Of a DNA stretch of 64,000 nucleotides, positions 1-64,000 are shown in pieces. How positions within the stretch are numbered: the stretch's first letter is position 1; each line of letters begins with the position of its first letter. The notes under the pieces are model-generated. The model searched no databases. It had not been told where the DNA came from and worked only from the letters and a program-made list of their open reading frames with translations. Source of the stretch: Myxococcota bacterium (GTDB taxonomy: Bacteria > Myxococcota_A > UBA9160 > JAFDDA01); assembly GCA_965228475.1 (NCBI GenBank), contig OZ245817.1, forward strand, positions 3,968,001 through 4,032,000. The letters run 5' to 3'. The translations under genes and the position numbers were made by a program.

Positions 1-798
1 GCCTCGCGACTCATCTCCCGCCTGATCTGGCGATTGATCTACCGGCGCGCCTTCGAGCCCGGAGCCGCGCTCGCCTTCCAGAGCCTGACGTTCTATGCGC
101 TCCTGGTCGCCTTCTTCCTGATCGCGCTTCGTACGGTGAACATTCCGCTGACGGCCTTCGCGCTGCTCGGCGGTGCGCTCGCCATCGGCCTGGGTTTCGG
201 CAGCCAGAACGTGATCGGGAACTTCATCGGCGGCCTGATCCTGCTCGTGGAGCGGCCGATCAAGGTGGGCGACATCGTCGAGGTCGACGGCGTGACGGGC
301 ATCATCGACCGCGTCGGCCCACGCAGCACCCAGATCCGGACCTTCGACAATCTCCACATCATCGTTCCGAACAGCCTCCTGCTCGAGCAGAAGGTCGTGA
401 ACTGGAACCTCACGGACGACACCGTTCGGCGTCAGGTGATGGTGGGCGTCGCCTACGACGCGCCCGTCCGGGAGGTCACGAAGCTCATCCGTCGCGCCAT
501 CGACGAGCACGGCCGAATCCTGAACCAGCCCGAACCACGCATCCTCTTCCACGACTTCGGCGACAGCGCCCTCGTGTTCCGCGCCCTCTTCTGGCTGAAG
601 ATCGAGACGAACGTCAGCATGATCGAGATCGAGAGCGATCTGCGTCACCGCATCTTCAACCTCTTCAACGAGGCGGGGATCACGATCTCGTTCCCGCAGC
701 GGGACGTCCACCTCGACGCCACGGGCCCGATCGAGGTACGGATGCTCCCGCCCGACGCGCCGCAGGAGAGCGGCGGGAAGGCCGGGGAAGAGCGCTAG
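1..798 (+). CDS. Mechanosensitive ion channel, MscS family (5' truncated by window)
   Basis: GGALAIGLGFGSQNVIGNFIGGLILLVERPIKVGD and IIVPNS MscS motifs; frame open from window start. Confidence 0.9.
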   Translation, partial: ASRLISRLIWRLIYRRAFEPGAALAFQSLTFYALLVAFFLIALRTVNIPLTAFALLGGALAIGLGFGSQNVIGNFIGGLILLVERPIKVGDIVEVDGVTGIIDRVGPRSTQIRTFDNLHIIVPNSLLLEQKVVNWNLTDDTVRRQVMVGVAYDAPVREVTKLIRRAIDEHGRILNQPEPRILFHDFGDSALVFRALFWLKIETNVSMIEIESDLRHRIFNLFNEAGITISFPQRDVHLDATGPIEVRMLPPDAPQESGGKAGEER

Positions 799-1316
799 CG
801 GCGGCCCGCGGGCTTGCCGAGCAGGTTCCGGTGCGCGACGTCGACGTAGACGCGTCCGAGCGCCGTTCTGCCGAGCAGCACGCGGTGGATCATCTTGCTG
901 CGGTCGACGAGGCTGAACTCGACCTCGCGCTCGAGCGGGCCGAGACGCATCGTCGTGCTGACGAACCAGCGGGTCTCGTACTCGCCGTTGCTCGAGCGGA
1001 CCCGGGAGCGGCGGCGGACCCGGGCCGTCACGCGCTTGCGCCGGCTCCGCTTCTTGCGGTCGAGGACGACGTCGAAGGCCACGCGGCCCCGGCCGAGCTG
1101 CTCGATCTCGTCGACGTGGAGAGCGCTCGAGCGAGCGCCGGTGTCCATCTTGGCGCGAACGGCGCGGATGCCCCACTCGGGGAGGGCCACGTACTCCGTC
1201 CAGCCCACGATGAGCGCGCCGTCGGGCCAGGCCCGGCGCACGGCCGGTTTCTCGCCGGGGACGCCCGGAAGCCGGGAGCGCGCCTTCTTTGCCCTGCTAC
1301 CGTCGGGTCCGTGCAC
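795..1316 (-). CDS. RimK-associated retropepsin-like (putative ATP-dependent zinc) protease
   Basis: [38 protein letters not shown]; next to rimK; start placed at GTG 1316 (uncertain). Confidence 0.8.
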
Positions 1317-2360
1317 GACGGCGGCGATCCTATCACAGTGGCGGGGGTCCGAGTCGATCCGGGCGAACGCGAACGCATCGACGTCCCGGTCGCCCGGTCC
1401 TACGGGCGGGAGTCGACGCTCCCCGTGATCGTCGTCAACGGAAGGCACCCGGGCCCGCACCTTTTCGTCTCGGCGGCGATCCACGGCGACGAGATCAACG
1501 GCGTCGAGATCATCCGCCGGCTGCTCGGCACCCAGTTCATGAAGCGCATCCACGGAGCGCTGATCGCCGTCCCGGTGGTGAACGTCTATGGGTTCACCGC
1601 GCAGAGCCGCTACCTGCCCGACCGGCGCGACCTGAACCGGGCGTTTCCCGGCTCACCGAAGGGCTCCCTCGCCTCGCGCCTCGCCCACGCCTTCATGGGC
1701 GAAGTCGTGAGCCAGGCCACCCACGGGATCGATCTCCACACCGGCTCGAACCACCGCACCAACCTGCCCCAGATCCGCGCCTGCCTCGACCAGAAGGAGA
1801 CCGCCCGGCTGGCGATGGCCTTCGGCTGCCCGGTCGTCCTGAACGCGGATCTCCGGGACGGGTCGCTCCGCCAGGCGGTCATGGAAAAGCAGGTCCCGAT
1901 GCTGCTCTACGAAGCCGGCGAGGCGCTGCGCTTCGACGAGGTCGCCATCCGCGCCGGCGTGCGGGGCGTGCTTTCGGTGATGCGCGCGATCGGCATGCTG
2001 AAGGCGGGGGCGAAGAAGCCGACCGACGTGAAGCCGCTCGTGGCGCGGCGCAGCCAGTGGGTCCGGGCCGCCTCGAGCGGCACGCTCCGCACCCACGTCG
2101 CCCTCGGCGCTCGCGTGGCGCGCGGAGACGAGCTCGGGTTCATCGCGGACCCCCTCGCGGGCGGCGAGACCGCCGTGACCGCACCGGCGGCGGGCATCGT
2201 GATCGGCCGCACGAACCTGCCGCTCGTGAACGAAGGCGATGCCCTCTATCATCTCGCGCTGTTCGGCCGGCCGCGGAAGGCGGCGGCCGGCATCGAAACC
2301 TTCCACGCAGAGCTCGACGTCGGACAGCCGTCGCCCTCTGGGGAGCCTCCGATCGTCTGA
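1311..2360 (+). CDS. Succinylglutamate desuccinylase/aspartoacylase family (M14-like) protein
   Basis: [30 protein letters not shown] motifs; GTG 1311 preceded by TGcTACCGT; the ORF-track extension to 831 overlaps the protease gene. Confidence 0.88.
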
Positions 2361-3280
2361 TGGGTGACAAGAAACTGAAGATCGCCGTTCTTTCACGGGG
2401 GCCGCAGCTCTACTCGACCCGCCGACTCGTCGAGGCCGCCGAGAAGGCGGGCCATGAGGCCCACGTCATGGACCCGCTGCGCTGCTACATGGACATCACG
2501 TCCCACGACCCGGCGATCCACTACAAGGGCAAGGAGCTCGAGGGCTTCGACGCGGTGATCCCGCGCATCGGCGCGTCCATCACGTTCTACGGGACGGCGG
2601 TACTTCGCCAGTTCGAGATGATGAACGTGTTCACGGTGAACGAATCCGTGGCCATCTCTCGCTCCCGCGACAAGCTGCGGTCCCTTCAGCTGCTCTCGCG
2701 CAAGGGGATCGGCCTGCCGGTCACGGGCTTCGCGCACTCGACGCGTTACACGGCGGACCTGATCGACCTCGTCGGCGGTGCACCACTGGTCGTGAAGCTG
2801 CTCGAGGGCACCCAGGGCATGGGCGTCGTCCTGTGCGAAACCAAGAAGGCCGCCGAGAGCGTGATCGACGCCTTCCGGGAACTCGACGCCCAGTTCATGG
2901 TGCAGGAGTTCATCAAGGAGGCCGGCGGTTCGGACATCCGCGCGCTCGTCGTCGGCGGAAAGGTCGTCGGCGCCATGATGCGCACCGGCCAGGAGGGGGA
3001 GTTCCGCTCGAACCTCCATCGCGGTGGATCGGCCAAGGTCATCAAGATCACGCCGGAAGAACGCAGCACGGCGGTGCGATCGGCGAAGATCATGGGCCTG
3101 AACGTTGCCGGCGTCGACATCCTCCGCTCGAAGCACGGGCCGGTCGTGATGGAGGTGAACTCCTCTCCCGGGCTCGAGGGCATCGAGGCGGCCACCGAGA
3201 AGGACATCGCCGGCAAGATCATCGACTTCATCGAGAGCAACGCGAGCCCCGGCAAGACGAAGACCCGCGGAAAGGGCTGA
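2360..3280 (+). CDS. rimK: RimK ATP-grasp glutamate ligase
   Basis: [58 protein letters not shown] coupling to upstream gene. Confidence 0.93.
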
Positions 3281-3292
3281 GCCCACGCGGGA

Positions 3293-6037
3293 TCAATCGA
3301 TCCGGCTGGTGTTCTCGACGAGCCGCCGGGCCTGGATCTTGTTCAGGTTGTAGAGGATCGTCGCCGCGATGCGCGGGTGGCGGCGGCGCACGCGGTCGAG
3401 ATCGTCCTCGTCGAAGACGAGGAGCCTCGCCGCCGTCTCGGTATCCACGTCGGCGGAGCGCTTGCGCTGGAAGAGCGCGACCTCGCCGAGCACGTCGCCC
3501 CGCTTCATGTGCGAGAGCGTCGTGCGCTCGCCGTCGCGTTCGAGCGAGGCGACGAGCGAGCCGTCGATGATCACGAACATCTCGCTGCCCTCTTCCCCCT
3601 CGGTGATCAGCCGCTCGCCGGCCTCGATCTCACGCACCTCGGAGAGCAGGGCGAAGATCCGCGCCTGGCGTGGACGCAGGCCGCGGAAGAGCGGGATCGT
3701 TTCGTTCGGCGCGCGGCCGAGGTCGAGCGTCAGCGCGTCCCAGAGGGTCACGATCTTCACGCCCGAGGCCAGCGCCGGGGTCAACGTGACGTCGACGAGC
3801 CAGGCCACGGCCAGGGTGAAGGCCGCGAGCATGCCGAAGTCGGCCTGGCTCTGGAGCTCGCTCGAGAGCAGGACGCCGAAGCCGAGGCACAGGCCGAGCG
3901 TCGTGAACGTCACCGGCCCGATGACGTCGCGAAGCGCTTCTCCGGTGGCGGCATGTTCGTCGGCCAGCCGCTTCGCATCGGCATTGAAGCGCGCGAGGTA
4001 GTGGACGGTGTCGTCGACGGCGATGCCGAGGGCGATGCAGGCGATGAGGCTCGTCGAGGGGTTCAGCGTGATTCCGGTGAAGCCGAGGGCGCCGAAGTAC
4101 GCGGCGATCGGCAGGACGTTCGGGAAGAGCGCGAGCAGGCCGATGCGCAGCGAGGTGAACATCGTCGCCAGGATCACGTAGATCACCAGGAGGGCCAGGC
4201 CGAGGCTCTGGGCCTGCCCGCGCACGATGTCGTCGAGGGTGCGGTTCAGGAGCACGATCTCTCCCGTCACGGTGGCGTCGACGTAGTCCGGGAGCGTCGC
4301 CACGTGCGCCTCGACCCGCGCGACGAGATCCGTCACCGCCTCGGAGTTCGGCGCCCGGGCGCGGACGAAGACGTTCACCGCGCCGAACCCCCGCTCGACG
4401 AAGGACCACGCTTCGTCGTTCGATCCGAACAGGAAGATCTGCTTCGTGGCGTTCTTGCTCGGCGGCAGGCGATAGGCGGCCGGGTCGCCGTCGTTCATCT
4501 CCCGGTGCAGGAGCATCAGGTAGTCCGCGAAGGACGTCGTGGTCGCGATCTCGGGCTGGGCTTCGAGCCACTCCTGGAGCCCCTTCACCACCGCGAGATG
4601 CTCCGGGTCGAGGAAGGCCTCGGGGACGCTGCTCTCGAGCACGATGTAGAACGGCTCGGAGCCGCGGAAGCGCTCGCCGATCGCCTCGTAGTCCGCCCGC
4701 ACCACGGAGTCCGCCTCGAAGTTCTCGACGTACTCCGTACCGACGTGGATGCGGGTCATGCCGAAGACGGCGAGGCCGAGGGCCAGCCCGCCCGCGGTGA
4801 GGACCGCGGTGCGGTGCTTCAGGTCGAAGACGGCCAGCCGGTCCGCGGCGCGCAGGAGCGCGCGGTCGATGCGGCCGTCTTCGCGAAGCCGCGTCGGCCC
4901 GGCGCAGGCCAGCGCCGCGGGCGCGAAGGTCAGCGAGGCCAGGACCGTGAAGGCGACGCCCATCACCGCGAGCACGCCGAATTCGCGGATCGCGGTCATG
5001 TCGTTGGTCGCGAGCGAGAGGAACCCGGCCGCCGTGGTCACGCCCGTGATGAGGACGGGCACGCCCACGTCCTTCAGTGCGGCGAGGACGAGCGCCCTTC
5101 GGTCGGGCGCCCCGGCGGCGTGGCGGAGAGCCGTCCGGTACTCGGACATCACGTGGATCGCGTAGGCGAAGCCCACGGTGGCGACGAGCGGCGGAACGAT
5201 CGCCGTCACCAGGTTCAGGGACCAGCCGAGGAAGGCCGCGAAGCCGAGGGTCCAGACGAGCGCGACGGCGATCGTCGCGAGCGGCACCACGACCCCCACC
5301 GCCGAGCGGAACGCCAGGACCAGCACGCCCGCCGCGGCGAGGAAGACGAGCGGCAGGGTGCGGAGGAGATCCGCCTGGAGTGCGCGATTCAGCGCCACCT
5401 TCACGACGGGCGTCCCCGTCACCCGCGCGAGGAGCGGCCCGCGCTCCGCTTCGAGGACCGCGGCGATCTCCCGGTCGATGCTTCGCGCGACGAGCTCCCG
5501 GTCCGGGATCTCGTCGAAGTAGACGAGGATCGCGGCGGCCTTGGCGTCGGGGCTCGCGAGCAGGCCTTCGTAGATGGGATTGCGCGCGAGCGCCTCCCGA
5601 ACGGCCGCCGCCTCCTCGGGCGTCTGCGGCGCCGGCTCGAGGAAGCCCTCGATCCGCAGGTCGCCCTCGACGCCGCGCACGTCGAGGGCGGTCGAGAGCG
5701 AGAGCACCCGCGCCACGCCGTCGAGCGCCGCGAGCCCTTCGCTCACGCGGGCGACCCGCGCGAGCGCGTCCGGCGCGAAGATGCTGCCGGACGGCTCCTG
5801 CGCCTCGAGCGTCACGAGCACGATCTCGTCGTTCCCGAACCGCTGCCGGACGCTCTCGTAGAAGGCGACCTCCGGGTCGTCGCCCGGAAGCAGGCGATGG
5901 ATCGACGGGTCGACCCACAGACGGAGCGCCCCGGTCCGGAAATCGACCAGGCCGTGGAGCGCGATCAGGGTCAGGGCGCCGACGGCCGCCAGCACGAGCC
6001 GCGGGCGGGATGCGACGAGGGTGAACAGTCGGTTCAA
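3293..6037 (-). CDS. MMPL/RND family transporter with C-terminal cyclic-nucleotide-binding domain
   Basis: Two TM bundles (GFAYAIH; GIAVDDTVH); C-terminal LITEGEEGSEMFVI..GEVALF..RSADV; TTG 6037 with GGAG upstream. Confidence 0.85.
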   Translation of the reverse strand: MNRLFTLVASRPRLVLAAVGALTLIALHGLVDFRTGALRLWVDPSIHRLLPGDDPEVAFYESVRQRFGNDEIVLVTLEAQEPSGSIFAPDALARVARVSEGLAALDGVARVLSLSTALDVRGVEGDLRIEGFLEPAPQTPEEAAAVREALARNPIYEGLLASPDAKAAAILVYFDEIPDRELVARSIDREIAAVLEAERGPLLARVTGTPVVKVALNRALQADLLRTLPLVFLAAAGVLVLAFRSAVGVVVPLATIAVALVWTLGFAAFLGWSLNLVTAIVPPLVATVGFAYAIHVMSEYRTALRHAAGAPDRRALVLAALKDVGVPVLITGVTTAAGFLSLATNDMTAIREFGVLAVMGVAFTVLASLTFAPAALACAGPTRLREDGRIDRALLRAADRLAVFDLKHRTAVLTAGGLALGLAVFGMTRIHVGTEYVENFEADSVVRADYEAIGERFRGSEPFYIVLESSVPEAFLDPEHLAVVKGLQEWLEAQPEIATTTSFADYLMLLHREMNDGDPAAYRLPPSKNATKQIFLFGSNDEAWSFVERGFGAVNVFVRARAPNSEAVTDLVARVEAHVATLPDYVDATVTGEIVLLNRTLDDIVRGQAQSLGLALLVIYVILATMFTSLRIGLLALFPNVLPIAAYFGALGFTGITLNPSTSLIACIALGIAVDDTVHYLARFNADAKRLADEHAATGEALRDVIGPVTFTTLGLCLGFGVLLSSELQSQADFGMLAAFTLAVAWLVDVTLTPALASGVKIVTLWDALTLDLGRAPNETIPLFRGLRPRQARIFALLSEVREIEAGERLITEGEEGSEMFVIIDGSLVASLERDGERTTLSHMKRGDVLGEVALFQRKRSADVDTETAARLLVFDEDDLDRVRRRHPRIAATILYNLNKIQARRLVENTSRID

Positions 6038-6127
6038 GGAACGGCTCCGGGCGCCCGGCTCGGCGGGTCGCCCAACCTTACGCGAAACCACGGATTTTTG
6101 AGCCGGAACCTGGGTCCTGGGCGTCGG

Positions 6128-6163
6128 TTGACGATCATAGTCATCACTCTTATAGTAGTGACT
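6128..6163 (+). promoter_or_regulatory. Sigma70-type promoter with overlapping imperfect dyad, upstream of MerR-men operon
   Basis: TTGACG(6128)-17 nt-TATAGT(6151); dyad AGTCAtcACT...AGTagTGACT; AT-rich island. Confidence 0.7.
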
Positions 6164-6166
6164 CTC

Positions 6167-6937
6167 ATGAAAGAACCGCGAGAATACCGGGTGGAGGAGC
6201 TGGCGGCGGCCGCGGGGGTCGGGGTCGACACGCTCCGCTTCTATCAGGCCCGCGGACTGCTTCCTTCGCCTGCGCGGGTCGGCCGGCGGGCCGTCTACGG
6301 CGAGCGTCACCTCGAGCGCCTGCAGCGGGTCCGCGAACTCCAACAGCAGGGCTTCTCCCTCGCCCAGATCGCGCGCCTCGTCGAACGGCCCAAGGCCCGC
6401 GCCGAGGCTCCACTCCTTCGCGCACTCGTGGAAGAAGGCGGCGGTGGTGGACGCAGGCTCACCCGGGCCGAACTCGCCGCGGAAGCCGGCGTCCCGGAGG
6501 CGCTCGTGCGCGCGGTCGAAGCCTCGGGCATCGCGGAACCGCTCGGCGTGGGAGACGAAGCCACCTTCGGCGAAGCGGACCTCGACATGGCCCGCGCCGC
6601 GATGCGCGTGCTCGAAGCCGGTTTCCCGCTCACCACGCTGATGCAGCTGGCCTTGCGCCACGCGCACGAAGTGAACGAGACCTGCGAAGCGGCCATCGAC
6701 CTCTTCGACGAGCACGTCCGCCGGGCCGGCCCCGCGGAAGACGACCCGGACGCCATCACCGAAGCCTTCCGAACGCTCCTGCCCCAGGTGACGCGCCTGG
6801 TCGCCCTGCACTTCCAGAGGACCCTGGTGAACCGGGCCCTCGAACGCCTTTCGGGAAGCGACGACGCCGACGCGCTCGCCGCTGCCCGAGCCGCCACCGA
6901 AGCCGCCCGTCTGGAGGTCGCCGTCCGTTGGCGCTAG
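6167..6937 (+). CDS. MerR-family transcriptional regulator (second HTH-like segment)
   Basis: YRVEELAAAAGVGVDTLRFYQARGLL..GFSLAQI; second LTRAELAAEAGV segment. Confidence 0.88.
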   Translation: MKEPREYRVEELAAAAGVGVDTLRFYQARGLLPSPARVGRRAVYGERHLERLQRVRELQQQGFSLAQIARLVERPKARAEAPLLRALVEEGGGGGRRLTRAELAAEAGVPEALVRAVEASGIAEPLGVGDEATFGEADLDMARAAMRVLEAGFPLTTLMQLALRHAHEVNETCEAAIDLFDEHVRRAGPAEDDPDAITEAFRTLLPQVTRLVALHFQRTLVNRALERLSGSDDADALAAARAATEAARLEVAVRWR

Positions 6938-7650
6938 AGGCACTTCCGGCCCCAAGCGAAAAACGCCGGGCCGTCCGCGCGATGTTCGACCGCATCGCTC
7001 CCCGCTACGACCGCATGAACCGCTTGCTCACCGCCGGGCTCGACCAGCGCTGGCGCCGGGAAGCGCTCGACCTGGTCGCCGTCGGCCCCGGGGACCGGCT
7101 CGTGGACGTCGCGTGCGGTACGGGCGACCTCTCGGAGCTCGCCGCCGCGCGCGGGGCCCGGGTGCTCGGCGCCGACTTCGCCCTCGAGATGCTGCGCGGC
7201 GCCGAGCGGCGCCGGGTCGACGCCGGGCTCGTTCTCGCGGACGGCGCGAGGCTCCCGCTCGCCGACGGCGCCGCCACCGTCGCCACCTGCGGGTTCGCCC
7301 TGCGGAACTTCGAGGCGCTGCCGCCGGTCTTCGCCGAGATGGCACGCGTGCTCGAGCCGGGCGGGCGGCTCGCGATCCTCGAAGTCGACCGCCCGCGCTC
7401 GCGCTGGCTGCGCGCGGGCCACGGTTTCTACTTCGACCGGGTGGTCCCGTTCGTCGGCGGCCTGCTCTCGGACCGCCGGGCCTACGCCTATCTCCCCCAG
7501 TCGACGGTCTACCTGCCCGAGCCCGAGGTGGTCTCGGCCTGGCTCGAGGCCGCGGGGTTCGAGCGCGTCGAGCGGCGCGTCCGGGGATTCGGCGCGGTCC
7601 AGATCCTGACCGCGATCCGAACGGAGGAGGCCGCGCCGTGCGCTACCTGA
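6928..7650 (+). CDS. menG: Demethylmenaquinone methyltransferase (UbiE/MenG)
   Basis: MFDRIAPRYDRMNRLL, DVACGTGD, GFALRN, AYAYLPQS; men operon context. Confidence 0.88.
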   Translation: MALEALPAPSEKRRAVRAMFDRIAPRYDRMNRLLTAGLDQRWRREALDLVAVGPGDRLVDVACGTGDLSELAAARGARVLGADFALEMLRGAERRRVDAGLVLADGARLPLADGAATVATCGFALRNFEALPPVFAEMARVLEPGGRLAILEVDRPRSRWLRAGHGFYFDRVVPFVGGLLSDRRAYAYLPQSTVYLPEPEVVSAWLEAAGFERVERRVRGFGAVQILTAIRTEEAAPCAT

Positions 7651-8954
7651 TGCTCGCGCGGCGGGTCCCGGCCCTCGACGCGCTGCACGCGTGGGCGGCG
7701 GCGCCAGCGGGCGACGCGTTCTACCTCGAACATCCCGCCGAGGGGACGGCCCGGCTCGCCCTCGGCCGGCGCGCGACGATCACCGCCTCCGGGCCCGAGC
7801 GCTTCGAGAGCTGCGCGCGCGGCGGCCACGAACTCCTTTCCCGCATCGAACGATGCGGCGACCCCGGGGCGCCCGACCCGTTCCTCGCCGGGGGTTTCGC
7901 CTTCGCCGACGGCCCGGCCCGAGCGCCCTGGCGCCGCTTCCCGAGTGCCGAGTGGGTCCTTCCGGAGCGCGCCCTTCTCCGCCGCGGCGAAGAGACCTGG
8001 CTGACCGCGACGGCGCCGCTTCGCGATGGCCCCGCGAAGCGCCAGCAGGAAGCCCTCAATGCGGTCGTGGAAGACTGGCGTCGGCGGATCGAGGTGACCC
8101 GTCTCTTGCCGGCGGAACCGGCGGCGCCCCTGCACCGCGTCGTTGCGGACGAAGCGCCGGCCGGCTTCATGGAACGCGTCGAGGACGCCCTCGCCGCGAT
8201 CGCGGAGGGCGAGGCCGAGAAGCTGGTCCTGGCGCGTGGGATCCGGGTCGAACGCGAACACGGCTTCGACCGGACGGCGCTTCTCGCGGAGCTGCGTGAG
8301 CACGCGCCCTCGAGCGCCACCTTCGCCGTCGCGCGCGGCGGAACCTGCTTCCTCGGCGCGACGCCCGAGCGGCTTCTCCGGCGCCGGGGCCTCGAGGCGG
8401 AGTCCATGGCGCTCGCGGGAACGATGCCCCGAGGCCGCAACCCGGAGGAAGACGCCGAGTTCGCCCGCCGCCTGCGCGAGAGCAAGAAGGAGCAGGAGGA
8501 GCACGCGGTGGTCGTGCGCTTTCTGCGCGAGCAGCTCTCGCAGGAAGCGGAAGACGTCACGGCACTCGAAGCGCCGGAGATCCTGCCGCTCGAAGCGATG
8601 CAGCACCTGAAGACGCGGGTCTCGGCGCGGCTCGAGCGGCCCGTTCCCCTCCTCCGCCTCGCGGGCCGGCTCCATCCGACCCCGGCCACGGCGGGCATGC
8701 CGCGCAGCGAGGCGCTCGCCTGGCTGCGGCGCAACGAACCGCTCGAGCGGGGCTGGTACGCGGGCCCGCTCGGCTTCACGGACGCGAACGGCGATGGCGA
8801 ACTCTGGGTCGCGCTCCGCTGCGGCCTCCTGCGCGAAGCCCGGGCGCACCTGTTCGCGGGCGTGGGCATCGTCGCCGGCTCGCAGCCGGGCGCCGAGCTG
8901 CGCGAGACCCGCCTGAAGTTCGGAACCCTCCTCTCGCGCCTGCTCGAGGTCTGA
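7638..8954 (+). CDS. menF: Isochorismate synthase
   Basis: KLVLAR, FLGATPERL, ALAGT, LHPTPA, RGWYAG, AGVGIVAGS; GGAGG SD before GTG 7638. Confidence 0.88.
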   Translation: MRYLMLARRVPALDALHAWAAAPAGDAFYLEHPAEGTARLALGRRATITASGPERFESCARGGHELLSRIERCGDPGAPDPFLAGGFAFADGPARAPWRRFPSAEWVLPERALLRRGEETWLTATAPLRDGPAKRQQEALNAVVEDWRRRIEVTRLLPAEPAAPLHRVVADEAPAGFMERVEDALAAIAEGEAEKLVLARGIRVEREHGFDRTALLAELREHAPSSATFAVARGGTCFLGATPERLLRRRGLEAESMALAGTMPRGRNPEEDAEFARRLRESKKEQEEHAVVVRFLREQLSQEAEDVTALEAPEILPLEAMQHLKTRVSARLERPVPLLRLAGRLHPTPATAGMPRSEALAWLRRNEPLERGWYAGPLGFTDANGDGELWVALRCGLLREARAHLFAGVGIVAGSQPGAELRETRLKFGTLLSRLLEV

Positions 8955-8956
8955 GC

Positions 8957-10720
8957 ATGTTCGAAACCCGGGCGGCTTCGCCCTCCGACGAATCCCCGGC
9001 CGGCGCCTTCGCGGCCGCGCTGGTGGACGAACTCGCGACCCACGGCGTCCGCGAGGCATGCATCGCTCCGGGCTCCCGATCGACACCGCTCGCGCTGGCC
9101 TGCTACCGCCATCCGGGCATCCGGGTGCACGTCCACCTCGACGAGCGCAGCGCTGGCTTCTTCGCGCTCGGGCTCGCAAAGGCGTCGCGCGTGCCCGTGG
9201 CGGTCGTCTGCACCTCCGGCACGGCGGCGGCGAACCTTCTCCCGGCGGTCGTCGAAGCGGATCTCGGCCGGGTCCCCCTCGTCGTGCTCACCGCGGACCG
9301 CCCTCCCGAACTCCAGGACTGGGGCGCCGCGCAGACCATCGACCAGAAGCACCTGTTCGGGCGCCACGCGCGCTGGTTCGCCGACGCGCCGGTTCCGGAT
9401 GGCACCTCGGGCGTGTTCCGGACGGCCGCGGCGCTCGGCGCACGGGCGGCCGTGGTTGCCGCCGGGAGCCCTGCCGGCGCCGTCCACCTGAACCTGCCCT
9501 TCCGCGAGCCGCTGGCTTCGCCGCCACCCCCGGAAGACGCGCGGCGCTCGGGTCTGGAGGGGCACTCGGCGCGAGAATGGCGCGCCGGCCCGGGCGTCGA
9601 CCCGGAGGCCATCGCGCTCCTGCACGAACTCTCCCGCGAACACGAACACGGGCTGATCCTCTGTGGCCCGCTCGACGAACCCGACGCCGCCGACGCCATC
9701 GCGGATCTGGCCGCGCGAATCGGGTGGCCGGTACTCGCCGACCCGGCGAGCCAGCTTCGCTGCGGTCCCCACGCCGGGGCCGACGTCCTCGGTCACGCCG
9801 ACCTGCTGCTCGGAACGGACGCGTTCTCGAACCTTCGGCCCTCGGTCGTCCTGCGTTTCGGTGCTCCGATGACGAGCAAGGCCATCACCCGATGGCTCCT
9901 CGCCCACCCGCCCGAGCACGACGTCCGCGTCGACCTCCCGGGCGCGTTCCGGGACCCCGACCATACGGCGACGGACTACGTGCGCGGCTCGGCCGCGGAG
10001 GTCGCGGGAAGTCTCGCGCGCCGATGGTTCGAACCGCGCAAGCCATCGGCCTTCGCCGCCGCGTTCGCACGGGCGGACCGGATCGCCGAACGGACTCTCG
10101 AAGAGGCGCTCGACGCCGGCCCCGCGTTCCTCGCCGCCGGCGTCGCCCGCGCCCTCGGCGCCGCGCTCCCGCCCTGCGAGCAGCTCTATGCCGCGAGCAG
10201 CATGGCCATCCGGGATCTCGACGCCTTCCTCCCGAAGCGGGCGCAGCCCCTTCGCGTTCTCGCGAACCGGGGCGCGAACGGCATCGATGGCCTCGTCTCG
10301 AGCGCGCTCGGTGCCGCGTACGCCGGCCCGACCACCCTGCTCACCGGCGATCTCGGTTTCCTCCACGACGCGAGCGGCCTTCTCCGCGCTGGCCCCTCGC
10401 AGGTCCCCCTCGTGATCGTCGTCTTGAACGACGATGGGGGGGGGATCTTTTCCTACCTGCCCGCCGCCGGAATCGTCGAGCCCGAAGCGTTCGAGACCCT
10501 CTTCCGGACCCCACATGGCCGCGACCTCGGCGCCCTCTGCCGCGGGTTCGGCCTGCCGCACGCCCGCGTCGACTCACGCGGCGCCTTCCTCGAAGCCTTC
10601 GAAGCGGCTCGGGGAGCGGGCGGACCCGCAGTCGTCGAAGTCCCGATCGACGCCGAAGCGAACGTCGCCGAACACCGCACTCTCCGAGCGAGGGTCGCCC
10701 GCGCGCTGGCCTCCGGATGA
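8957..10720 (+). CDS. menD: SEPHCHC synthase (TPP-dependent)
   Basis: PGSRSTPL, DERSAGFFALG, CTSGTA, TADRPPEL, NRGANGIDG, GDLGFLHD. Confidence 0.95.
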   Translation: MFETRAASPSDESPAGAFAAALVDELATHGVREACIAPGSRSTPLALACYRHPGIRVHVHLDERSAGFFALGLAKASRVPVAVVCTSGTAAANLLPAVVEADLGRVPLVVLTADRPPELQDWGAAQTIDQKHLFGRHARWFADAPVPDGTSGVFRTAAALGARAAVVAAGSPAGAVHLNLPFREPLASPPPPEDARRSGLEGHSAREWRAGPGVDPEAIALLHELSREHEHGLILCGPLDEPDAADAIADLAARIGWPVLADPASQLRCGPHAGADVLGHADLLLGTDAFSNLRPSVVLRFGAPMTSKAITRWLLAHPPEHDVRVDLPGAFRDPDHTATDYVRGSAAEVAGSLARRWFEPRKPSAFAAAFARADRIAERTLEEALDAGPAFLAAGVARALGAALPPCEQLYAASSMAIRDLDAFLPKRAQPLRVLANRGANGIDGLVSSALGAAYAGPTTLLTGDLGFLHDASGLLRAGPSQVPLVIVVLNDDGGGIFSYLPAAGIVEPEAFETLFRTPHGRDLGALCRGFGLPHARVDSRGAFLEAFEAARGAGGPAVVEVPIDAEANVAEHRTLRARVARALASG

Positions 10721-11571
10721 GAAAGGAAGCCATCCGGGTCGACGGGATTTCGCTGTGGGTGGAGAGCGAAGGCGAAGGCACGCCGCTCGTCCTGCTCCAC
10801 GGGTTCACGGGAACGAGCCGGACGATGCGCGAGACGGCCGAGCGCTTTCCCGGTTTCCGAACGATCCGCCTCGACCTGCTCGGCCACGGCCGAAGCGATG
10901 CCCCCGGCGAGACCGCACCCTATGCGATGGAACGCTGCGCATCCCAGGTCGCGGGCGTGATCAACGAAGTGTGCGGCGAGCCGGCGCACGTGCTCGGCTA
11001 CTCGATGGGCGCTCGTGTCGCCCTGGCCCTCGCCTGCTTCCAGCCGGCGTCCGTCCGGTCGGCGATCCTCGTCGGCGGCCGGGCAGGCTTTGCGGACGCG
11101 ACGGAGCGCCAGCAACGCATCGCCGCGGACGAGGCCCTGGCCGACCGCATCGAACGCGACGGCATCGAGCCCTTCGTCGATCGTTGGATGGCGCTGCCGC
11201 TGTTCGCGAGCCAGGCGCGGCTCGGCGAGGCGTTCCTCGCCCGGGCCCGGCGCGGCCGGCTGGCCCAGCGCCCGCACGGCCTGGCCGGCTCCCTGCGCGG
11301 CATGGGCGCCGGCGCGCAGCCGCCTCTGCACGATCGTCTGACGCGCGTGAAGTCGCCGGTCCTCGTCGCGGTCGGCAGCGAAGACGAGCGGTTCGCTCCC
11401 GTGGCCCGCGACCTCGCGGACCGCCTGCCGCAGGGTCGGCTCGCCATCGTGCCCGATGCCGGCCACGCGGCGCATCTCGAGAACCCGGAAGCCTTTGCAC
11501 GAATCGCGTCGGCCTTCCTCGCCGATGCGACCTCCCTTGCACGAGGCGACGAGGAAGCGGTGGCGTCATGA
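10717..11571 (+). CDS. menH: SHCHC synthase, alpha/beta hydrolase
   Basis: LHGFTG, GYSMGAR, AGHAAHLENP; ATGA overlap with menD. Confidence 0.9.
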   Translation: MRKEAIRVDGISLWVESEGEGTPLVLLHGFTGTSRTMRETAERFPGFRTIRLDLLGHGRSDAPGETAPYAMERCASQVAGVINEVCGEPAHVLGYSMGARVALALACFQPASVRSAILVGGRAGFADATERQQRIAADEALADRIERDGIEPFVDRWMALPLFASQARLGEAFLARARRGRLAQRPHGLAGSLRGMGAGAQPPLHDRLTRVKSPVLVAVGSEDERFAPVARDLADRLPQGRLAIVPDAGHAAHLENPEAFARIASAFLADATSLARGDEEAVAS

Positions 11572-12446
11572 GCCCGGCCCCCGGGCGATGGCACGCGTGG
11601 TGGATCGCCGCGAGGCCGCGGACCCTGCCGCTCGCCGCGGCTCCGGTCGCGGTGGGCACCGCCCTGGCGATCGCCGACGGTTCGTGGGCGCCGGCGCTCG
11701 CGATCGCCGCCCTCGTCGGCGCACTCCTGCTCCAGATCGGCGCGAACCTCGCGAACGATGCCTTCGATCATCTCCGGGGTGCGGACGGACCGGCCCGGCT
11801 CGGTCCCACACGTGCCGCGGCTTCGGGCTTGATCTCGCCGCGCGCCCTGCTCTTCGCGACGGCGGGGGTCTTCGCCGCGGCGGCCGCTGCCGGGGTCTAC
11901 CTGGCCCAGGCCACCGGCTGGCCCGTGATCGCCATCGGCGCGGGCGGGATCGTCGCGGCGGTGGGCTACGTCGGCCCCGGTGCCTATGGCTACCGCGGCC
12001 TCGGCGATCTCGCCGTCTTCGTGTTCTTCGGACTCGTGGCGGTGGTCGGAACGTACTGGGTCCTGGCCGGAAGCGTCCGCCCGGACGCGTGGCTCGCCGC
12101 CGTGCCGGTCGGGGCCCTCGCGACGGCCGTCCTGGTCGTGAACAACCTCCGGGATCGCACGGAGGACGAGCGCAGCGGAAAGCGAACGCTCGCGGTCACG
12201 CTCGGAGCGAACGGAGCGCGGGCCGAGTACGCGCTGCTCGTCGCCTTCGCCTTCGCCACGGTCTTCGCGCTCGGCTTCCGCAGAGGCCCGGCCCTGCTCC
12301 TGCCGATCCTGCTCGCACCCTGGGCCCTGATCCTCACCCGGCGGGTGTTCTCCCTCGACGGCGCGGCCCTGAACCCGGTCCTCGCCGCGACCGCGGCGCT
12401 GGCCGGCGCCTTCTCGCTGCTGCTCGCGGCCGGCTTCCTGCTGTGA
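11568..12446 (+). CDS. menA: 1,4-dihydroxy-2-naphthoate polyprenyltransferase
   Basis: [31 protein letters not shown]; multiple TM helices. Confidence 0.92.
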
Positions 12447-13498
12447 AGCTTCGGCACGCGGAAGTGCAGCCCTACCGGCTTCCGCTCTCGCGGCCGCTCG
12501 CGACGTCGCGCGGCCTCGTTCGAGAGCGGTGCGGCGCTCTGCTTCACGTGCAGGAGGAAGGCGGCCAGCGGGGCGTCGGGGAGGCCGCGCCCCTCGCGGG
12601 CTTCGGCGGCGAACCGCTCGAGGAGACGCTGGCGGAACTCGAACGCTTCGCCGCGTCGCTCCCGGGGCGTTCGATCGACGAGGCCGAAGCCGTCGCCCGC
12701 GAGTTCGCACGGCGCGCGCCGGCCGCCTTCGCCGCTGCCGAGACCGCAGCGGCCGACCTGCGCTCCCGGGACGCGGGGCTTCCCCTTGCCGCGTGGCTCG
12801 GCGCGAAGCGGTCCGTCCGCGCGGTTCCGGTGAACGCCCTCCTCGCCGTCGAGCCCGGCGCGGCGTGGATCCCGGCGGCGCGGGCGGCGATCGCCCTGGG
12901 CTTCCGCACGCTGAAGCTGAAGCTCGGCATCCGGCCGTGGCCCGAAGAGATCCGCCGGGTCCGTGAGCTTCGCACGGCGCTGGAGCCCGGCATCGCCCTG
13001 CGCATCGACGTGAACGGGGCATGGCCCGAGACCGAGGCCCGCCGCGCACTCGGGGAGCTCGGCGGCCTCGGCGTGGAGTTCGTCGAGCAGCCCGTAGCCG
13101 CCGAGGCGATCGATGCCATGGCTCGCCTTCGAAAGGAGGCACCGGTCCCGATCGCCGCCGACGAATCCGTTCGCGGGGCGGACTCCGCCCGGCGGCTGCT
13201 CGACGCGGGCGCGGCCGACGTGCTGATCCTGAAGCCCTCCTGGCTCGGCGGGCCACGCGAAACGCTGCGAATCGCGGAGCTCGCACGTGACGAGGACATC
13301 GACGTCGTCGTGACCTCGGCCCTCGACGGCGCGATCGGACGGGCCGCGGCGCTTCACCTCGCGGCCGCCGTCGCGAGCCCGTACGCTGCGGGACTCGCGA
13401 CGGGAGGACTCTTCCGAGCGGACCTCGCCGAGCTCGCGGCACCCAGCCGGGGACGCCTCGCGCTTCCATCGGGTCCAGGCCTGGGCGTCCGGCCGTGA
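12443..13498 (+). CDS. menC: o-succinylbenzoate synthase (enolase superfamily)
   Basis: KLKLG, RIDVNG, EQP, ADES, LKP motifs; GTGA overlap with menA. Confidence 0.88.
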
Positions 13499-14973
13499 GT
13501 GCACCGGCGACGAAGCGAGCCCCGTGGCTGATCGAACGCGCGCAGCGCACGCCGGAACGGACCGCCGTCGAGTGGCTCGGCGGCGCGGTCTCCTTCGAGC
13601 AACTTGCCGAGCGCACCCTGCGCCGGGCCAGCGCGCTGCAAGACCGGGGCGTGCGGCGGTCCGATCGCGTGGCGGCGCTCCTGCCGAACGGTCTCGACTT
13701 CGTCGAGCTCTTCCATGCGGTCGACGCCCTCGGAGCGACCCTCGTTCCGCTGAACGCGAGGCTCACCGTCCCGGAGCTTCGCTTCCAGCTCGCCGATGCC
13801 GAGCCTCGGATCCTCACCCAGGGAACCGACGCCGCCGGGGAACGCGCCAGGGAGGCGGCCGCTCGAACCGGGATCCCCTCCGTCCCCATCGAGGCGCTTC
13901 GTTCCGAAGGGGCGCCCGCGCTCGAGACGACCCCGGAGGAGACTCCGGTCGCCCTCCTCTACACGTCCGGAACGACCGGCGAGCCCAAGGGCGCGCTGCT
14001 CTCCCGGCGCGCCATGGCCGCGAGCGCCCGAGCTTCGTCCGAGCATCTTGGGACGGGGCCCGAAGACCGCTGGCTCGCCTGCCTGCCGCTCTATCACGTG
14101 GGCGGGCTCTCGCTGCTCGTGCGCAGCGCCCTCGATGGCAGCCCACTCGTCGTGCACGAACGCTTCGACGCCAGCGCGGTGGCCGCCCGCCTGGCCGCTG
14201 GCGACGTCAGCGGAATCTCCCTCGTGCCCACCCAGCTCGAGCGGCTGCTCGACACCACGCGGGACCGGACGGCGCCCGCTCCCCTGCGAATCGTGCTGCT
14301 CGGCGGAGCACCGGTCTCGACCGCGCTCGAGGCGCGCGCCGCGGCGGCGGGCTACCCGATCGCGCCGACCTACGGCCTGACCGAGGCCTCCTCCCAGGTC
14401 GCGACGCGTACTCCCGGGTCCGCGCGAAGCGGGCTCACGCCGCTCCCCGGGATCGCCCTCCGCATCCTCGACGAAGCGGGCCACCCGTGCGCAGCGGCGG
14501 ACGTCGGGGAGATCGCGGTGCACGGCGCGACCGTGATGAGCGGATACTGGCGCCGCGAGCCGGCGACGTGCGCGGTCCTCCGCGATGGCTGGCTGCGCGC
14601 GGGCGACGCGGGCTGGCTCGACGCCGAGGGCGACCTCCACGTCGTCGACCGACGCCGGGACCTGATCGTCTCCGGCGGAGAGAACGTCTACCCCGCCGAG
14701 ATCGAACGCGTCCTCGCAGGCCACCCCGGGGTCGAAGAGGCCGCGGTTCGCGGCGTGGCGGACGCCGCGTTCGGCGAGCGCCCGGTGGCGTGGATCGTCC
14801 CGCGCGGCGAAGGCGTCGATGCCACCGGACTCATCGCGCACTGTCGAAACGAACTCGCGGGGTACAAGATCCCGATCCGCTTTCACGCCGTCGAGTCGTT
14901 GCCCCGCAACGCCCTGGGCAAGCTCCTACGCCGCGCCCTCGAGGAGCCCTCGGCTAGCGAAGGCGCAGGCTGA
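13495..14973 (+). CDS. menE: o-succinylbenzoate-CoA ligase
   Basis: [36 protein letters not shown]; men operon context. Confidence 0.9.
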
Positions 14974-17506
14974 GGAGACCCTGGGGACGGAGGTCCGCAC
15001 GAACCTCCCGGCCCTCCCGGGTGAAGGCGGCGGAATCGGGCGCTTCGTCGAGGCGCACGGCCGAGACCTCGCTCGTGCCCGGCGGAAGCAGGAGCCGGCC
15101 CGCCACCGCTTCGCCACTCGGATTCAGGACGCGCAGGATGGTGCCGTCCCCGTCCTCGGCGGGCTTCCAGGCGGAGAGCACGAGCGGCGCCGAGAGTTCG
15201 AGCGACGCCGTGCCGGCCTCGAGCAATGGCGCATCGCCGGCCGCGACGGCCCGCAGGCCGAGCTCCGCCGCGCGCGCGGCGGCGGCGTCCTCCCCCGCAA
15301 AGAGGGAAAGCCTCGCGCGCAGCGGGCCGGGGCACTGCGCCAGCGGCGTCGCGTTGCCCGGGCCGGCCGGGCCCGGGCGCGAACGCAGGTCATGGCGCGA
15401 GAGATCGCCGACGCAGCGCAACAGGGTCAGCGCGATCGCGCCCTCCGCATCGACCTCGGCCTCGTTCAGGCCGGGCGCCACGACGGTGAGACCGCCGGCG
15501 TGCACCCAGCCCTGGGCGGGGAAGGTGGCGGGTGCGGGATGGATCCAGTCTTCGCTCGGGAGGGGCCCGGGTGCCCTCGACTCCGCCCCGAAGGTCGTGG
15601 CGGCCTGGAACGCGGACGCGGGGCTTCCGGAAGGGAAGAGCAGCCGCAGGCGGTGGTCCTCGGCCCGGTTCTCCACCGCGACTTCCAGGTCGACGCGCGG
15701 AACGCCCGGCGCGACGCGCAAGGTCATCTCCACCACGAACGAACCTTCGCCCACCCGCGCCTCGCGTTCGGCATCGAGGGCGGCGCCAAGGGCGAACTCA
15801 CGGCGGACGAGGATCCGCTCGATCCCGGACGCGTGCCGGAAGCGGCGGATCGCGACCGCGACGAGACGCACTTCGTCCGGGGCGAGGAGGTCCGCGTCGT
15901 AGGTATCGCCGCGGTCGCCGAGATCCTCGATCGCGCCGAGGCCGCGGAAGACCCGGCCCGCGAGATCGACGTCGAAGCGGCCGTCGTCCTGGACGGTCAC
16001 CGCGACGTCCTCGGCGCGGATCGTCCGCCCCTCGTCGGCTTTTTCTTCGCAACGCTCCGCCAGGCGCAGGGGAACGCGCTTCCACCCGAAAGCCGGCACG
16101 TCGCGCACGACGAACTCGAGGTCGACGGGAGGCCGATCCGGCAGCAGGGCCATGCGCCCCTCGCGAGCCGCCTCCACCCGAACGGGAACGCCGTCGACGG
16201 TGAAGCCGGGAGGGTCGAGGCTGCGCAGCGCGGCGGGGTGCATCCCGCCGACCGGGTCGCCCTCTTCGACCGGCGCCATCCACGGGTGGGGATCGATGGC
16301 GAACCGGACGACGTCGGTCCGGGGGCATGGCGACGGGTTGAAGACGGCGAGGTCCGGCTCCGCGGTCCACGGGCTCACGCGGTCGGGGCCGAGACCCGCG
16401 AGGCGCTCGAGCATGCGCTGGGTCGTCGCCTCGGCGAGCCCCTCGGCGGCATCGAAACGGCCCCGCATCTGCTCGTGGACTTCGTCGTGGGAGCAGCCGC
16501 AGATGGAATCGTGGGCGTGATTCGGGAGGAGCGTCCGCCACGCCAGGCGCAGGGACGGCCGCTCGTCCGGAAGGCCGTGCCCCAGGCCGAGAGCGACGAA
16601 GGGCTCGGCCCAACCTTCGAGCGCGGCTTCGCACGCGCGGTTGCGCAGCTTGATCCAGGTCCGGGCGGACCAGACGCCCGGCAGCAGGTTCGCCTCCCGC
16701 CCGCCGACGAGCTCGCCGCGATGGACGGCGTCTTCCGCCGGCGCCGGCATGCCCTCGAGAAAATCCTCCAGGAGACCGCGCTCGACCTCGTGGCCGGTCT
16801 CCTTCGCCAGCGCCTCGGCCAGCTCGCCGGTCCGCGCTTCGGGCAGCGCATGGTCGATCCCGTTCATCAGGAGCTGGCGGCCGCTCCGGCAGCGCGCCGC
16901 CCCCTCGCGCGCCGTCGCGGCGATCCGCCGCGCGGCGGCGGCGGGCTCACTCGCGAGGCCCGTCGCGGCGTTGAAGTAGCCCCGGGCGAGGTGGCAGGCG
17001 AGCAGCCGGGTTCCGTCCGCTCCCTCCCACCAGTACTCGGTCGGAAGTTCGTCGAGCTCGCTCCCGTTGCCCCGCCAATAGACGAAGGCGCTCATCCCGA
17101 AACCGGCGAAGAGCTGCGGGAACTGCGAGGGGTGACCGAAGGAGTCCGGCGTGTAGGCCACGCGCGAGGCCGGACCGATCTCCTCCGCGGCCCGGCGCCC
17201 CTCGAGCAGGTTCCGCACGTGGGCTTCGCCCGAGGGCAGGAGCGAATCCGGCTGGACGTACCACGGCCCGATGGCGATGCGGCCGGCACGGCACAGGGCG
17301 GAGAGGGTCTCGCGCTGGTCCGGACGGACTTCGAGGTAGTCCTCGATCACGATCGACTGGCCGTCGAGCAGGAAGCGGTATCCGGGATCCCGGGCACACA
17401 GTTCGAGCAGGCGGTCGACGGCATCGACGAGCCGGCCCCGGAAATCCTGATGGGTCCGATACCATTCGCGGTCCCAGTGCGTGTGGGTGACGAGCGTGCA
17501 GCGCAT
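14954..17506 (-). CDS. Glycoside hydrolase family 38 (alpha-mannosidase / mannosylglycerate hydrolase-like)
   Basis: HTHWDREWY, FLLDGQ, GPWYVQPD, PDSFGH, NHAHDSICGCS. Confidence 0.9.
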   Translation of the reverse strand: MRCTLVTHTHWDREWYRTHQDFRGRLVDAVDRLLELCARDPGYRFLLDGQSIVIEDYLEVRPDQRETLSALCRAGRIAIGPWYVQPDSLLPSGEAHVRNLLEGRRAAEEIGPASRVAYTPDSFGHPSQFPQLFAGFGMSAFVYWRGNGSELDELPTEYWWEGADGTRLLACHLARGYFNAATGLASEPAAAARRIAATAREGAARCRSGRQLLMNGIDHALPEARTGELAEALAKETGHEVERGLLEDFLEGMPAPAEDAVHRGELVGGREANLLPGVWSARTWIKLRNRACEAALEGWAEPFVALGLGHGLPDERPSLRLAWRTLLPNHAHDSICGCSHDEVHEQMRGRFDAAEGLAEATTQRMLERLAGLGPDRVSPWTAEPDLAVFNPSPCPRTDVVRFAIDPHPWMAPVEEGDPVGGMHPAALRSLDPPGFTVDGVPVRVEAAREGRMALLPDRPPVDLEFVVRDVPAFGWKRVPLRLAERCEEKADEGRTIRAEDVAVTVQDDGRFDVDLAGRVFRGLGAIEDLGDRGDTYDADLLAPDEVRLVAVAIRRFRHASGIERILVRREFALGAALDAEREARVGEGSFVVEMTLRVAPGVPRVDLEVAVENRAEDHRLRLLFPSGSPASAFQAATTFGAESRAPGPLPSEDWIHPAPATFPAQGWVHAGGLTVVAPGLNEAEVDAEGAIALTLLRCVGDLSRHDLRSRPGPAGPGNATPLAQCPGPLRARLSLFAGEDAAAARAAELGLRAVAAGDAPLLEAGTASLELSAPLVLSAWKPAEDGDGTILRVLNPSGEAVAGRLLLPPGTSEVSAVRLDEAPDSAAFTREGREVRADLRPQGLLSLRLR

Positions 17507-17619
17507 GGGGACATTGTCTCCCGGCCGTGGTGCAGGAACAAGACGCATGCAGGGGCGGCGCTGCACGCATCCCCACGCCCCATGCGCCATCCTCTGGACC
17601 GTTTCACATGGAGAACGAC

Positions 17620-17934
17620 ATGCAGCGACGATCGGTACCCGCCTGGCCGGCCCTCCTGGCCATCGCCCCGCTCCTGGCGACGGGCTGTTTCAACGACGCC
17701 TTCTCGACGGTGAAGCACGAGGGCTCCGACGGGCCCGGACGCTTCTCCCTGGTGATCGAGCCGGCGAGGACCGACGTCGACGGGAGCCATTTCCTGCTCG
17801 ATACGGCGACCGGGGACGTCTGGCGCCTGGAGACCCGGGACGGCGAGACGGGCGAATGGGTCCGGGTCGGTGAAGCGCCGCGGGACGTGCGCTCGCTCGA
17901 GCCCGAAGCTCCGGCCGCGCCCGAAGAAGGCTAG
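17620..17934 (+). CDS. Small putative lipoprotein
   Basis: GGAG SD, signal peptide with LATGC lipobox, FLLDTATGDVWRL. Confidence 0.65.
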   Translation: MQRRSVPAWPALLAIAPLLATGCFNDAFSTVKHEGSDGPGRFSLVIEPARTDVDGSHFLLDTATGDVWRLETRDGETGEWVRVGEAPRDVRSLEPEAPAAPEEG

Positions 17935-18845
17935 GCCGACGGCGCGCGCCGCGACCAGCGAGCGGCGACGAGCGACCCCGACACGTTGTGCCACACGCTG
18001 AAGAGCGCACCCGGCAGCGCTGCCAGGGCGTTCAGGTGCTGCACCGCCAGGGCCACGGCGAGACCGGAGTTCTGCATGCCGACCTCGATCGCGAGCGTCC
18101 GCCGCTGGGCTTCCGGCAACCCGAAGCCGGCCGCCGCGAAGTAGCCGAGGGCGAGGCCGGCCGTGTTGTGCAGAACGACCCCGGCGACGAGCACGCCCGA
18201 GAGCGCCGCCAGACGTTCGTGGGAGAGCGCGACGACGATCGCGATGATCACCGCGATGGCGACCACCGAAGCGAGCGGCAGCGCGGCCTTCACGCGGCCG
18301 AGCCGCTCACCGAGCCAGACGTTCGCCGCGACGCCGAGCGAGACGGGCACCAGCACGATCTTGAAGATGCTCTGCATCATTCCGCCGACGTCGACCTCGA
18401 CCGTGGTTCCGATCCAGAAGCCCGCGAGCACCGGCGTCGCGAGCACGGCCAGCACCGTCGAGACCGCGGTCAGCGTGATCGAGAGCGCGACGTCCGCCCG
18501 CGCCAGGTAGCAGATCACGTTCGACGCGGTGCCCCCCGGACAGCTACCGACGAGGATGAGGCCCGCCGCGATCTCGTCGGGCAGCCCGAGCGCGCGCGCG
18601 ATGACGAACGCGAGGGCGGGCATCCCCGCGAACTGGAGCGCGGCCCCGAGCGCCAGCACGCGCGGCCTCTCGGCGACGGCGCGGAAGTCGCGGGGCAGGA
18701 GCGTCGCTCCCATGCCGAACATGACGAGGCCGAGCAGCGGGACGATCGCGGGCCGGAGAGGAACGAAGACCTCGGGGCGAACGAAGGCCGCCGCCGCGAA
18801 CAGGACGGCCCAGACCGGAAAGAGATCCGTCAGGCGCTTCACCAT
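17931..18845 (-). CDS. Bile acid:sodium symporter (BASS) family transporter
   Basis: MFGMG, CPGGTASNV, IEVGMQNSGLA. Confidence 0.92.
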   Translation of the reverse strand: MVKRLTDLFPVWAVLFAAAAFVRPEVFVPLRPAIVPLLGLVMFGMGATLLPRDFRAVAERPRVLALGAALQFAGMPALAFVIARALGLPDEIAAGLILVGSCPGGTASNVICYLARADVALSITLTAVSTVLAVLATPVLAGFWIGTTVEVDVGGMMQSIFKIVLVPVSLGVAANVWLGERLGRVKAALPLASVVAIAVIIAIVVALSHERLAALSGVLVAGVVLHNTAGLALGYFAAAGFGLPEAQRRTLAIEVGMQNSGLAVALAVQHLNALAALPGALFSVWHNVSGSLVAARWSRRAPSA

Positions 18846-18918
18846 GCGCGGGCCCCGGGCTTCGACATGTGCCTGTGTTAGCGGATCGCGAGGAAGGTGC
18901 AGGTGCTAGATTCGGGAG

Positions 18919-19191
18919 ATGGCCGAGATCATCGTCGAAGTTCGCGGAGAGGAAGAGTTCCGGGTCCGGGTCAGCGAGGGCGAGACCCACACCACCCATC
19001 GCGTGACCGCACGCCGGGACCAGCAGCAACGCTACGCACCGGACGCACCGCCCGAGAAGCTGATCGAGGAGTCCTTCCGGTTCCTGCTCGAACGCGAGCC
19101 GAAAGAATCGATCCTCCAGGTCTTCGAGCTGCCGGTGATCGAGCAGTACTTCCCGGAGTTCCCGGCGGAGATCGCCAGGCGTCTCGGCTAG
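18919..19191 (+). CDS. Small hypothetical protein
   Basis: Typical codon usage; ESFRFLLEREPKESIL; TGcTAGATT 6 nt before ATG. Confidence 0.75.
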   Translation: MAEIIVEVRGEEEFRVRVSEGETHTTHRVTARRDQQQRYAPDAPPEKLIEESFRFLLEREPKESILQVFELPVIEQYFPEFPAEIARRLG

Positions 19192-19198
19192 ACCGGCA

Positions 19199-20170
19199 CT
19201 AGCGCGCGAGGCGTTCGTTCAGGAAGACCCCCACGTCGTCGACCGCTTCCTGCCCCTCGGGCAGAAGCGACGTCGCCACCATCCAATCGTGGAACATCGC
19301 GGGCCACTCGCGCGCCTGCACGTCGACGCTCGCGGTCTTCAGCCGCTCGACGAAGTCCCGGATCTGATCGGCCAGCACCTCGGCGCCCGCCCACTGGACG
19401 AGCAGCGGCGGGAGGCCCGCGAGTTCCGCCCCGGCGGGCGTCCAGCGCGGATCGCGCGGGTCGCCGTCGCCGAGGGCCTGGGCGAACCAGAAGCCGAGGA
19501 GCTCCGCATCGAGGCAGTCCGTCCCCGCGTTGCTTTCGAGACTTCCGCCTTGCGCCGGAGGGTCGACCCACGGACACAGGAGGACCCCGGCCGCCGGCAG
19601 AGGCTCTCCGGCGTCCCGCGCCTGGAGCAGCGTCGCGAGGGTGAGACCGCCGCCGGCCGAGTCTCCCGCGACGGCGAGGGACGCGGGCGGGACTCCCTCG
19701 GCGAGCAGCGCCCGGTAGACGGCGAAGCAATCGTCCTGCGCCGCCGGCAGGAGGTGCTCGGGCCCGAGCCGGTAGTCGGGCGCCACCACGCGTGCGCCGG
19801 TCGCCTCGGCAAAGTGCGCGATCAGGCCTCGATAGGCCTGGGCGGTGCCGATCACGTAACCGCCGCCGTGGAGATAGAGCAGGGTTCGCCCCGAGGTTCG
19901 CGAGGGCGTGCAGACCAGGCACGCGACGCCCGCGAACTCCGCGTCCTCGAGGCGCACGCGCGCCAGGATCGGCTCGCGGACCGGGAACCGGCCTTGCGCC
20001 TCTCGCAGCCAGGGGATCCCGTGCTCCTTCGAGCGGTGCATCAACCGGCGGATCGCGCTCACGAGGATCTCCGCGCGCAGCGCCCGGCCCGGCGGGTGCG
20101 GCCCGCGGCGAAGGTGTCGAAACGAGGCATCGAACAGGGCGGCGATGGCGTCGAGGAGCATCCCGATCAT
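19199..20170 (-). CDS. Alpha/beta hydrolase, HSL-type esterase
   Basis: HGGGY, PDYRL, GDSAGG, C-terminal MFHDW. Confidence 0.9.
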   Translation of the reverse strand: MIGMLLDAIAALFDASFRHLRRGPHPPGRALRAEILVSAIRRLMHRSKEHGIPWLREAQGRFPVREPILARVRLEDAEFAGVACLVCTPSRTSGRTLLYLHGGGYVIGTAQAYRGLIAHFAEATGARVVAPDYRLGPEHLLPAAQDDCFAVYRALLAEGVPPASLAVAGDSAGGGLTLATLLQARDAGEPLPAAGVLLCPWVDPPAQGGSLESNAGTDCLDAELLGFWFAQALGDGDPRDPRWTPAGAELAGLPPLLVQWAGAEVLADQIRDFVERLKTASVDVQAREWPAMFHDWMVATSLLPEGQEAVDDVGVFLNERLAR

Positions 20171-20199
20171 CGCCCGAGGCTACACGCTACGCTCGGCCC

Positions 20200-21084
20200 A
20201 TGCAGCAAGCCCCCCCGTGGTTCACCGAAGCCATCACGACGCCCTACGAGGAGCACACCGTCCGGGTCGACGGCTGTGACATCCACTACCTGGCCTGGGG
20301 CGACGCACGAAAGCCCGGCCTCGTCCTGGTGCACGGCGGGGCCGCGCACGCCCACTGGTGGAGCTTCATCGCGCCGCACCTCACGCGGGACTACCGCGTC
20401 GTCGCGCTCGACCTCTCGGGCCACGGCGAGAGTGGGCGCCGCGAGGACTACCCGCGCGACCAGTTCGCCCGCGAAGTCTTCGGCGTGATCGAGGACGCGA
20501 GCTTCACCGGCAAGCCGATCGTCGTCGGGCACAGCCTCGGCGGCATCGTCACGATCATCACCGCCGCGACCTTCGGGGAGCAGCTCGCCGGTGCCGTCAT
20601 CGTCGACTCCCCCGTCCGCAAGCCGGACCCGGAGACCCAGGAGGGCACGCGCGGCAAGGCGTTCCGCAACCCGAAGGTCTACCCGAGCGAGGAGGAGGCG
20701 CTCGCCCACTTCCGGCTCGTCCCTTCCCAGCCTTGTGACAACGACTTCATCGTCGACCACATCGCCCGGCACTCGCTGCGCGAGACGGACCACGGGTTCA
20801 CCTGGAAGTTCGACAAGCGGGTCTTTCCCTCGACGGCGCCGCTGCCGATGTCGGACTACCTGAAGCAGGTGCCGTGTCGCATCGCCCTCATGCGCGGCGA
20901 GTGGAGCGTCGTGGTGCTGCCGGAAACGGCCGAATACATGTACGAGCTGCTCGAGAGAAACGCGCCGCTGGTGGAGATTCCCCAGGCCCACCACCACCTC
21001 TTCCTGGACCAGCCCCTGGCCTTCATCGCCGCGCTCCGGACCCTGCTCGCGGATTGGGAGCACTCGATCCCCCGCCGCCGCTAG
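20200..21084 (+). CDS. Alpha/beta hydrolase
   Basis: HGGAAHAHWW, DLSGHG, GHSLGG, AHHHLFLDQP. Confidence 0.9.
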   Translation: MQQAPPWFTEAITTPYEEHTVRVDGCDIHYLAWGDARKPGLVLVHGGAAHAHWWSFIAPHLTRDYRVVALDLSGHGESGRREDYPRDQFAREVFGVIEDASFTGKPIVVGHSLGGIVTIITAATFGEQLAGAVIVDSPVRKPDPETQEGTRGKAFRNPKVYPSEEEALAHFRLVPSQPCDNDFIVDHIARHSLRETDHGFTWKFDKRVFPSTAPLPMSDYLKQVPCRIALMRGEWSVVVLPETAEYMYELLERNAPLVEIPQAHHHLFLDQPLAFIAALRTLLADWEHSIPRRR

Positions 21085-21194
21085 CGCTCGCCTCGGTCCT
21101 TGCCGGCCGCCGAGCCATCCGTTGTAATTACGAGGCGCTCCACTTCCGGGGCGTTTCGCGCTCCGCTTCGGAGCGTTCGGAAAGGAACGGTGTC

Positions 21195-21701
21195 ATGAGA
21201 ATTGGGGGGATGACTCGGTGGCTCGTCGCGACGGGCGCTTTGGCGCTGGTGGTGACGGCCCCGTTCCAGGCTGCGCAGGCAGACGACGACATCGGCTGCG
21301 GCGTGGGTACCACGATCATGGAAGGCGAAAACGGACTGATCCCGCACCTGCTGGGTTCGTTCACAAACGGCATCACGTTCCAGTCGATCTCGCTGACGTT
21401 CGGGCTGATGGGCTGCGATGCCAACGACACGATCACGGCCGACGCCCAGCTCCGAAAGTTCGCGAGCGGCAACATCGACCGGCTCTCGCGAGACATGGCG
21501 ATGGGCAGTGGCGAGAGCCTCGATGCCTTCGCCACGCTGCTCGGCGTGGCCCCCGAGCACCGCGCGGCTTTCGGCCGCACGGTCCAGGCGGGCTTCGGTG
21601 AGCTCTTCCCGGCCGAGACCACGACGGTCGGCGAGATGCTCCACGCGCTCGACGGCGTGCTGGCGCGCGACGCCCAGCTCGCCCGCTACGTGCGGAGCTA
21701 G
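21195..21701 (+). CDS. DUF3015-like secreted protein
   Basis: Signal peptide (AAQA), GCGVG, FGLMGC, DMAMGSGESL; upstream of DUF4105 gene. Confidence 0.75.
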   Translation: MRIGGMTRWLVATGALALVVTAPFQAAQADDDIGCGVGTTIMEGENGLIPHLLGSFTNGITFQSISLTFGLMGCDANDTITADAQLRKFASGNIDRLSRDMAMGSGESLDAFATLLGVAPEHRAAFGRTVQAGFGELFPAETTTVGEMLHALDGVLARDAQLARYVRS

Positions 21702-21709
21702 CGCACGCA

Positions 21710-23686
21710 ATGGCGCCCGCTCCGGGCGGCTCCGGCCGTCCGGAGCGGGCCGTCCTTCTCGCCCTCGCCCTCTCGGGCCTCGCGGCGGCCCTCCTCGGCC
21801 CCGCCCCGCCCGCCGAAGCCGCAAACCCCGCAGCCGACGCGGCCCTCCTCTTCGAACGCGCCGAACGCCTCGAGCTCGCCGAGCACCCGAGCTGGCGCGC
21901 GCTCCTTCACTACGAACGACGCTGGCTCCCGCCGGGATTCCGCAGCGCAGCCCAGTCGCCCGAGCTCTTCCTCGACGAACGCGGACACGCCGACGCCCGG
22001 GCCGAGCTCGAAGCGACCCTGCGCGGCCTCCTCGACCCGGCGGCGCGCTCCCGACGTGGTGAACCCGTGCGCTGCTCCTTCCCGGCGCGCGCGCTCTGGC
22101 TGACGAAGCAGCTCGGAGTCCCCGACGGGCTCTTCCCCGACGTGCCCTGCCCCGAGCTCTCCGCCTGGCGCAAGGAAGTGAAGGCCGAGACGCTCACCAT
22201 CGTCTTCCCCGAGGCGTACATGGACAGCCCGGCTTCGATGTTCGGGCACACGCTCCTTCGGCTCGATCCCGGCGGCGACGAGCCCGCGAACGAGCTCCTC
22301 GGGCACGCCATCGACTTCACCGCCGACTCGGGCGGCGAACAGGGCCCGGTCTATCTGATCAAGGGGGTCACCGGGCGCTATCCGGCCCGCTTCGGCCTGA
22401 ATCCGTTCTGGGAAAAGCTCAAGCAGTACGCCGACTGGCAGAACCGCGACCTCTGGGAGTACCCGCTCGACCTCACGCCCGGGGAGATCGAACTCGTCAT
22501 CCTCCACCTCTGGGAGCTGCGCGACGTCGAGTTCCCGTACTGGTTCTTCGACGAGAACTGCTCCTACCACCTCGTGCGGGTCCTGCAGGTGGCGCGGCCG
22601 GACATCGCCGTCACCCACGGCTTCCCGATCAGCGTGATGCCGATCGACACGGTCCGCGACGTGATCGATCCCGTGGGAACGAGCGGGCCGACCGAGTTCC
22701 GTCCCTCCCCCGCCACGCGCCTCCGCCACGCGATGGCGACCCTGCCGCGCATCGAGGTCGGACGCGCGCGCGCCCTCGCCGATGGCGCCCTCGAACCGGA
22801 TGCCCCGGAGCTCGCGGCGCTACCCGCCCCGGTGCGGGCGCGCATCCTCGGCCTCGCCTACGACACGCTCCGCTTCCGCTTCCTCGACGAAGGCGTGCGC
22901 CAGGACGACGCCCGGAAACGCGCCCACCGCCTGCTGCTCGCACGAAGCAGGCTCGGGAAGGCGGCGCCGCTCCCCGCGGTGCCGACCCCCGCGACCCGTC
23001 CCGACGAGGGCCACGGGTCGGCCATGGCCGCGCTCGCCGCCGGCGTCGAGGACGACCGGCCCTACCTCGACCTCCGCATCCGCCCGGCCCTCCACGACCG
23101 GCTCGACCCGACCCGCGGCCACTCCCCGAACGCCACCATCCGCGTGCTCGATGCCACCGTTCGCTGGTACCCCGCGCTCGGCCGCTTCCGATTCCACGAA
23201 CTCGTCGCTCTCGAGATCCGCTCGGAACCGCCGATCGACCGGCTCGCCGCCTCTCCCTCCTGGCACTTCGACACCGGCCTGCGCACCCGGCTCCGCCCCC
23301 GCAGCGATGGCGACCTCGACGCCGAACCCGTCTGGCGCAGCGAAGGCGGCGTCGGCGTGACCTTCGCCATGGCCGACGAGCTGCGCTTCAACCTCTTCGC
23401 GGAACTGCGCGCCGAGACCGGCGGCTCCCTCGACCGCGGCGGCGCCTTCGGGCCGGGCATCGCCGCCCAACTCGCCCTCGGCGCGCCCGACGAACCCTCG
23501 CGCCTTCAGTTCGGGTTCCGCGCGCACCGCTTCCTCGCCGGCGACACCGCGACGGTCCTCGAGGGCCGCGCCAACCACACGATGCGCCTCGGCGAGCACT
23601 TCGCGCTCGTCTCGGGCTTCGGCTGGAACCGCGACTCGGACAAGTCCTGGCTCGACGGCCGCCTCGAACTCCGCTTCTACTACTAG
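21710..23686 (+). CDS. DUF4105-domain (Lnb-like) outer-membrane protein
   Basis: WRALLHY, CSFPAR, SPASMFGHTLLR, YWFFDENCSY; beta-barrel-like C-terminus ending LELRFYY. Confidence 0.8.
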   Translation: MAPAPGGSGRPERAVLLALALSGLAAALLGPAPPAEAANPAADAALLFERAERLELAEHPSWRALLHYERRWLPPGFRSAAQSPELFLDERGHADARAELEATLRGLLDPAARSRRGEPVRCSFPARALWLTKQLGVPDGLFPDVPCPELSAWRKEVKAETLTIVFPEAYMDSPASMFGHTLLRLDPGGDEPANELLGHAIDFTADSGGEQGPVYLIKGVTGRYPARFGLNPFWEKLKQYADWQNRDLWEYPLDLTPGEIELVILHLWELRDVEFPYWFFDENCSYHLVRVLQVARPDIAVTHGFPISVMPIDTVRDVIDPVGTSGPTEFRPSPATRLRHAMATLPRIEVGRARALADGALEPDAPELAALPAPVRARILGLAYDTLRFRFLDEGVRQDDARKRAHRLLLARSRLGKAAPLPAVPTPATRPDEGHGSAMAALAAGVEDDRPYLDLRIRPALHDRLDPTRGHSPNATIRVLDATVRWYPALGRFRFHELVALEIRSEPPIDRLAASPSWHFDTGLRTRLRPRSDGDLDAEPVWRSEGGVGVTFAMADELRFNLFAELRAETGGSLDRGGAFGPGIAAQLALGAPDEPSRLQFGFRAHRFLAGDTATVLEGRANHTMRLGEHFALVSGFGWNRDSDKSWLDGRLELRFYY

Positions 23687-23708
23687 CTGCCCGGCGCGCG
23701 GGCCGGGT

Positions 23709-24452
23709 TCAACCCGCGGCGGAAGGCGACGCGGGCGCGATCGGCCGGCCCGCAGCGGCGCCGCGCGCGAGCTGCGGCGTCGCCCAGGCGTAGAAGAACC
23801 GCCAGTGCAGGAACAACGCGGCGAGCACCGCGCAGTGGAAGAACTCGTGGGGCCCGAAGACCCCCGGGATCAGCCAGAAGAGTTCGAAGTGGTCGACGAG
23901 CGCGCCCACGACGTAGGTCACGGCGCCCGCGGCCATGAGGTCGTAGGCGCGCCAGTGGAGCGTGAGCGGAAGGAAGAGGATCGAGGAGAGCCCGACGATC
24001 GACAGGAGGATGTAGAGCAGGAGGCCCACCCCATCCCCGAGCGAGGTCCACAGCGCGATCTTACCGAACAGGGCCGACCACGTGATCGCCCAGATCAGGC
24101 AGACCATCCACCATCGCCCGCGCCCCGAGAATCCCACCGCGTGGAACGCCGTGAGCGTGCCCGCGATCAGCAGGAAGATGGCCGAGTGGTCGATGCGCTG
24201 GAACGTGAACTTCCACGGGTGCTCGGCCGCGAGCGCGTGGTACGTCCCGCTGAACCCGAGCGCCAACACCGCCGTCAAGGAAAACAGGTAGAGCGCCGCC
24301 GCCCGCCAACGCCGCTCCCCCGCCCGACGCGCCAGCCGAACCGCCCGCCAGGCAAAGAACACCGCCCCCGCGAGATGCAAAACGCTCGACGCCGGATCCG
24401 CCACGCCAAAAAACGGCGCCGTCAACTCCCCCGACATCCGCATCCGACCCAT
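23709..24452 (-). CDS. Hemolysin III / PAQR family membrane protein
   Basis: SGTYH, RIDHSAIFLLIAGT, HEFFH; start could be 24452, 24443 or 24437. Confidence 0.85.
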   Translation of the reverse strand: MGRMRMSGELTAPFFGVADPASSVLHLAGAVFFAWRAVRLARRAGERRWRAAALYLFSLTAVLALGFSGTYHALAAEHPWKFTFQRIDHSAIFLLIAGTLTAFHAVGFSGRGRWWMVCLIWAITWSALFGKIALWTSLGDGVGLLLYILLSIVGLSSILFLPLTLHWRAYDLMAAGAVTYVVGALVDHFELFWLIPGVFGPHEFFHCAVLAALFLHWRFFYAWATPQLARGAAAGRPIAPASPSAAG

Positions 24453-24568
24453 TCAAAACGATCCCAACGAGAAACACAACCCGAGGTCGCCGAAGGCGAA
24501 ACCAGGAAGGCTGGCCTGGCTGCTCAGAATCTTGGATAGGCGGGCGATCTCCGATTCCGCCGTTGGCG

Positions 24569-24604
24569 GGGGCGAGCCATGAGCCGGAGCCCACCCCGCC
24601 CGCG
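24569..24604. repeat. Partial copy of the intergenic palindromic repeat family seen at 49921-50279
   Basis: GGGCGAGCCATGAGCCG..CCCACCCC..GCCCGCG shared with ~50240-50279. Confidence 0.7.
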
Positions 24605-24627
24605 AACGCGGAGTCCCGAGCCGCCGG

Positions 24628-26178
24628 TCAGATCTGCCGAGACTTCCCTTCCCAATAAGGATCCCGAAGCTTCCTCTTATAAAGCTTCCCATTCGGATCC
24701 CGAGGCATCTCCTCGATGAAGTCGATCGACTTCGGCGTCTTGTACTTCGCCAGATGGTCCTTGCAGAACGCGTAGATCTTCTCGCGGAAGGCGTCGTCGG
24801 GCGCGACGCCCTCTTCGGGCTGCACGACGGCCTTCACCTCCTCGCCCCAGTCGTCGTTCGGGATCCCGAAGACCGCGATGTCCGCGATGCCCGGGCAGGC
24901 CTGCATGTCCTTCTCGATCTCGGCCGGGTAGATGTTGGCGCCGCCGGAGATGATCATGTCGTTCTTGCGGTCGCTGAGGAAGAGGTAGCCGTCCTCGTTC
25001 AGGTACCCCACGTCCCCGACGGTGAAGTACTCGCCGCGGCGGCTCTCGGACGTCTTCTCCGGCGCCTTGTGGTACTCGAACTCCGCCGCACCCATGCGCA
25101 TCCAGACGGTGCCGATCTCGCCCGTGGGCACGTCGTTGCCGTCGTCGTCGAGGATGCGCAGTTCGCTGTTGGCCCAGGCCTTGCCGACCGTCCCCGGGTA
25201 CTTCTTCCACTCCTCGGGCGTCACGAGCGAGCCGCCCCCCTCGCTCGCCGCGTAGTACTCGTAGATCGTGTCACCCCACCACTCGAGCATCTTCCACTTC
25301 GTGTCCTGCGGGCAGGGCGCGGCCGCGTGGACCATGCAGCGAAGGGAGGAGACGTCGTAGCGCTGCTTCGTTTCGTCGGGCAGCGCGAGCAGACGGTTGA
25401 ACTGCGTCGGCACCATGTGGCTGTTCGTGACGCGGTACTTCTCGATCCACTCGAGCATGCTCTCGGGCGTCCACTTGTCCATGATGGCGACGGCGTGACC
25501 GAGATGGAGCGCCGACGAAGCGAACATCAGGACGGCCGTGTGATAGAGCGGCGAACCGCAGATGTGGACGTTCTCGTCTTCCTCGGTCATCCCGAACATC
25601 ATCAGGAACACGCTCTGCAGCGTGCACGTCGTGTCCGGGTCGAGCGGCGACTGCTTGCGGCGCACGCCCTTCGGCCGCCCCGTCGTGCCGGAGGTGTAGT
25701 TCATCACCAGGCCGGAGGCGCGGTCCTCGGGGAGGGTCTCCGGCTGTCCGGCTTTCAGGCTCTCGTAGTCGCGGAAGCCCTCGATGGCGCCGACGGAGAA
25801 GCACTGCTCGGGCTTCATCCCCGCCTCGTCGGCCGCCTTCTTCGCGATGTCGGCGAAGCGGGCGTCGGTGAAGAAGGCCTTCGCGTCGCAGTCCTCGAGG
25901 ATGTAGGCGGCCTCGGGTCCGGTGAGGTGCCAGTTGATCGGCACGAGGTAGAGCCCCGTCTGCGCCGCCGCGAGGTAGAGCTCGATCATCGGCGCGCCGT
26001 TGGGCAGGAAGGTCGCGATGCAGTCGCCCGGAGCGAGACCGAGCTCGCGCAGGCCGTGCGCCAGCTGGTTGTTCGCGGCGAACAGTTCGCCGCGCGTGAC
26101 CTCGGCACCCTCGGGCGTCACCAGCCCGAGCGCCGAGGGGTTCTTCTGCGCCATCACCCAGAAACCGCGATCCGCCAT
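24628..26178 (-). CDS. Acyl-CoA synthetase (FadD-like AMP-binding enzyme)
   Basis: YTSGTTGRPKG, PLYHTA, YYAASEG, ISGGANIYPAE, GKLYKR. Confidence 0.92.
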   Translation of the reverse strand: MADRGFWVMAQKNPSALGLVTPEGAEVTRGELFAANNQLAHGLRELGLAPGDCIATFLPNGAPMIELYLAAAQTGLYLVPINWHLTGPEAAYILEDCDAKAFFTDARFADIAKKAADEAGMKPEQCFSVGAIEGFRDYESLKAGQPETLPEDRASGLVMNYTSGTTGRPKGVRRKQSPLDPDTTCTLQSVFLMMFGMTEEDENVHICGSPLYHTAVLMFASSALHLGHAVAIMDKWTPESMLEWIEKYRVTNSHMVPTQFNRLLALPDETKQRYDVSSLRCMVHAAAPCPQDTKWKMLEWWGDTIYEYYAASEGGGSLVTPEEWKKYPGTVGKAWANSELRILDDDGNDVPTGEIGTVWMRMGAAEFEYHKAPEKTSESRRGEYFTVGDVGYLNEDGYLFLSDRKNDMIISGGANIYPAEIEKDMQACPGIADIAVFGIPNDDWGEEVKAVVQPEEGVAPDDAFREKIYAFCKDHLAKYKTPKSIDFIEEMPRDPNGKLYKRKLRDPYWEGKSRQI

Positions 26179-26208
26179 GTGTCCTCTCGATCTCGAATGT
26201 CGAAAAAT

Positions 26209-26222
26209 TGATACGTGTTCTA
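26209..26222. promoter_or_regulatory. KstR-like TetR operator (TnnAACnnGTTnnA, one mismatch)
   Basis: TGATACGTGTTCTA in the divergent fadD/ACAD intergenic region; TACAAT -10-like at 26235. Confidence 0.5.
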
Positions 26223-26299
26223 GTCGGGCGAGGATACAATGCCCTTGCGCCCCTGTGGAGCGCATTCGGCCGCCGCGCCCGGCCGCCCGAGGAGACCCC

Positions 26300-27511
26300 A
26301 TGGATCTCGAATACGGCAAGGAATACGACGATTTTCGCGCGGAGGTGCAGGCCTTCCTGGCGGCGGAGTGGCCGCCGAAGGGCGAAGGCGACCGCCAGGC
26401 CCAGACCCTGGCCTTCCGCGAGAAGGCCGTCGCCAAGGGCTACCTCGCCCGCAGCATCCCGAAGCAGTACGGCGGCTCCGAGCAGGAGCCCGACGCCATC
26501 CGCGCACGCATCATCCGCGAGGAGTTCGGCAAGGCCCGGGCCCCGGGCGACCCGCGCGGCATCGGCACGATGATGCTCGTCCCGACGCTGCTCGAGAAGG
26601 GCGCGGAGTGGCAGAAGGAGAAGTGGGTCGGCCCGACGGTGATGGGTGACGTCACCTGGTGTCAGGGCTACAGCGAGCCGGGCTCGGGCAGCGACCTCGC
26701 CTCCCTGAAGACGAAGGCGGAACTCGTCGACGACGAATGGGTGATCAACGGCCAGAAGATCTGGACGAGCGGCGCCCACCACGCCGACTACATGTTCTGC
26801 CTCTGCCGCACGGAGCCCGATGCGCCGAAGCACGCCGGCATCTCCTACCTGCTCATCGACATGAAGCAGCCGGGCGTCGAAGTCCGCCCCCTGCGCATGA
26901 TGAGCGGCACCGCCGAGTTCAATGAGGTCTTCCTGAACGACGCGCGCACGCCGGCGGATTGGATCGTCGGCAAGCGCGGCGAGGGCTGGCTGGTCTCGCG
27001 CGCGACCCTCAAGCACGAGCGCGATTCGATCGGCTCGGCCGCCCAGACCGTGGCGCTCTTCAAGGGCCTCGTCCGGCTGGCCAAGACGCGAACGCGCAAC
27101 GGCAAGCCCGCCATCGAGGACCCGGAGATCCGCCAGCGCCTCGCGGCGATCGAAGGGCGCGTCCGCTCCCACGAGTACTCGGGCTACATCCAGCTCACGC
27201 GCGGGAGCCAGGGCAAGAGCCCGGGGCCGATCGGGGCGATGAACAAGATCGTCTCCACCAACATCGGCCACGAGGTCGCGAAGCTCGCCCTCGACCTGCT
27301 CGACGAAGACGGCCTTCTCTCGGCCCAGAGCGCGGCCATGGGCGGAAACATCCCGAAGGACGCCCCCGCCTGGCTCACCCAGTACATGTGGAGCCTCGGC
27401 ATCGCGATCGCCGGCGGCACCGCCAACGTCCAGCGCAACATCATCGCCGAGCGGGTGCTCGGCCTGCCGCGCGACTACTACCAGCAGGCTTCGAAGGGAG
27501 CGGCCCGATGA
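26300..27511 (+). CDS. Acyl-CoA dehydrogenase
   Basis: WCQGYSEPGSGSDLASL, NGQKIWTS, IAGGT..QRNIIAERVLGLP. Confidence 0.93.
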   Translation: MDLEYGKEYDDFRAEVQAFLAAEWPPKGEGDRQAQTLAFREKAVAKGYLARSIPKQYGGSEQEPDAIRARIIREEFGKARAPGDPRGIGTMMLVPTLLEKGAEWQKEKWVGPTVMGDVTWCQGYSEPGSGSDLASLKTKAELVDDEWVINGQKIWTSGAHHADYMFCLCRTEPDAPKHAGISYLLIDMKQPGVEVRPLRMMSGTAEFNEVFLNDARTPADWIVGKRGEGWLVSRATLKHERDSIGSAAQTVALFKGLVRLAKTRTRNGKPAIEDPEIRQRLAAIEGRVRSHEYSGYIQLTRGSQGKSPGPIGAMNKIVSTNIGHEVAKLALDLLDEDGLLSAQSAAMGGNIPKDAPAWLTQYMWSLGIAIAGGTANVQRNIIAERVLGLPRDYYQQASKGAAR

Positions 27512-28581
27512 ACTTCGATCTTTCCGAAGAGCAGGAGCTGCTCCAGCAGACCATCCGCCAGTTCATCGAGAACGAGTGCCCGGTGACGGGCGTCCGCGAG
27601 CGGTTCGACGCCGAGGACGAGTTCGACAAGGAGCTCTGGCAGGGGCTCGTCGAGGTCGGCGTCGGCGGACTGCACCTGCCGGAAGAACACGGCGGCGCCG
27701 GGCTCGGCTTCCTCGACCTCGCCCTCGCCGCGGAGGTGCTCGGCTGGGGCGCGACGCCCGGCCCCTTCCTCGGTCACTCGCTCGCCGGTCTCGCCATCGC
27801 GCTCGGCGGGAGCGACGCCCAGAAGAAGGCGTGGCTCCCGAAGCTCGCCACCGGCGACGCCCTCGGCACCGTGGCCTTCCGGGACGAGGGCGGCTGGCTC
27901 CCGGGAGATTGGTCCCTCGCCTCCGGAGACCGCCTCGACGGAACGAAGCAGCACGTGCCCTACGGCGCCCAGGCCGACGTGCTCGTCGTCGGCACGGCGG
28001 GTGGCGGCCTCGCGCTCGTCGAGGGCGGCGCAGCCGGCATGGAAGCCAAGGCTGTCGAGGGCACCGACCGCTCGCGCCGGCTCCACGACCTGACCCTCTC
28101 CGGCGTCGCCGCCGAGGCGCTCCCCGAAGGCGCCTCCGCCTCCGGGCGGGTGCGCGACGCAGCGCTCGTGCTGCTGGCCGCCGATGCCTTCGGCGGAGCG
28201 AGCCGGCTCGTCGAGATGTCGGCGGAGTACGCGAAGACGCGGGAGCAGTTCGGCGTCACGATCGGACACTTCCAGGCCCTGAAGCACCAGCTCGCCAACA
28301 TGGCCATCGAGGTCGAACCCTCGCGCGGCCTGCTCTGGTACGCGAGCCACGCCTTCGACCGGGTCCCCGAGGAGTCGGAGCGCTACGCGGCGCTCGCCAA
28401 GGCCCACATCACGGACCTCTACATGCAGGTCGCGCGCGACGCCGTCGAGGCCCACGGCGGCATCGGCTTCACCTGGGAGTGCGACGTCCAGATCTGGTTC
28501 AAGCGCGCCATGTTCGACCGCGCGTTCCTCGGCCAGCCCGCGCAGCATCGGGAGCGCGCCGCGCAGCTCGCGGACTGGTAG
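27508..28581 (+). CDS. Acyl-CoA dehydrogenase family protein (probable partner subunit of a heteromeric ACAD)
   Basis: REQFGVTIGHFQALKH, HGGIGFTWE; lacks the SEP..GSD motif; ATGA-coupled to upstream ACAD. Confidence 0.88.
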   Translation: MNFDLSEEQELLQQTIRQFIENECPVTGVRERFDAEDEFDKELWQGLVEVGVGGLHLPEEHGGAGLGFLDLALAAEVLGWGATPGPFLGHSLAGLAIALGGSDAQKKAWLPKLATGDALGTVAFRDEGGWLPGDWSLASGDRLDGTKQHVPYGAQADVLVVGTAGGGLALVEGGAAGMEAKAVEGTDRSRRLHDLTLSGVAAEALPEGASASGRVRDAALVLLAADAFGGASRLVEMSAEYAKTREQFGVTIGHFQALKHQLANMAIEVEPSRGLLWYASHAFDRVPEESERYAALAKAHITDLYMQVARDAVEAHGGIGFTWECDVQIWFKRAMFDRAFLGQPAQHRERAAQLADW

Positions 28582-28611
28582 CGAAGCCCGGGGCGTTTCC
28601 CTCGCGGGCCG

Positions 28612-31600
28612 TCACACGGCCTGCGAGGGTGCCCTCCCCCGGCGCAGCCGCTCGACGAGCAGGTAGGCCGAGGGCAGGACGATCAGGGTCAGGACGGTCG
28701 AGGCTCCCAGCCCGAAGATCATCGCGAACCCGAAGGGCGACCAGAAGGCGCCGCCCCCGATGGCCAGCGGCAGCAGCCCGCCGATGGTCGTGACCGAGGT
28801 CATGACCACCGCGCGCAGGCGCAGCCGGCCCGCCTCGCGGACCGCATCCTCCACCGCCGTGCCGTCGCGTCGCAGGCGATTGACCGTGTCCACGAGCACG
28901 ATCGAATCGTTCACCGCGATACCCGCGAGCGAGATCATGCCGAGGAAGGCCATGAAGGAGAACGGGTTCCCCGTCGCCGCCAGGCCGAGGCTCGCTCCCA
29001 TCAGCGACATCGGGATCGCCAGCACGATGAGACACGGCTGCGCGATCGATTGGAAGCGCACGACCAGGATGATGTAGATCAGGAACACCGCGAAGACGGC
29101 CGCCTGGAGCAGCGAGACGAAGGATTCCGTCACGTCCTTCGGCTGCCCGTGGAAAGAGGCGTGGTAGCCCGGCGGGAAATCGATCTGGGAACGCACCGCC
29201 TCCTCGACCGCCTCGGCCACCGCGAGCAAGGCGGCGTCGCCTTCGATCGAAGCGCGCACGACGGACTCCCGCTGCCGCTGGAAGCGGAGGATGGCGCCCG
29301 TCGTGAAGCCGGGTTCGAGCGTCGCCACCTGGGAGAGCGGAACCGTGCGGCCGTGGGCCGGGCTGTGGAGCGGAAGGCTCGAGAGCGCCGCGACGCTGCC
29401 GCGCTGCCCTTCGGCGAGGCGCACGCGGATCGGGATCTCTTCGTCCTCCTCGCGCAGGGTCGTCGCGACGACGCCGTCCACCGCCGAGCGCAGGTTCGTC
29501 GCGACGGCCCGGTGCGGGATGCCGAGCCAGTTGGCTCGGGCATCGTCGACGACGGCCTGGATGGTGATCGGGTCGTATCCGAAGGAGTCCCAGACGTCGC
29601 GCACGCCGGCGACGCCTTCGATGATCTCCCGCACCCGCGAGGCCAGCGTGCGCAGCACGTCGAGGTCGTCCCCCATGACGTAGACCACGATCGCGTCGCC
29701 GCCCGCGTAGCCCTGCTTCAACGGGTTCGCGCGCACGAACGCCCCGGGGATGTTCGCCTTCAGGTCCGCGTCGATGCGGTCGACGACCCCGCGCGTCTCG
29801 TGGAAGGCGACGTGCTCGTGCGTGTTCACGATGACCTGCCCGACGGACTTCGAACGTTCGCCCTTGAACTCGTTGTAGTAGAACTTCGGCGCATCCTCCC
29901 CGACGAAGACCGTGAAACTCGCCACGTCCGGGTCCCCCTCGAGCCGGGCCTCGATGGCCGACATGACGGCGTCGGTCTCGGTGAGGGGCGCCCCCGGAGG
30001 CAGGCTCGCGCGGATCATGAACTGATGCCGATCCGCATCCGGGAAGAACGCCGGCGGCCAGAGCACGGCGCCGAACAGCCCGATCGCCGCGACGAAGCCC
30101 GCGAAGAACCCCGCCAGGACGAAGCCGGGCCGCCGCACCGCCGCCGCGATCACCCGGCGGTAGGCCCCTTCCAGGGGAAGGCGTGCCCAGAGCCCTCCGC
30201 TCCCGCGCGTGGGCGCGACGCGATGGACGGCGACCGAGAGGAGCGGCGTCAGGAAGTGCGAGACGAGGACCGAGCCGAGCAGCATCGCCGAGACCACGAC
30301 CGGGATGGAACGGATGAAGTCGCCGACGTCGCCGCGCATGATCATCAGCGGAATGAAGGCCGCGACGGTCGTCGCCGCGCCTGCGATCACCGCGAGGTGG
30401 ATCTCGCCGAGCCCGTTCACCGCCGCCTCCCGGGGTGAGCTCCCGCGGTCGAGGTGACGCTGGATGTTGTCGGTCACGACGATCGATTCGTCGACGACGA
30501 TGCCGATCGCGATCACGAGCGCCGCGATCGAGATCTGGTGGAGCGGGATCCCGAGAAGGCCCTGGAAGGCCATCGCCACCGTCATGGCCAGGGGGATCGT
30601 GAGCGAGACGACCGCACCCGAGCGCCAGCCGAGGCCGAGGAACGAGAGCGTGACGACGATGCCGAGCCCGAACAGGAGGCTCCCGAACAGGAGGGAGAGG
30701 CGAGCCCCCACGTAGGCCGGCTCGTCGGCGACGATCTCGATGCGCATCCCCGGCGGAAGGCGCGGCTCGTGTTCGGCGAGGAAGCCGCGGATGCGCTCGC
30801 CGAACGCGAGCGCGCTGCGGCCGGGCATCATCTCGAGGCCGAAGGCGACGGCGCGTTTCCCCCCGGCGCGCACGATCGCGTCGGGCTCGGCGACCTGGCG
30901 GCTCACCCGCGCGACGTCGCCGAGCCGGATCGGAAGCCCGCGCGGCCCGGCGCCGAGGAACACGCCGGAGAGTTCCGCGACGGCACCGAGCGCCTCGAAG
31001 GAGCCGCTCGTCTGGATCGTCGAACGCAGATCGCCGACTTCGAGCTCGCCGCTCGGCAGCTGCACGTTGCGGGCGGCCAGGGCATCGACCACGTCGGCCA
31101 GCGTGAGCCCGCGCTGCGAGAGCGCGCGGAGGTCGACCGCGACGGAGACCTCCTCGCTCGGCAGGCCGACGTGCTCCACGCGCCGCACGTCCGCGAGCCG
31201 CTCGAGGCGGCGCTCGAGGTCCCGCGCCTGATGGCGCAGCGCCGGCGCCGAGACGCCTTCGCCGACCAGGGCGAGGACGAGCGTGTTCGTCCGCGTCACG
31301 CGCGTATCGACGCTCGGCTCGCTCGCCTCGTCCGGAAGCCGCTCGCGCGCCTCCTGGACCTTCTGGCGGATCTCCTGCAGCCGCTCCTCCCCCGGCGCGG
31401 ACTTGTCCACGACGATGAGGAGCCAGCTCGCTCCCGTGACCGAGCGGCTCACGATCTCCTCGATGTCGTCGACCTCGGCAATGGCGTCCTCGAGGACCTC
31501 CGAGACGAGGCGCTCGACCTTCTCCGGCTCGGCACCGGGCAGGTACGTCACCACCTGGGCGAAGCGGTCCCGCAGCGCCGGGTTCTCCTGGCGCGGCAGC

Positions 31601-31695
31601 GACAGGAAGCTCAGATAGCCGTGGATCAGGAGCAGCAGAGCGACCAGCGCCACCACCATGGGCCGCTTCACCGCGAAGCTTGCGGGATTGCTCAC
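28612..31695 (-). CDS. RND efflux transporter permease (AcrB family)
   Basis: 1027 aa; GIVVDESIVV, GIAVNDSIVLVD, RLRAVVMTSVTTIGGLLPL. Confidence 0.93.
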   Translation of the reverse strand: MSNPASFAVKRPMVVALVALLLLIHGYLSFLSLPRQENPALRDRFAQVVTYLPGAEPEKVERLVSEVLEDAIAEVDDIEEIVSRSVTGASWLLIVVDKSAPGEERLQEIRQKVQEARERLPDEASEPSVDTRVTRTNTLVLALVGEGVSAPALRHQARDLERRLERLADVRRVEHVGLPSEEVSVAVDLRALSQRGLTLADVVDALAARNVQLPSGELEVGDLRSTIQTSGSFEALGAVAELSGVFLGAGPRGLPIRLGDVARVSRQVAEPDAIVRAGGKRAVAFGLEMMPGRSALAFGERIRGFLAEHEPRLPPGMRIEIVADEPAYVGARLSLLFGSLLFGLGIVVTLSFLGLGWRSGAVVSLTIPLAMTVAMAFQGLLGIPLHQISIAALVIAIGIVVDESIVVTDNIQRHLDRGSSPREAAVNGLGEIHLAVIAGAATTVAAFIPLMIMRGDVGDFIRSIPVVVSAMLLGSVLVSHFLTPLLSVAVHRVAPTRGSGGLWARLPLEGAYRRVIAAAVRRPGFVLAGFFAGFVAAIGLFGAVLWPPAFFPDADRHQFMIRASLPPGAPLTETDAVMSAIEARLEGDPDVASFTVFVGEDAPKFYYNEFKGERSKSVGQVIVNTHEHVAFHETRGVVDRIDADLKANIPGAFVRANPLKQGYAGGDAIVVYVMGDDLDVLRTLASRVREIIEGVAGVRDVWDSFGYDPITIQAVVDDARANWLGIPHRAVATNLRSAVDGVVATTLREEDEEIPIRVRLAEGQRGSVAALSSLPLHSPAHGRTVPLSQVATLEPGFTTGAILRFQRQRESVVRASIEGDAALLAVAEAVEEAVRSQIDFPPGYHASFHGQPKDVTESFVSLLQAAVFAVFLIYIILVVRFQSIAQPCLIVLAIPMSLMGASLGLAATGNPFSFMAFLGMISLAGIAVNDSIVLVDTVNRLRRDGTAVEDAVREAGRLRLRAVVMTSVTTIGGLLPLAIGGGAFWSPFGFAMIFGLGASTVLTLIVLPSAYLLVERLRRGRAPSQAV

Positions 31696-32804
31696 GGCGC
31701 TTCCCCTTCGACCACGCGCACGCGCTCGCCGTCGCGCACGAAGTGCTGTCCGCGGGTCACCAGGCGGTCGCCGACCACGAGCCCTTCACGGGCCTCGACG
31801 CGCTCGCCGTGGAGCGCGCCGAGCACGACCGGACGCCGCGATGCGTGCGGGGCCTCGGCCGCTCCACCGAGCACGAAGACGAACGGCGTGGCATCCGTAT
31901 CGCGCAGCACCGCCGAGGTGGGCACGAGCAGCAGCGACTCGGGCTCGCCGAGCAGGACCTCGACCTCCATGGCGAGCTCCGGCCGCAGGGCGCCATCGGG
32001 GTTCGCGAGCTCGATCTCGAAGGGAACGGTGCGCGTCGCCCGATCCGCCGCCACGTCGACGCGCGAGATCGTCCCCGCGAAGCTCCGGCCGGGCCAGAGC
32101 GGCGTGCGCAGCATCGCGGCACCGCCGACGACGAGCTTCGACGCCTCGGTGTCCGCCACCGCGGCCCGCACGTCGACCGGATCGAGCTGCACGAGCACGA
32201 GCACCGGGCTCGCCGCCGTCGCGCTCTCGTGGGCTTCGAGGAGGCGCCGCTCGACCACGCCGGAGATCGGAGCGCGCAGGACCGCCTTGCCGTGACGATC
32301 CCGGGCGGCTTCGAGGCGGACGCGCGCCTCCGAAAGCTCCGCCGAGGCCATCTCGGACGTGGAGAGCGCCCGGTCGTGGGCGCGGCGCGAGGTCGTGTCC
32401 CGGGCCAGCAGCGCTTCCTGGCGCGCGAGGGCGCGCTCGGCATCCGCGGCGTGGGCCTTGGCGCGCGCGACGGCCGCCCGGGCGGCCCGCACCTCCCGTG
32501 CGAGATCGTCGGCGTCGAGTTCGGCCAGGATCGCCCCGGCCTCGACGCGGTCGCCCTCTTCGACGTGAAAACGCTCGACGAAGCCCGCCACGCGGAAGGC
32601 GAGCTCGATCCGCGCCCGCGCCTCGACGACGCCCGGCACCACGAGCACCGGGGTCACCGGGCGCACGGCGAGTTCCTCGACCGAAACGGCCGTGGCGGTC
32701 TCCACGCGGGCGGAGACGGCCGGCGCGTCCTCGCATCCGAGCCCCCCCGCAAGCAACAGCCCGGCCAGGCCCCAGCGTGCGACGGCGGCGATTCTTCGAT
32801 TCAT
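31692..32804 (-). CDS. RND efflux periplasmic adaptor (MFP), lipoprotein
   Basis: GGAG SD, GLGC lipobox, VEEGDRVEAG, LRAPISG, ATRT. Confidence 0.9.
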   Translation of the reverse strand: MNRRIAAVARWGLAGLLLAGGLGCEDAPAVSARVETATAVSVEELAVRPVTPVLVVPGVVEARARIELAFRVAGFVERFHVEEGDRVEAGAILAELDADDLAREVRAARAAVARAKAHAADAERALARQEALLARDTTSRRAHDRALSTSEMASAELSEARVRLEAARDRHGKAVLRAPISGVVERRLLEAHESATAASPVLVLVQLDPVDVRAAVADTEASKLVVGGAAMLRTPLWPGRSFAGTISRVDVAADRATRTVPFEIELANPDGALRPELAMEVEVLLGEPESLLLVPTSAVLRDTDATPFVFVLGGAAEAPHASRRPVVLGALHGERVEAREGLVVGDRLVTRGQHFVRDGERVRVVEGEAP

Positions 32805-32873
32805 CTCTCGTTCTCCTCGGCTCGAGAGCCGGTGGATCGGACGGTTCGGAGAGGCCGCGGTCACGGGGACCTG

Positions 32874-32914
32874 AAAAGAGAAACGGCCTTCCGGGTGGTG
32901 CACCTGGAAGGCCG
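32874..32914 (-). terminator. Intrinsic terminator (attenuator) in RND operon leader
   Basis: Minus strand CGGCCUUCCAGGUG-CAC-CACCCGGAAGGCCG followed by UUUCUCUUUU. Confidence 0.8.
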
Positions 32915-32938
32915 AAAAAGACGAAAAGTCGGTTCTTC

Positions 32939-33079
32939 CTAGGTTGCCTCGGGCGTCTTCGCGTTCGGAGCGGCGACACGGAGCACGGCGCGGCAGACGA
33001 AACCCGTCGAGACGTGCATGGACGCAGCAACGCGCGGCGACGCGCAGAGCTCACGATGCGTTCGGTTCGGGTTGTTCAT
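32939..33079 (-). CDS. Putative leader peptide, 46 aa (MNNPNRTHRELCASPRVAASMHVSTGFVCRAVLRVAAPNAKTPEAT)
   Basis: GGAGGT SD 5 nt before ATG; lies between promoter and terminator; absent from ORF track. Confidence 0.6.
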   Translation of the reverse strand: MNNPNRTHRELCASPRVAASMHVSTGFVCRAVLRVAAPNAKTPEAT

Positions 33080-33106
33080 CAGGCACCTCCGGCAGGAAGT
33101 CGCCCG

Positions 33107-33156
33107 ACTCTATCCGACGCCCGGCGCGGGAGTCAACTGCCACTTTCCAGTGGCAG
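33107..33156 (-). promoter_or_regulatory. Sigma70-like promoter of RND leader with adjacent 8-bp inverted repeat
   Basis: TTGACT-18 nt-TAGAGT on minus strand; CTGCCACT-ttcc-AGTGGCAG (33137-33156) abuts the -35. Confidence 0.6.
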
Positions 33157-33212
33157 CGCCTCCGCCCGGCGGCGGCGCTCCGAGGAGCCTTCGCAGGCCC
33201 CGGGGCGGCCGC

Positions 33213-34076
33213 CTAGCGCCAGCAGGCCAGGTACGGGAGCCAGGAGTCCTCGGTCTCGTAGTGGTCGACCTTGTCGAGATCCGAGGAGGCCTCGCCGTCC
33301 TCGTCGAGATACTCGGCGTAGACGTCGACCCGGGAGAAACCGGCCTCGGCCGCGACGTCCCGCAGCTCGGGAACGCTCCACATCCGCCAGTCGTAGTGGA
33401 AGGCGCTCTTCAGCATCGAGCCATCGGGGAAACGGAAGTGGATCTTGCGCACGCCGCGGTGCGTGATGCCGTCGACCGGCTTCTGCTCCCAGATGTACGT
33501 GAACTTCTTGAGCTCGCGCTCCTCCCACTCTTCCTCGATCGCGCTCGTCCCGGCATGGTTGTCGAGGAAGAACACGCCGTCGTCGACGAGGCTCTCGCGC
33601 ACGGACCGGAAGTAGTCGAGCAGCTGCTGGCGCTCGTGGAAGACGCAGTAGGAGAAGTTGAAGGCGCAGACGATGTCGACCTTCGGCTCCACCACGTCGA
33701 GCACGTTCTTCTCGAGCAGGGTGATGCGCTTGGCCGCCTTCTTGATGCGGGCGAGGTTGTGCTCGCGGCCCCAGTCGAGCGTCGGCGCATCGAGGTCGAC
33801 GCCGATCGCCGTGCGGTCCTTGCGGGTCTTCACCCACTCGCAGGAGATCAGCGCCGTTCCGCAGAAGTCCTCCCGCAGGGAGAGCGCACGGCGGCCCGTG
33901 GTCTCCCGGAAGGCCCGGTCCATGAGCTCGATGTCGACGGAGGGCTCCTGCACGGCCTGCTGGTAGAGCACGTGCCGGTCGGCGGTCTCCGCCCGCGGTG
34001 TGCGCTTGCTGCGCCGCTCCTTGCCCTTGCCCTTCGCCTTGCGGCGCTTCTTGTCCTTCTTGCTGCGCTTCGCCAC
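33213..34076 (-). CDS. Class I SAM-dependent methyltransferase-like protein with basic N-terminal tail
   Basis: [36 protein letters not shown]. Confidence 0.8.
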
Positions 34077-34152
34077 CTCACCCCTCCGCGATTCGCCGCA
34101 TCCTACAACGGATCCGTGGGATACTGCCGCCCGCTTCGTACGAGGAGGGTGC

Positions 34153-36279
34153 ATGCGAGGAATCGGATCGATCGGGTGGGCGGCCCTGTTCGCGCTGGCC
34201 GTCGCGGGCTGCGGTGGCGAGGAGGCCGTCGAGGCCCCGGCGGAAGGCGCGGCTCCGGCGGCAGTCACCGAGGGGTCCGAAGCGACCGATCCGGCCTCAG
34301 AGGAGCGTGCGGCCACGGGCCCGGCCGGGCTCGACGACGCCCGTCTCCGCGCGGCCGCCGGCGACGCGGACAACTGGCTGAGCCACGGGCGCGACTACGC
34401 CGAGCAGCGTTTCAGCCCCCTCCGCCAGGTCGATGCCGACAACGTCGGGAAGCTCGTGCGCGTCTGGAGCTTCGAGACAGGGCTCTCGCGCGGCCACGAG
34501 GCGACCCCCATCGTCGTCGACGGCCGCATGTTCCTGACGGGCTCCTGGAGCATCGTCTTCGCGCTCGATGCCCGGACGGGTGAAGAGCTCTGGCGCTACG
34601 ACCCGCAGGTCCCCCGCGAGACCGCCGTGAAGGCGTGCTGCGACGTCGTGAACCGGGGCGTGGCCGTGTACCGCGGCAAGGTCTACGTCGGCACCCTCGA
34701 CGGCCGCCTCGTCGCCCTCGACGCGGAGACGGGGGATCCGGTCTGGGAGACCGTGACCGTCGACCCCGAGAAGGACTACACCGTCACCGGCGCGCCGCGC
34801 ATCGTGAAGGGCCACGTGATCCTCGGCAACGGCGGCGCGGAGTTCGGCGTGCGCGGTTACGTCTCCGCCTACGACGCCGAGACCGGCGAGCTCGCCTGGC
34901 GGACCTTCACCGTGCCGGGCGACCCCTCGAAGCCCTTCGAGTCCGAGGCCCTCGAGCGCGCGGCCGGGACCTGGACCGGCGAGTGGTGGAAAGCCGGCGG
35001 CGGCGGCACGGCCTGGGACAGCATGGCCTACGACCCGGACCTCGATCTGCTCTACGTCGGCACCGGCAACGGCTCGCCCTGGAGCCGCTACACGCGCAGC
35101 CCCGGCGGCGGCGACAACCTCTACGTGTGCAGCATCCTGGCCCTGCGCCCGGACACCGGCGAGCTCGTCTGGCACTTCCAGACCACGCCCGGGGACACCT
35201 GGGACTACACCTCGACCCAGCACATGATCCTCGCGGACCTCATGATCGAGGGCCGGCTGCGCAAGGTGCTGATGCAGGCGCCGAAGAACGGCTTCTTCTG
35301 GGTGATCGACCGCGAGAGCGGCGAGTTCATCTCGGCCGAACCCTACGTGACGGTGACCTGGGCCGACGGCGTCGACCCCAAGACGGGCCGCCCGATCCCG
35401 AGCGCATCGGGGGAGTACGACCAGGGCCTCGCCATGGTCCAGCCGACGGCCTTCGGCGGGCACAACTGGCAGCCGATGTCCTTCAACCCGGTCACCGGGC
35501 TCGTCTACGTCCCGGCCCAGGAGATCCTCGGCGCCTACGCCCTCGACGAGGACTTCAAGCGAACGACGAACCACTTCAACACCGGCACCGATCACTCGGT
35601 GTTCGCGACGCTCACCCGCGAAGTCGTCGGCGGGCACCTGCTCGCCTGGGACCCGGTCGAGCAGCGCGAGGCCTGGCGCCACCCCTACGCCATGCCCTGG
35701 AACGGCGGCACGCTCACCACGGCCGGCAACCTCGTCTTCCAGGGCACCGCCGACGGCCGTTTCCTGGCCCTGCGCGCGGACGACGGCCGCAAGCTCTGGG
35801 AGGCCCACGCCGGCTCCGGCGTGATCGCGGCGCCGGTGAGCTATGCGGTCGACGGCGTGCAGTTCATCACGGTCGTGGCGGGTTGGGGCGGCGCCTTCGC
35901 CCTCGCCGGAGGCGACGCCGCGGGACAGGCCGGCGTGATCTCGCGCGGCATCGTCAACACCTACGCGCTCTTCGACCAGCCGATCACCTCCGCCGTGGTC
36001 CGTGCCCTGCTCGACGCCCGCCCCCCCGAGACGGCCCGCAACGAGGACCTCTTCCACACCTGGTGCGCCCGCTGCCACGGAGCCCGCGCCGTCGGCTCCG
36101 GCGTGATCTCGGACCTCCGGTACGCCATCGGCCGCCTCGGCGACGATTTCGACGTGGTGGTGCGCGACGGGCTCCTCGGCGCCGGCATGCCCGCCTTCGA
36201 CGGCATCCTCGACGAAGCCGAGGTCGCCGGGCTCAGGACCTACCTGCTGGAACGCGCCGCCGAGGACGGCCTTCGGTGA
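34153..36279 (+). CDS. PQQ-dependent quinohemoprotein alcohol dehydrogenase (lipoprotein; C-terminal cytochrome c)
   Basis: VAGC lipobox, [10 protein letters not shown]-docking repeats, WDYTS, CARCH heme motif. Confidence 0.92.
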
Positions 36280-36451
36280 GCCTGACTGAGGGCTTGCACA
36301 CCCACCCCCTTCTGCATTCGGACCTTGGGCTTTTTCGGGTTCGGGCCGATAAGGGAGTGCAACTCGGGCTTGGATGCCTTTGAATCTGCTTGAACTCGAT
36401 CGGCGCGGGCGTTATCAACTCCGTCGCGTGGACCGAACCACAGGAGTCTTC

Positions 36452-36949
36452 ATGAAGTTCGTTCGTATCGTCGGTCTCATCGGTGCCGCTGCCTTCCTGC
36501 AGGGCTGCGCCCAGCTCGGCTACGAGTGCCCGGAGTGCTGCCCGCGGCCCGTCATGGCCCAGGCGCCCGCGTACACGCCGCCGCCGGCCCCGGCTCCCGA
36601 CCCCTGCTCGGGCGTGATCCGGCTGCGAGGCGTCAACTTCGACTTTGACCGCGACACGCTTCGCCCCGAGTCGTTCCCGATCCTCAATCGGGCGGCCGAG
36701 CGCCTGCGTCAGTGCGGCAGCGAGCGCCTGCAGGTCGAGGGCCACACGGACTCGATCGGCAGCGACGCCTACAACCAGGACCTTTCGGAGCGCCGCGCGC
36801 GCACCGTGCGGGACTACCTCGTTTCTCGCGGTGTCGCGGGCAGCCGCATCACCTCGGCGGGCTTCGGCGAGAGCCGCCCGATCGCGAGCAACGACAACCC
36901 GGACGGCCGGTTCCTGAACCGCCGCGTCGAGGTCCGCTTCCTCGACTGA
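36452..36949 (+). CDS. OmpA-family peptidoglycan-binding lipoprotein
   Basis: LQGC lipobox, VNFDFD, EGHTDSIG..YNQDLSERRA, NRRVE. Confidence 0.92.
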   Translation: MKFVRIVGLIGAAAFLQGCAQLGYECPECCPRPVMAQAPAYTPPPAPAPDPCSGVIRLRGVNFDFDRDTLRPESFPILNRAAERLRQCGSERLQVEGHTDSIGSDAYNQDLSERRARTVRDYLVSRGVAGSRITSAGFGESRPIASNDNPDGRFLNRRVEVRFLD

Positions 36950-36972
36950 GCCACGGGCTCGACCGGAACCTG

Positions 36973-37012
36973 GAAGGGGCGTCGCGGATTCGCGGCGCCC
37001 CTTCTTCTTTTT
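36973..37012 (+). terminator. Intrinsic terminator after OmpA-family gene
   Basis: GAAGGGGCGTCGCG-gatt-CGCGGCGCCCCTTC followed by TTCTTTTT. Confidence 0.85.
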
Positions 37013-37230
37013 GCGCGCTTTCTTCCGAACTTTCTTTCGGGCCGGTGCGTCTGCACACCGGGAGCCCGTGATCCGAATCACGGCAGACCGGCAGTCGGCT
37101 CGCAAGCGCTCGGCATCCCCTCACGCAAGCCGGCCCCGCCCCAGCCGAAGCACCCGCCCCTCAAGGCCCGGTGCTTCTCCTCCGCAGAGCAGTGTGGAGG
37201 GGGCGGTACCCGCGGGAGGGGGTCGTCCAC

Positions 37231-39864
37231 GTGCATCGAGCGCAACGTTTCGCGAGCCGCGAGGCTCGTCACGGACATCAGGGAATCTCGAACCTCGGCG
37301 CCTGGCTCTGCGCAGCCTTGCTGCTGCTCGGCGGCCTGTCGGCCGGCGTCGCCCACGCCGAAGAGGGTGGCGCGGCGGTGGATCGCGTCGTGGAGCGCGC
37401 GGTCGAGACCGGCCGCGTGCGCGTGATCGTCCGCGTCCAGCCCGTTCAGGATTTCGAAGAGCGCTACGGCCAGTACTTCGGCCGTCAGGATCAGCGCGAG
37501 CGGATGCGCGCCCGCATCGGGATCGCCCAGCTCGACGTGCTCGGCCGCCTGCCCGGCGGAAGCCTCCACGACGCTCGCTCCTACCCGGACCTCCCCTACC
37601 TCGCGCTCGAGGTCGGCCTCGACGCCCTCGACGAGCTGGCCGTCGACCCGGACGTCGTGGAGGTCGAACTCGACGTCCCGGCCCGGCGGGCGCTCTCGAC
37701 GAGCAGTCCCGTCGTCGGTGCCCCGGACGCCTGGGCGGCCGGCGCGACGGGCGACGGCTGGAACGTCGCCATCCTCGATACGGGCGTCGACTCGAGCCAC
37801 GGCTTCCTTCCGGGCAAGGTCGTCGCCGAGGCCTGCTTCTCCACGACCACGTCCTTCTCTTCGAGCCTCTGTCCCTCGGGCGGCGAGGTCCAGGTCGGCC
37901 CCGGTGCGGGCGCGGCCTGCGACCCGGCGGTTGCCGGCTGCAGCCACGGCACCCACGTCGCGGGGATCGCGGCGGGCACCGGCGGCAGTTTCCACGGCGT
38001 CGCGCGCGAGGGCGGCATCATCGCGATCCAGGTCTTCTCCCGCTTCGACGACCCGGCGGACTGCTCGCCGGGCTCGGCACCGTGCGCGTTGGCGTGGTCC
38101 TCGGATCAGATCGCCGCCCTGCAGCACGTCTACGACCTGCGCAACGACTTCGACATCGCCTCGGTCAACATGAGCCTCGGCGGCGGCGTCTATTCGAGCC
38201 AGGCCACCTGCGACGCCAACAACGCCGGCACCAAGGCCGCGATCGATCAGCTGCGCTCCGTCGGCATCGCGACGGTGATCTCGAGCGGCAACAACGGCTC
38301 CTCGAGCGGCGTGAGCTCGCCGGGCTGCATCTCGACGGCCGTCGCAGTCGGAGCGACGACCGACAGCGACGCCATCGCGAGCTTCTCGAACAGCTCCTCC
38401 CTGCTCGACCTGCTCGCGCCCGGCGTCTCGGTGCGCTCCTCCGTCGCGGGCGGTGGCTACGGCACCTGGAACGGCACCTCGATGGCGGCGCCCCACGTCG
38501 CCGGCGCCTGGGCCGTGCTCAAGCACGCCAACCCCACGGCCTCGGTGAGCGACGTCCTCACGCTCCTGCAGAACACGGGCGTCTCCCTCACGGACCCGCG
38601 CAACGGCGTGACCCGGCCGCGCATCCGCGTCGGCGCCGCGGTCGCGAACGAGCCGCCCACGCCGGCTCCGGAAGCGCCGACCCTCGTCTCTCCGGCCGGC
38701 ACCGTCACCACGGCGCGGCCGACCTTCGTCTGGAACTCGGTCCCGGGCGGCGACGACTACCACCTCTTCGTGAGCGACGCGACGGGCACCGTCGTCGACC
38801 AGTCCTTCAGCGGCGCGAGCCTCGGTTGCGGCGGCGGCGGAAGCTGCTCGGTCGAATCCCCGGCGAGCCTCACGCCCGGCAGCGTCACGTGGTGGGTCCG
38901 TGCCACCAACGATGCGGGTCCGGGCGTCTGGAGCGAGGGGCAGGGCTTCAGCTACGTCCAGGAAGCGGTGGGGAACGTCACGACCGTCTCGCCGACGGGC
39001 CTGATCGCCACGGCGACGCCCGACTTCACCTGGAGCGCCGAGGACGCCTCGACCTGGTACCAGCTCTGGGTGAGCGACCCGAACGGCACCGTGGTGAACC
39101 GCTGGTACACCGCCGCCCAGGCCGGCTGTGCGGGCGGCGGAACCTGCTCCGTCAGCCCCGGCGCGAGCGTCGCCCCGGGCCAGAGCCGCTGGTGGGTGCG
39201 CGGATGGAACGCCTCGGGCGCCGGACCGTGGACCGCCGCGATCGCCTTCTGGCGCGACGGCGGAGCCCCGCCCGCCGCGACCCTCGTCTCGCCGAGCGGC
39301 GCGGGCACGGCAGCAACGCCGACCTTCACCTGGAACGCCGTGGCCTCGTCGACCTGGTACGAAGTCTGGGTCGACGACGGCTCGGGCCACCGCTTCGACG
39401 AGTGGTACACCGCCGAGGACGTGGGCTGTGGCGCCGGCGGCGGCAACTGCACCCTCGTCTCGCCGGTCGCGCTGGCGGCCGGAAGCGGGCGCTGGTGGGT
39501 CCGGACCTACAACGCCGATGGCAACGGGCCGTGGAGCTCGGGCATGGACTTCTCGCGCGCGGCCGCAACGCCGGCCGCTGCGACGCTCGTCGCGCCCGCG
39601 GGCGGTGGCACACCGGCGGTACCGACCTTCACCTGGAACGCGGTCGCCGACTCGACCTGGTACGAAGTCTCGGTGAACGACGCGACCGGCAACCGCTTCT
39701 CGACCTGGTACACCGCGGCGGAAGTGGGTTGCGACGGCGGCGGCACGTGCACGCTCACTTCGCCCGTCGGCCTGGCTTCGGGTGCGGGGGTCTGGTGGGT
39801 ACGGACGTACAACGCCGACGGCAACGGGCCGTGGAGCGACGCGGCCCACTTCGTCGTGCCCTAG
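37231..39864 (+). CDS. Secreted S8 subtilisin-like serine peptidase with four C-terminal Fn3/Ig-like repeats
   Basis: ILDTG, SHGTH, GTSMA triad motifs; signal peptide (VAHA); four ~100-aa repeats; start uncertain. Confidence 0.9.
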   Translation: MHRAQRFASREARHGHQGISNLGAWLCAALLLLGGLSAGVAHAEEGGAAVDRVVERAVETGRVRVIVRVQPVQDFEERYGQYFGRQDQRERMRARIGIAQLDVLGRLPGGSLHDARSYPDLPYLALEVGLDALDELAVDPDVVEVELDVPARRALSTSSPVVGAPDAWAAGATGDGWNVAILDTGVDSSHGFLPGKVVAEACFSTTTSFSSSLCPSGGEVQVGPGAGAACDPAVAGCSHGTHVAGIAAGTGGSFHGVAREGGIIAIQVFSRFDDPADCSPGSAPCALAWSSDQIAALQHVYDLRNDFDIASVNMSLGGGVYSSQATCDANNAGTKAAIDQLRSVGIATVISSGNNGSSSGVSSPGCISTAVAVGATTDSDAIASFSNSSSLLDLLAPGVSVRSSVAGGGYGTWNGTSMAAPHVAGAWAVLKHANPTASVSDVLTLLQNTGVSLTDPRNGVTRPRIRVGAAVANEPPTPAPEAPTLVSPAGTVTTARPTFVWNSVPGGDDYHLFVSDATGTVVDQSFSGASLGCGGGGSCSVESPASLTPGSVTWWVRATNDAGPGVWSEGQGFSYVQEAVGNVTTVSPTGLIATATPDFTWSAEDASTWYQLWVSDPNGTVVNRWYTAAQAGCAGGGTCSVSPGASVAPGQSRWWVRGWNASGAGPWTAAIAFWRDGGAPPAATLVSPSGAGTAATPTFTWNAVASSTWYEVWVDDGSGHRFDEWYTAEDVGCGAGGGNCTLVSPVALAAGSGRWWVRTYNADGNGPWSSGMDFSRAAATPAAATLVAPAGGGTPAVPTFTWNAVADSTWYEVSVNDATGNRFSTWYTAAEVGCDGGGTCTLTSPVGLASGAGVWWVRTYNADGNGPWSDAAHFVVP

Positions 39865-39964
39865 GCGGTTCGCGAAGAGCGAACTAGAGCCGATCTCGAA
39901 CACTGTGAAGCGGGCTCGGCCCTCCTCGGTGGGCCGGACCCGCAGGACGTTTCTGAGACGGGCT

Positions 39965-40657
39965 CTAGTGCGAGCGGCGCAGGTTGTATTTGAGGATGCA
40001 CCACAGCGCGCGCACGCCGTCCGAGAAGCCGATCTTCTTGCCTTCTTCGTAGGTGCGGCCGGCATAGGAGATGCCGACCTCGTAGATGCGCGCGTCGAGG
40101 CGCGCGACCTTCGCGGTGATCTCCGGCTCGAAGCCGAAGCGATCCTCTTCGATGCGGATCTTCTGGAGGATCTCGCGGCGGAAGGCCTTGTAGCAGACCT
40201 CCATGTCCGTGAGGTTCAGGTTGGTCATCATGTTCGAGAGCAGGGTCAGCCCCTTGTTCGCCACCGAGTGCCAGAAATAGAGCACGCGGTGGGAGTCGCC
40301 GCCGGCGAAGCGCGAGCCGTAGACGACGTCCGCGCGGCCATCGGCGATCGGGCCGATCACTTTCAGGAGATCGTTCGGGTCGTACTCGAGGTCGGCGTCC
40401 TGCACGACCACGACGTCGCCCCGGGCGTGCTCGAACCCCGACCGAAGGGCCGCACCCTTGCCGCGGTTCTCCGGATGCTCGACGAGCTGGATCGCGCCGG
40501 TGGCCGCGATCTCGCGCAGGCGCTCACGGGTGCCGTCGCGGGAGAAGTCGTCGACGACGACGATCTCCTTGTCGAAGGGCACGGCCTTCACGCGGTCGAG
40601 GATCTCGTCGATCGTCTCGATCTCGTCGTAGGCGGGAATGACGACGGAAACCTTCAT
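39965..40657 (-). CDS. Glycosyltransferase family 2 (polyprenol-phosphate glycosyltransferase-like)
   Basis: VVIPAYDE, VDDFSRDGT, QDADLEYDP, FGFEPEIT. Confidence 0.92.
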   Translation of the reverse strand: MKVSVVIPAYDEIETIDEILDRVKAVPFDKEIVVVDDFSRDGTRERLREIAATGAIQLVEHPENRGKGAALRSGFEHARGDVVVVQDADLEYDPNDLLKVIGPIADGRADVVYGSRFAGGDSHRVLYFWHSVANKGLTLLSNMMTNLNLTDMEVCYKAFRREILQKIRIEEDRFGFEPEITAKVARLDARIYEVGISYAGRTYEEGKKIGFSDGVRALWCILKYNLRRSH

Positions 40658-40703
40658 GGTCTTCCTTGCGCCGGCCGGGGCACCCTCACGGCGCCCGGGC
40701 CCG

Positions 40704-40746
40704 AAAACAGGGAAGCCCCCACGCCGGCTCGGCGAGAGGGCTTCCC
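40704..40746 (-). terminator. Probable terminator after coiled-coil lipoprotein gene
   Basis: GGGAAGCCC...GGGCTTCCC stem followed on minus strand by UGUUUU. Confidence 0.6.
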
Positions 40747-40765
40747 GAGAGCTTCGCGCGCGAGG

Positions 40766-41254
40766 CTAGTTGCGGCGCGACTGGCGCAGCCGCGTCACCT
40801 CGTTCTCGAGCGCGTACTTCTCCTTGAGAAGCTTGTCCCGGAGCGCCCACTTCTCCTTCATGAGCTGCTCGCGCTGCTCGTACTGCTGGGCGAGGAGCTT
40901 GTCCCGCTCGGTGACCTTCGCGGCCGCGAGACCGTCGCGCTCGGTGACCAGGGCGTCACGCTGCTTGATCAGGTCCGCGCGCTGGGCCAGCAGCGCCTCG
41001 CGCTGGGAGAGCAGCTCGCCGCGCTGCTGGAGTGCGGCGTCACGCTCCTGGGTGGTCGCCGCCAGCTGATTGCGCAGCCGGTTCAGCTCGGTCACGGCGT
41101 CTTCGCGCTCGCTGGCCATGCGATCCCGGTCGCTGACGACACTGTTCCGCTGGGAGACCATGTCCTGGTACTTGCCGTTGGAAACGCAGCCGGCGAGCGG
41201 AAGTGCCAGCGCCAGCACCAGGCCGTGGATCGTCAAATTTGCAGGGGCGTTCAT
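40766..41254 (-). CDS. Coiled-coil lipoprotein with heptad repeats
   Basis: LAGC lipobox; repeated (Q/E)RxxLL heptads; AAGGAA upstream. Confidence 0.75.
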   Translation of the reverse strand: MNAPANLTIHGLVLALALPLAGCVSNGKYQDMVSQRNSVVSDRDRMASEREDAVTELNRLRNQLAATTQERDAALQQRGELLSQREALLAQRADLIKQRDALVTERDGLAAAKVTERDKLLAQQYEQREQLMKEKWALRDKLLKEKYALENEVTRLRQSRRN

Positions 41255-41373
41255 CGCGTTCCTTCCCTCAATTCCGTCGAATGTCTCGGTTCGCTCGCTT
41301 AGAGCGGTGCAAACCTCGACGGGCTCGTGCCCGGGTCGAAGCAGCAGCGGTTCGAAGCAGCAGCCGCCGGAGG

Positions 41374-41739
41374 TTACCACGATCGAGGCGGAAGGTAGAG
41401 GGCGTAGAGCACCGAGAATCCTAGGATCCACAACAAACCGGGCTCGGGCACGGAGGCGCCCGGGGGCGGGCCCGATGCGACGGGTGCGAGTTCCGAGCCG
41501 AGCTGCACGGGCGATGCCGCCGGTCCGGGCTCGGCTGGGCCTCCCGCGACCAGGCCCAGCCCGACCGGTACCCCAGCGCGCTCGGGCGGCGGCCCGAGCA
41601 GCAGCGCGGTCAGAAGCCCGCCCACGAGGGCCCCGGCCAGGGTGGCCCCGAGGCAGGCGGCGGCGAACGGGGCGGCTCTCCGGGCGGGACGCGGCATGCG
41701 TGGACTCGTTCTCGGCGGCGGAGGGGGCCCGCTCTCCAT
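41374..41739 (-). CDS. Small PEP-CTERM-like membrane protein
   Basis: N-terminal hydrophobic helix, Pro/Gly linker, VPEPG followed by TM helix. Confidence 0.5.
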   Translation of the reverse strand: MESGPPPPPRTSPRMPRPARRAAPFAAACLGATLAGALVGGLLTALLLGPPPERAGVPVGLGLVAGGPAEPGPAASPVQLGSELAPVASGPPPGASVPEPGLLWILGFSVLYALYLPPRSW

Positions 41740-41819
41740 CGTCCAAAGCGTGCCCGCGCCAGAGACCGAGCCTGGGGTGTGGTGAAATTCCAGCGAGACC
41801 ATGGGGGTATGCTCGGGGC

Positions 41820-42437
41820 ATGCGAACGCGGCCCCGACGACTCCCCGCCGGCTTCCTGCTCTGTGCCTTTCTGACCCTCGCCGGGCCCGCCGGACGGGCG
41901 GCCGCCGACGAAGCCCACGTCGCCCGCCGCGAAGCGATCGGCCCCTACCTGGCGGTCCGACTCATGGGTGGCGAAGAGCATCACCTGCTGCTGCCCGTGA
42001 GCGATGCGTGCCTCGCGCTCTCCAAGCCCGAGGGGCGCGTCACCTTCGTCGACCGCGGCTTCCCGGGCCGTCTCGAGCACGGCGACATGCGCTGCGAAGC
42101 TTCGGGCGTGATGGACCTCGCACGCACGCGGGACCGACGCCCCCGGGCGGGGACGCCCTTCGCCCCGCGCAAGACGGCGTTCTGGGAGACGGTCCACCGC
42201 GACGGCCGTCATGCGCTCTTGCGCGGACGCTTCCCGCTCTCGTTTCTCGTCGGCATCGGGGGCGGAGGCGACCTGGTCGCCGTCGTCGCGGACGACGCGG
42301 CGTGCGCCGCGGCCATCGAAGGCGAGCGCGGCTCGCTCGAATTCCGCGACACGGGCGCGCACGCCTTCTTCCTGCGTGCGGGCGAGCAGCGCTGCCCCAT
42401 CCTCGGTTTCGCACGGCCCCCGCCCGGCAAGCCATGA
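41820..42437 (+). CDS. Hypothetical secreted protein
   Basis: Signal peptide (AAA-D), four Cys in mature part; TATGCT 6 nt before ATG. Confidence 0.65.
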
Positions 42438-42465
42438 GTCTGGTAGATTTCGCGGCGGAAGCCGC

Positions 42466-43260
42466 ATGCAAGCCTATCTAGACCTGCTCCGACACGTGCT
42501 CGAAAAGGGCGTCGACCGCGACGACCGCACCGGCACCGGCACGCGCAGCGTGTTCGGTTGGCAGATGCGCTTCGATCTCGCCGCCGGCTTCCCGCTCGTC
42601 ACGACCAAGAAGCTGCACATGCGCTCGATCGTCCACGAGCTGCTCTGGTTCCTCTCCGGCGACACCAACGTGCGATATCTCCGCGAGAACGGCGTGAGCA
42701 TCTGGGACGAGTGGGCCGACGAGAACGGCGAGCTCGGCCCGGTCTACGGGCATCAGTGGCGCTCCTGGCCCGCGCCCGAGGGCGGCACCATCGATCAGAT
42801 CCAGGACGTCGTCGATCGCATCCGGCGCGACCCGGATTCCCGCCGCCTGATCGTCTCGGCCTGGAACCCCGCCGACGTCCCGCGCATGGCGCTCCCGCCC
42901 TGCCACGTCCTCTTCCAGTTCTACGTCGCGAACGGGCGCCTCTCGTGTCAGCTGTACCAGCGCAGCGCGGACCTCTTCCTCGGCGTGCCCTTCAACATCG
43001 CCTCCTACGCCCTGCTCACCCAGATGATGGCCCAGGTCTCCGGGCTCGAAGCCGGCGAGTTCATCCACACGCTCGGCGACGCGCATCTCTACCGGAACCA
43101 CTTCGAACAGGCGCAGCGCCAGATCGAGCGCACGCCGCGGGCGCTCCCGCGCATGCGGCTCGATCCGAGCGTCACGTCGATCTTCGACTTCCGCTACGAG
43201 CACTTCGAGCTCGAGGGCTACGACCCGCATCCCCACATCGCCGCTCCCGTCGCGGTATGA
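42466..43260 (+). CDS. thyA: Thymidylate synthase
   Basis: [37 protein letters not shown]. Confidence 0.97.
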
Positions 43261-43270
43261 GCCGGACGTC

Positions 43271-43771
43271 ATGGCTCTCGCGCTGATCGTGGCCTGCGCG
43301 GAGAACCGGGTGATCGGCCGCGACGGCGGCCTGCCCTGGCACCTTCCCGACGACCTCCGCCGCTTCCGCGAGCTGACGACGGGGCACGCCATCGTGATGG
43401 GCCGGCGCACCTGGGAATCGATCGGGCGGCCCCTGCCGAAGCGGCGCAACCTCGTCGTCACGCGCGCGCGGCTCGCCGTCGAAGGCATCGAGACCTTCAC
43501 GAGCTACGCGGCCGCCCGCGATGCGGCGTGCGGAAGCGGCGGCGAGGAGGGCGAAGCCTTCGTGATCGGCGGCGAGCGGCTCTACGCCGAGGCCCTGCCC
43601 GACGCCACGCGGCTCCACCGCACCCTCGTGCACGCCGAGCCCGCGGGCGACGCCTTCTTCCCCGAGGTCGACTGGGCCGAGTGGGAGCGCGTGGACGCCG
43701 AGCCCCACCCCGCCGACGAGCGCCACGAGCACGCGTTCACCTTCGAGACCTGGGAGCGGAGGCCCCGATGA
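43271..43771 (+). CDS. folA: Dihydrofolate reductase
   Basis: IG..GGLPWHLPDD, MGRRTWESIGRPLP, IGG, GDAFFP. Confidence 0.96.
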   Translation: MALALIVACAENRVIGRDGGLPWHLPDDLRRFRELTTGHAIVMGRRTWESIGRPLPKRRNLVVTRARLAVEGIETFTSYAAARDAACGSGGEEGEAFVIGGERLYAEALPDATRLHRTLVHAEPAGDAFFPEVDWAEWERVDAEPHPADERHEHAFTFETWERRPR

Positions 43772-44661
43772 GCGCGGCCCAGCCGGAGCTCGGCGACCTG
43801 CTCGTGCGCACGCTCTCGAGCGACGGCGGCGTCACCGTGCGCGCCCTCGTCGCCACCGAACTCGTCCGCGAAGCGGCGGAACGGCACGGCACGAGCCCGA
43901 CGGCGTCGAACGCCCTCGGCCGCGCCCTGGTCGGGACGCTCCTGTTCGCCTCGGGCCAGAGCGAAGAGGAGACGGTGCAGGTCCAGTTCCGCGGCAACGG
44001 CCCCCTCGGCACGGTGACCGTGATCGCGGACGGCGGCGGCCGCGTGCGCGGCTTCGTCCACGACCCGCGCGCCGAGCTCCCGCTCCGCGACGGGAAGCTC
44101 GACGTCTCCGGCGCCATCGGCGAGGGCATCGTCACGGTCGTTCGCAATCACCCGGACTGGCGCGAGCCCTACAGCGGCATCGTCACCATCCAGACCGGAG
44201 AGGTCGCGAGCGATCTCGCGCACTACCTGGCCGAGAGCGAGCAGAAGCCCTCCGTCGTCGCGATCGGCGTCTCCCACGAAGAGGACGGCTCGGTCCGCGC
44301 CGCCGGCGGCTTCCTCGCCCAGGCCCTGCCCGATGCCGACGACGAAACCGTCGCCCGGGTCGACACGGTTGCCCGCGGGCTCCCGCCCGTCACGACGCTC
44401 CTCGACGAAGGGCTCTGCGCCCCCGATCTCGCCGAACTCGTGCTCGCCGGCGTCGGCGCGCGGGAGCTTCACGCCCAGCCGGCCCGCTTCTCCTGCCCGT
44501 GCACGCGCGAGCGCGTGCTCGAGGCGGTGGCTCTGCTCGGCGGCGAGGAGCTCCGCGAGGCCCAGCGCAGCGGCGAGACGATCGAGACGCACTGCCGCTT
44601 CTGCGCCGAGCGCTACCTCGTCGGCGGCGACGAACTCGGCGCCCTCGCCCCGGACGCCTGA
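43768..44661 (+). CDS. hslO: Hsp33 redox-regulated chaperone
   Basis: GNGPLG, YLAESEQ, AAGGFL.QALP, CPC...CRFC zinc motif. Confidence 0.92.
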   Translation: MSAAQPELGDLLVRTLSSDGGVTVRALVATELVREAAERHGTSPTASNALGRALVGTLLFASGQSEEETVQVQFRGNGPLGTVTVIADGGGRVRGFVHDPRAELPLRDGKLDVSGAIGEGIVTVVRNHPDWREPYSGIVTIQTGEVASDLAHYLAESEQKPSVVAIGVSHEEDGSVRAAGGFLAQALPDADDETVARVDTVARGLPPVTTLLDEGLCAPDLAELVLAGVGARELHAQPARFSCPCTRERVLEAVALLGGEELREAQRSGETIETHCRFCAERYLVGGDELGALAPDA

Positions 44662-44730
44662 CCGGCCCGGCGCAGCACCGCGGCTGCAGCCGCAGCGCTC
44701 CACCTCGCCCGGGGGTGATACGATGGCGGC

Positions 44731-45198
44731 GTGTCCAAGGACGCCGACCACCCTGCCCCGCGGAGCGCACCGCCCCCCGCCCTGACGGAGGACTTCGGCG
44801 AAGACCGCGAGACCGTCGTCGCCCTGTTCGGCGATTCGGCGCGCTCGGGGAGCTGGCTCCCGCCGGAGCGGCTGAACGCCGTGGCCGGCTTCGGCAACGT
44901 GAAGCTCGACTTCACCCTCGCCGACCTCCCGCCGGGCCCCACCGAGATCCAGGGCTTCGCCGTCTTCGGCAACGTCGAGATCCTCGTGCCGCCCCACGTC
45001 GACGTCGAGCAGAGCGGCATCTCGATTTTCGGCAAGGTCACCCACCGGAGCTCGCGCAAGGCCGGGAAGAAGCTCCTGCACCGCGTGCTCGGCACGCCGG
45101 AGGCCGCCCTGCCCCCGGAAGACGGAGAAGAGCGCTGGCTCGTCGTACGCGGCTGGGCGGTGTTCGGGAACCTGCGCGTGACGGTGGTCGAATCGTGA
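44731..45198 (+). CDS. LiaF-C/DUF2154-like beta-rich domain protein
   Basis: Repeated (A/I)xFG motifs, FGNVKLDF, FGNVEILVPP. Confidence 0.7.
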   Translation: MSKDADHPAPRSAPPPALTEDFGEDRETVVALFGDSARSGSWLPPERLNAVAGFGNVKLDFTLADLPPGPTEIQGFAVFGNVEILVPPHVDVEQSGISIFGKVTHRSSRKAGKKLLHRVLGTPEAALPPEDGEERWLVVRGWAVFGNLRVTVVES

Positions 45199-45719
45199 GC
45201 CGGCGCTTCGGGCCGATCCGACAGAACGGCTACGTCGTGCGCGACATCGAGCGCGCGCTCGCGCACTGGACCGAAGAGCTCGGCGTGGGCCCCTTCTTCT
45301 ACTTCGAACGCGTGCCGATCGAGGACTTCCGCTATCGCGGAGAGCCCTCGGACGTCGAGGTCTCGATCGCCCTCGCGAACTGGGGAGACCTGCAGATCGA
45401 ACTCATCGAACAGCGCAACGACGCGCCCTCGATGTACCGGGACTTCCTCGCCGCCGGCCACGAAGGGCTCCAGCACGTCGCGTGCTGGTACGAGGACCTC
45501 GACCCCGTCTTCGAGCGCCTCGCCGCCGAGGGCACACGCATCGGCCAGCAGGGGAACATCGGCGAGCGTGGCCGCTTCGCGTACCTCGAGACCGAGGCCC
45601 ACCCGGGAACGATCGTCGAGGTCTCCGAGGTCGGAGGGGGCAAGGGGCGGTTCTTCGAGCACATCCGCCGCTGTGCCGCCGAGTGGGACGGGAGCGAGCC
45701 GATCCGCCCCGTCGGGTAG
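45195..45719 (+). CDS. VOC / glyoxalase family protein
   Basis: QNGYVVRDIE, QIELIEQ, EGLQHVA, FAYLET. Confidence 0.85.
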   Translation: MSRRFGPIRQNGYVVRDIERALAHWTEELGVGPFFYFERVPIEDFRYRGEPSDVEVSIALANWGDLQIELIEQRNDAPSMYRDFLAAGHEGLQHVACWYEDLDPVFERLAAEGTRIGQQGNIGERGRFAYLETEAHPGTIVEVSEVGGGKGRFFEHIRRCAAEWDGSEPIRPVG

Positions 45720-45755
45720 CTCCGACGCGGACCTCAGGCCCCTCCGACGCGGCCT

Positions 45756-46331
45756 TCAGGCCCGGAAGGCCGTCTCGAGGACCTTGTAGACCTGCTCTTC
45801 CTCGCGGGAGACCTTGTTCCCGATCCCGAGGAACCCGCCGGCCGCCTCGGCGACGTCGCGCGCGCGGGAAAGGACGTCGCGCTTGAGGGCCTTGCGCTGG
45901 TCCGGCTCCATCTCCTCGCACAGCACGCCCACGTACTCGCGCCAGGCGGCCAGGAGCCGCGGCGGCGGCCGGTGATCGAGCCAGTCCGCGAGCATCGTTC
46001 CCGAGGGCGAGTCCGGCGTGAGCCCCTGGGCATCCGCGGCCTTCTGGATCGCGGCGCGCTCCTTCTCGTCCACCTCGCCGTCGGCCCAGGCCACCTCGAC
46101 GAGCGGCACGATCGTCATCGCCGTCAGGGTCTCGGCGTTGATCCCGAGCTCGACGAGCTTGTCGAGGACCGCTTCGTCGTGGATGCCCGAGGCCGCCCCC
46201 AGCTCCGCCTTCGCTTCGGTCGTCATCTTCTTCTGCCGCAGCTCCGCCGCCAGCCGCTCGTTCTCCTTGCGGAAGAACTCCTCTTCGAGCGCCTGCCGGC
46301 GATCCTTCAACACACCACCGTCCTTGGACAT
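45756..46331 (-). CDS. Hypothetical protein, TerB-like fold with charged N-terminal helix
   Basis: VAWADGEVDEKER, VAEAAGGFLGIG.KVS.EE; GAGGAGG upstream. Confidence 0.7.
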   Translation of the reverse strand: MSKDGGVLKDRRQALEEEFFRKENERLAAELRQKKMTTEAKAELGAASGIHDEAVLDKLVELGINAETLTAMTIVPLVEVAWADGEVDEKERAAIQKAADAQGLTPDSPSGTMLADWLDHRPPPRLLAAWREYVGVLCEEMEPDQRKALKRDVLSRARDVAEAAGGFLGIGNKVSREEEQVYKVLETAFRA

Positions 46332-46546
46332 CGAAACGCGCACCTCCTCTTGGGACGAGCATAACCGGGCACACCGCCGGGGAAAGCGAGCGCGGAACGG
46401 TGGCATTTCACCCCGAAACTGGGAACCGCACGGCCGGAGCTGCGCCTCAGGCGTCATTTTCTGCCGACCGCGTCCGCAAGGAACGTTAGGATCGCCGCTG
46501 TTGGCCGCGTTTCGCGCCAACGCCATGAGAGGAAAAGGGGGTCGAA

Positions 46547-46735
46547 ATGGCGGAAGACGTGCTGGTCGTGGCTTCGAAGCTCAAGGGCTACATCCGCGAC
46601 AAGTCCGGAATGAACACCTCGGCCTCGGTCCTGACGGCCTTGTCGGACCGGATCCGTGAGCTTTGCGATCAGGCCATCGAGAATGCCCGGAACGACGGCC
46701 GCAAGACCGTCAAGGATCGCGACTTCGGCGGCTGA
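46547..46735 (+). CDS. Bacterial histone-fold protein (Bd0055-type)
   Basis: VLVVASKLK.YI...GMNTS and A.NDGRKTVKDRD (RKT....D L2 motif); 62 aa; purine-rich SD. Confidence 0.88.
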   Translation: MAEDVLVVASKLKGYIRDKSGMNTSASVLTALSDRIRELCDQAIENARNDGRKTVKDRDFGG

Positions 46736-46815
46736 GCTCGCTCGACGAGACGGGGCGCGTGGGGTCTCCCACGCCGTCCCGGGCTCGCCTCCCCTGCGCC
46801 CGCCGAGAATCCACG

Positions 46816-47568
46816 ATGCAGCTCCTTTCGGGCGCCCGCGCCGTCTTCTTCGACCTCTTCGACACGCTCATCCAGATCGATGAAGCGCGCCTGCCGCCCC
46901 TCAAGGTCGCGGGACGGCGTCTGCGCAGCACCGTTCCGATCCTCTACGAAGATCACGTGGCCGAACGCGGCATCGCGCGCGAGCGCTTCGTGGAAGCCCT
47001 GCGCGACACGATGATCGAGATCGGGCAGGAGAAGAAGCGCAACACCGACGAGGTGCCGGCGCTGGTGCGCTGGCAGCGCGTGGTCGCGCGGCTCGAGTTC
47101 GAAGACGGCGACGGCGGCGAAGCGCTCGCACACACCTTGACCGAACGCCACGCGCGCACCCTGGCCGAGGCGGCCATCCCGGTGCCCCGGGCACGCGAGG
47201 TGCTCTCGGCGGTTCGCGACCGCGGGCTCGACGTCGCCCTGATCTCGAACTTCGACCACACGCCCGCTGCGGACTGGATCCTCGAGGGCACCGGCCTCGC
47301 GGACCTGATCGAAAAGCGCGTGATCTCCGAGGCCGTCGGCGTCCGCAAGCCCGACGAACGCATCTTCCGGGAAGCGCTCGACCACTTCGAACACGAGCCG
47401 GCCGCCTGCGTCCACGTGGGCGACCAGGCCCGCGCGGACGCCTGGGGCGCGGGGCAGCTCGGGCTGCGCGGCGTCTGGATCAACCGTCACGAAGAGCCCT
47501 ATGCCGAAGAGGGCCCGCCGCCGGCGCTGGTGATCTCGCGCCTCGCCGACCTGCTCCAGCACTTCTAG
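46816..47568 (+). CDS. HAD-superfamily hydrolase
   Basis: FFDLFDTL, ISNFD, RKPD..IF, HVGDQ..AD. Confidence 0.9.
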   Translation: MQLLSGARAVFFDLFDTLIQIDEARLPPLKVAGRRLRSTVPILYEDHVAERGIARERFVEALRDTMIEIGQEKKRNTDEVPALVRWQRVVARLEFEDGDGGEALAHTLTERHARTLAEAAIPVPRAREVLSAVRDRGLDVALISNFDHTPAADWILEGTGLADLIEKRVISEAVGVRKPDERIFREALDHFEHEPAACVHVGDQARADAWGAGQLGLRGVWINRHEEPYAEEGPPPALVISRLADLLQHF

Positions 47569-47577
47569 CGGGAACCG

Positions 47578-48066
47578 CTAGGAGAAGATCGCCTCGTACT
47601 CGATGGCGACGATCACGTAGGTGGCGTCGCCCTTCGGCCGCTTCACGGTGACCTCGTCGTCGAGCCGTTTGCCGAGCAGCGCGCGGCCCATGGGCGAGTC
47701 CATGCTGATCTTCTTCTCCGAAGCGTTCGACTCGTCGGGGCCGACCAGCCGGTAGCGCTCCTCTTCGCCGGATTCCGCCTCGAGGGTGACCCAGGCGCCG
47801 AAGAAGACGCGCTCGGGGTCACCGGGCGCCTGGCTCACGACCTCGAGGGACTCGAGACGACCGTTCAGGAAGCGGAGCCGCGAATCGATCTCCCGCAGCC
47901 GCTTCTTGCCGTAGATGTACTCGGCGTTCTCCGAGCGGTCGCCCTGGGCCGCGGCGTCCGAGACCTCGCGGGTCACGCGCGGCCGCTCGACCCGCCACAG
48001 GTGTTCCGCTTCCTCACGCAGCTTCTCGTAGCCCTCGGGCGTGATGTAACGCTTGCGGTCCGCCAC
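47578..48066 (-). CDS. greB: Transcription elongation factor GreB
   Basis: YITPEGY, AAAQGDRSENAEYIYGKKRLREID, SPMGRALLGK. Confidence 0.95.
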   Translation of the reverse strand: MADRKRYITPEGYEKLREEAEHLWRVERPRVTREVSDAAAQGDRSENAEYIYGKKRLREIDSRLRFLNGRLESLEVVSQAPGDPERVFFGAWVTLEAESGEEERYRLVGPDESNASEKKISMDSPMGRALLGKRLDDEVTVKRPKGDATYVIVAIEYEAIFS

Positions 48067-48109
48067 CGCGGTTGGATAGCAAACGGGGCATGGAGAAGTT
48101 CTTCCGGCC

Positions 48110-48847
48110 ATGACCAGCGGACTCGACGGGAGGCAGCGGGCCGGGGTCGGCGCCATCGAGGCGGCGCTCGACGGGGGGGAGCCCGTCACGCAGCTCCTGG
48201 TCGCGCGCGACACGGAGCGCGCGGACGTGCTGGCCCTGTGCGAGCGGGCACGGACGGCCGGGATCCCGGTCCGGCCCGCGAGCGCGGGAGACCTTCGGCG
48301 CCTGTCGCAGACGGACCCGCCCGAAGAAGTGCTGGCCCTGCTCGAGCGGCAGCCCGACGCGACGGCCGAAGCCGTCTTCGAGCGCGGCGGCGCGACGTGG
48401 CTGCTCGTCGGCGCGGCCTACCCGGGCAACGTCGGGGCGGTCCTGCGAACGGTCGAGGTCGCCGGCGCCGAAGCCGCCTTCGTGGATGCGGAGCTCGACC
48501 GGGCGGGCCGCCGCGCCGCGCTGCGCACCTCCATGAACGCCGAGCGCTTCATGCCCGTCTTCTGGCGCGGGGCCGAGGAGGTGATCGGCCTCGCCCGCGG
48601 CGCCGGGCACGCCGTCCTCGCCATCGAGGACGTCGGCGACGCCGCCCCGTGGCAGCTCGACCTCACGAGGCCGACGCTCTTCCTCGCCGGCGGCGAGGAC
48701 GCGAGCCTCCCGCCGGACCTGCTCGCGCGCTGCGACCGGGTCCTGCGGCTTCCGATGCGCGGCTTCATCCCCTGCTACAACCTGCAGGCCGCCGTCGCCG
48801 CGGTCGCCGGCGAGCGCCTCCGGCAGCTCGAGACGGGCGCGCCCTAG
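48110..48847 (+). CDS. TrmH/SpoU-family RNA methyltransferase
   Basis: PGNVGAVLRT, GGE, LPMRG...YNLQAA. Confidence 0.85.
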   Translation: MTSGLDGRQRAGVGAIEAALDGGEPVTQLLVARDTERADVLALCERARTAGIPVRPASAGDLRRLSQTDPPEEVLALLERQPDATAEAVFERGGATWLLVGAAYPGNVGAVLRTVEVAGAEAAFVDAELDRAGRRAALRTSMNAERFMPVFWRGAEEVIGLARGAGHAVLAIEDVGDAAPWQLDLTRPTLFLAGGEDASLPPDLLARCDRVLRLPMRGFIPCYNLQAAVAAVAGERLRQLETGAP

Positions 48848-49009
48848 CCCCGAAAAGCGCTGGTTTCGCGGCAGGTTCGGGCCCTCCGGGCGTTTTACCG
48901 AAGTTTGACACGGAAACGCTCGCAGCGGCCGAGCGACTCCTTATCTTGCCGCCGTTCCGCGCCCCCGCCCGAGCGTGGGGGAACCCACGGCAAGCACGAG
49001 GAGTTCGCC

Positions 49010-49909
49010 ATGTCGGCCCAGCCGATCGAGACCGCCCAGGAAGTCGAATCCCACTCCGAGGCCGACGGCCGCTGGCGGGACATGCCGTGGATCCCGACGG
49101 TGCTCTACTGGGGCATCCACGTGCTGGCGCTCGGCGTCTTCTTCGTCGGCCCGAGCGCCGCGGATCTCGCGCTGTTCGCGCTGTGCTTCTGGCCGCGCAT
49201 CTTCTTCATCACGGGCGGCTACCACCGCTACTTCTCGCACAAGACCTACAAGACGAGCCGGCCCTTCCAGGCCTTCCTCGCCTTCATGGGAACGACCTGC
49301 GTGCAGAAGGGGCCGCTGTGGTGGGCGTCCCTGCACCGCCACCACCACAAGCACTCGGATCAGCCCGACGACGTGCACCCGCCGCACAAGGGCTTCTGGT
49401 ATGCGCACCAGTCCTGGATCGAGGACCCGAAGTGGCTCGCCACGCGCCTCGAGTACGTTCCGGACCTCGCGAAGTACCCGGAGCTCCAGTTCCTGAACAA
49501 GTATCACGTGGTGGGCCCGATCGCGTTGATCGCCTTCTGCGTGGCCGTTGGCGGATGGTCGGGCTTCCTCTGGGGCTTCTGCCTCTCCACGACCCTGCTC
49601 TGGCACTCGACCTACACGATCAACTCCCTCTCCCACCGCTGGGGCCGCGTCCGCTACGAGACCGGCGACGACAGCAGGAACAACTGGGTGCTCGCGCTGC
49701 TCACGCTCGGCGAGGGCTGGCACAACAACCACCACCGCTACCAGGCCGCGGCCCGCAACGGCTTCTACTGGTGGGAGGTGGACATCACGTACTACGCGCT
49801 GCTCGGGCTCGAGAAGGTGGGGTTGGTCTGGGACCTGCGGCAGCCGCCGGCTTCGGTTCTTGCGGAGGGGCGGGGTGAGGCGCCGGCTTCTCTGCGGAAG
49901 GCTGCGTGA
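49010..49909 (+). CDS. Fatty acid (acyl-CoA delta9-type) desaturase
   Basis: His boxes HRYFSH, HRHHH, GEGWHNNHH; GAGGAG SD. Confidence 0.93.
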   Translation: MSAQPIETAQEVESHSEADGRWRDMPWIPTVLYWGIHVLALGVFFVGPSAADLALFALCFWPRIFFITGGYHRYFSHKTYKTSRPFQAFLAFMGTTCVQKGPLWWASLHRHHHKHSDQPDDVHPPHKGFWYAHQSWIEDPKWLATRLEYVPDLAKYPELQFLNKYHVVGPIALIAFCVAVGGWSGFLWGFCLSTTLLWHSTYTINSLSHRWGRVRYETGDDSRNNWVLALLTLGEGWHNNHHRYQAAARNGFYWWEVDITYYALLGLEKVGLVWDLRQPPASVLAEGRGEAPASLRKAA

Positions 49910-49920
49910 TCCTCTGCTCG

Positions 49921-50279
49921 CGCGGGGCGTCGAGGGCGGGAAGGGGTTCCGCTCATGGCTCGCCCTGCCGAACATCGGAGCCCCATGAACAGCCGAGTGC
50001 GGGCTGCGCTTTACTTCGCTGAACCCCTTCCCGCCCTCGCCGCCCCGCGGTTTGGGTGGCTCTCTGGACGGACTATTTGAAACACAGAAACGCCGGCGCA
50101 AAGCGCCGGCGTTTCTGTTTTAGCCACCCCGTGGGCGGTGAGGTACTCACGGCTTCGATCGCGGGCGGGGAGGGGTGGGGTTCGGCGAAGTAAAGCGCAG
50201 CCCGGACTCCGCAACCCCAGACATCCCCGATGCCCGGCCGGGCGAGCCATGAGCCGAACCCCACCCCTCCCCGCCCGCG
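49921..50279. repeat. Nested palindromic repeat cluster (REP/BIME/MITE-like): two inverted hairpin units around a central hairpin
   Basis: Unit A 49921-50049 (28/29-bp arms); unit B 50160-50279 (27-bp perfect arms); central 16-bp stem 50084-50118. Confidence 0.85.
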
Positions 50280-50335
50280 CGCGCCGCCTCTCCTGACACC
50301 ACGCCGTCAGCAACATCGCCTATTCTGAGCCGTCC

Positions 50336-53185
50336 ATGGAACTCGACCACGTCCTCATCCAAGGCGCCCGCGAACACAACCTGAAGTCCGTCGACGTGCG
50401 CATCCCGAAGAAGAAGCTCGTCGTGTTGACGGGGGTTTCGGGGTCGGGGAAGTCGTCGCTGGCGTTCGACACGCTCTATGCGGAGGGGCAGCGGCGCTAC
50501 GTGGAATCGCTCTCGGCCTACGCGCGGCAGTTCCTCGGGCAGATGGAGAAGCCGCGCTACGACCACATCCGCGGGCTCTCGCCGACGATCTCCATCGAGC
50601 AGAAGACGACGGGGACGAACCCCCGCTCCACGGTCGGGACCATCACCGAGATCTCCGACTACCTGCGCGTCCTCTACGCCCGCATCGGCATCCAGCACTG
50701 CCACCGCTGCGGGCGCCGGGTGGCCGGCCAGACCGCCGAGGCGATCGCCCAGGAGCTCGCGAGCCGGCCCTCGGGAACGCGGCTCTGGCTTCTCGCTTCG
50801 CTGCTCGTGAACCGCAAGGGCGAACACCGCGAACTCCTCGAGGACGCCCGCGTCCAGGGCTTCACCCGCCTGCGCGTCGACGGGGCCTTCCACCCGAGCG
50901 AGGAGGTCGAGGCGCTCGACAAGCGCCGGAAGCACACCGTCGAGGCCGTGGTGGACCGCGTCGTCGTGAAGAAGGGCATCGGGAGCCGGCTCGTCGACTC
51001 CGTCGAGACGGCGCTCCGCGTCGGCAAGGGCACGCTCATCGCCTGGACCGAAGAAGGTGGAGACGAGGTCTTCTCGGAGCACCTGGCCTGCTCGTCGTGC
51101 GGCATCTCCTTCCCCGAGCTCACGCCGCAGGCGTTCTCCTTCAACAGCCCCCAGGGCATGTGCGTCGAGTGCAACGGCCTCGGCACGACCGTCGCGATCG
51201 ACCCGGACCTCGTGATCCCGGACGAGACGCTCTCCCTCGCGGAGGGAGCCATCAAACCCTGGGGCGAGCTCACCGACGAGCGAACGGGCTGGTCGAGCCA
51301 GCTCCGGCTCTCGATGTGCCAGGACAACGCGATCCCCCTCGACCGCCCCTGGCGGAAGCTCTCGAAGAAGCACCGCGAGCAGCTCCTGCGCGGCACCGGA
51401 GAGCGCCGCTACGAGATGAAGTGGGAGAACGGCCAGATGCGGGTGCGCTTCGAGGGCGTCATCCCGCGGCTCATGCGCGTCTTCCAGAAGACGAAGTCCG
51501 AGCGGATGAAGCGCTGGTACCAGCAGTTCCTCGCGACGACGCCGTGCGATGCCTGCACGGGCTCCCGGCTCCGGCCGGAGAGCGCCGCGGTGCTCGTCGA
51601 CGGGCGGAGCATCATCGACATCTCGAAGCTCACGATCGACGAGGCCCACGCCTGGATCGCCGGCATGAAGCTCGCGGGCGCGGACAAGAAGATCGCCACC
51701 GAGCTGCGCAAGGAGATCGCCAACCGGCTCGAGTTCCTCGTCTCGGTCGGCCTTTCGTACCTCTCCCTCGAGCGGCCGGGGCCGAGCCTCTCGGGCGGCG
51801 AAGCTCAGCGCATCCGGCTCGCGAGCCAGGTCGGCTCCGAGCTCACCGGGGTGATCTACATCCTCGACGAGCCCTCGATCGGGCTCCACCAACGCGACAA
51901 CCGCAAGCTCCTCGACACGCTCTGCCGGATGCGCGACATCGGCAACACCGTGGTCGTGGTCGAGCACGACGAAGAGACGATCGCGATGGCCGACCGCGTG
52001 ATCGATTTCGGGCCCGGGGCGGGCGTGCGCGGCGGACACGTCGTCCACTCGGGGACGCCGGCGAGCCTCGCCAAGAGCCGGAAGTCCCTCACGGGAGCAT
52101 TCCTCTCGGGCCGCGAGCGGATCGAGGTGCCGGGCGAGCGCCGCACGGCGAGCGGTGCGCTCAAGATCCTCGGCGCCCGCGAGAACAACCTGAAGGACGT
52201 GGACGTCGAGATCCCGCTCGGCGTGCTCACCGCCGTCACCGGAGTTTCCGGGGCGGGCAAGTCGACCCTGGTGAACGACGTGCTCTACCCGGCGCTGCTG
52301 CGCCAGATCCACGGCTCGACGCGCCGCGCCGGACGCCACCGCTCCGTCGACGGCACCGACGCGATCGACAAGGTCGTCGGCATCGACCAACGGCCGATCG
52401 GGCGGACGCCGCGCAGCAACCCGGCGACCTACATCAAGGTCTTCGACGAGATCCGCGCCTTCTTCGCACACCTCCCGGGCGCCCGCGTGCGCGGCTACAA
52501 GCCCGGCCGCTTCTCCTTCAACGTGAAGGGAGGCCGCTGCGAGGCGTGCCAGGGCGATGGCGTGCGCAAGATCGAGATGCACTTCCTCTCGGACGTCTAC
52601 GTGCGCTGCGAGGCGTGCAACGGCCAGCGCTTCAACGAGGCCACGCTCGAGGTCCGCTTCAAGGGCAAGTCGATCGCGGACGTGCTCGACCTGACGGTGG
52701 CCGAGGCGGCCGAGCACTTCGCCGCCCACCCGAAGGTGCTCGCCCCCCTGAAGCTCCTCTGCGAGGTCGGCCTCGACTACCTGAAGCTCGGCCAGCCCTC
52801 GCCGACGCTCTCGGGCGGCGAAGCCCAGCGCATCAAGCTCGCCCGGGAGCTCGCCCGCCGCGCCACCGGCAAGACCTTCTACATCCTCGACGAGCCGACC
52901 ACGGGCCTCCACTTCGACGACGTCCGCAAGCTGCTCGGCGTGCTCGACCGTCTGGTCGAAGCCGGCAACAGCGTGCTCGTGATCGAGCACAACCTCGACG
53001 TGATCAAGACCGCCGACCACGTGATCGACCTCGGGCCCGAGGGCGGCCCGACCGGCGGCCGGATCGTCGCGCGGGGCACCCCCGAAGAAGTCGCACGCGT
53101 GAAGGGCTCCCACACGGGCCGCTTCCTCGCCCCGCTGCTGAGACCGCGCCGAGCCCGTCGAGCCCCCCGGGCGGGAAAACGCTAA
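50336..53185 (+). CDS. uvrA: Excinuclease ABC subunit A
   Basis: GAREHNLK, GVSGSGKSSLAFDTLYAEGQRRY, two LSGGEAQRI, zinc-finger CxxC motifs. Confidence 0.97.
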   Translation: MELDHVLIQGAREHNLKSVDVRIPKKKLVVLTGVSGSGKSSLAFDTLYAEGQRRYVESLSAYARQFLGQMEKPRYDHIRGLSPTISIEQKTTGTNPRSTVGTITEISDYLRVLYARIGIQHCHRCGRRVAGQTAEAIAQELASRPSGTRLWLLASLLVNRKGEHRELLEDARVQGFTRLRVDGAFHPSEEVEALDKRRKHTVEAVVDRVVVKKGIGSRLVDSVETALRVGKGTLIAWTEEGGDEVFSEHLACSSCGISFPELTPQAFSFNSPQGMCVECNGLGTTVAIDPDLVIPDETLSLAEGAIKPWGELTDERTGWSSQLRLSMCQDNAIPLDRPWRKLSKKHREQLLRGTGERRYEMKWENGQMRVRFEGVIPRLMRVFQKTKSERMKRWYQQFLATTPCDACTGSRLRPESAAVLVDGRSIIDISKLTIDEAHAWIAGMKLAGADKKIATELRKEIANRLEFLVSVGLSYLSLERPGPSLSGGEAQRIRLASQVGSELTGVIYILDEPSIGLHQRDNRKLLDTLCRMRDIGNTVVVVEHDEETIAMADRVIDFGPGAGVRGGHVVHSGTPASLAKSRKSLTGAFLSGRERIEVPGERRTASGALKILGARENNLKDVDVEIPLGVLTAVTGVSGAGKSTLVNDVLYPALLRQIHGSTRRAGRHRSVDGTDAIDKVVGIDQRPIGRTPRSNPATYIKVFDEIRAFFAHLPGARVRGYKPGRFSFNVKGGRCEACQGDGVRKIEMHFLSDVYVRCEACNGQRFNEATLEVRFKGKSIADVLDLTVAEAAEHFAAHPKVLAPLKLLCEVGLDYLKLGQPSPTLSGGEAQRIKLARELARRATGKTFYILDEPTTGLHFDDVRKLLGVLDRLVEAGNSVLVIEHNLDVIKTADHVIDLGPEGGPTGGRIVARGTPEEVARVKGSHTGRFLAPLLRPRRARRAPRAGKR

Positions 53186-53194
53186 GCACGACGC

Positions 53195-53920
53195 GTGGCG
53201 CATCTCGAACGGCTCGCCATCACGGTGGCGTTCCTCACGCTCACCTTCATCGGCTACTTCTGGATCGGACTCACCACCGATCCGGGCGAGGCCCGCTCGC
53301 TCGCGACGCCCCTCGACGCACGTATTCCGTTCGTTCCGGCCTCGATCGTGGTCTACGCGGGCGTCTACATCCTGATCACGCTGCCCGTGTTCCTCGTCGA
53401 GAGCCGGGCGCTGTTCGCCCGGATCGTCGTCGCGTACCTCTTCGTGGTCTTCGTCTGCCTGCTTTCCTTCGCCCTGTTCCCGGTGAGCGGCGCGGCGCTC
53501 CGCCCCGACCTCTCCGAGCTCGAGATCCATCCGTTCCTGCTCTGGGGTCTGAAGACGAACTACGGCCTCGACCCGCCGGTGAACCTCTTTCCTTCGATGC
53601 ACCTCGCCGGCGCCACGATCGCCGCGCTCGCGGTCGGCAAGGCCCGGCGCCGCGATGGCTGGATCGCGGGGGCCGCGGTCGTCCCCGTCGCCATCGCGGT
53701 CTGCACGGTGAAACAGCACTTCTGGGTCGACGCCGTCGCGGGCATCGCGCTCGGCTTCGCGGGCTTCGCCCTGCTGCTCCGGCGCTTCGAGCTGCCGCCC
53801 GGCGAACGAGCCTCGCGCGGCCCGGGCGGCTGGGCCGCCTTTGGCGCCCTCGCGGCATCGCTCTACGCCGGGCTCTACGCCGCCTACCGGGTGGGCATCG
53901 AGCCCTGGGGCTGGCTCTAG
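53195..53920 (+). CDS. PAP2-family membrane phosphatase/phosphotransferase
   Basis: NLFPSMH, KQHFWVD, multiple TM helices. Confidence 0.8.
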   Translation: MAHLERLAITVAFLTLTFIGYFWIGLTTDPGEARSLATPLDARIPFVPASIVVYAGVYILITLPVFLVESRALFARIVVAYLFVVFVCLLSFALFPVSGAALRPDLSELEIHPFLLWGLKTNYGLDPPVNLFPSMHLAGATIAALAVGKARRRDGWIAGAAVVPVAIAVCTVKQHFWVDAVAGIALGFAGFALLLRRFELPPGERASRGPGGWAAFGALAASLYAGLYAAYRVGIEPWGWL

Positions 53921-54969
53921 CCGACGCCCTCGGCGAGCTCCGGCCGGGCCGGCACGCAGGGCGTTCCACCGCTGCGAGTGAGCATCTCGCTGAGCGCGTG
54001 GACGGTCGCGGCGGCATCGTTCTCGGCCCAGCGCTCCGGGTCGATCGGGTTCGCGACCGAGAAGACGTGGAAGGTCCGCCGCGGGTCGAGCAGGCGCAAG
54101 CCCGGCCGGCTCACCTCGACCGTGACGCTCGGCGTCCCGAGGCCGTGCATCAGGTACGGGTCGAGCTGTCCGACGATCGCCGCCGAGCGCTCGCGGATCG
54201 GCCGGTAGCGCCGGTGCGGCTGCCGCGATTGGAACGGGCCGTCGAAGACGTCGAGCAGGGCGCGCGCCTTCTTTTCGTCCGTCGGCAGGATCTCGGGCAT
54301 GAAGACGACGCAGCCGAAGCTGTGGAAGTTCACGGCGGCACAGAACGCCTCGCGTTTGGCGAAGCGGGCGAGCGCCGCGCACTCGGACTCCGAAAGCGGT
54401 TGCGGCCCCTTGTAGTAGGCCGAGCCCGGCTTGTCGCGCCCGGTGTTCCAGGCGCCCTTGCCGGCGGTCGCCGGGAGATACGGGAAGTTCCGGTTCGGAT
54501 CGACGCCGCCGGCGGTGAAGCGGGAGCCGCCGATGCTCGTCCGGCCGTCGTTTCGCCAGATTCGCGCCGCACCGTCGGGGTTCAGCAGCGGAATCACCAC
54601 CACCTCGGCCGCATCGAGGAGCGCGCGCGCCTCCGCGTCCCGTCCCGAAAGGAGACGTTTCGCGACCCGTCGCGCGACGTAGCTCCCGATGTACTCGACG
54701 GCGTGGATGTGCGCCGTGACGAGCAGGCGCGGCTTGCCCTCGGCGGGGCCGCGGGAGAGCCGGAAGGCGCGGATCGGCCGTCCTTCCTGGGAGCGGCCGA
54801 TCTCCTCGACGCGACACGTCTCGGGGTGCCCCGCCGCCAGGGCATCCATCTCCGCCTCGGCTTCGTCGGGCGAGGGGTAGCGCGAATCCTCGAGACGATG
54901 CGGGAAGAGCATGCCGATCGCGGCGGCACCGAGGAACACGAGCAACCCGCAGAAGAACGTTCCGATCAA
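53917..54969 (-). CDS. M14 zinc carboxypeptidase
   Basis: IGRSQEGRPI, HIHAVE, NPDG, DPNRNF, NFHSF; TTGA-coupled start inferred. Confidence 0.85.
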   Translation of the reverse strand: MIGTFFCGLLVFLGAAAIGMLFPHRLEDSRYPSPDEAEAEMDALAAGHPETCRVEEIGRSQEGRPIRAFRLSRGPAEGKPRLLVTAHIHAVEYIGSYVARRVAKRLLSGRDAEARALLDAAEVVVIPLLNPDGAARIWRNDGRTSIGGSRFTAGGVDPNRNFPYLPATAGKGAWNTGRDKPGSAYYKGPQPLSESECAALARFAKREAFCAAVNFHSFGCVVFMPEILPTDEKKARALLDVFDGPFQSRQPHRRYRPIRERSAAIVGQLDPYLMHGLGTPSVTVEVSRPGLRLLDPRRTFHVFSVANPIDPERWAENDAAATVHALSEMLTRSGGTPCVPARPELAEGVG

Positions 54970-56081
54970 AGGGTGAGCTCCGGGTCGAACCACTCGAGGA
55001 TCTTCGGGTTCTCCTCGCGCGGGTAGGTGTGGGAGAGATCGTCGATCTCGCGGAACCGGACGTCCGCCCCCGCTTCGCCGAGCACGCGCGCAGCCTCCCG
55101 CGCGAGCGCGATGGGAAACATCCAGTCGAGGGCACCGTGAACCAGGTAGATGCGGCGGCCGCGCACCCGCTCGAGGTTGCCGTTCGCGAAGTTGGCGGGA
55201 TGGAGCACGCCGGAGATCGGCGCGAGGGCCGTGAAGGGAGCGTCTTCGGCCAGGCCCGTGAGCAGCGTGTAGGTCGCGCCGTCCGAGAGGCCCGTCAAAA
55301 GGATCCGCTCCGGGTCGACCCGCCAGCGTTCGCGCACCCAGGCGACCATCGAACGCAACGCCGGGCCGTCGCGGTCCGGGCCGTTCATGGACCAGGTCGT
55401 TCCCTGGGACGTCGGCGCGAGCAGCAGACAACCCCGGCTTCGGGCTTCGCGCAGCCACGTCCAGAGGAAATCCCTGCCGTGGCCGAAGCCGCCGTGCAGG
55501 GCCACCACGAGCGGCCACGCTTCGTTTCCCGCGGCGTCGTAGCGCTCGGGAACGTAGAGGCGGAAGCCGCCGCGGCCTTCCGGGTCGCCGGCCACCTGAA
55601 GTCCGGTCGGTTCGGATCCCGCATGGGCTTCCAGCGCTTCGCGCGACACCCGGGCGCCGGGTTCGAGGAACCAGTCGCTGACGGGCGGGAAGACGCGGCG
55701 CAGCGGGTAGAGCGCCTCCTGCGCCCGGGCATGCTGACTCATGGCCTCGAGCATTCGTGGCGCAGCCTCGTGGGCGGGCGCCGGCGCAACGAAGGTCTCG
55801 AGCGCCCGGTCGCCGAGGCCCACCGCCTCGGACCAGTGGCGGTGGAGTTCGAGAAGATCGGAAGGCGGCGACGCGGTTTCGAGCGCCTCCCGTGCGGCCG
55901 CGAGGCGCTCCCGGAAGGGCCGGAGCTCCCCCCGGAGGCCTGCGATCTCCGGTGGGTGGAGACGCCGGAGCGCCGTCTCGAGCGCCGAGAGCGCGGCCAG
56001 CAACGCGCCGCCCGAACGGGCGAGCCGCTCGCGGTATTCGTCCGAGCCGGGCTTGCCGGGGGAGTTCGATGGTGCCGACAT
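54966..56081 (-). CDS. Phospholipase/carboxylesterase-like hydrolase with helical N-terminal extension
   Basis: PLVVALHGG, GLSDG nucleophile elbow, HGALD, SHTY. Confidence 0.82.
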   Translation of the reverse strand: MSAPSNSPGKPGSDEYRERLARSGGALLAALSALETALRRLHPPEIAGLRGELRPFRERLAAAREALETASPPSDLLELHRHWSEAVGLGDRALETFVAPAPAHEAAPRMLEAMSQHARAQEALYPLRRVFPPVSDWFLEPGARVSREALEAHAGSEPTGLQVAGDPEGRGGFRLYVPERYDAAGNEAWPLVVALHGGFGHGRDFLWTWLREARSRGCLLLAPTSQGTTWSMNGPDRDGPALRSMVAWVRERWRVDPERILLTGLSDGATYTLLTGLAEDAPFTALAPISGVLHPANFANGNLERVRGRRIYLVHGALDWMFPIALAREAARVLGEAGADVRFREIDDLSHTYPREENPKILEWFDPELTL

Positions 56082-56101
56082 GGAGCCGGGAAGGATACGG
56101 C

Positions 56102-56416
56102 CTAGTGCCGCGTCGCGCCCTCGTCGGGGACGGTGGCGAGGTAGAGCCCGTAGAGCGCGTCGATCATCTCGCTCTGGCGCCGGGCGAGTTCGGCGAGCGC
56201 CTGGGTCGCCCGCTCGCGGCCGGCATCGACGGCCAGCTGGCGATCGAGCGCAGCTTCGACCTCGGCTTCGAGACGCCGCCGCGTCTCGCCCTGGAAGTCG
56301 GCGCGGATTCCGGCCAGCATCTCGGCGAGCTTTCGCGCGAAGGGAGCGAGGTGGCCACCCTCGAGGGCGGCGAGGCGGGCATCGAGGGATTCTCCGGAGC
56401 GGTCGTCGGCGGCCAT
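56102..56416 (-). CDS. Hypothetical helical protein
   Basis: Typical codon usage; fills the gap between genes; start uncertain. Confidence 0.5.
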   Translation of the reverse strand: MAADDRSGESLDARLAALEGGHLAPFARKLAEMLAGIRADFQGETRRRLEAEVEAALDRQLAVDAGRERATQALAELARRQSEMIDALYGLYLATVPDEGATRH

Positions 56417-56582
56417 CGGAGGCCGACGATCTGCAATCCGCGTACCCCAGCCCGTGCAGCCCCGGTTTCCCACGGCCCGGCGGGCGCCGCGGAGGGCAAT
56501 TGCCGTCGGGCTGCGCGTGCAGCGCGCCCGCACGGAAGTGGAAGGAAGGAACGGCGGGTTCCATCGGAGGGAACCCGACTGC

Positions 56583-56629
56583 CACGAGCCCTAGAAGCCG
56601 GCGCCTCACGAGCCCTAGAAGCCGGCGCC
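56583..56629. repeat. Tandem direct repeat, 23-bp unit with 24-bp period
   Basis: CACGAGCCCTAGAAGCCGGCGCC twice (56583-56605, 56607-56629). Confidence 0.9.
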
Positions 56630-58075
56630 GGTGTCCACCACCCGCCCGTTCACGCGAAGCGCACCGCCGCGCATGCGCAGGGAGGTCACGTAGCTCTCGC
56701 CGTGCCGTTCGACCCAGCCGCGCGCGATCCAGTCGGCCGGCCCGCCCTTCGCGAAGGGCAGGTCCGGCATCCCCATGGGTCCGCTCCCGGCGTCCGGCCG
56801 GTCCGTGCGGTCCGTGAGTTCGAAGCTCGGAACGGACGGCGCCGTCCACGCTTCGAACACCGGCACGGGAAGCGCGAGCTCGAGATCGAGCTCGACGGCC
56901 GGGATCGTCATGAGCGGGTGGACGAGCAGGTTCGGCTGGGAGCCGTCGACGCCGATGCGGGCGCTCGCGCGGATCTCCCCCTCGGGCGTCACGAGCCGGA
57001 AGCGCGGGACCTCGGCCACCGGCCCCGCCGCCATCAGCTTCGGCCACAGGGCGCCGAGCGCCCCCACGAGCTCGGCCTTCATCGCCTCCGCGACAGCCGG
57101 GCCGGCGGTGGGCGCGAGCTCGGCGGCCTCGTCCTCCTGGAGGTCGGCCGCGAGCGTTGCGAACTCGACGAGGGGCTCGAGGGCGAGGCCGGCCATGCGG
57201 TAGTCGAGCTCCATCGGTCCGTAGGGCCGGGACGGATCGCCGACCCGGTCGAGCGAGGCCTCGACCTCGATCTCCCAGGCGCCCTCGACGACGTCGCTCG
57301 AATCGCTCCAGGCGAGGTCGTGCAGCTCGAAGCGGCCGTTGCGACCGTTGCGGCCTTCGAACACGAACGTCCGCAGCGCAAAGTGACTTCCGCCGACGAA
57401 GAACGGTGCGTTCGAGAGGTCTCCGACCTCCGGATCGCGCTCGTAGGCAAAGCCGTACTCGAGGCCCGCGAGCCGGAGCTTCTGCTCCTCGCCGTCGAAG
57501 CGCACGAGCGGCACGGCGAACCGGCCATCGAACTGACTTCCGTCGCCGTTGAACGCGAGCTCCGCCTCGGTGCCGTCCCAGTCGACGTGGAGCTCCGGGT
57601 CCTCGAACAGCGCCGCCTCGGCGTCCGGTCGGAGCCGGATCGTACCGTCGCCGCTGCGAGAGACGTGGCTCTCGACGACCACCGGAAGCTCGACGACCTC
57701 GATCGTTTCCTCGTCCTCGAACTCCAGGGTGACGCGAGAGGTCGCCCAGGCGAGCGCCGGGGTTCCGTCGAAGGCCGCGGCGCGCAGCCAGGCCAGGGGG
57801 TACGGCCCGTGGAAGATCCGGTGTTCGAGCACCATGCGCACGGCCTCGTCGGGAGCGCTGGCCGGCGGGGTTTGCAGGACGGGCTCGACCACGGTCGTCG
57901 CCCGCGACGAGAAGAAGCCGCGCTCGTAGCGGGTCGTCTCGAAGGCGAACGCCGGAGGCGACTCGGCGCTCTCGAGCAGGGCTTCGTAGCGCGCCTCGAT
58001 CTCCCGCCCGGCCCACCAGGGGACGAGCGTCACGAGGGCCCAGGCGATGCCCAGGGGCAGGAGCAGACGGCGCAT
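56615..58075 (-). CDS. YdgA/DUF945-family protein
   Basis: N-terminal TM + PWWAG, YERGFFSSRATT, HRIFHGPYP, C-terminal LRVNG. Confidence 0.8.
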   Translation of the reverse strand: MRRLLLPLGIAWALVTLVPWWAGREIEARYEALLESAESPPAFAFETTRYERGFFSSRATTVVEPVLQTPPASAPDEAVRMVLEHRIFHGPYPLAWLRAAAFDGTPALAWATSRVTLEFEDEETIEVVELPVVVESHVSRSGDGTIRLRPDAEAALFEDPELHVDWDGTEAELAFNGDGSQFDGRFAVPLVRFDGEEQKLRLAGLEYGFAYERDPEVGDLSNAPFFVGGSHFALRTFVFEGRNGRNGRFELHDLAWSDSSDVVEGAWEIEVEASLDRVGDPSRPYGPMELDYRMAGLALEPLVEFATLAADLQEDEAAELAPTAGPAVAEAMKAELVGALGALWPKLMAAGPVAEVPRFRLVTPEGEIRASARIGVDGSQPNLLVHPLMTIPAVELDLELALPVPVFEAWTAPSVPSFELTDRTDRPDAGSGPMGMPDLPFAKGGPADWIARGWVERHGESYVTSLRMRGGALRVNGRVVDTGAGF

Positions 58076-58216
58076 GAGAGGTCTCCTCGCGCGGGGCAGG
58101 ACGCCCGATCCCTTGCGATTCGACCGATCCGGCCCGCCCCTTGACCGCGCGGAGTTGCCGGTGCGGTGCGTGCGCGATGCGCAGGCATGTCGTCAGGGGG
58201 AGCGGGGCCGCGGGCG

Positions 58217-58942
58217 TCAGGGCTTTCGGCGGCGGCGCGTCACGTCGCGCAGGTCGTCGGGGAGCGCCTTCTGCATCTCGCGGAAGGCCGCGGTGCGTTC
58301 GACGTCGATGCGCCCCTTCTCGTCGATGCGGACGAGCTGCGCCTCGCGCGTCCCCTCGCGGACCCAGTAGACGTGCGGGACGATCGGGTCGCCGCCGTCC
58401 AGGAGGATCTGGACCGAGAGCGTGACGAGAGCGTGGAAGCCGGGAATCGCCCGGGACGACTCGACCGGGTAGCAGAGCGTGGCGTTCCGGTTCGGGATCG
58501 CGAGCATCGTCCCCTGGCTCCCGGCGCAGGTGGGATGGCGCGCTGCCGCGAAGACGTAGGCCGCGCCGAAGGGGTGGTCGCCGTAGAGCAGGGTCACCTG
58601 CACGCCGCCGACGAGCTTCGGGGTCTGCCGGAGCAGCGGGGGCTGAGCGTGCTCGAGGTTGGCGAGGCCGAGCGCGAAGAGTTCCTCGGGCGACCGGCCC
58701 CACGCCTGCGCTTCGCCCACCGTGACGTCGACGGGCGCTCCGTCCACGAGGCGCACGAGGACGGTGCGTGTCTCGAAGAAGTCCTGACGCCAGACCGCGC
58801 CCGGGGCGACGGGGTCTTCGAGGCCCCGGACCTGGACGCGAAGGCGCTCCCGGACCGATTCGAAGGCAGCGGCAGACCGGCCGGGGCCGTCGGCCGGCGC
58901 GGGCCCGGCGAGCAGGATGGCCAGCGCGAACGTCCACGCCAT
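58217..58942 (-). CDS. Hypothetical secreted protein
   Basis: Signal peptide; WGRSPEELFALGLANL; typical codon usage. Confidence 0.65.
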   Translation of the reverse strand: MAWTFALAILLAGPAPADGPGRSAAAFESVRERLRVQVRGLEDPVAPGAVWRQDFFETRTVLVRLVDGAPVDVTVGEAQAWGRSPEELFALGLANLEHAQPPLLRQTPKLVGGVQVTLLYGDHPFGAAYVFAAARHPTCAGSQGTMLAIPNRNATLCYPVESSRAIPGFHALVTLSVQILLDGGDPIVPHVYWVREGTREAQLVRIDEKGRIDVERTAAFREMQKALPDDLRDVTRRRRKP

Positions 58943-58947
58943 GGCCC

Positions 58948-59370
58948 TCAATCGTCGGCTCCCGGCCTGCGCCGGCCGGCCTTCACCGCGGAGCGTTTGC
59001 GCTTCTGCTCGACGCGACGCTCGCGGCTCGCCTTCGTCGGCTTCGTCGCGCGGCGTTTGCGCGGGGCCACGGCCACCTCGTCGAGCAGGGCGTGGAGCTT
59101 CTCCATGCAGTCCGCGACGTTGCGGGCCCGGTCGCGAAAACGCTGGCTGGTGAGGACGAGCTCGCCGTCCTGGGTGATGCGCCGGGCGTGGCGCTCGAGG
59201 AACCGCGCGCGCACCGCGGCGGGAATCGCCGTCGACTCCGCCACGGGCCAGCGCAGGATCGCCTTGGTCTCGACCTTGTTCACGTTCTGGCCGCCGGCGC
59301 CCGAGCTCCGCGCATACTGGAAGCGGATCTCCCGCAGCGGGATGGCGATGCGTCCGGCCCGGGCGGCCAC
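58948..59370 (-). CDS. arfB: Alternative ribosome rescue factor B (peptidyl-tRNA hydrolase)
   Basis: RSSGAGGQNVNK, SQRFRD..N, basic tail RRATKPTKASRERR; start uncertain. Confidence 0.92.
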   Translation of the reverse strand: MAARAGRIAIPLREIRFQYARSSGAGGQNVNKVETKAILRWPVAESTAIPAAVRARFLERHARRITQDGELVLTSQRFRDRARNVADCMEKLHALLDEVAVAPRKRRATKPTKASRERRVEQKRKRSAVKAGRRRPGADD

Positions 59371-59381
59371 GGCGAAGGGCC

Positions 59382-60605
59382 CTAGCGGGAGAGCAGATCC
59401 CGCGCGATCGCACGGATCTGCATCTCGTCCGTGCCCGCGTAGATCTGCATCACCTTCGCGTCGCGCGCGAGCTGCTCGACCTTGTACTCGGCCATGTAGC
59501 CGTTGCCGCCGAAGAGCTGCACCGCCTCGAGACAGACCTCGGTGCAGATTTGCGCCGAGTAGAGCTTCATGGCCGAGGCCTCGGCGAAGGTCATGGACTT
59601 GCCCTGCTCGCTCATCTCGATCTGCCGGAAGATCATGTTCTGCACGTTCATCCGGGCGACTTCCATCTTCGCGAGCTTCAGCTGGATGAGCTGGTACTCG
59701 CCGATGGGCTTCCCGAAGGAGACGCGGTTCTTCGCGTAGTCGATGCTGTACTCGAGGCACTGCTCGATGATGCCGAGGGCCATCGCCGCCACGCCCGAGC
59801 GCTCGATCGAGAACGTGTCCTTCGCGCCGGACTTGCCCTCGGCCCGGTTCTCGGACTCCCCGATCAGCCGGTCCTTGCCGACGCGAACGTCCTGGAGGAA
59901 GAGCTCTCCCGTCGGCGAGGAGTGCATGCCCATCTTCTTCATCGGCTTGGTCTGCTCGAAGCCGGGCATGCCGCGGTCGAGGATGAAGGAGACCATCTTG
60001 CGGTCTTCGGGCTCGACCCCCGGCTCGTCGAGCTTGCAGATGAAGACGGTCGTGTCCGCGTAGGGCCCGTTCGTGATGAAGGTCTTGTTGCCGTTCAGCA
60101 CGTACTCGTCGCCGTCGCGCCGCGCCGTGGCCTTCATCCCGCCGAAGGCATCGGAGCCCGAGCCCGGCTCGGTGATCGCCCAGGCGCCGATCTTGTCGAG
60201 GGTGAGGATCGGAAGGGCCCACTTCTCCTTCTGGGCCGTCGTCCCCTTCGAGAGGATCGCGCCGGCCGTGAGCCCCACGGAGACGCCCATGGCCGTCACC
60301 ATGCCCGGGCAATAGCGGCAGAGCTCGATGATCGGGATCAGCATCATCGCGCCCCCGCCGCCGCCTTCCTTGCCTGCGGACTTCGCGTCCTTCTTCGACT
60401 TGCCGGCCTTCTCGGCCGCGATCTGCTTCTCGAAGCGGGTGCGCGCGAGCTCGTCCATGCCGAAGGTCGAGTACATCTTGCGCAGGATGTCGTAGGGCGG
60501 GAGATCGCCGTGCTCGAGCGCCTCCTGGTTCGGCTTGATCTCTTCCTCCACGAAGCGCTGGAACGCGTCGCGGATCATCAGGTGCTGCTCACTCCACTCG
60601 ATCAT
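59382..60605 (-). CDS. Acyl-CoA dehydrogenase
   Basis: AITEPGSGSD, GNKTFITNG, FGGNGYM, IYAGTDE; TATAAT and AGGAG upstream. Confidence 0.93.
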   Translation of the reverse strand: MIEWSEQHLMIRDAFQRFVEEEIKPNQEALEHGDLPPYDILRKMYSTFGMDELARTRFEKQIAAEKAGKSKKDAKSAGKEGGGGGAMMLIPIIELCRYCPGMVTAMGVSVGLTAGAILSKGTTAQKEKWALPILTLDKIGAWAITEPGSGSDAFGGMKATARRDGDEYVLNGNKTFITNGPYADTTVFICKLDEPGVEPEDRKMVSFILDRGMPGFEQTKPMKKMGMHSSPTGELFLQDVRVGKDRLIGESENRAEGKSGAKDTFSIERSGVAAMALGIIEQCLEYSIDYAKNRVSFGKPIGEYQLIQLKLAKMEVARMNVQNMIFRQIEMSEQGKSMTFAEASAMKLYSAQICTEVCLEAVQLFGGNGYMAEYKVEQLARDAKVMQIYAGTDEMQIRAIARDLLSR

Positions 60606-60638
60606 CGGGGTCTCCTGGACGGGATGGGCGGATCCGCA

Positions 60639-61106
60639 TTATAGGAGGTCTTCGAGCCGCGCCCGCTGCCAGTCCGCGCTGGTGACCGTCCATTGCCCCT
60701 CGCGCAGGGCGAACTCGAGGTCCACCCAGAGGAGGTCCGCGGCGGCGTCCGCGAGGGCTTCGAGGGCCGGGATGGGGCGGCCGGCGGTGCCGACCAGGAC
60801 GTGCGCCCGGGCGCGGCCCTTCGGGTCGACCTCGATCTCCGCCACGCGGACGAGCAGGTGGATGCGCTCGTTGCGCAGGAAGTGCAGCCGCAGGAAGCCG
60901 AGGAGCTCCGCGCGGTCCCGGCCGAAGCGATCGCTGTAATCCGGAGCGATGCGCGCCTTCAGCGCGACGAGGTCCTTCGCCTGGGCCTCGAGCTCGGCGG
61001 CGGTGATCATCGCGCGCACCTGCTCCTCGGGCGAGAGTTCGTTCCGGCCGCACGCCCCGAGCACGAGGGCGAAGGCGACCAGCCCGCACGCCGCGAGCCG
61101 CGTCAT
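60639..61106 (-). CDS. Putative lipoprotein, NTF2-like fold
   Basis: LGAC lipobox; IAPDYSD..G.DR; ATGA coupling. Confidence 0.65.
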   Translation of the reverse strand: MTRLAACGLVAFALVLGACGRNELSPEEQVRAMITAAELEAQAKDLVALKARIAPDYSDRFGRDRAELLGFLRLHFLRNERIHLLVRVAEIEVDPKGRARAHVLVGTAGRPIPALEALADAAADLLWVDLEFALREGQWTVTSADWQRARLEDLL

Positions 61107-62272
61107 GCGGACGCCCGCCGCAAGGTGAGCTCGCTGATCTCCGCCGGAGCGAGCAGTCGGATCGGCGGGCCCCAGAAACCGGTCCCGCGGCTCACGAAGC
61201 AGTGCGCGGCGCCGTCGCGGTAGAGGCCGGCCACCCACGGGATGACCGCGCGCACGAGGTAGACGAAGGGCCAGATCTGGCCGCCGTGGGTATGGCCGGA
61301 GATCTGCAGGTCGATGCCGGCGCGGCGCGCCTTGCGGAACGTGCTCGGATCGTGGGCGAGGAGCACGCACGCCCGCGAGGCTTCGCGGCCCGCGAGCGCC
61401 GCCGGCAGGTCCTCGCCGGGGCCGCGCGTGTAGCCGCCGGAGCGGTGGTCCTCGACGCCGGCGAGGTCGAAGGCGGCGTCTCCCTCGCCGAGGGTCACGT
61501 GCTCGTTACGCAGCACGCGCCACCCGAGGCCGCGCACCTCCTCGACCCAGGGGTCGACGCCGGAGAAGTAGTCGTGGTTGCCGGTGACGAAGAAGACGCC
61601 GTCGCGTCCGCGCAGGCCGGCGAAGGGCGCGACCTCCTCGGTCAGGCGCTCGACGCGCCCGTCGACGAGATCGCCCGTCACGACCACGAGGTCCGGGTCA
61701 AGCGCGTTCACGCGGTCGACGAGGTGCTGCGAGAAGCGGCGGTCGAGGATCGGGCCGATGTGGATGTCGGTGATCTGGACGATGCGGTAGCCGTCGCGCG
61801 CCGCGGGCCAGCGCGGGAGCGGGACGTCGACCCGGTTCACGGCCGGCGGTGCCAGGGCGCCGCGCATGCCGGCCGCGGCGGCGAGCCCCGCGACGCCGGC
61901 CACGGTGAAGGCGCGCAGCCGGGCCGCGCCGACTTCGTCTCCCCCCGCGGCACCGAGCAGGCCCATCACCAGCTCCGAGGCCCCGAGACCGACGAGCAGC
62001 AGGAACGCCACCCCCATCCACACGGCCGCCGGCCAGGCGATGGCCCGGGAAACGGCGAGCGGCGCCGTCCGCTGGGCGATCGGCTCGGCGAAGATGCTCG
62101 CCGCGCAGAGCGCCATCAGAACGAGGAGCCCGGTCTCGAGGGCCGGCGGGAGCGCCGGATCGAAGATCAGCCGCTGGGCGAGGTAGAGGTGTCCGCCCAC
62201 GAAGACCGTGGACGCCACCGCCAGGAACACGAGCCCGATCACGATTCGCTTCAGGACCTTGGATCGCTTCAT
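61103..62272 (-). CDS. Membrane-anchored metallophosphoesterase (YkuE/YaeI-like)
   Basis: TDIH, GDLVD, GNHD, LAHDP, SGHTHGGQ; N-terminal TMs. Confidence 0.92.
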   Translation of the reverse strand: MKRSKVLKRIVIGLVFLAVASTVFVGGHLYLAQRLIFDPALPPALETGLLVLMALCAASIFAEPIAQRTAPLAVSRAIAWPAAVWMGVAFLLLVGLGASELVMGLLGAAGGDEVGAARLRAFTVAGVAGLAAAAGMRGALAPPAVNRVDVPLPRWPAARDGYRIVQITDIHIGPILDRRFSQHLVDRVNALDPDLVVVTGDLVDGRVERLTEEVAPFAGLRGRDGVFFVTGNHDYFSGVDPWVEEVRGLGWRVLRNEHVTLGEGDAAFDLAGVEDHRSGGYTRGPGEDLPAALAGREASRACVLLAHDPSTFRKARRAGIDLQISGHTHGGQIWPFVYLVRAVIPWVAGLYRDGAAHCFVSRGTGFWGPPIRLLAPAEISELTLRRASA

Positions 62273-62396
62273 TGGCCTTCTCGATGGCGCCCGGGGCCGG
62301 CGCGAGGGCTGCCGGGCCCCGTCTGTTTAGCCTAGCTTCCGGCGGCGTCACGTCGGGCCCTCGCACGGGCTCCGCGCGCGTCTCGCCGGGGGAGCC

Positions 62397-63881
62397 ATGG
62401 GCCAGAACATCGACCAGGAGGAGTTCAGCGCCGAAGACTACGAGCGCTACGCCCAGCGTCTCGAAGACGGCCTGGCCGCCCTCCAGAGCGTCCTGTCCCG
62501 GGCGACCTTCGGCCACGGCGAGCCCTCGATCGGCGCCGAGCTCGAGCTGAACCTCGTCGATGCCAAGGGCGACCCGCTCGGCGAGAACCAGGCCGTCCTG
62601 GCGGCGGCCGACGACCCGCGCCTGACCGTCGAGCTGAACCGCTTCAACCTGGAATGCAACGCGAGCCCGCAGCCCCTGGCCGGGCGTCCCTTCCAGGCGA
62701 TGCGGGAGGAGTTCGAACACCTGCTCGGGCGCCTGCGCGGGGGCGCCGCGCGCAGCGACGGCCGACTCGCCATGGTCGGGATCCTGCCGACGCTCCGGGA
62801 GAGCGACTTCTCCGCCGGCAACCAGACGATGACCGACGTCGCCCGCTTCCGCGCGCTCTCGGCCGGCGTCCGCCGCCTTCGCCAGCAGGCCTTCGAGATC
62901 AAGATCGACGGCGACGAGCCCCTCGAGTTCGAGGCCGAGGACGTCACCGTCGAAGGCGCGAACACGGGCTTCCAGGTCCACCTGCGCACGGAGCCCGGCG
63001 AGTTCGTCGACCTCTACAACGCCGTGCAGATCGCGACGGCGCCGGTCCTTGCCGCCGCTTCGAACTCGCCGATCTTCCTCGGCCACCGGCTCTGGCGCGA
63101 GACCCGCATCGCCCTGTTCAAGCAGTCCGTCGACGAGCGCCACGAATCCTGGGACGCCTGGCGGCCGCCGCGCGTCTCCCTCGGCAACGGCTGGACGCGG
63201 GAGGGCGCCTTCGAGCTGTTCCAGGAGACCGTCGCGCTGCACGCGCCGCTGCTGCCCGTGGTCGGCGACGAAGACCCGCTCGAGTGCATCGCCGCCGGCG
63301 GCGTCCCGCGCCTCGACGAGATCCGTCTGCACCACGGCACGGTCTGGCGCTGGAACCGCGGCGTCTACGACCCGAAGGGCGGCGGCCACCTGCGCATCGA
63401 GATGCGCTCGCTCCCGGCCGGGCCGACCGTGACGGACATGCTCGCAAACGCCGCCCTGCACATCGGCCTCGCCATCGGGCTGCAGGAAGAGTCGGACTGG
63501 ATGACGACCGCCCTCCCCTTCAAGTACGCCGAGCGCAATCTCTACCGGGCGGCCCAGTCGGGTCTCGGCGCGATGCTGCTCTGGCCCTCGCGCAAGCCGC
63601 CGTCGCCGAAGCCCGTTCCCGTCTCGTCGCTGATTCTCGAACTGCTTCCGGTGGCGCGGCGCGGGCTCGAGCGCGGCGGCGTCGATGCGAGCGAGATCGA
63701 CGAGGCCCTCGGCGTGATCGAGGAGCGCGTGCGCAGCCGGCAGACCGGCGCGGACTGGCAGCTCGCCCGCCTCGCCCACTACGACGAGCGCTTCGACCGC
63801 AAGGACGCGCTCCGGGCGATGCTCGCGGAATACCTCGAGCTCCAGGATTCGGGGCGTCCGGTCGCCCACTGGCCGGCCTGA
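62397..63881 (+). CDS. Glutamate--cysteine ligase, GCS2 family
   Basis: IGAELELNLVD, ELNRFNLE, FQVHL, NSP, WRWNR, RIEMR. Confidence 0.88.
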   Translation: MGQNIDQEEFSAEDYERYAQRLEDGLAALQSVLSRATFGHGEPSIGAELELNLVDAKGDPLGENQAVLAAADDPRLTVELNRFNLECNASPQPLAGRPFQAMREEFEHLLGRLRGGAARSDGRLAMVGILPTLRESDFSAGNQTMTDVARFRALSAGVRRLRQQAFEIKIDGDEPLEFEAEDVTVEGANTGFQVHLRTEPGEFVDLYNAVQIATAPVLAAASNSPIFLGHRLWRETRIALFKQSVDERHESWDAWRPPRVSLGNGWTREGAFELFQETVALHAPLLPVVGDEDPLECIAAGGVPRLDEIRLHHGTVWRWNRGVYDPKGGGHLRIEMRSLPAGPTVTDMLANAALHIGLAIGLQEESDWMTTALPFKYAERNLYRAAQSGLGAMLLWPSRKPPSPKPVPVSSLILELLPVARRGLERGGVDASEIDEALGVIEERVRSRQTGADWQLARLAHYDERFDRKDALRAMLAEYLELQDSGRPVAHWPA

Positions 63882-63908
63882 GCGGCCGGAAGAGCCGGGG
63901 CGCGCCGC

Positions 63909-64000
63909 CTACCAGCCGCGCAGATCGACGGGCCAGGTCTCGAGGACGGTCTCGCCGTCGACGACGTGCATCGCTTCGTGCTTGGCGACGGTCGGGTCGA
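63909..64000 (-). CDS. C-terminal fragment, probably DSD1/D-threonine aldolase-like PLP enzyme
   Basis: DPTVAKHEAMHVVDGETVLETWPVDLRGW*. Confidence 0.55.
   Translation of the reverse strand, partial: DPTVAKHEAMHVVDGETVLETWPVDLRGW

Follow-up and report, generated by a model that had tools for sequence, protein, structure and literature searches.

A stand-alone dimer histone of the HBb type, probably an accessory DNA bender, in a Myxococcota genome that also encodes ZZ- and face-to-face histones

The closest known system to the gene described here is HBb (Bd0055) of Bdellovibrio bacteriovorus (PDB 8FVX, 8FW7, 8CMP, 9EZZ, 9F0E). According to one study, HBb is a 14-kDa dimer by SEC-MALS that binds the DNA backbone irrespective of sequence; it bends DNA and yields no MNase ladder (bioRxiv 2023.02.26.530074). 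A second study has HBb dimers sheathing straight DNA, ranks HBb 12th of 2,125 proteins in Bdellovibrio and maps the tetramer His of archaeal histones to HBb A48 (PMC10627809). The two papers conflict on the binding mode, bending in the one and coating of straight DNA in the other.

Other histones share parts of this architecture. HLp from Leptospira perolatii and HTkC from Thermococcus kodakarensis (PDB 9QT0-9QT2, 9F2C) have the alpha3-truncated fold, the RxTxxxxD motif and a short C-terminus; as face-to-face (FtF) tetramers they need an Arg at -6 and an Asn at -2 relative to the arginine of that motif, and dimers are without both. In ZZ-histones (e.g. D0LYE7 of Haliangium; PMC11390915) a closely related histone domain is combined with a ZZ domain. 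The same paper lists bacterial dimers for Myxococcota_A and FtF histones for Myxococcota, reports a second histone in half of the ZZ-bearing proteomes and describes the Bdellovibrio ZZ-histone as low in abundance (PMC11390915). As to HU, a further paper gives Leptospira an FtF histone and no HU, and Bdellovibrio HBb, a second histone and HU (PMC12701072).

The DNA analysed, referred to as the window, is a stretch of 64,000 nucleotides from a Myxococcota bacterium of the class UBA9160 and order JAFDDA01 (assembly GCA_965228475.1, contig OZ245817.1, positions 3,968,001 to 4,032,000). A 62-residue ORF in it had been predicted, from the letters, to encode a stand-alone bacterial histone. Translation gave 62 residues and a stop, identical to the protein originally read, within a 68-codon open frame whose 5' stop lies 6 codons before the ATG. 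Comparison with the same-genus ortholog over 60 codons gave a dN/dS of 0.17, so the gene is under purifying selection. The protein scored below the cut-offs of the standard profiles, with 16.7 bits for Pfam PF00808 (cut-off 21.4) and 26.4 bits for the NCBIfam archaeal histone model NF043032 (cut-off 50), and is therefore easily missed, as the original prediction had said. The features discussed below are collected in Table 1.

Table 1. Features of the histone locus (window positions) and of related genes elsewhere in the genome (positions marked C1)
Feature	Position	Strand	Basis and remarks
TerB/DUF533-like gene, 191 aa from ATG at 46331, divergent from the histone gene	45756..46331	-	Beside the histone gene in 3/3 family genomes; context only
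Candidate -10 hexamer TAGGAT	46487..46492	+	Conserved in 3/3 family genomes; without a good -35
Shine-Dalgarno site	46534..46542	+	Pairing with the genome's own 16S 3' end, -12.1 kcal/mol
Bacterial dimer histone gene (HBb/Bd0055 type, alpha3-truncated, by sequence), 62 aa	46547..46735	+	Translation, alignment, model, dN/dS
N-terminal segment and helix alpha1 (residues 2-20): bacterial S10-K11 motif, K13, R17 (DNA-facing in HBb)	46550..46606	+	Model, alignment, bioRxiv 2023.02.26.530074
Loop L1 (residues 21-26): N23, T24, S25, A26; half of the L1-L2 DNA site, by comparison with HBb	46607..46624	+	Alignment, model
Helix alpha2 (residues 26-49): dimer core L32, I36, L39; N46, N49	46622..46693	+	Alignment, model
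Loop L2 and one-turn alpha3: D50, R52-K53-T54-V55, R58, D59	46694..46726	+	Alignment, 94 rows
HAD hydrolase, downstream	46816..47568	+	Context only
ZZ-histone gene	C1:2359417-2359934	+	N-terminal ZZ finger; probable GTG start; histone-domain match at C1:2359752
Tailed FtF histone gene, 72 residues, net charge +15	C1:4526890-4527108	-	Small-basic-ORF screen; basic tail, R(-6)/N(-2)
IHF beta gene	C1:2299852-2300160	+	PF00216; passes curated IHF beta cut-off
IHF alpha gene	C1:2437348-2437671	-	PF00216; passes curated IHF alpha cut-off

When solved structures were searched with the sequence, Bd0055/HBb was the best match (8FVX and 8CMP, E 1.6e-12, 57 residues, no gap); HLp (E 3.6e-7), HTkC (0.0048) and HMfB (0.11) matched more weakly. 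Identity to HBb was 29 of 57 residues in the gapless alignment (about 51%), or 51-53% by Foldseek. An AlphaFold2 monomer model (mean pLDDT 87.6, 94-row alignment) placed helices at residues 2-20, 26-49 and 57-60, that is, a long alpha2, a one-turn alpha3 and no tails, and the loop-2 motif was present as R52-K53-T54-V55 followed by D59; both had been described in the original prediction. With this model as query, the five best Foldseek matches were all HBb (TMq 0.83-0.84), and HMfA and HMfB gave a TMq of about 0.7. The predicted Bd0055-type identity thus stood, and with HBb the closest relative by sequence and fold the protein would be expected, as claimed, not to form canonical nucleosomes. 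HMfA and HMfB share with it the histone fold, RKT and the RD clamp, but it has a short alpha3 and no tetramer His.

All the characters of sequence and fold that were checked for the bacterial dimer class were present. The alpha3 helix is truncated to the 3-4 residues of the alpha3 superfamily, alpha2 is shorter than in nucleosomal histones (by the gapless fit to HBb, whose alpha2 is one turn short), the sequence, by which the class is delimited through clustering, is closer to HBb than to HLp, and RKTxxxxD is accompanied by the basic residues K11, K13 and R17 of alpha1. The S-K motif, the extra Asp of the HBb type (D50) and the lack of the tetramer His are likewise common to HBb and this histone. 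The protein consists of the histone fold alone, with no extra domain: its orthologs are equally long, and the stop upstream of the ATG leaves no room for an N-terminal zinc finger of the ZZ type. The residues that define the other classes have been replaced. N46 stands at the position of the FtF Arg (R48) and D50 at that of the FtF Asn (N52), while N49 occupies the position of the archaeal alpha2 His of the four-helix bundle, the place of A48 in HBb. A basic tail is lacking too, in contrast to HLp and HTkC. Because the FtF tetramer residues are gone and Asn stands at the tetramer-His place, the protein falls into the bacterial dimer class; the short alpha3, with one turn in place of three, and the score under the NF043032 cut-off also set it apart from the archaeal nucleosomal histones. 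By sequence and predicted fold, then, the 62-residue protein is an alpha3-truncated bacterial dimer histone of the HBb type.

The DNA-contacting residues of HBb were transferred to this protein through the 57-residue gapless alignment. Eight of the 10 main contacts of HBb, as ranked by MD, were identical (S10, K11, K13, N23, S25, K53, T54 and R58); K16 of HBb is conservatively replaced by R17, and T8, part of its second DNA site, is lost to A9. The alpha2 core of HBb (L31/I35/L38) was retained as L32, I36 and L39, as were the RD clamp and the extra Asp. In the 94 aligned rows S10, K11, K13 and D50 were invariant (94/94), Ala replaced T8 in 94/94 and position 46 was Arg in 3/94, a conservation that is partly due to selection because the rows are the top matches of the query itself. 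This histone further differs from HBb in its near-neutral charge (net +1, pI 7.9, compared with +15 for the FtF histone of the same genome) and in ending 3 residues past D59. As a result of the low charge and the change of T8 to Ala, it may bind DNA more weakly than HBb does. That it has kept the fold and no longer binds DNA in bulk, or that the ORF is spurious, is hardly credible; the net charge of +1 would fit such a loss, but 1271 relatives at E <= 0.001 (all of the 1271 candidates, which were 34-109 residues long and left 605 representatives after clustering at 50%), the low dN/dS and DNA-facing residues that are invariant or nearly so in the 94 rows all speak against it.

A tetramer resembling the face-to-face type, held together by contacts different from the R/N pair and wrapping about 60 bp, was considered very improbable. 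The C-terminus is as short as in FtF histones, and the monomer model lay within an rmsd of 0.9-1.0 A of HLp and HTkC over 52-53 columns, compared with 1.8-2.5 A for HBb over 55-60 columns, so the modelled backbone would be compatible with it. However, R(-6)/N(-2), kept in 30 of the 30 FtF loci read in the order, are N46 and D50 here, and the sequence score was far higher to HBb, a dimer by SEC-MALS. Homodimeric DNA bending is the most likely behaviour because the FtF and archaeal tetramer residues are both absent. By analogy with HBb, the alpha2 helices of two chains would lie antiparallel and hold the dimer together; its L1-L2 loops, brought into pairs, and the N-terminal ends of alpha1 would then hold the DNA by its phosphate backbone, at minor grooves and whatever the sequence, so that the dimer would bend DNA, or coat it at high loading, and dimers would not stack into tetramers or nucleosomes.

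The role of the protein depends on the company it keeps. In this genome the FtF role falls to a different gene (Table 1), whose product had HTkC as its best solved match (E 0.002) and whose fold model was of low confidence (pLDDT 65, 12 rows). The distribution of the histones was surveyed in this genome and 40 others of its order, 41 in total, and each of the 41 matches that the dimer query gave was read; the counts come from relatives that are not independent, and several of the genomes are incomplete. A stand-alone dimer histone was found in 8/41, confined to two of 12 families (3/3 genomes in f1, the family of this genome, and 5/5 in f10); with this query the 10 other families gave none, leaving 33/41 without a copy, and 8/41 gave no match to the query at all. 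An intact ZZ-histone was present in 28/41, and two more genomes had a damaged one, out of frame in the one case and truncated at the end of a contig in the other. The FtF histone was found in 39/41, including all 8 with the stand-alone dimer gene, and the dimer, ZZ and FtF types occurred together in at least 4/41. In a phylum sample of 71 genomes a class-type FtF profile matched 12/13 genomes of the class and 0/58 outside it, and the dimer profile 12/13 and 3/58; the three outside matches were one ZZ-histone and two FtF-type histones missed by the narrow FtF profile.

Some irregular ZZ genes were seen during the survey. The ZZ-histones of family f9 (L150, G025:C86; L152, G018:C87) carry two tandem histone folds per chain, making each a ZZ pseudodimer, and several two-stretch matches among the dimer-histone relatives may be of the same kind. 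At L020 (G036:C327) the ZZ domain is out of frame with the histone domain, through either a frameshift or an assembly error.

The imbalance between the FtF histone (39/41) and the stand-alone dimer (8/41) is the reason for placing the dimer beside, rather than above, the FtF protein. Overall we favour, with reasonable but not full confidence, a stand-alone HBb-like dimer histone that most likely serves as an accessory HU-like DNA bender beside the FtF histone, the ZZ-histone and IHF. Its dimer state, DNA binding and bending are inferred from HBb; the accessory role, read solely from the distribution, is probable, and in this genome the dimer would work next to the tailed FtF histone, which is conserved more broadly and is the likelier candidate for the main chromatin protein of the class. 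The original prediction of histone-based chromatin in the lineage is therefore probably right in substance, although the gene responsible for most of it is likelier to be the FtF one.

The expression signals of the gene were examined next to this distribution. Its Shine-Dalgarno site, already named in the original prediction, is real and strong: only 1.8% of 4383 genes, called in the same genome with our own script, had stronger pairing, and the FtF histone gene reached -9.8 kcal/mol. The patchy distribution is thus no proof of low abundance, the dimer gene having the stronger site of the two. The predicted -10 hexamer fared less clearly. It lies where it was placed, and TA.GAT stands at the same position in 3/3 family genomes amid diverged intergenic DNA, but a sigma70 scan upstream of the gene returned 0 promoter-like sites because TAGGAT has no good -35 partner; it is a plausible candidate. 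The pattern TAnnAT was found upstream of 144/1713 genes with free upstream DNA and in 0.4% of 5000 coding controls. The hairpin past the histone stop did not outdo shuffled sequences (z -0.78), and the scan gave no terminator-like site at that place. By codon usage the gene stood at the 17th percentile of CAI and at the 94th of a log-ratio score near zero; the bias of the genome is weak, and the CAI of 32 reference genes spread from the 7th to the 99th percentile.

The strong ribosome-binding site, within the top 2%, and the conserved -10 candidate could belong to a dominant chromatin protein of the same family, one that took over bulk compaction where it was gained, as HBb is dominant in Bdellovibrio. 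The abundance rank of HBb in PMC10627809 sets a precedent, HU was not found, and the histone is 85% identical to its orthologs where six of its neighbours reach 64-83%. Against this, 33/41 genomes of the order manage without a stand-alone copy, the FtF histone is in 39/41 and in all 8 carriers, and the dimer is near neutral in charge. Dominance therefore appears unlikely, and the accessory reading is retained.

The relation to the ZZ-histone was also considered. The histone domain of the ZZ-histone of this genome is 56% identical to the dimer histone, a ZZ-histone being a feature shared with Bdellovibrio, and the dimer protein itself is without a ZZ domain. Its main function could be to partner the ZZ-histone, heterodimers putting the zinc-finger domain onto otherwise plain dimers in a variant-like system. 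Both genes occur in 4/8 stand-alone carriers, and a fifth has a ZZ-type piece at a contig edge; but a stand-alone copy is missing from 24/28 of the genomes that have an intact ZZ-histone, and 3/8 carriers, from genomes 81-95% complete, gave no ZZ match. The two genes lie 1.65 Mb apart, no separate ZZ gene was found beside any stand-alone copy in 88 loci scanned, and the ZZ-histone is scarce in Bdellovibrio according to PMC11390915. Such a partnership as the main function is improbable, and accessory bending by a homodimer is preferred to it.

The histone gene sits among housekeeping genes: thyA, folA, hsp33, a glyoxalase-like gene, the TerB-like gene, the HAD hydrolase and greA/B. A survey of orthologs and synteny located the orthologs in the 8 genomes given above and gave a conserved gene order within the family only. 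Over the 88 loci, neighbour matches came from two family genomes, and elsewhere only thyA/folA in one locus and a weak HAD in another were seen; the stand-alone copies of f10 have different neighbours, and a wider conserved neighbourhood was rejected. The 85% identity holds for both the same-genus and the same-family ortholog, the neighbour values being from the same-genus genome. Beyond the family, the nearest stand-alone relatives in the genome collection bore the labels Bdellovibrionales (81%) and Gammaproteobacteria (up to 79%), and the f10 copies, at just 66-69%, were farther; of the relatives with names, the nearest have Deltaproteobacteria or Myxococcota as their label. A quick tree (117 rows, 57 columns), which left out duplicates and fragments (L029, L030, L105, L110, L113, L154, L161) and loci L109-L143, grouped the histone with stand-alone histones drawn from several phyla and separated it from the ZZ paralog of its genome. 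As the relevant forks have only 82-88% SH-aLRT, the tree names no donor or single origin; lateral gain of the dimer histone gene is plausible from these sequences. Elsewhere on the contig, what we take to be the gene for ribosomal protein L3 stands alone at C1:4950846-4951490 (+), far from the S10-spc-alpha cluster (1646555-1660051), in which, by our own gene calls, L24 and S14 are presumably absent at their usual places.

The HU/IHF family was then compared with the histones. In this genome, 96% complete and on one contig, an HU profile and a lenient tblastn search added nothing beyond the two IHF genes of Table 1. A possible hidden HU at C1:3142857 (tblastn E 0.003) was rejected, as it lies inside a 390-aa ORF of efflux type. 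Among the 41 order genomes 79/84 PF00216 matches passed an IHF cut-off; the others were 3 contig-edge pieces and 2 divergent proteins of a single genome (G010), for which none of the NCBIfam models of HU or IHF gave a match at 1e-8. G010 gave no FtF match, and its two divergent PF00216 proteins are near-identical (L157:780-1118 (-) and L158:767-1102 (-)); a return to an HU-like protein is possible, with contamination as an alternative. In the phylum sample, exactly two PF00216 matches were found in 11/13 genomes of the class and in 3/58 outside. Of 6 outside genomes, HU was the best-scoring assignment for a protein in 2, the additional proteins were ambiguous in 3, and 1 had just IHF among 3 of its 4 matches. 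A strict phylum-wide rule of histone in, HU out was rejected; one of the genomes with HU (G057) also has an FtF-type histone. Loss of HU in the class is a fair reading, at best as one evolutionary event; a causal swap for histones would be a further step.

Several very lysine-rich H1-like ORFs were noticed in the same genome, at C1:1696157-1696558 (+) (133 aa, 49% Lys, net +87), 2380265-2380909 (-), 13158-13592 (+) and 608879-609229 (+). These are candidate additional nucleoid proteins.

Taken by itself the dimer histone gene is, by sequence, one more member of an already described family, in which it has more than a thousand relatives. The original description of it as probably uncharacterised applies to bench work only, the class being already listed for Myxococcota_A in PMC11390915. 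What is new here is the presence of a ZZ-histone and a tailed FtF histone in the same genome, with an HU/IHF family made up of IHF alpha and beta only; B. bacteriovorus, by comparison, has HU, and the FtF histone is a feature of this genome. In a literature search confined mostly to non-subscription papers, none was found that describes three alpha3 classes in one genome lacking HU, a combination that a supplementary table of PMC11390915 may imply, nor was any found on histones in UBA9160 or, under the nucleoid-associated heading, on histone-bearing bacteria lacking HU.

A more far-reaching reading is that the class runs its chromosome without HU on layered histones: a wrapping tailed FtF histone, a ZZ-finger histone and, in some families, a later-gained HBb-type dimer that would act as a free bender, in the part that HU plays elsewhere, and mix with the ZZ-histone into variant heterodimers. 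We regard this as tentative and on balance doubtful. Were it true, a single bacterium would have three histone classes that divide the work among them, somewhat as histone variants do, with very lysine-rich H1-like proteins in addition. Bench studies of bacterial histones have dealt with a single main type in each organism: in Bdellovibrio this is HBb, accompanied by HU, and in Leptospira an FtF histone, HU being absent. In the present case the dimer, ZZ and FtF histones share a near-complete, single-contig genome with only IHF of the HU/IHF family. The sharing of one chromosome by histones and the replacement of HU are both named as open questions in PMC12701072. The genome may thus be of more use than the gene alone for learning how bending and wrapping histones share a chromosome, and whether they replace HU.
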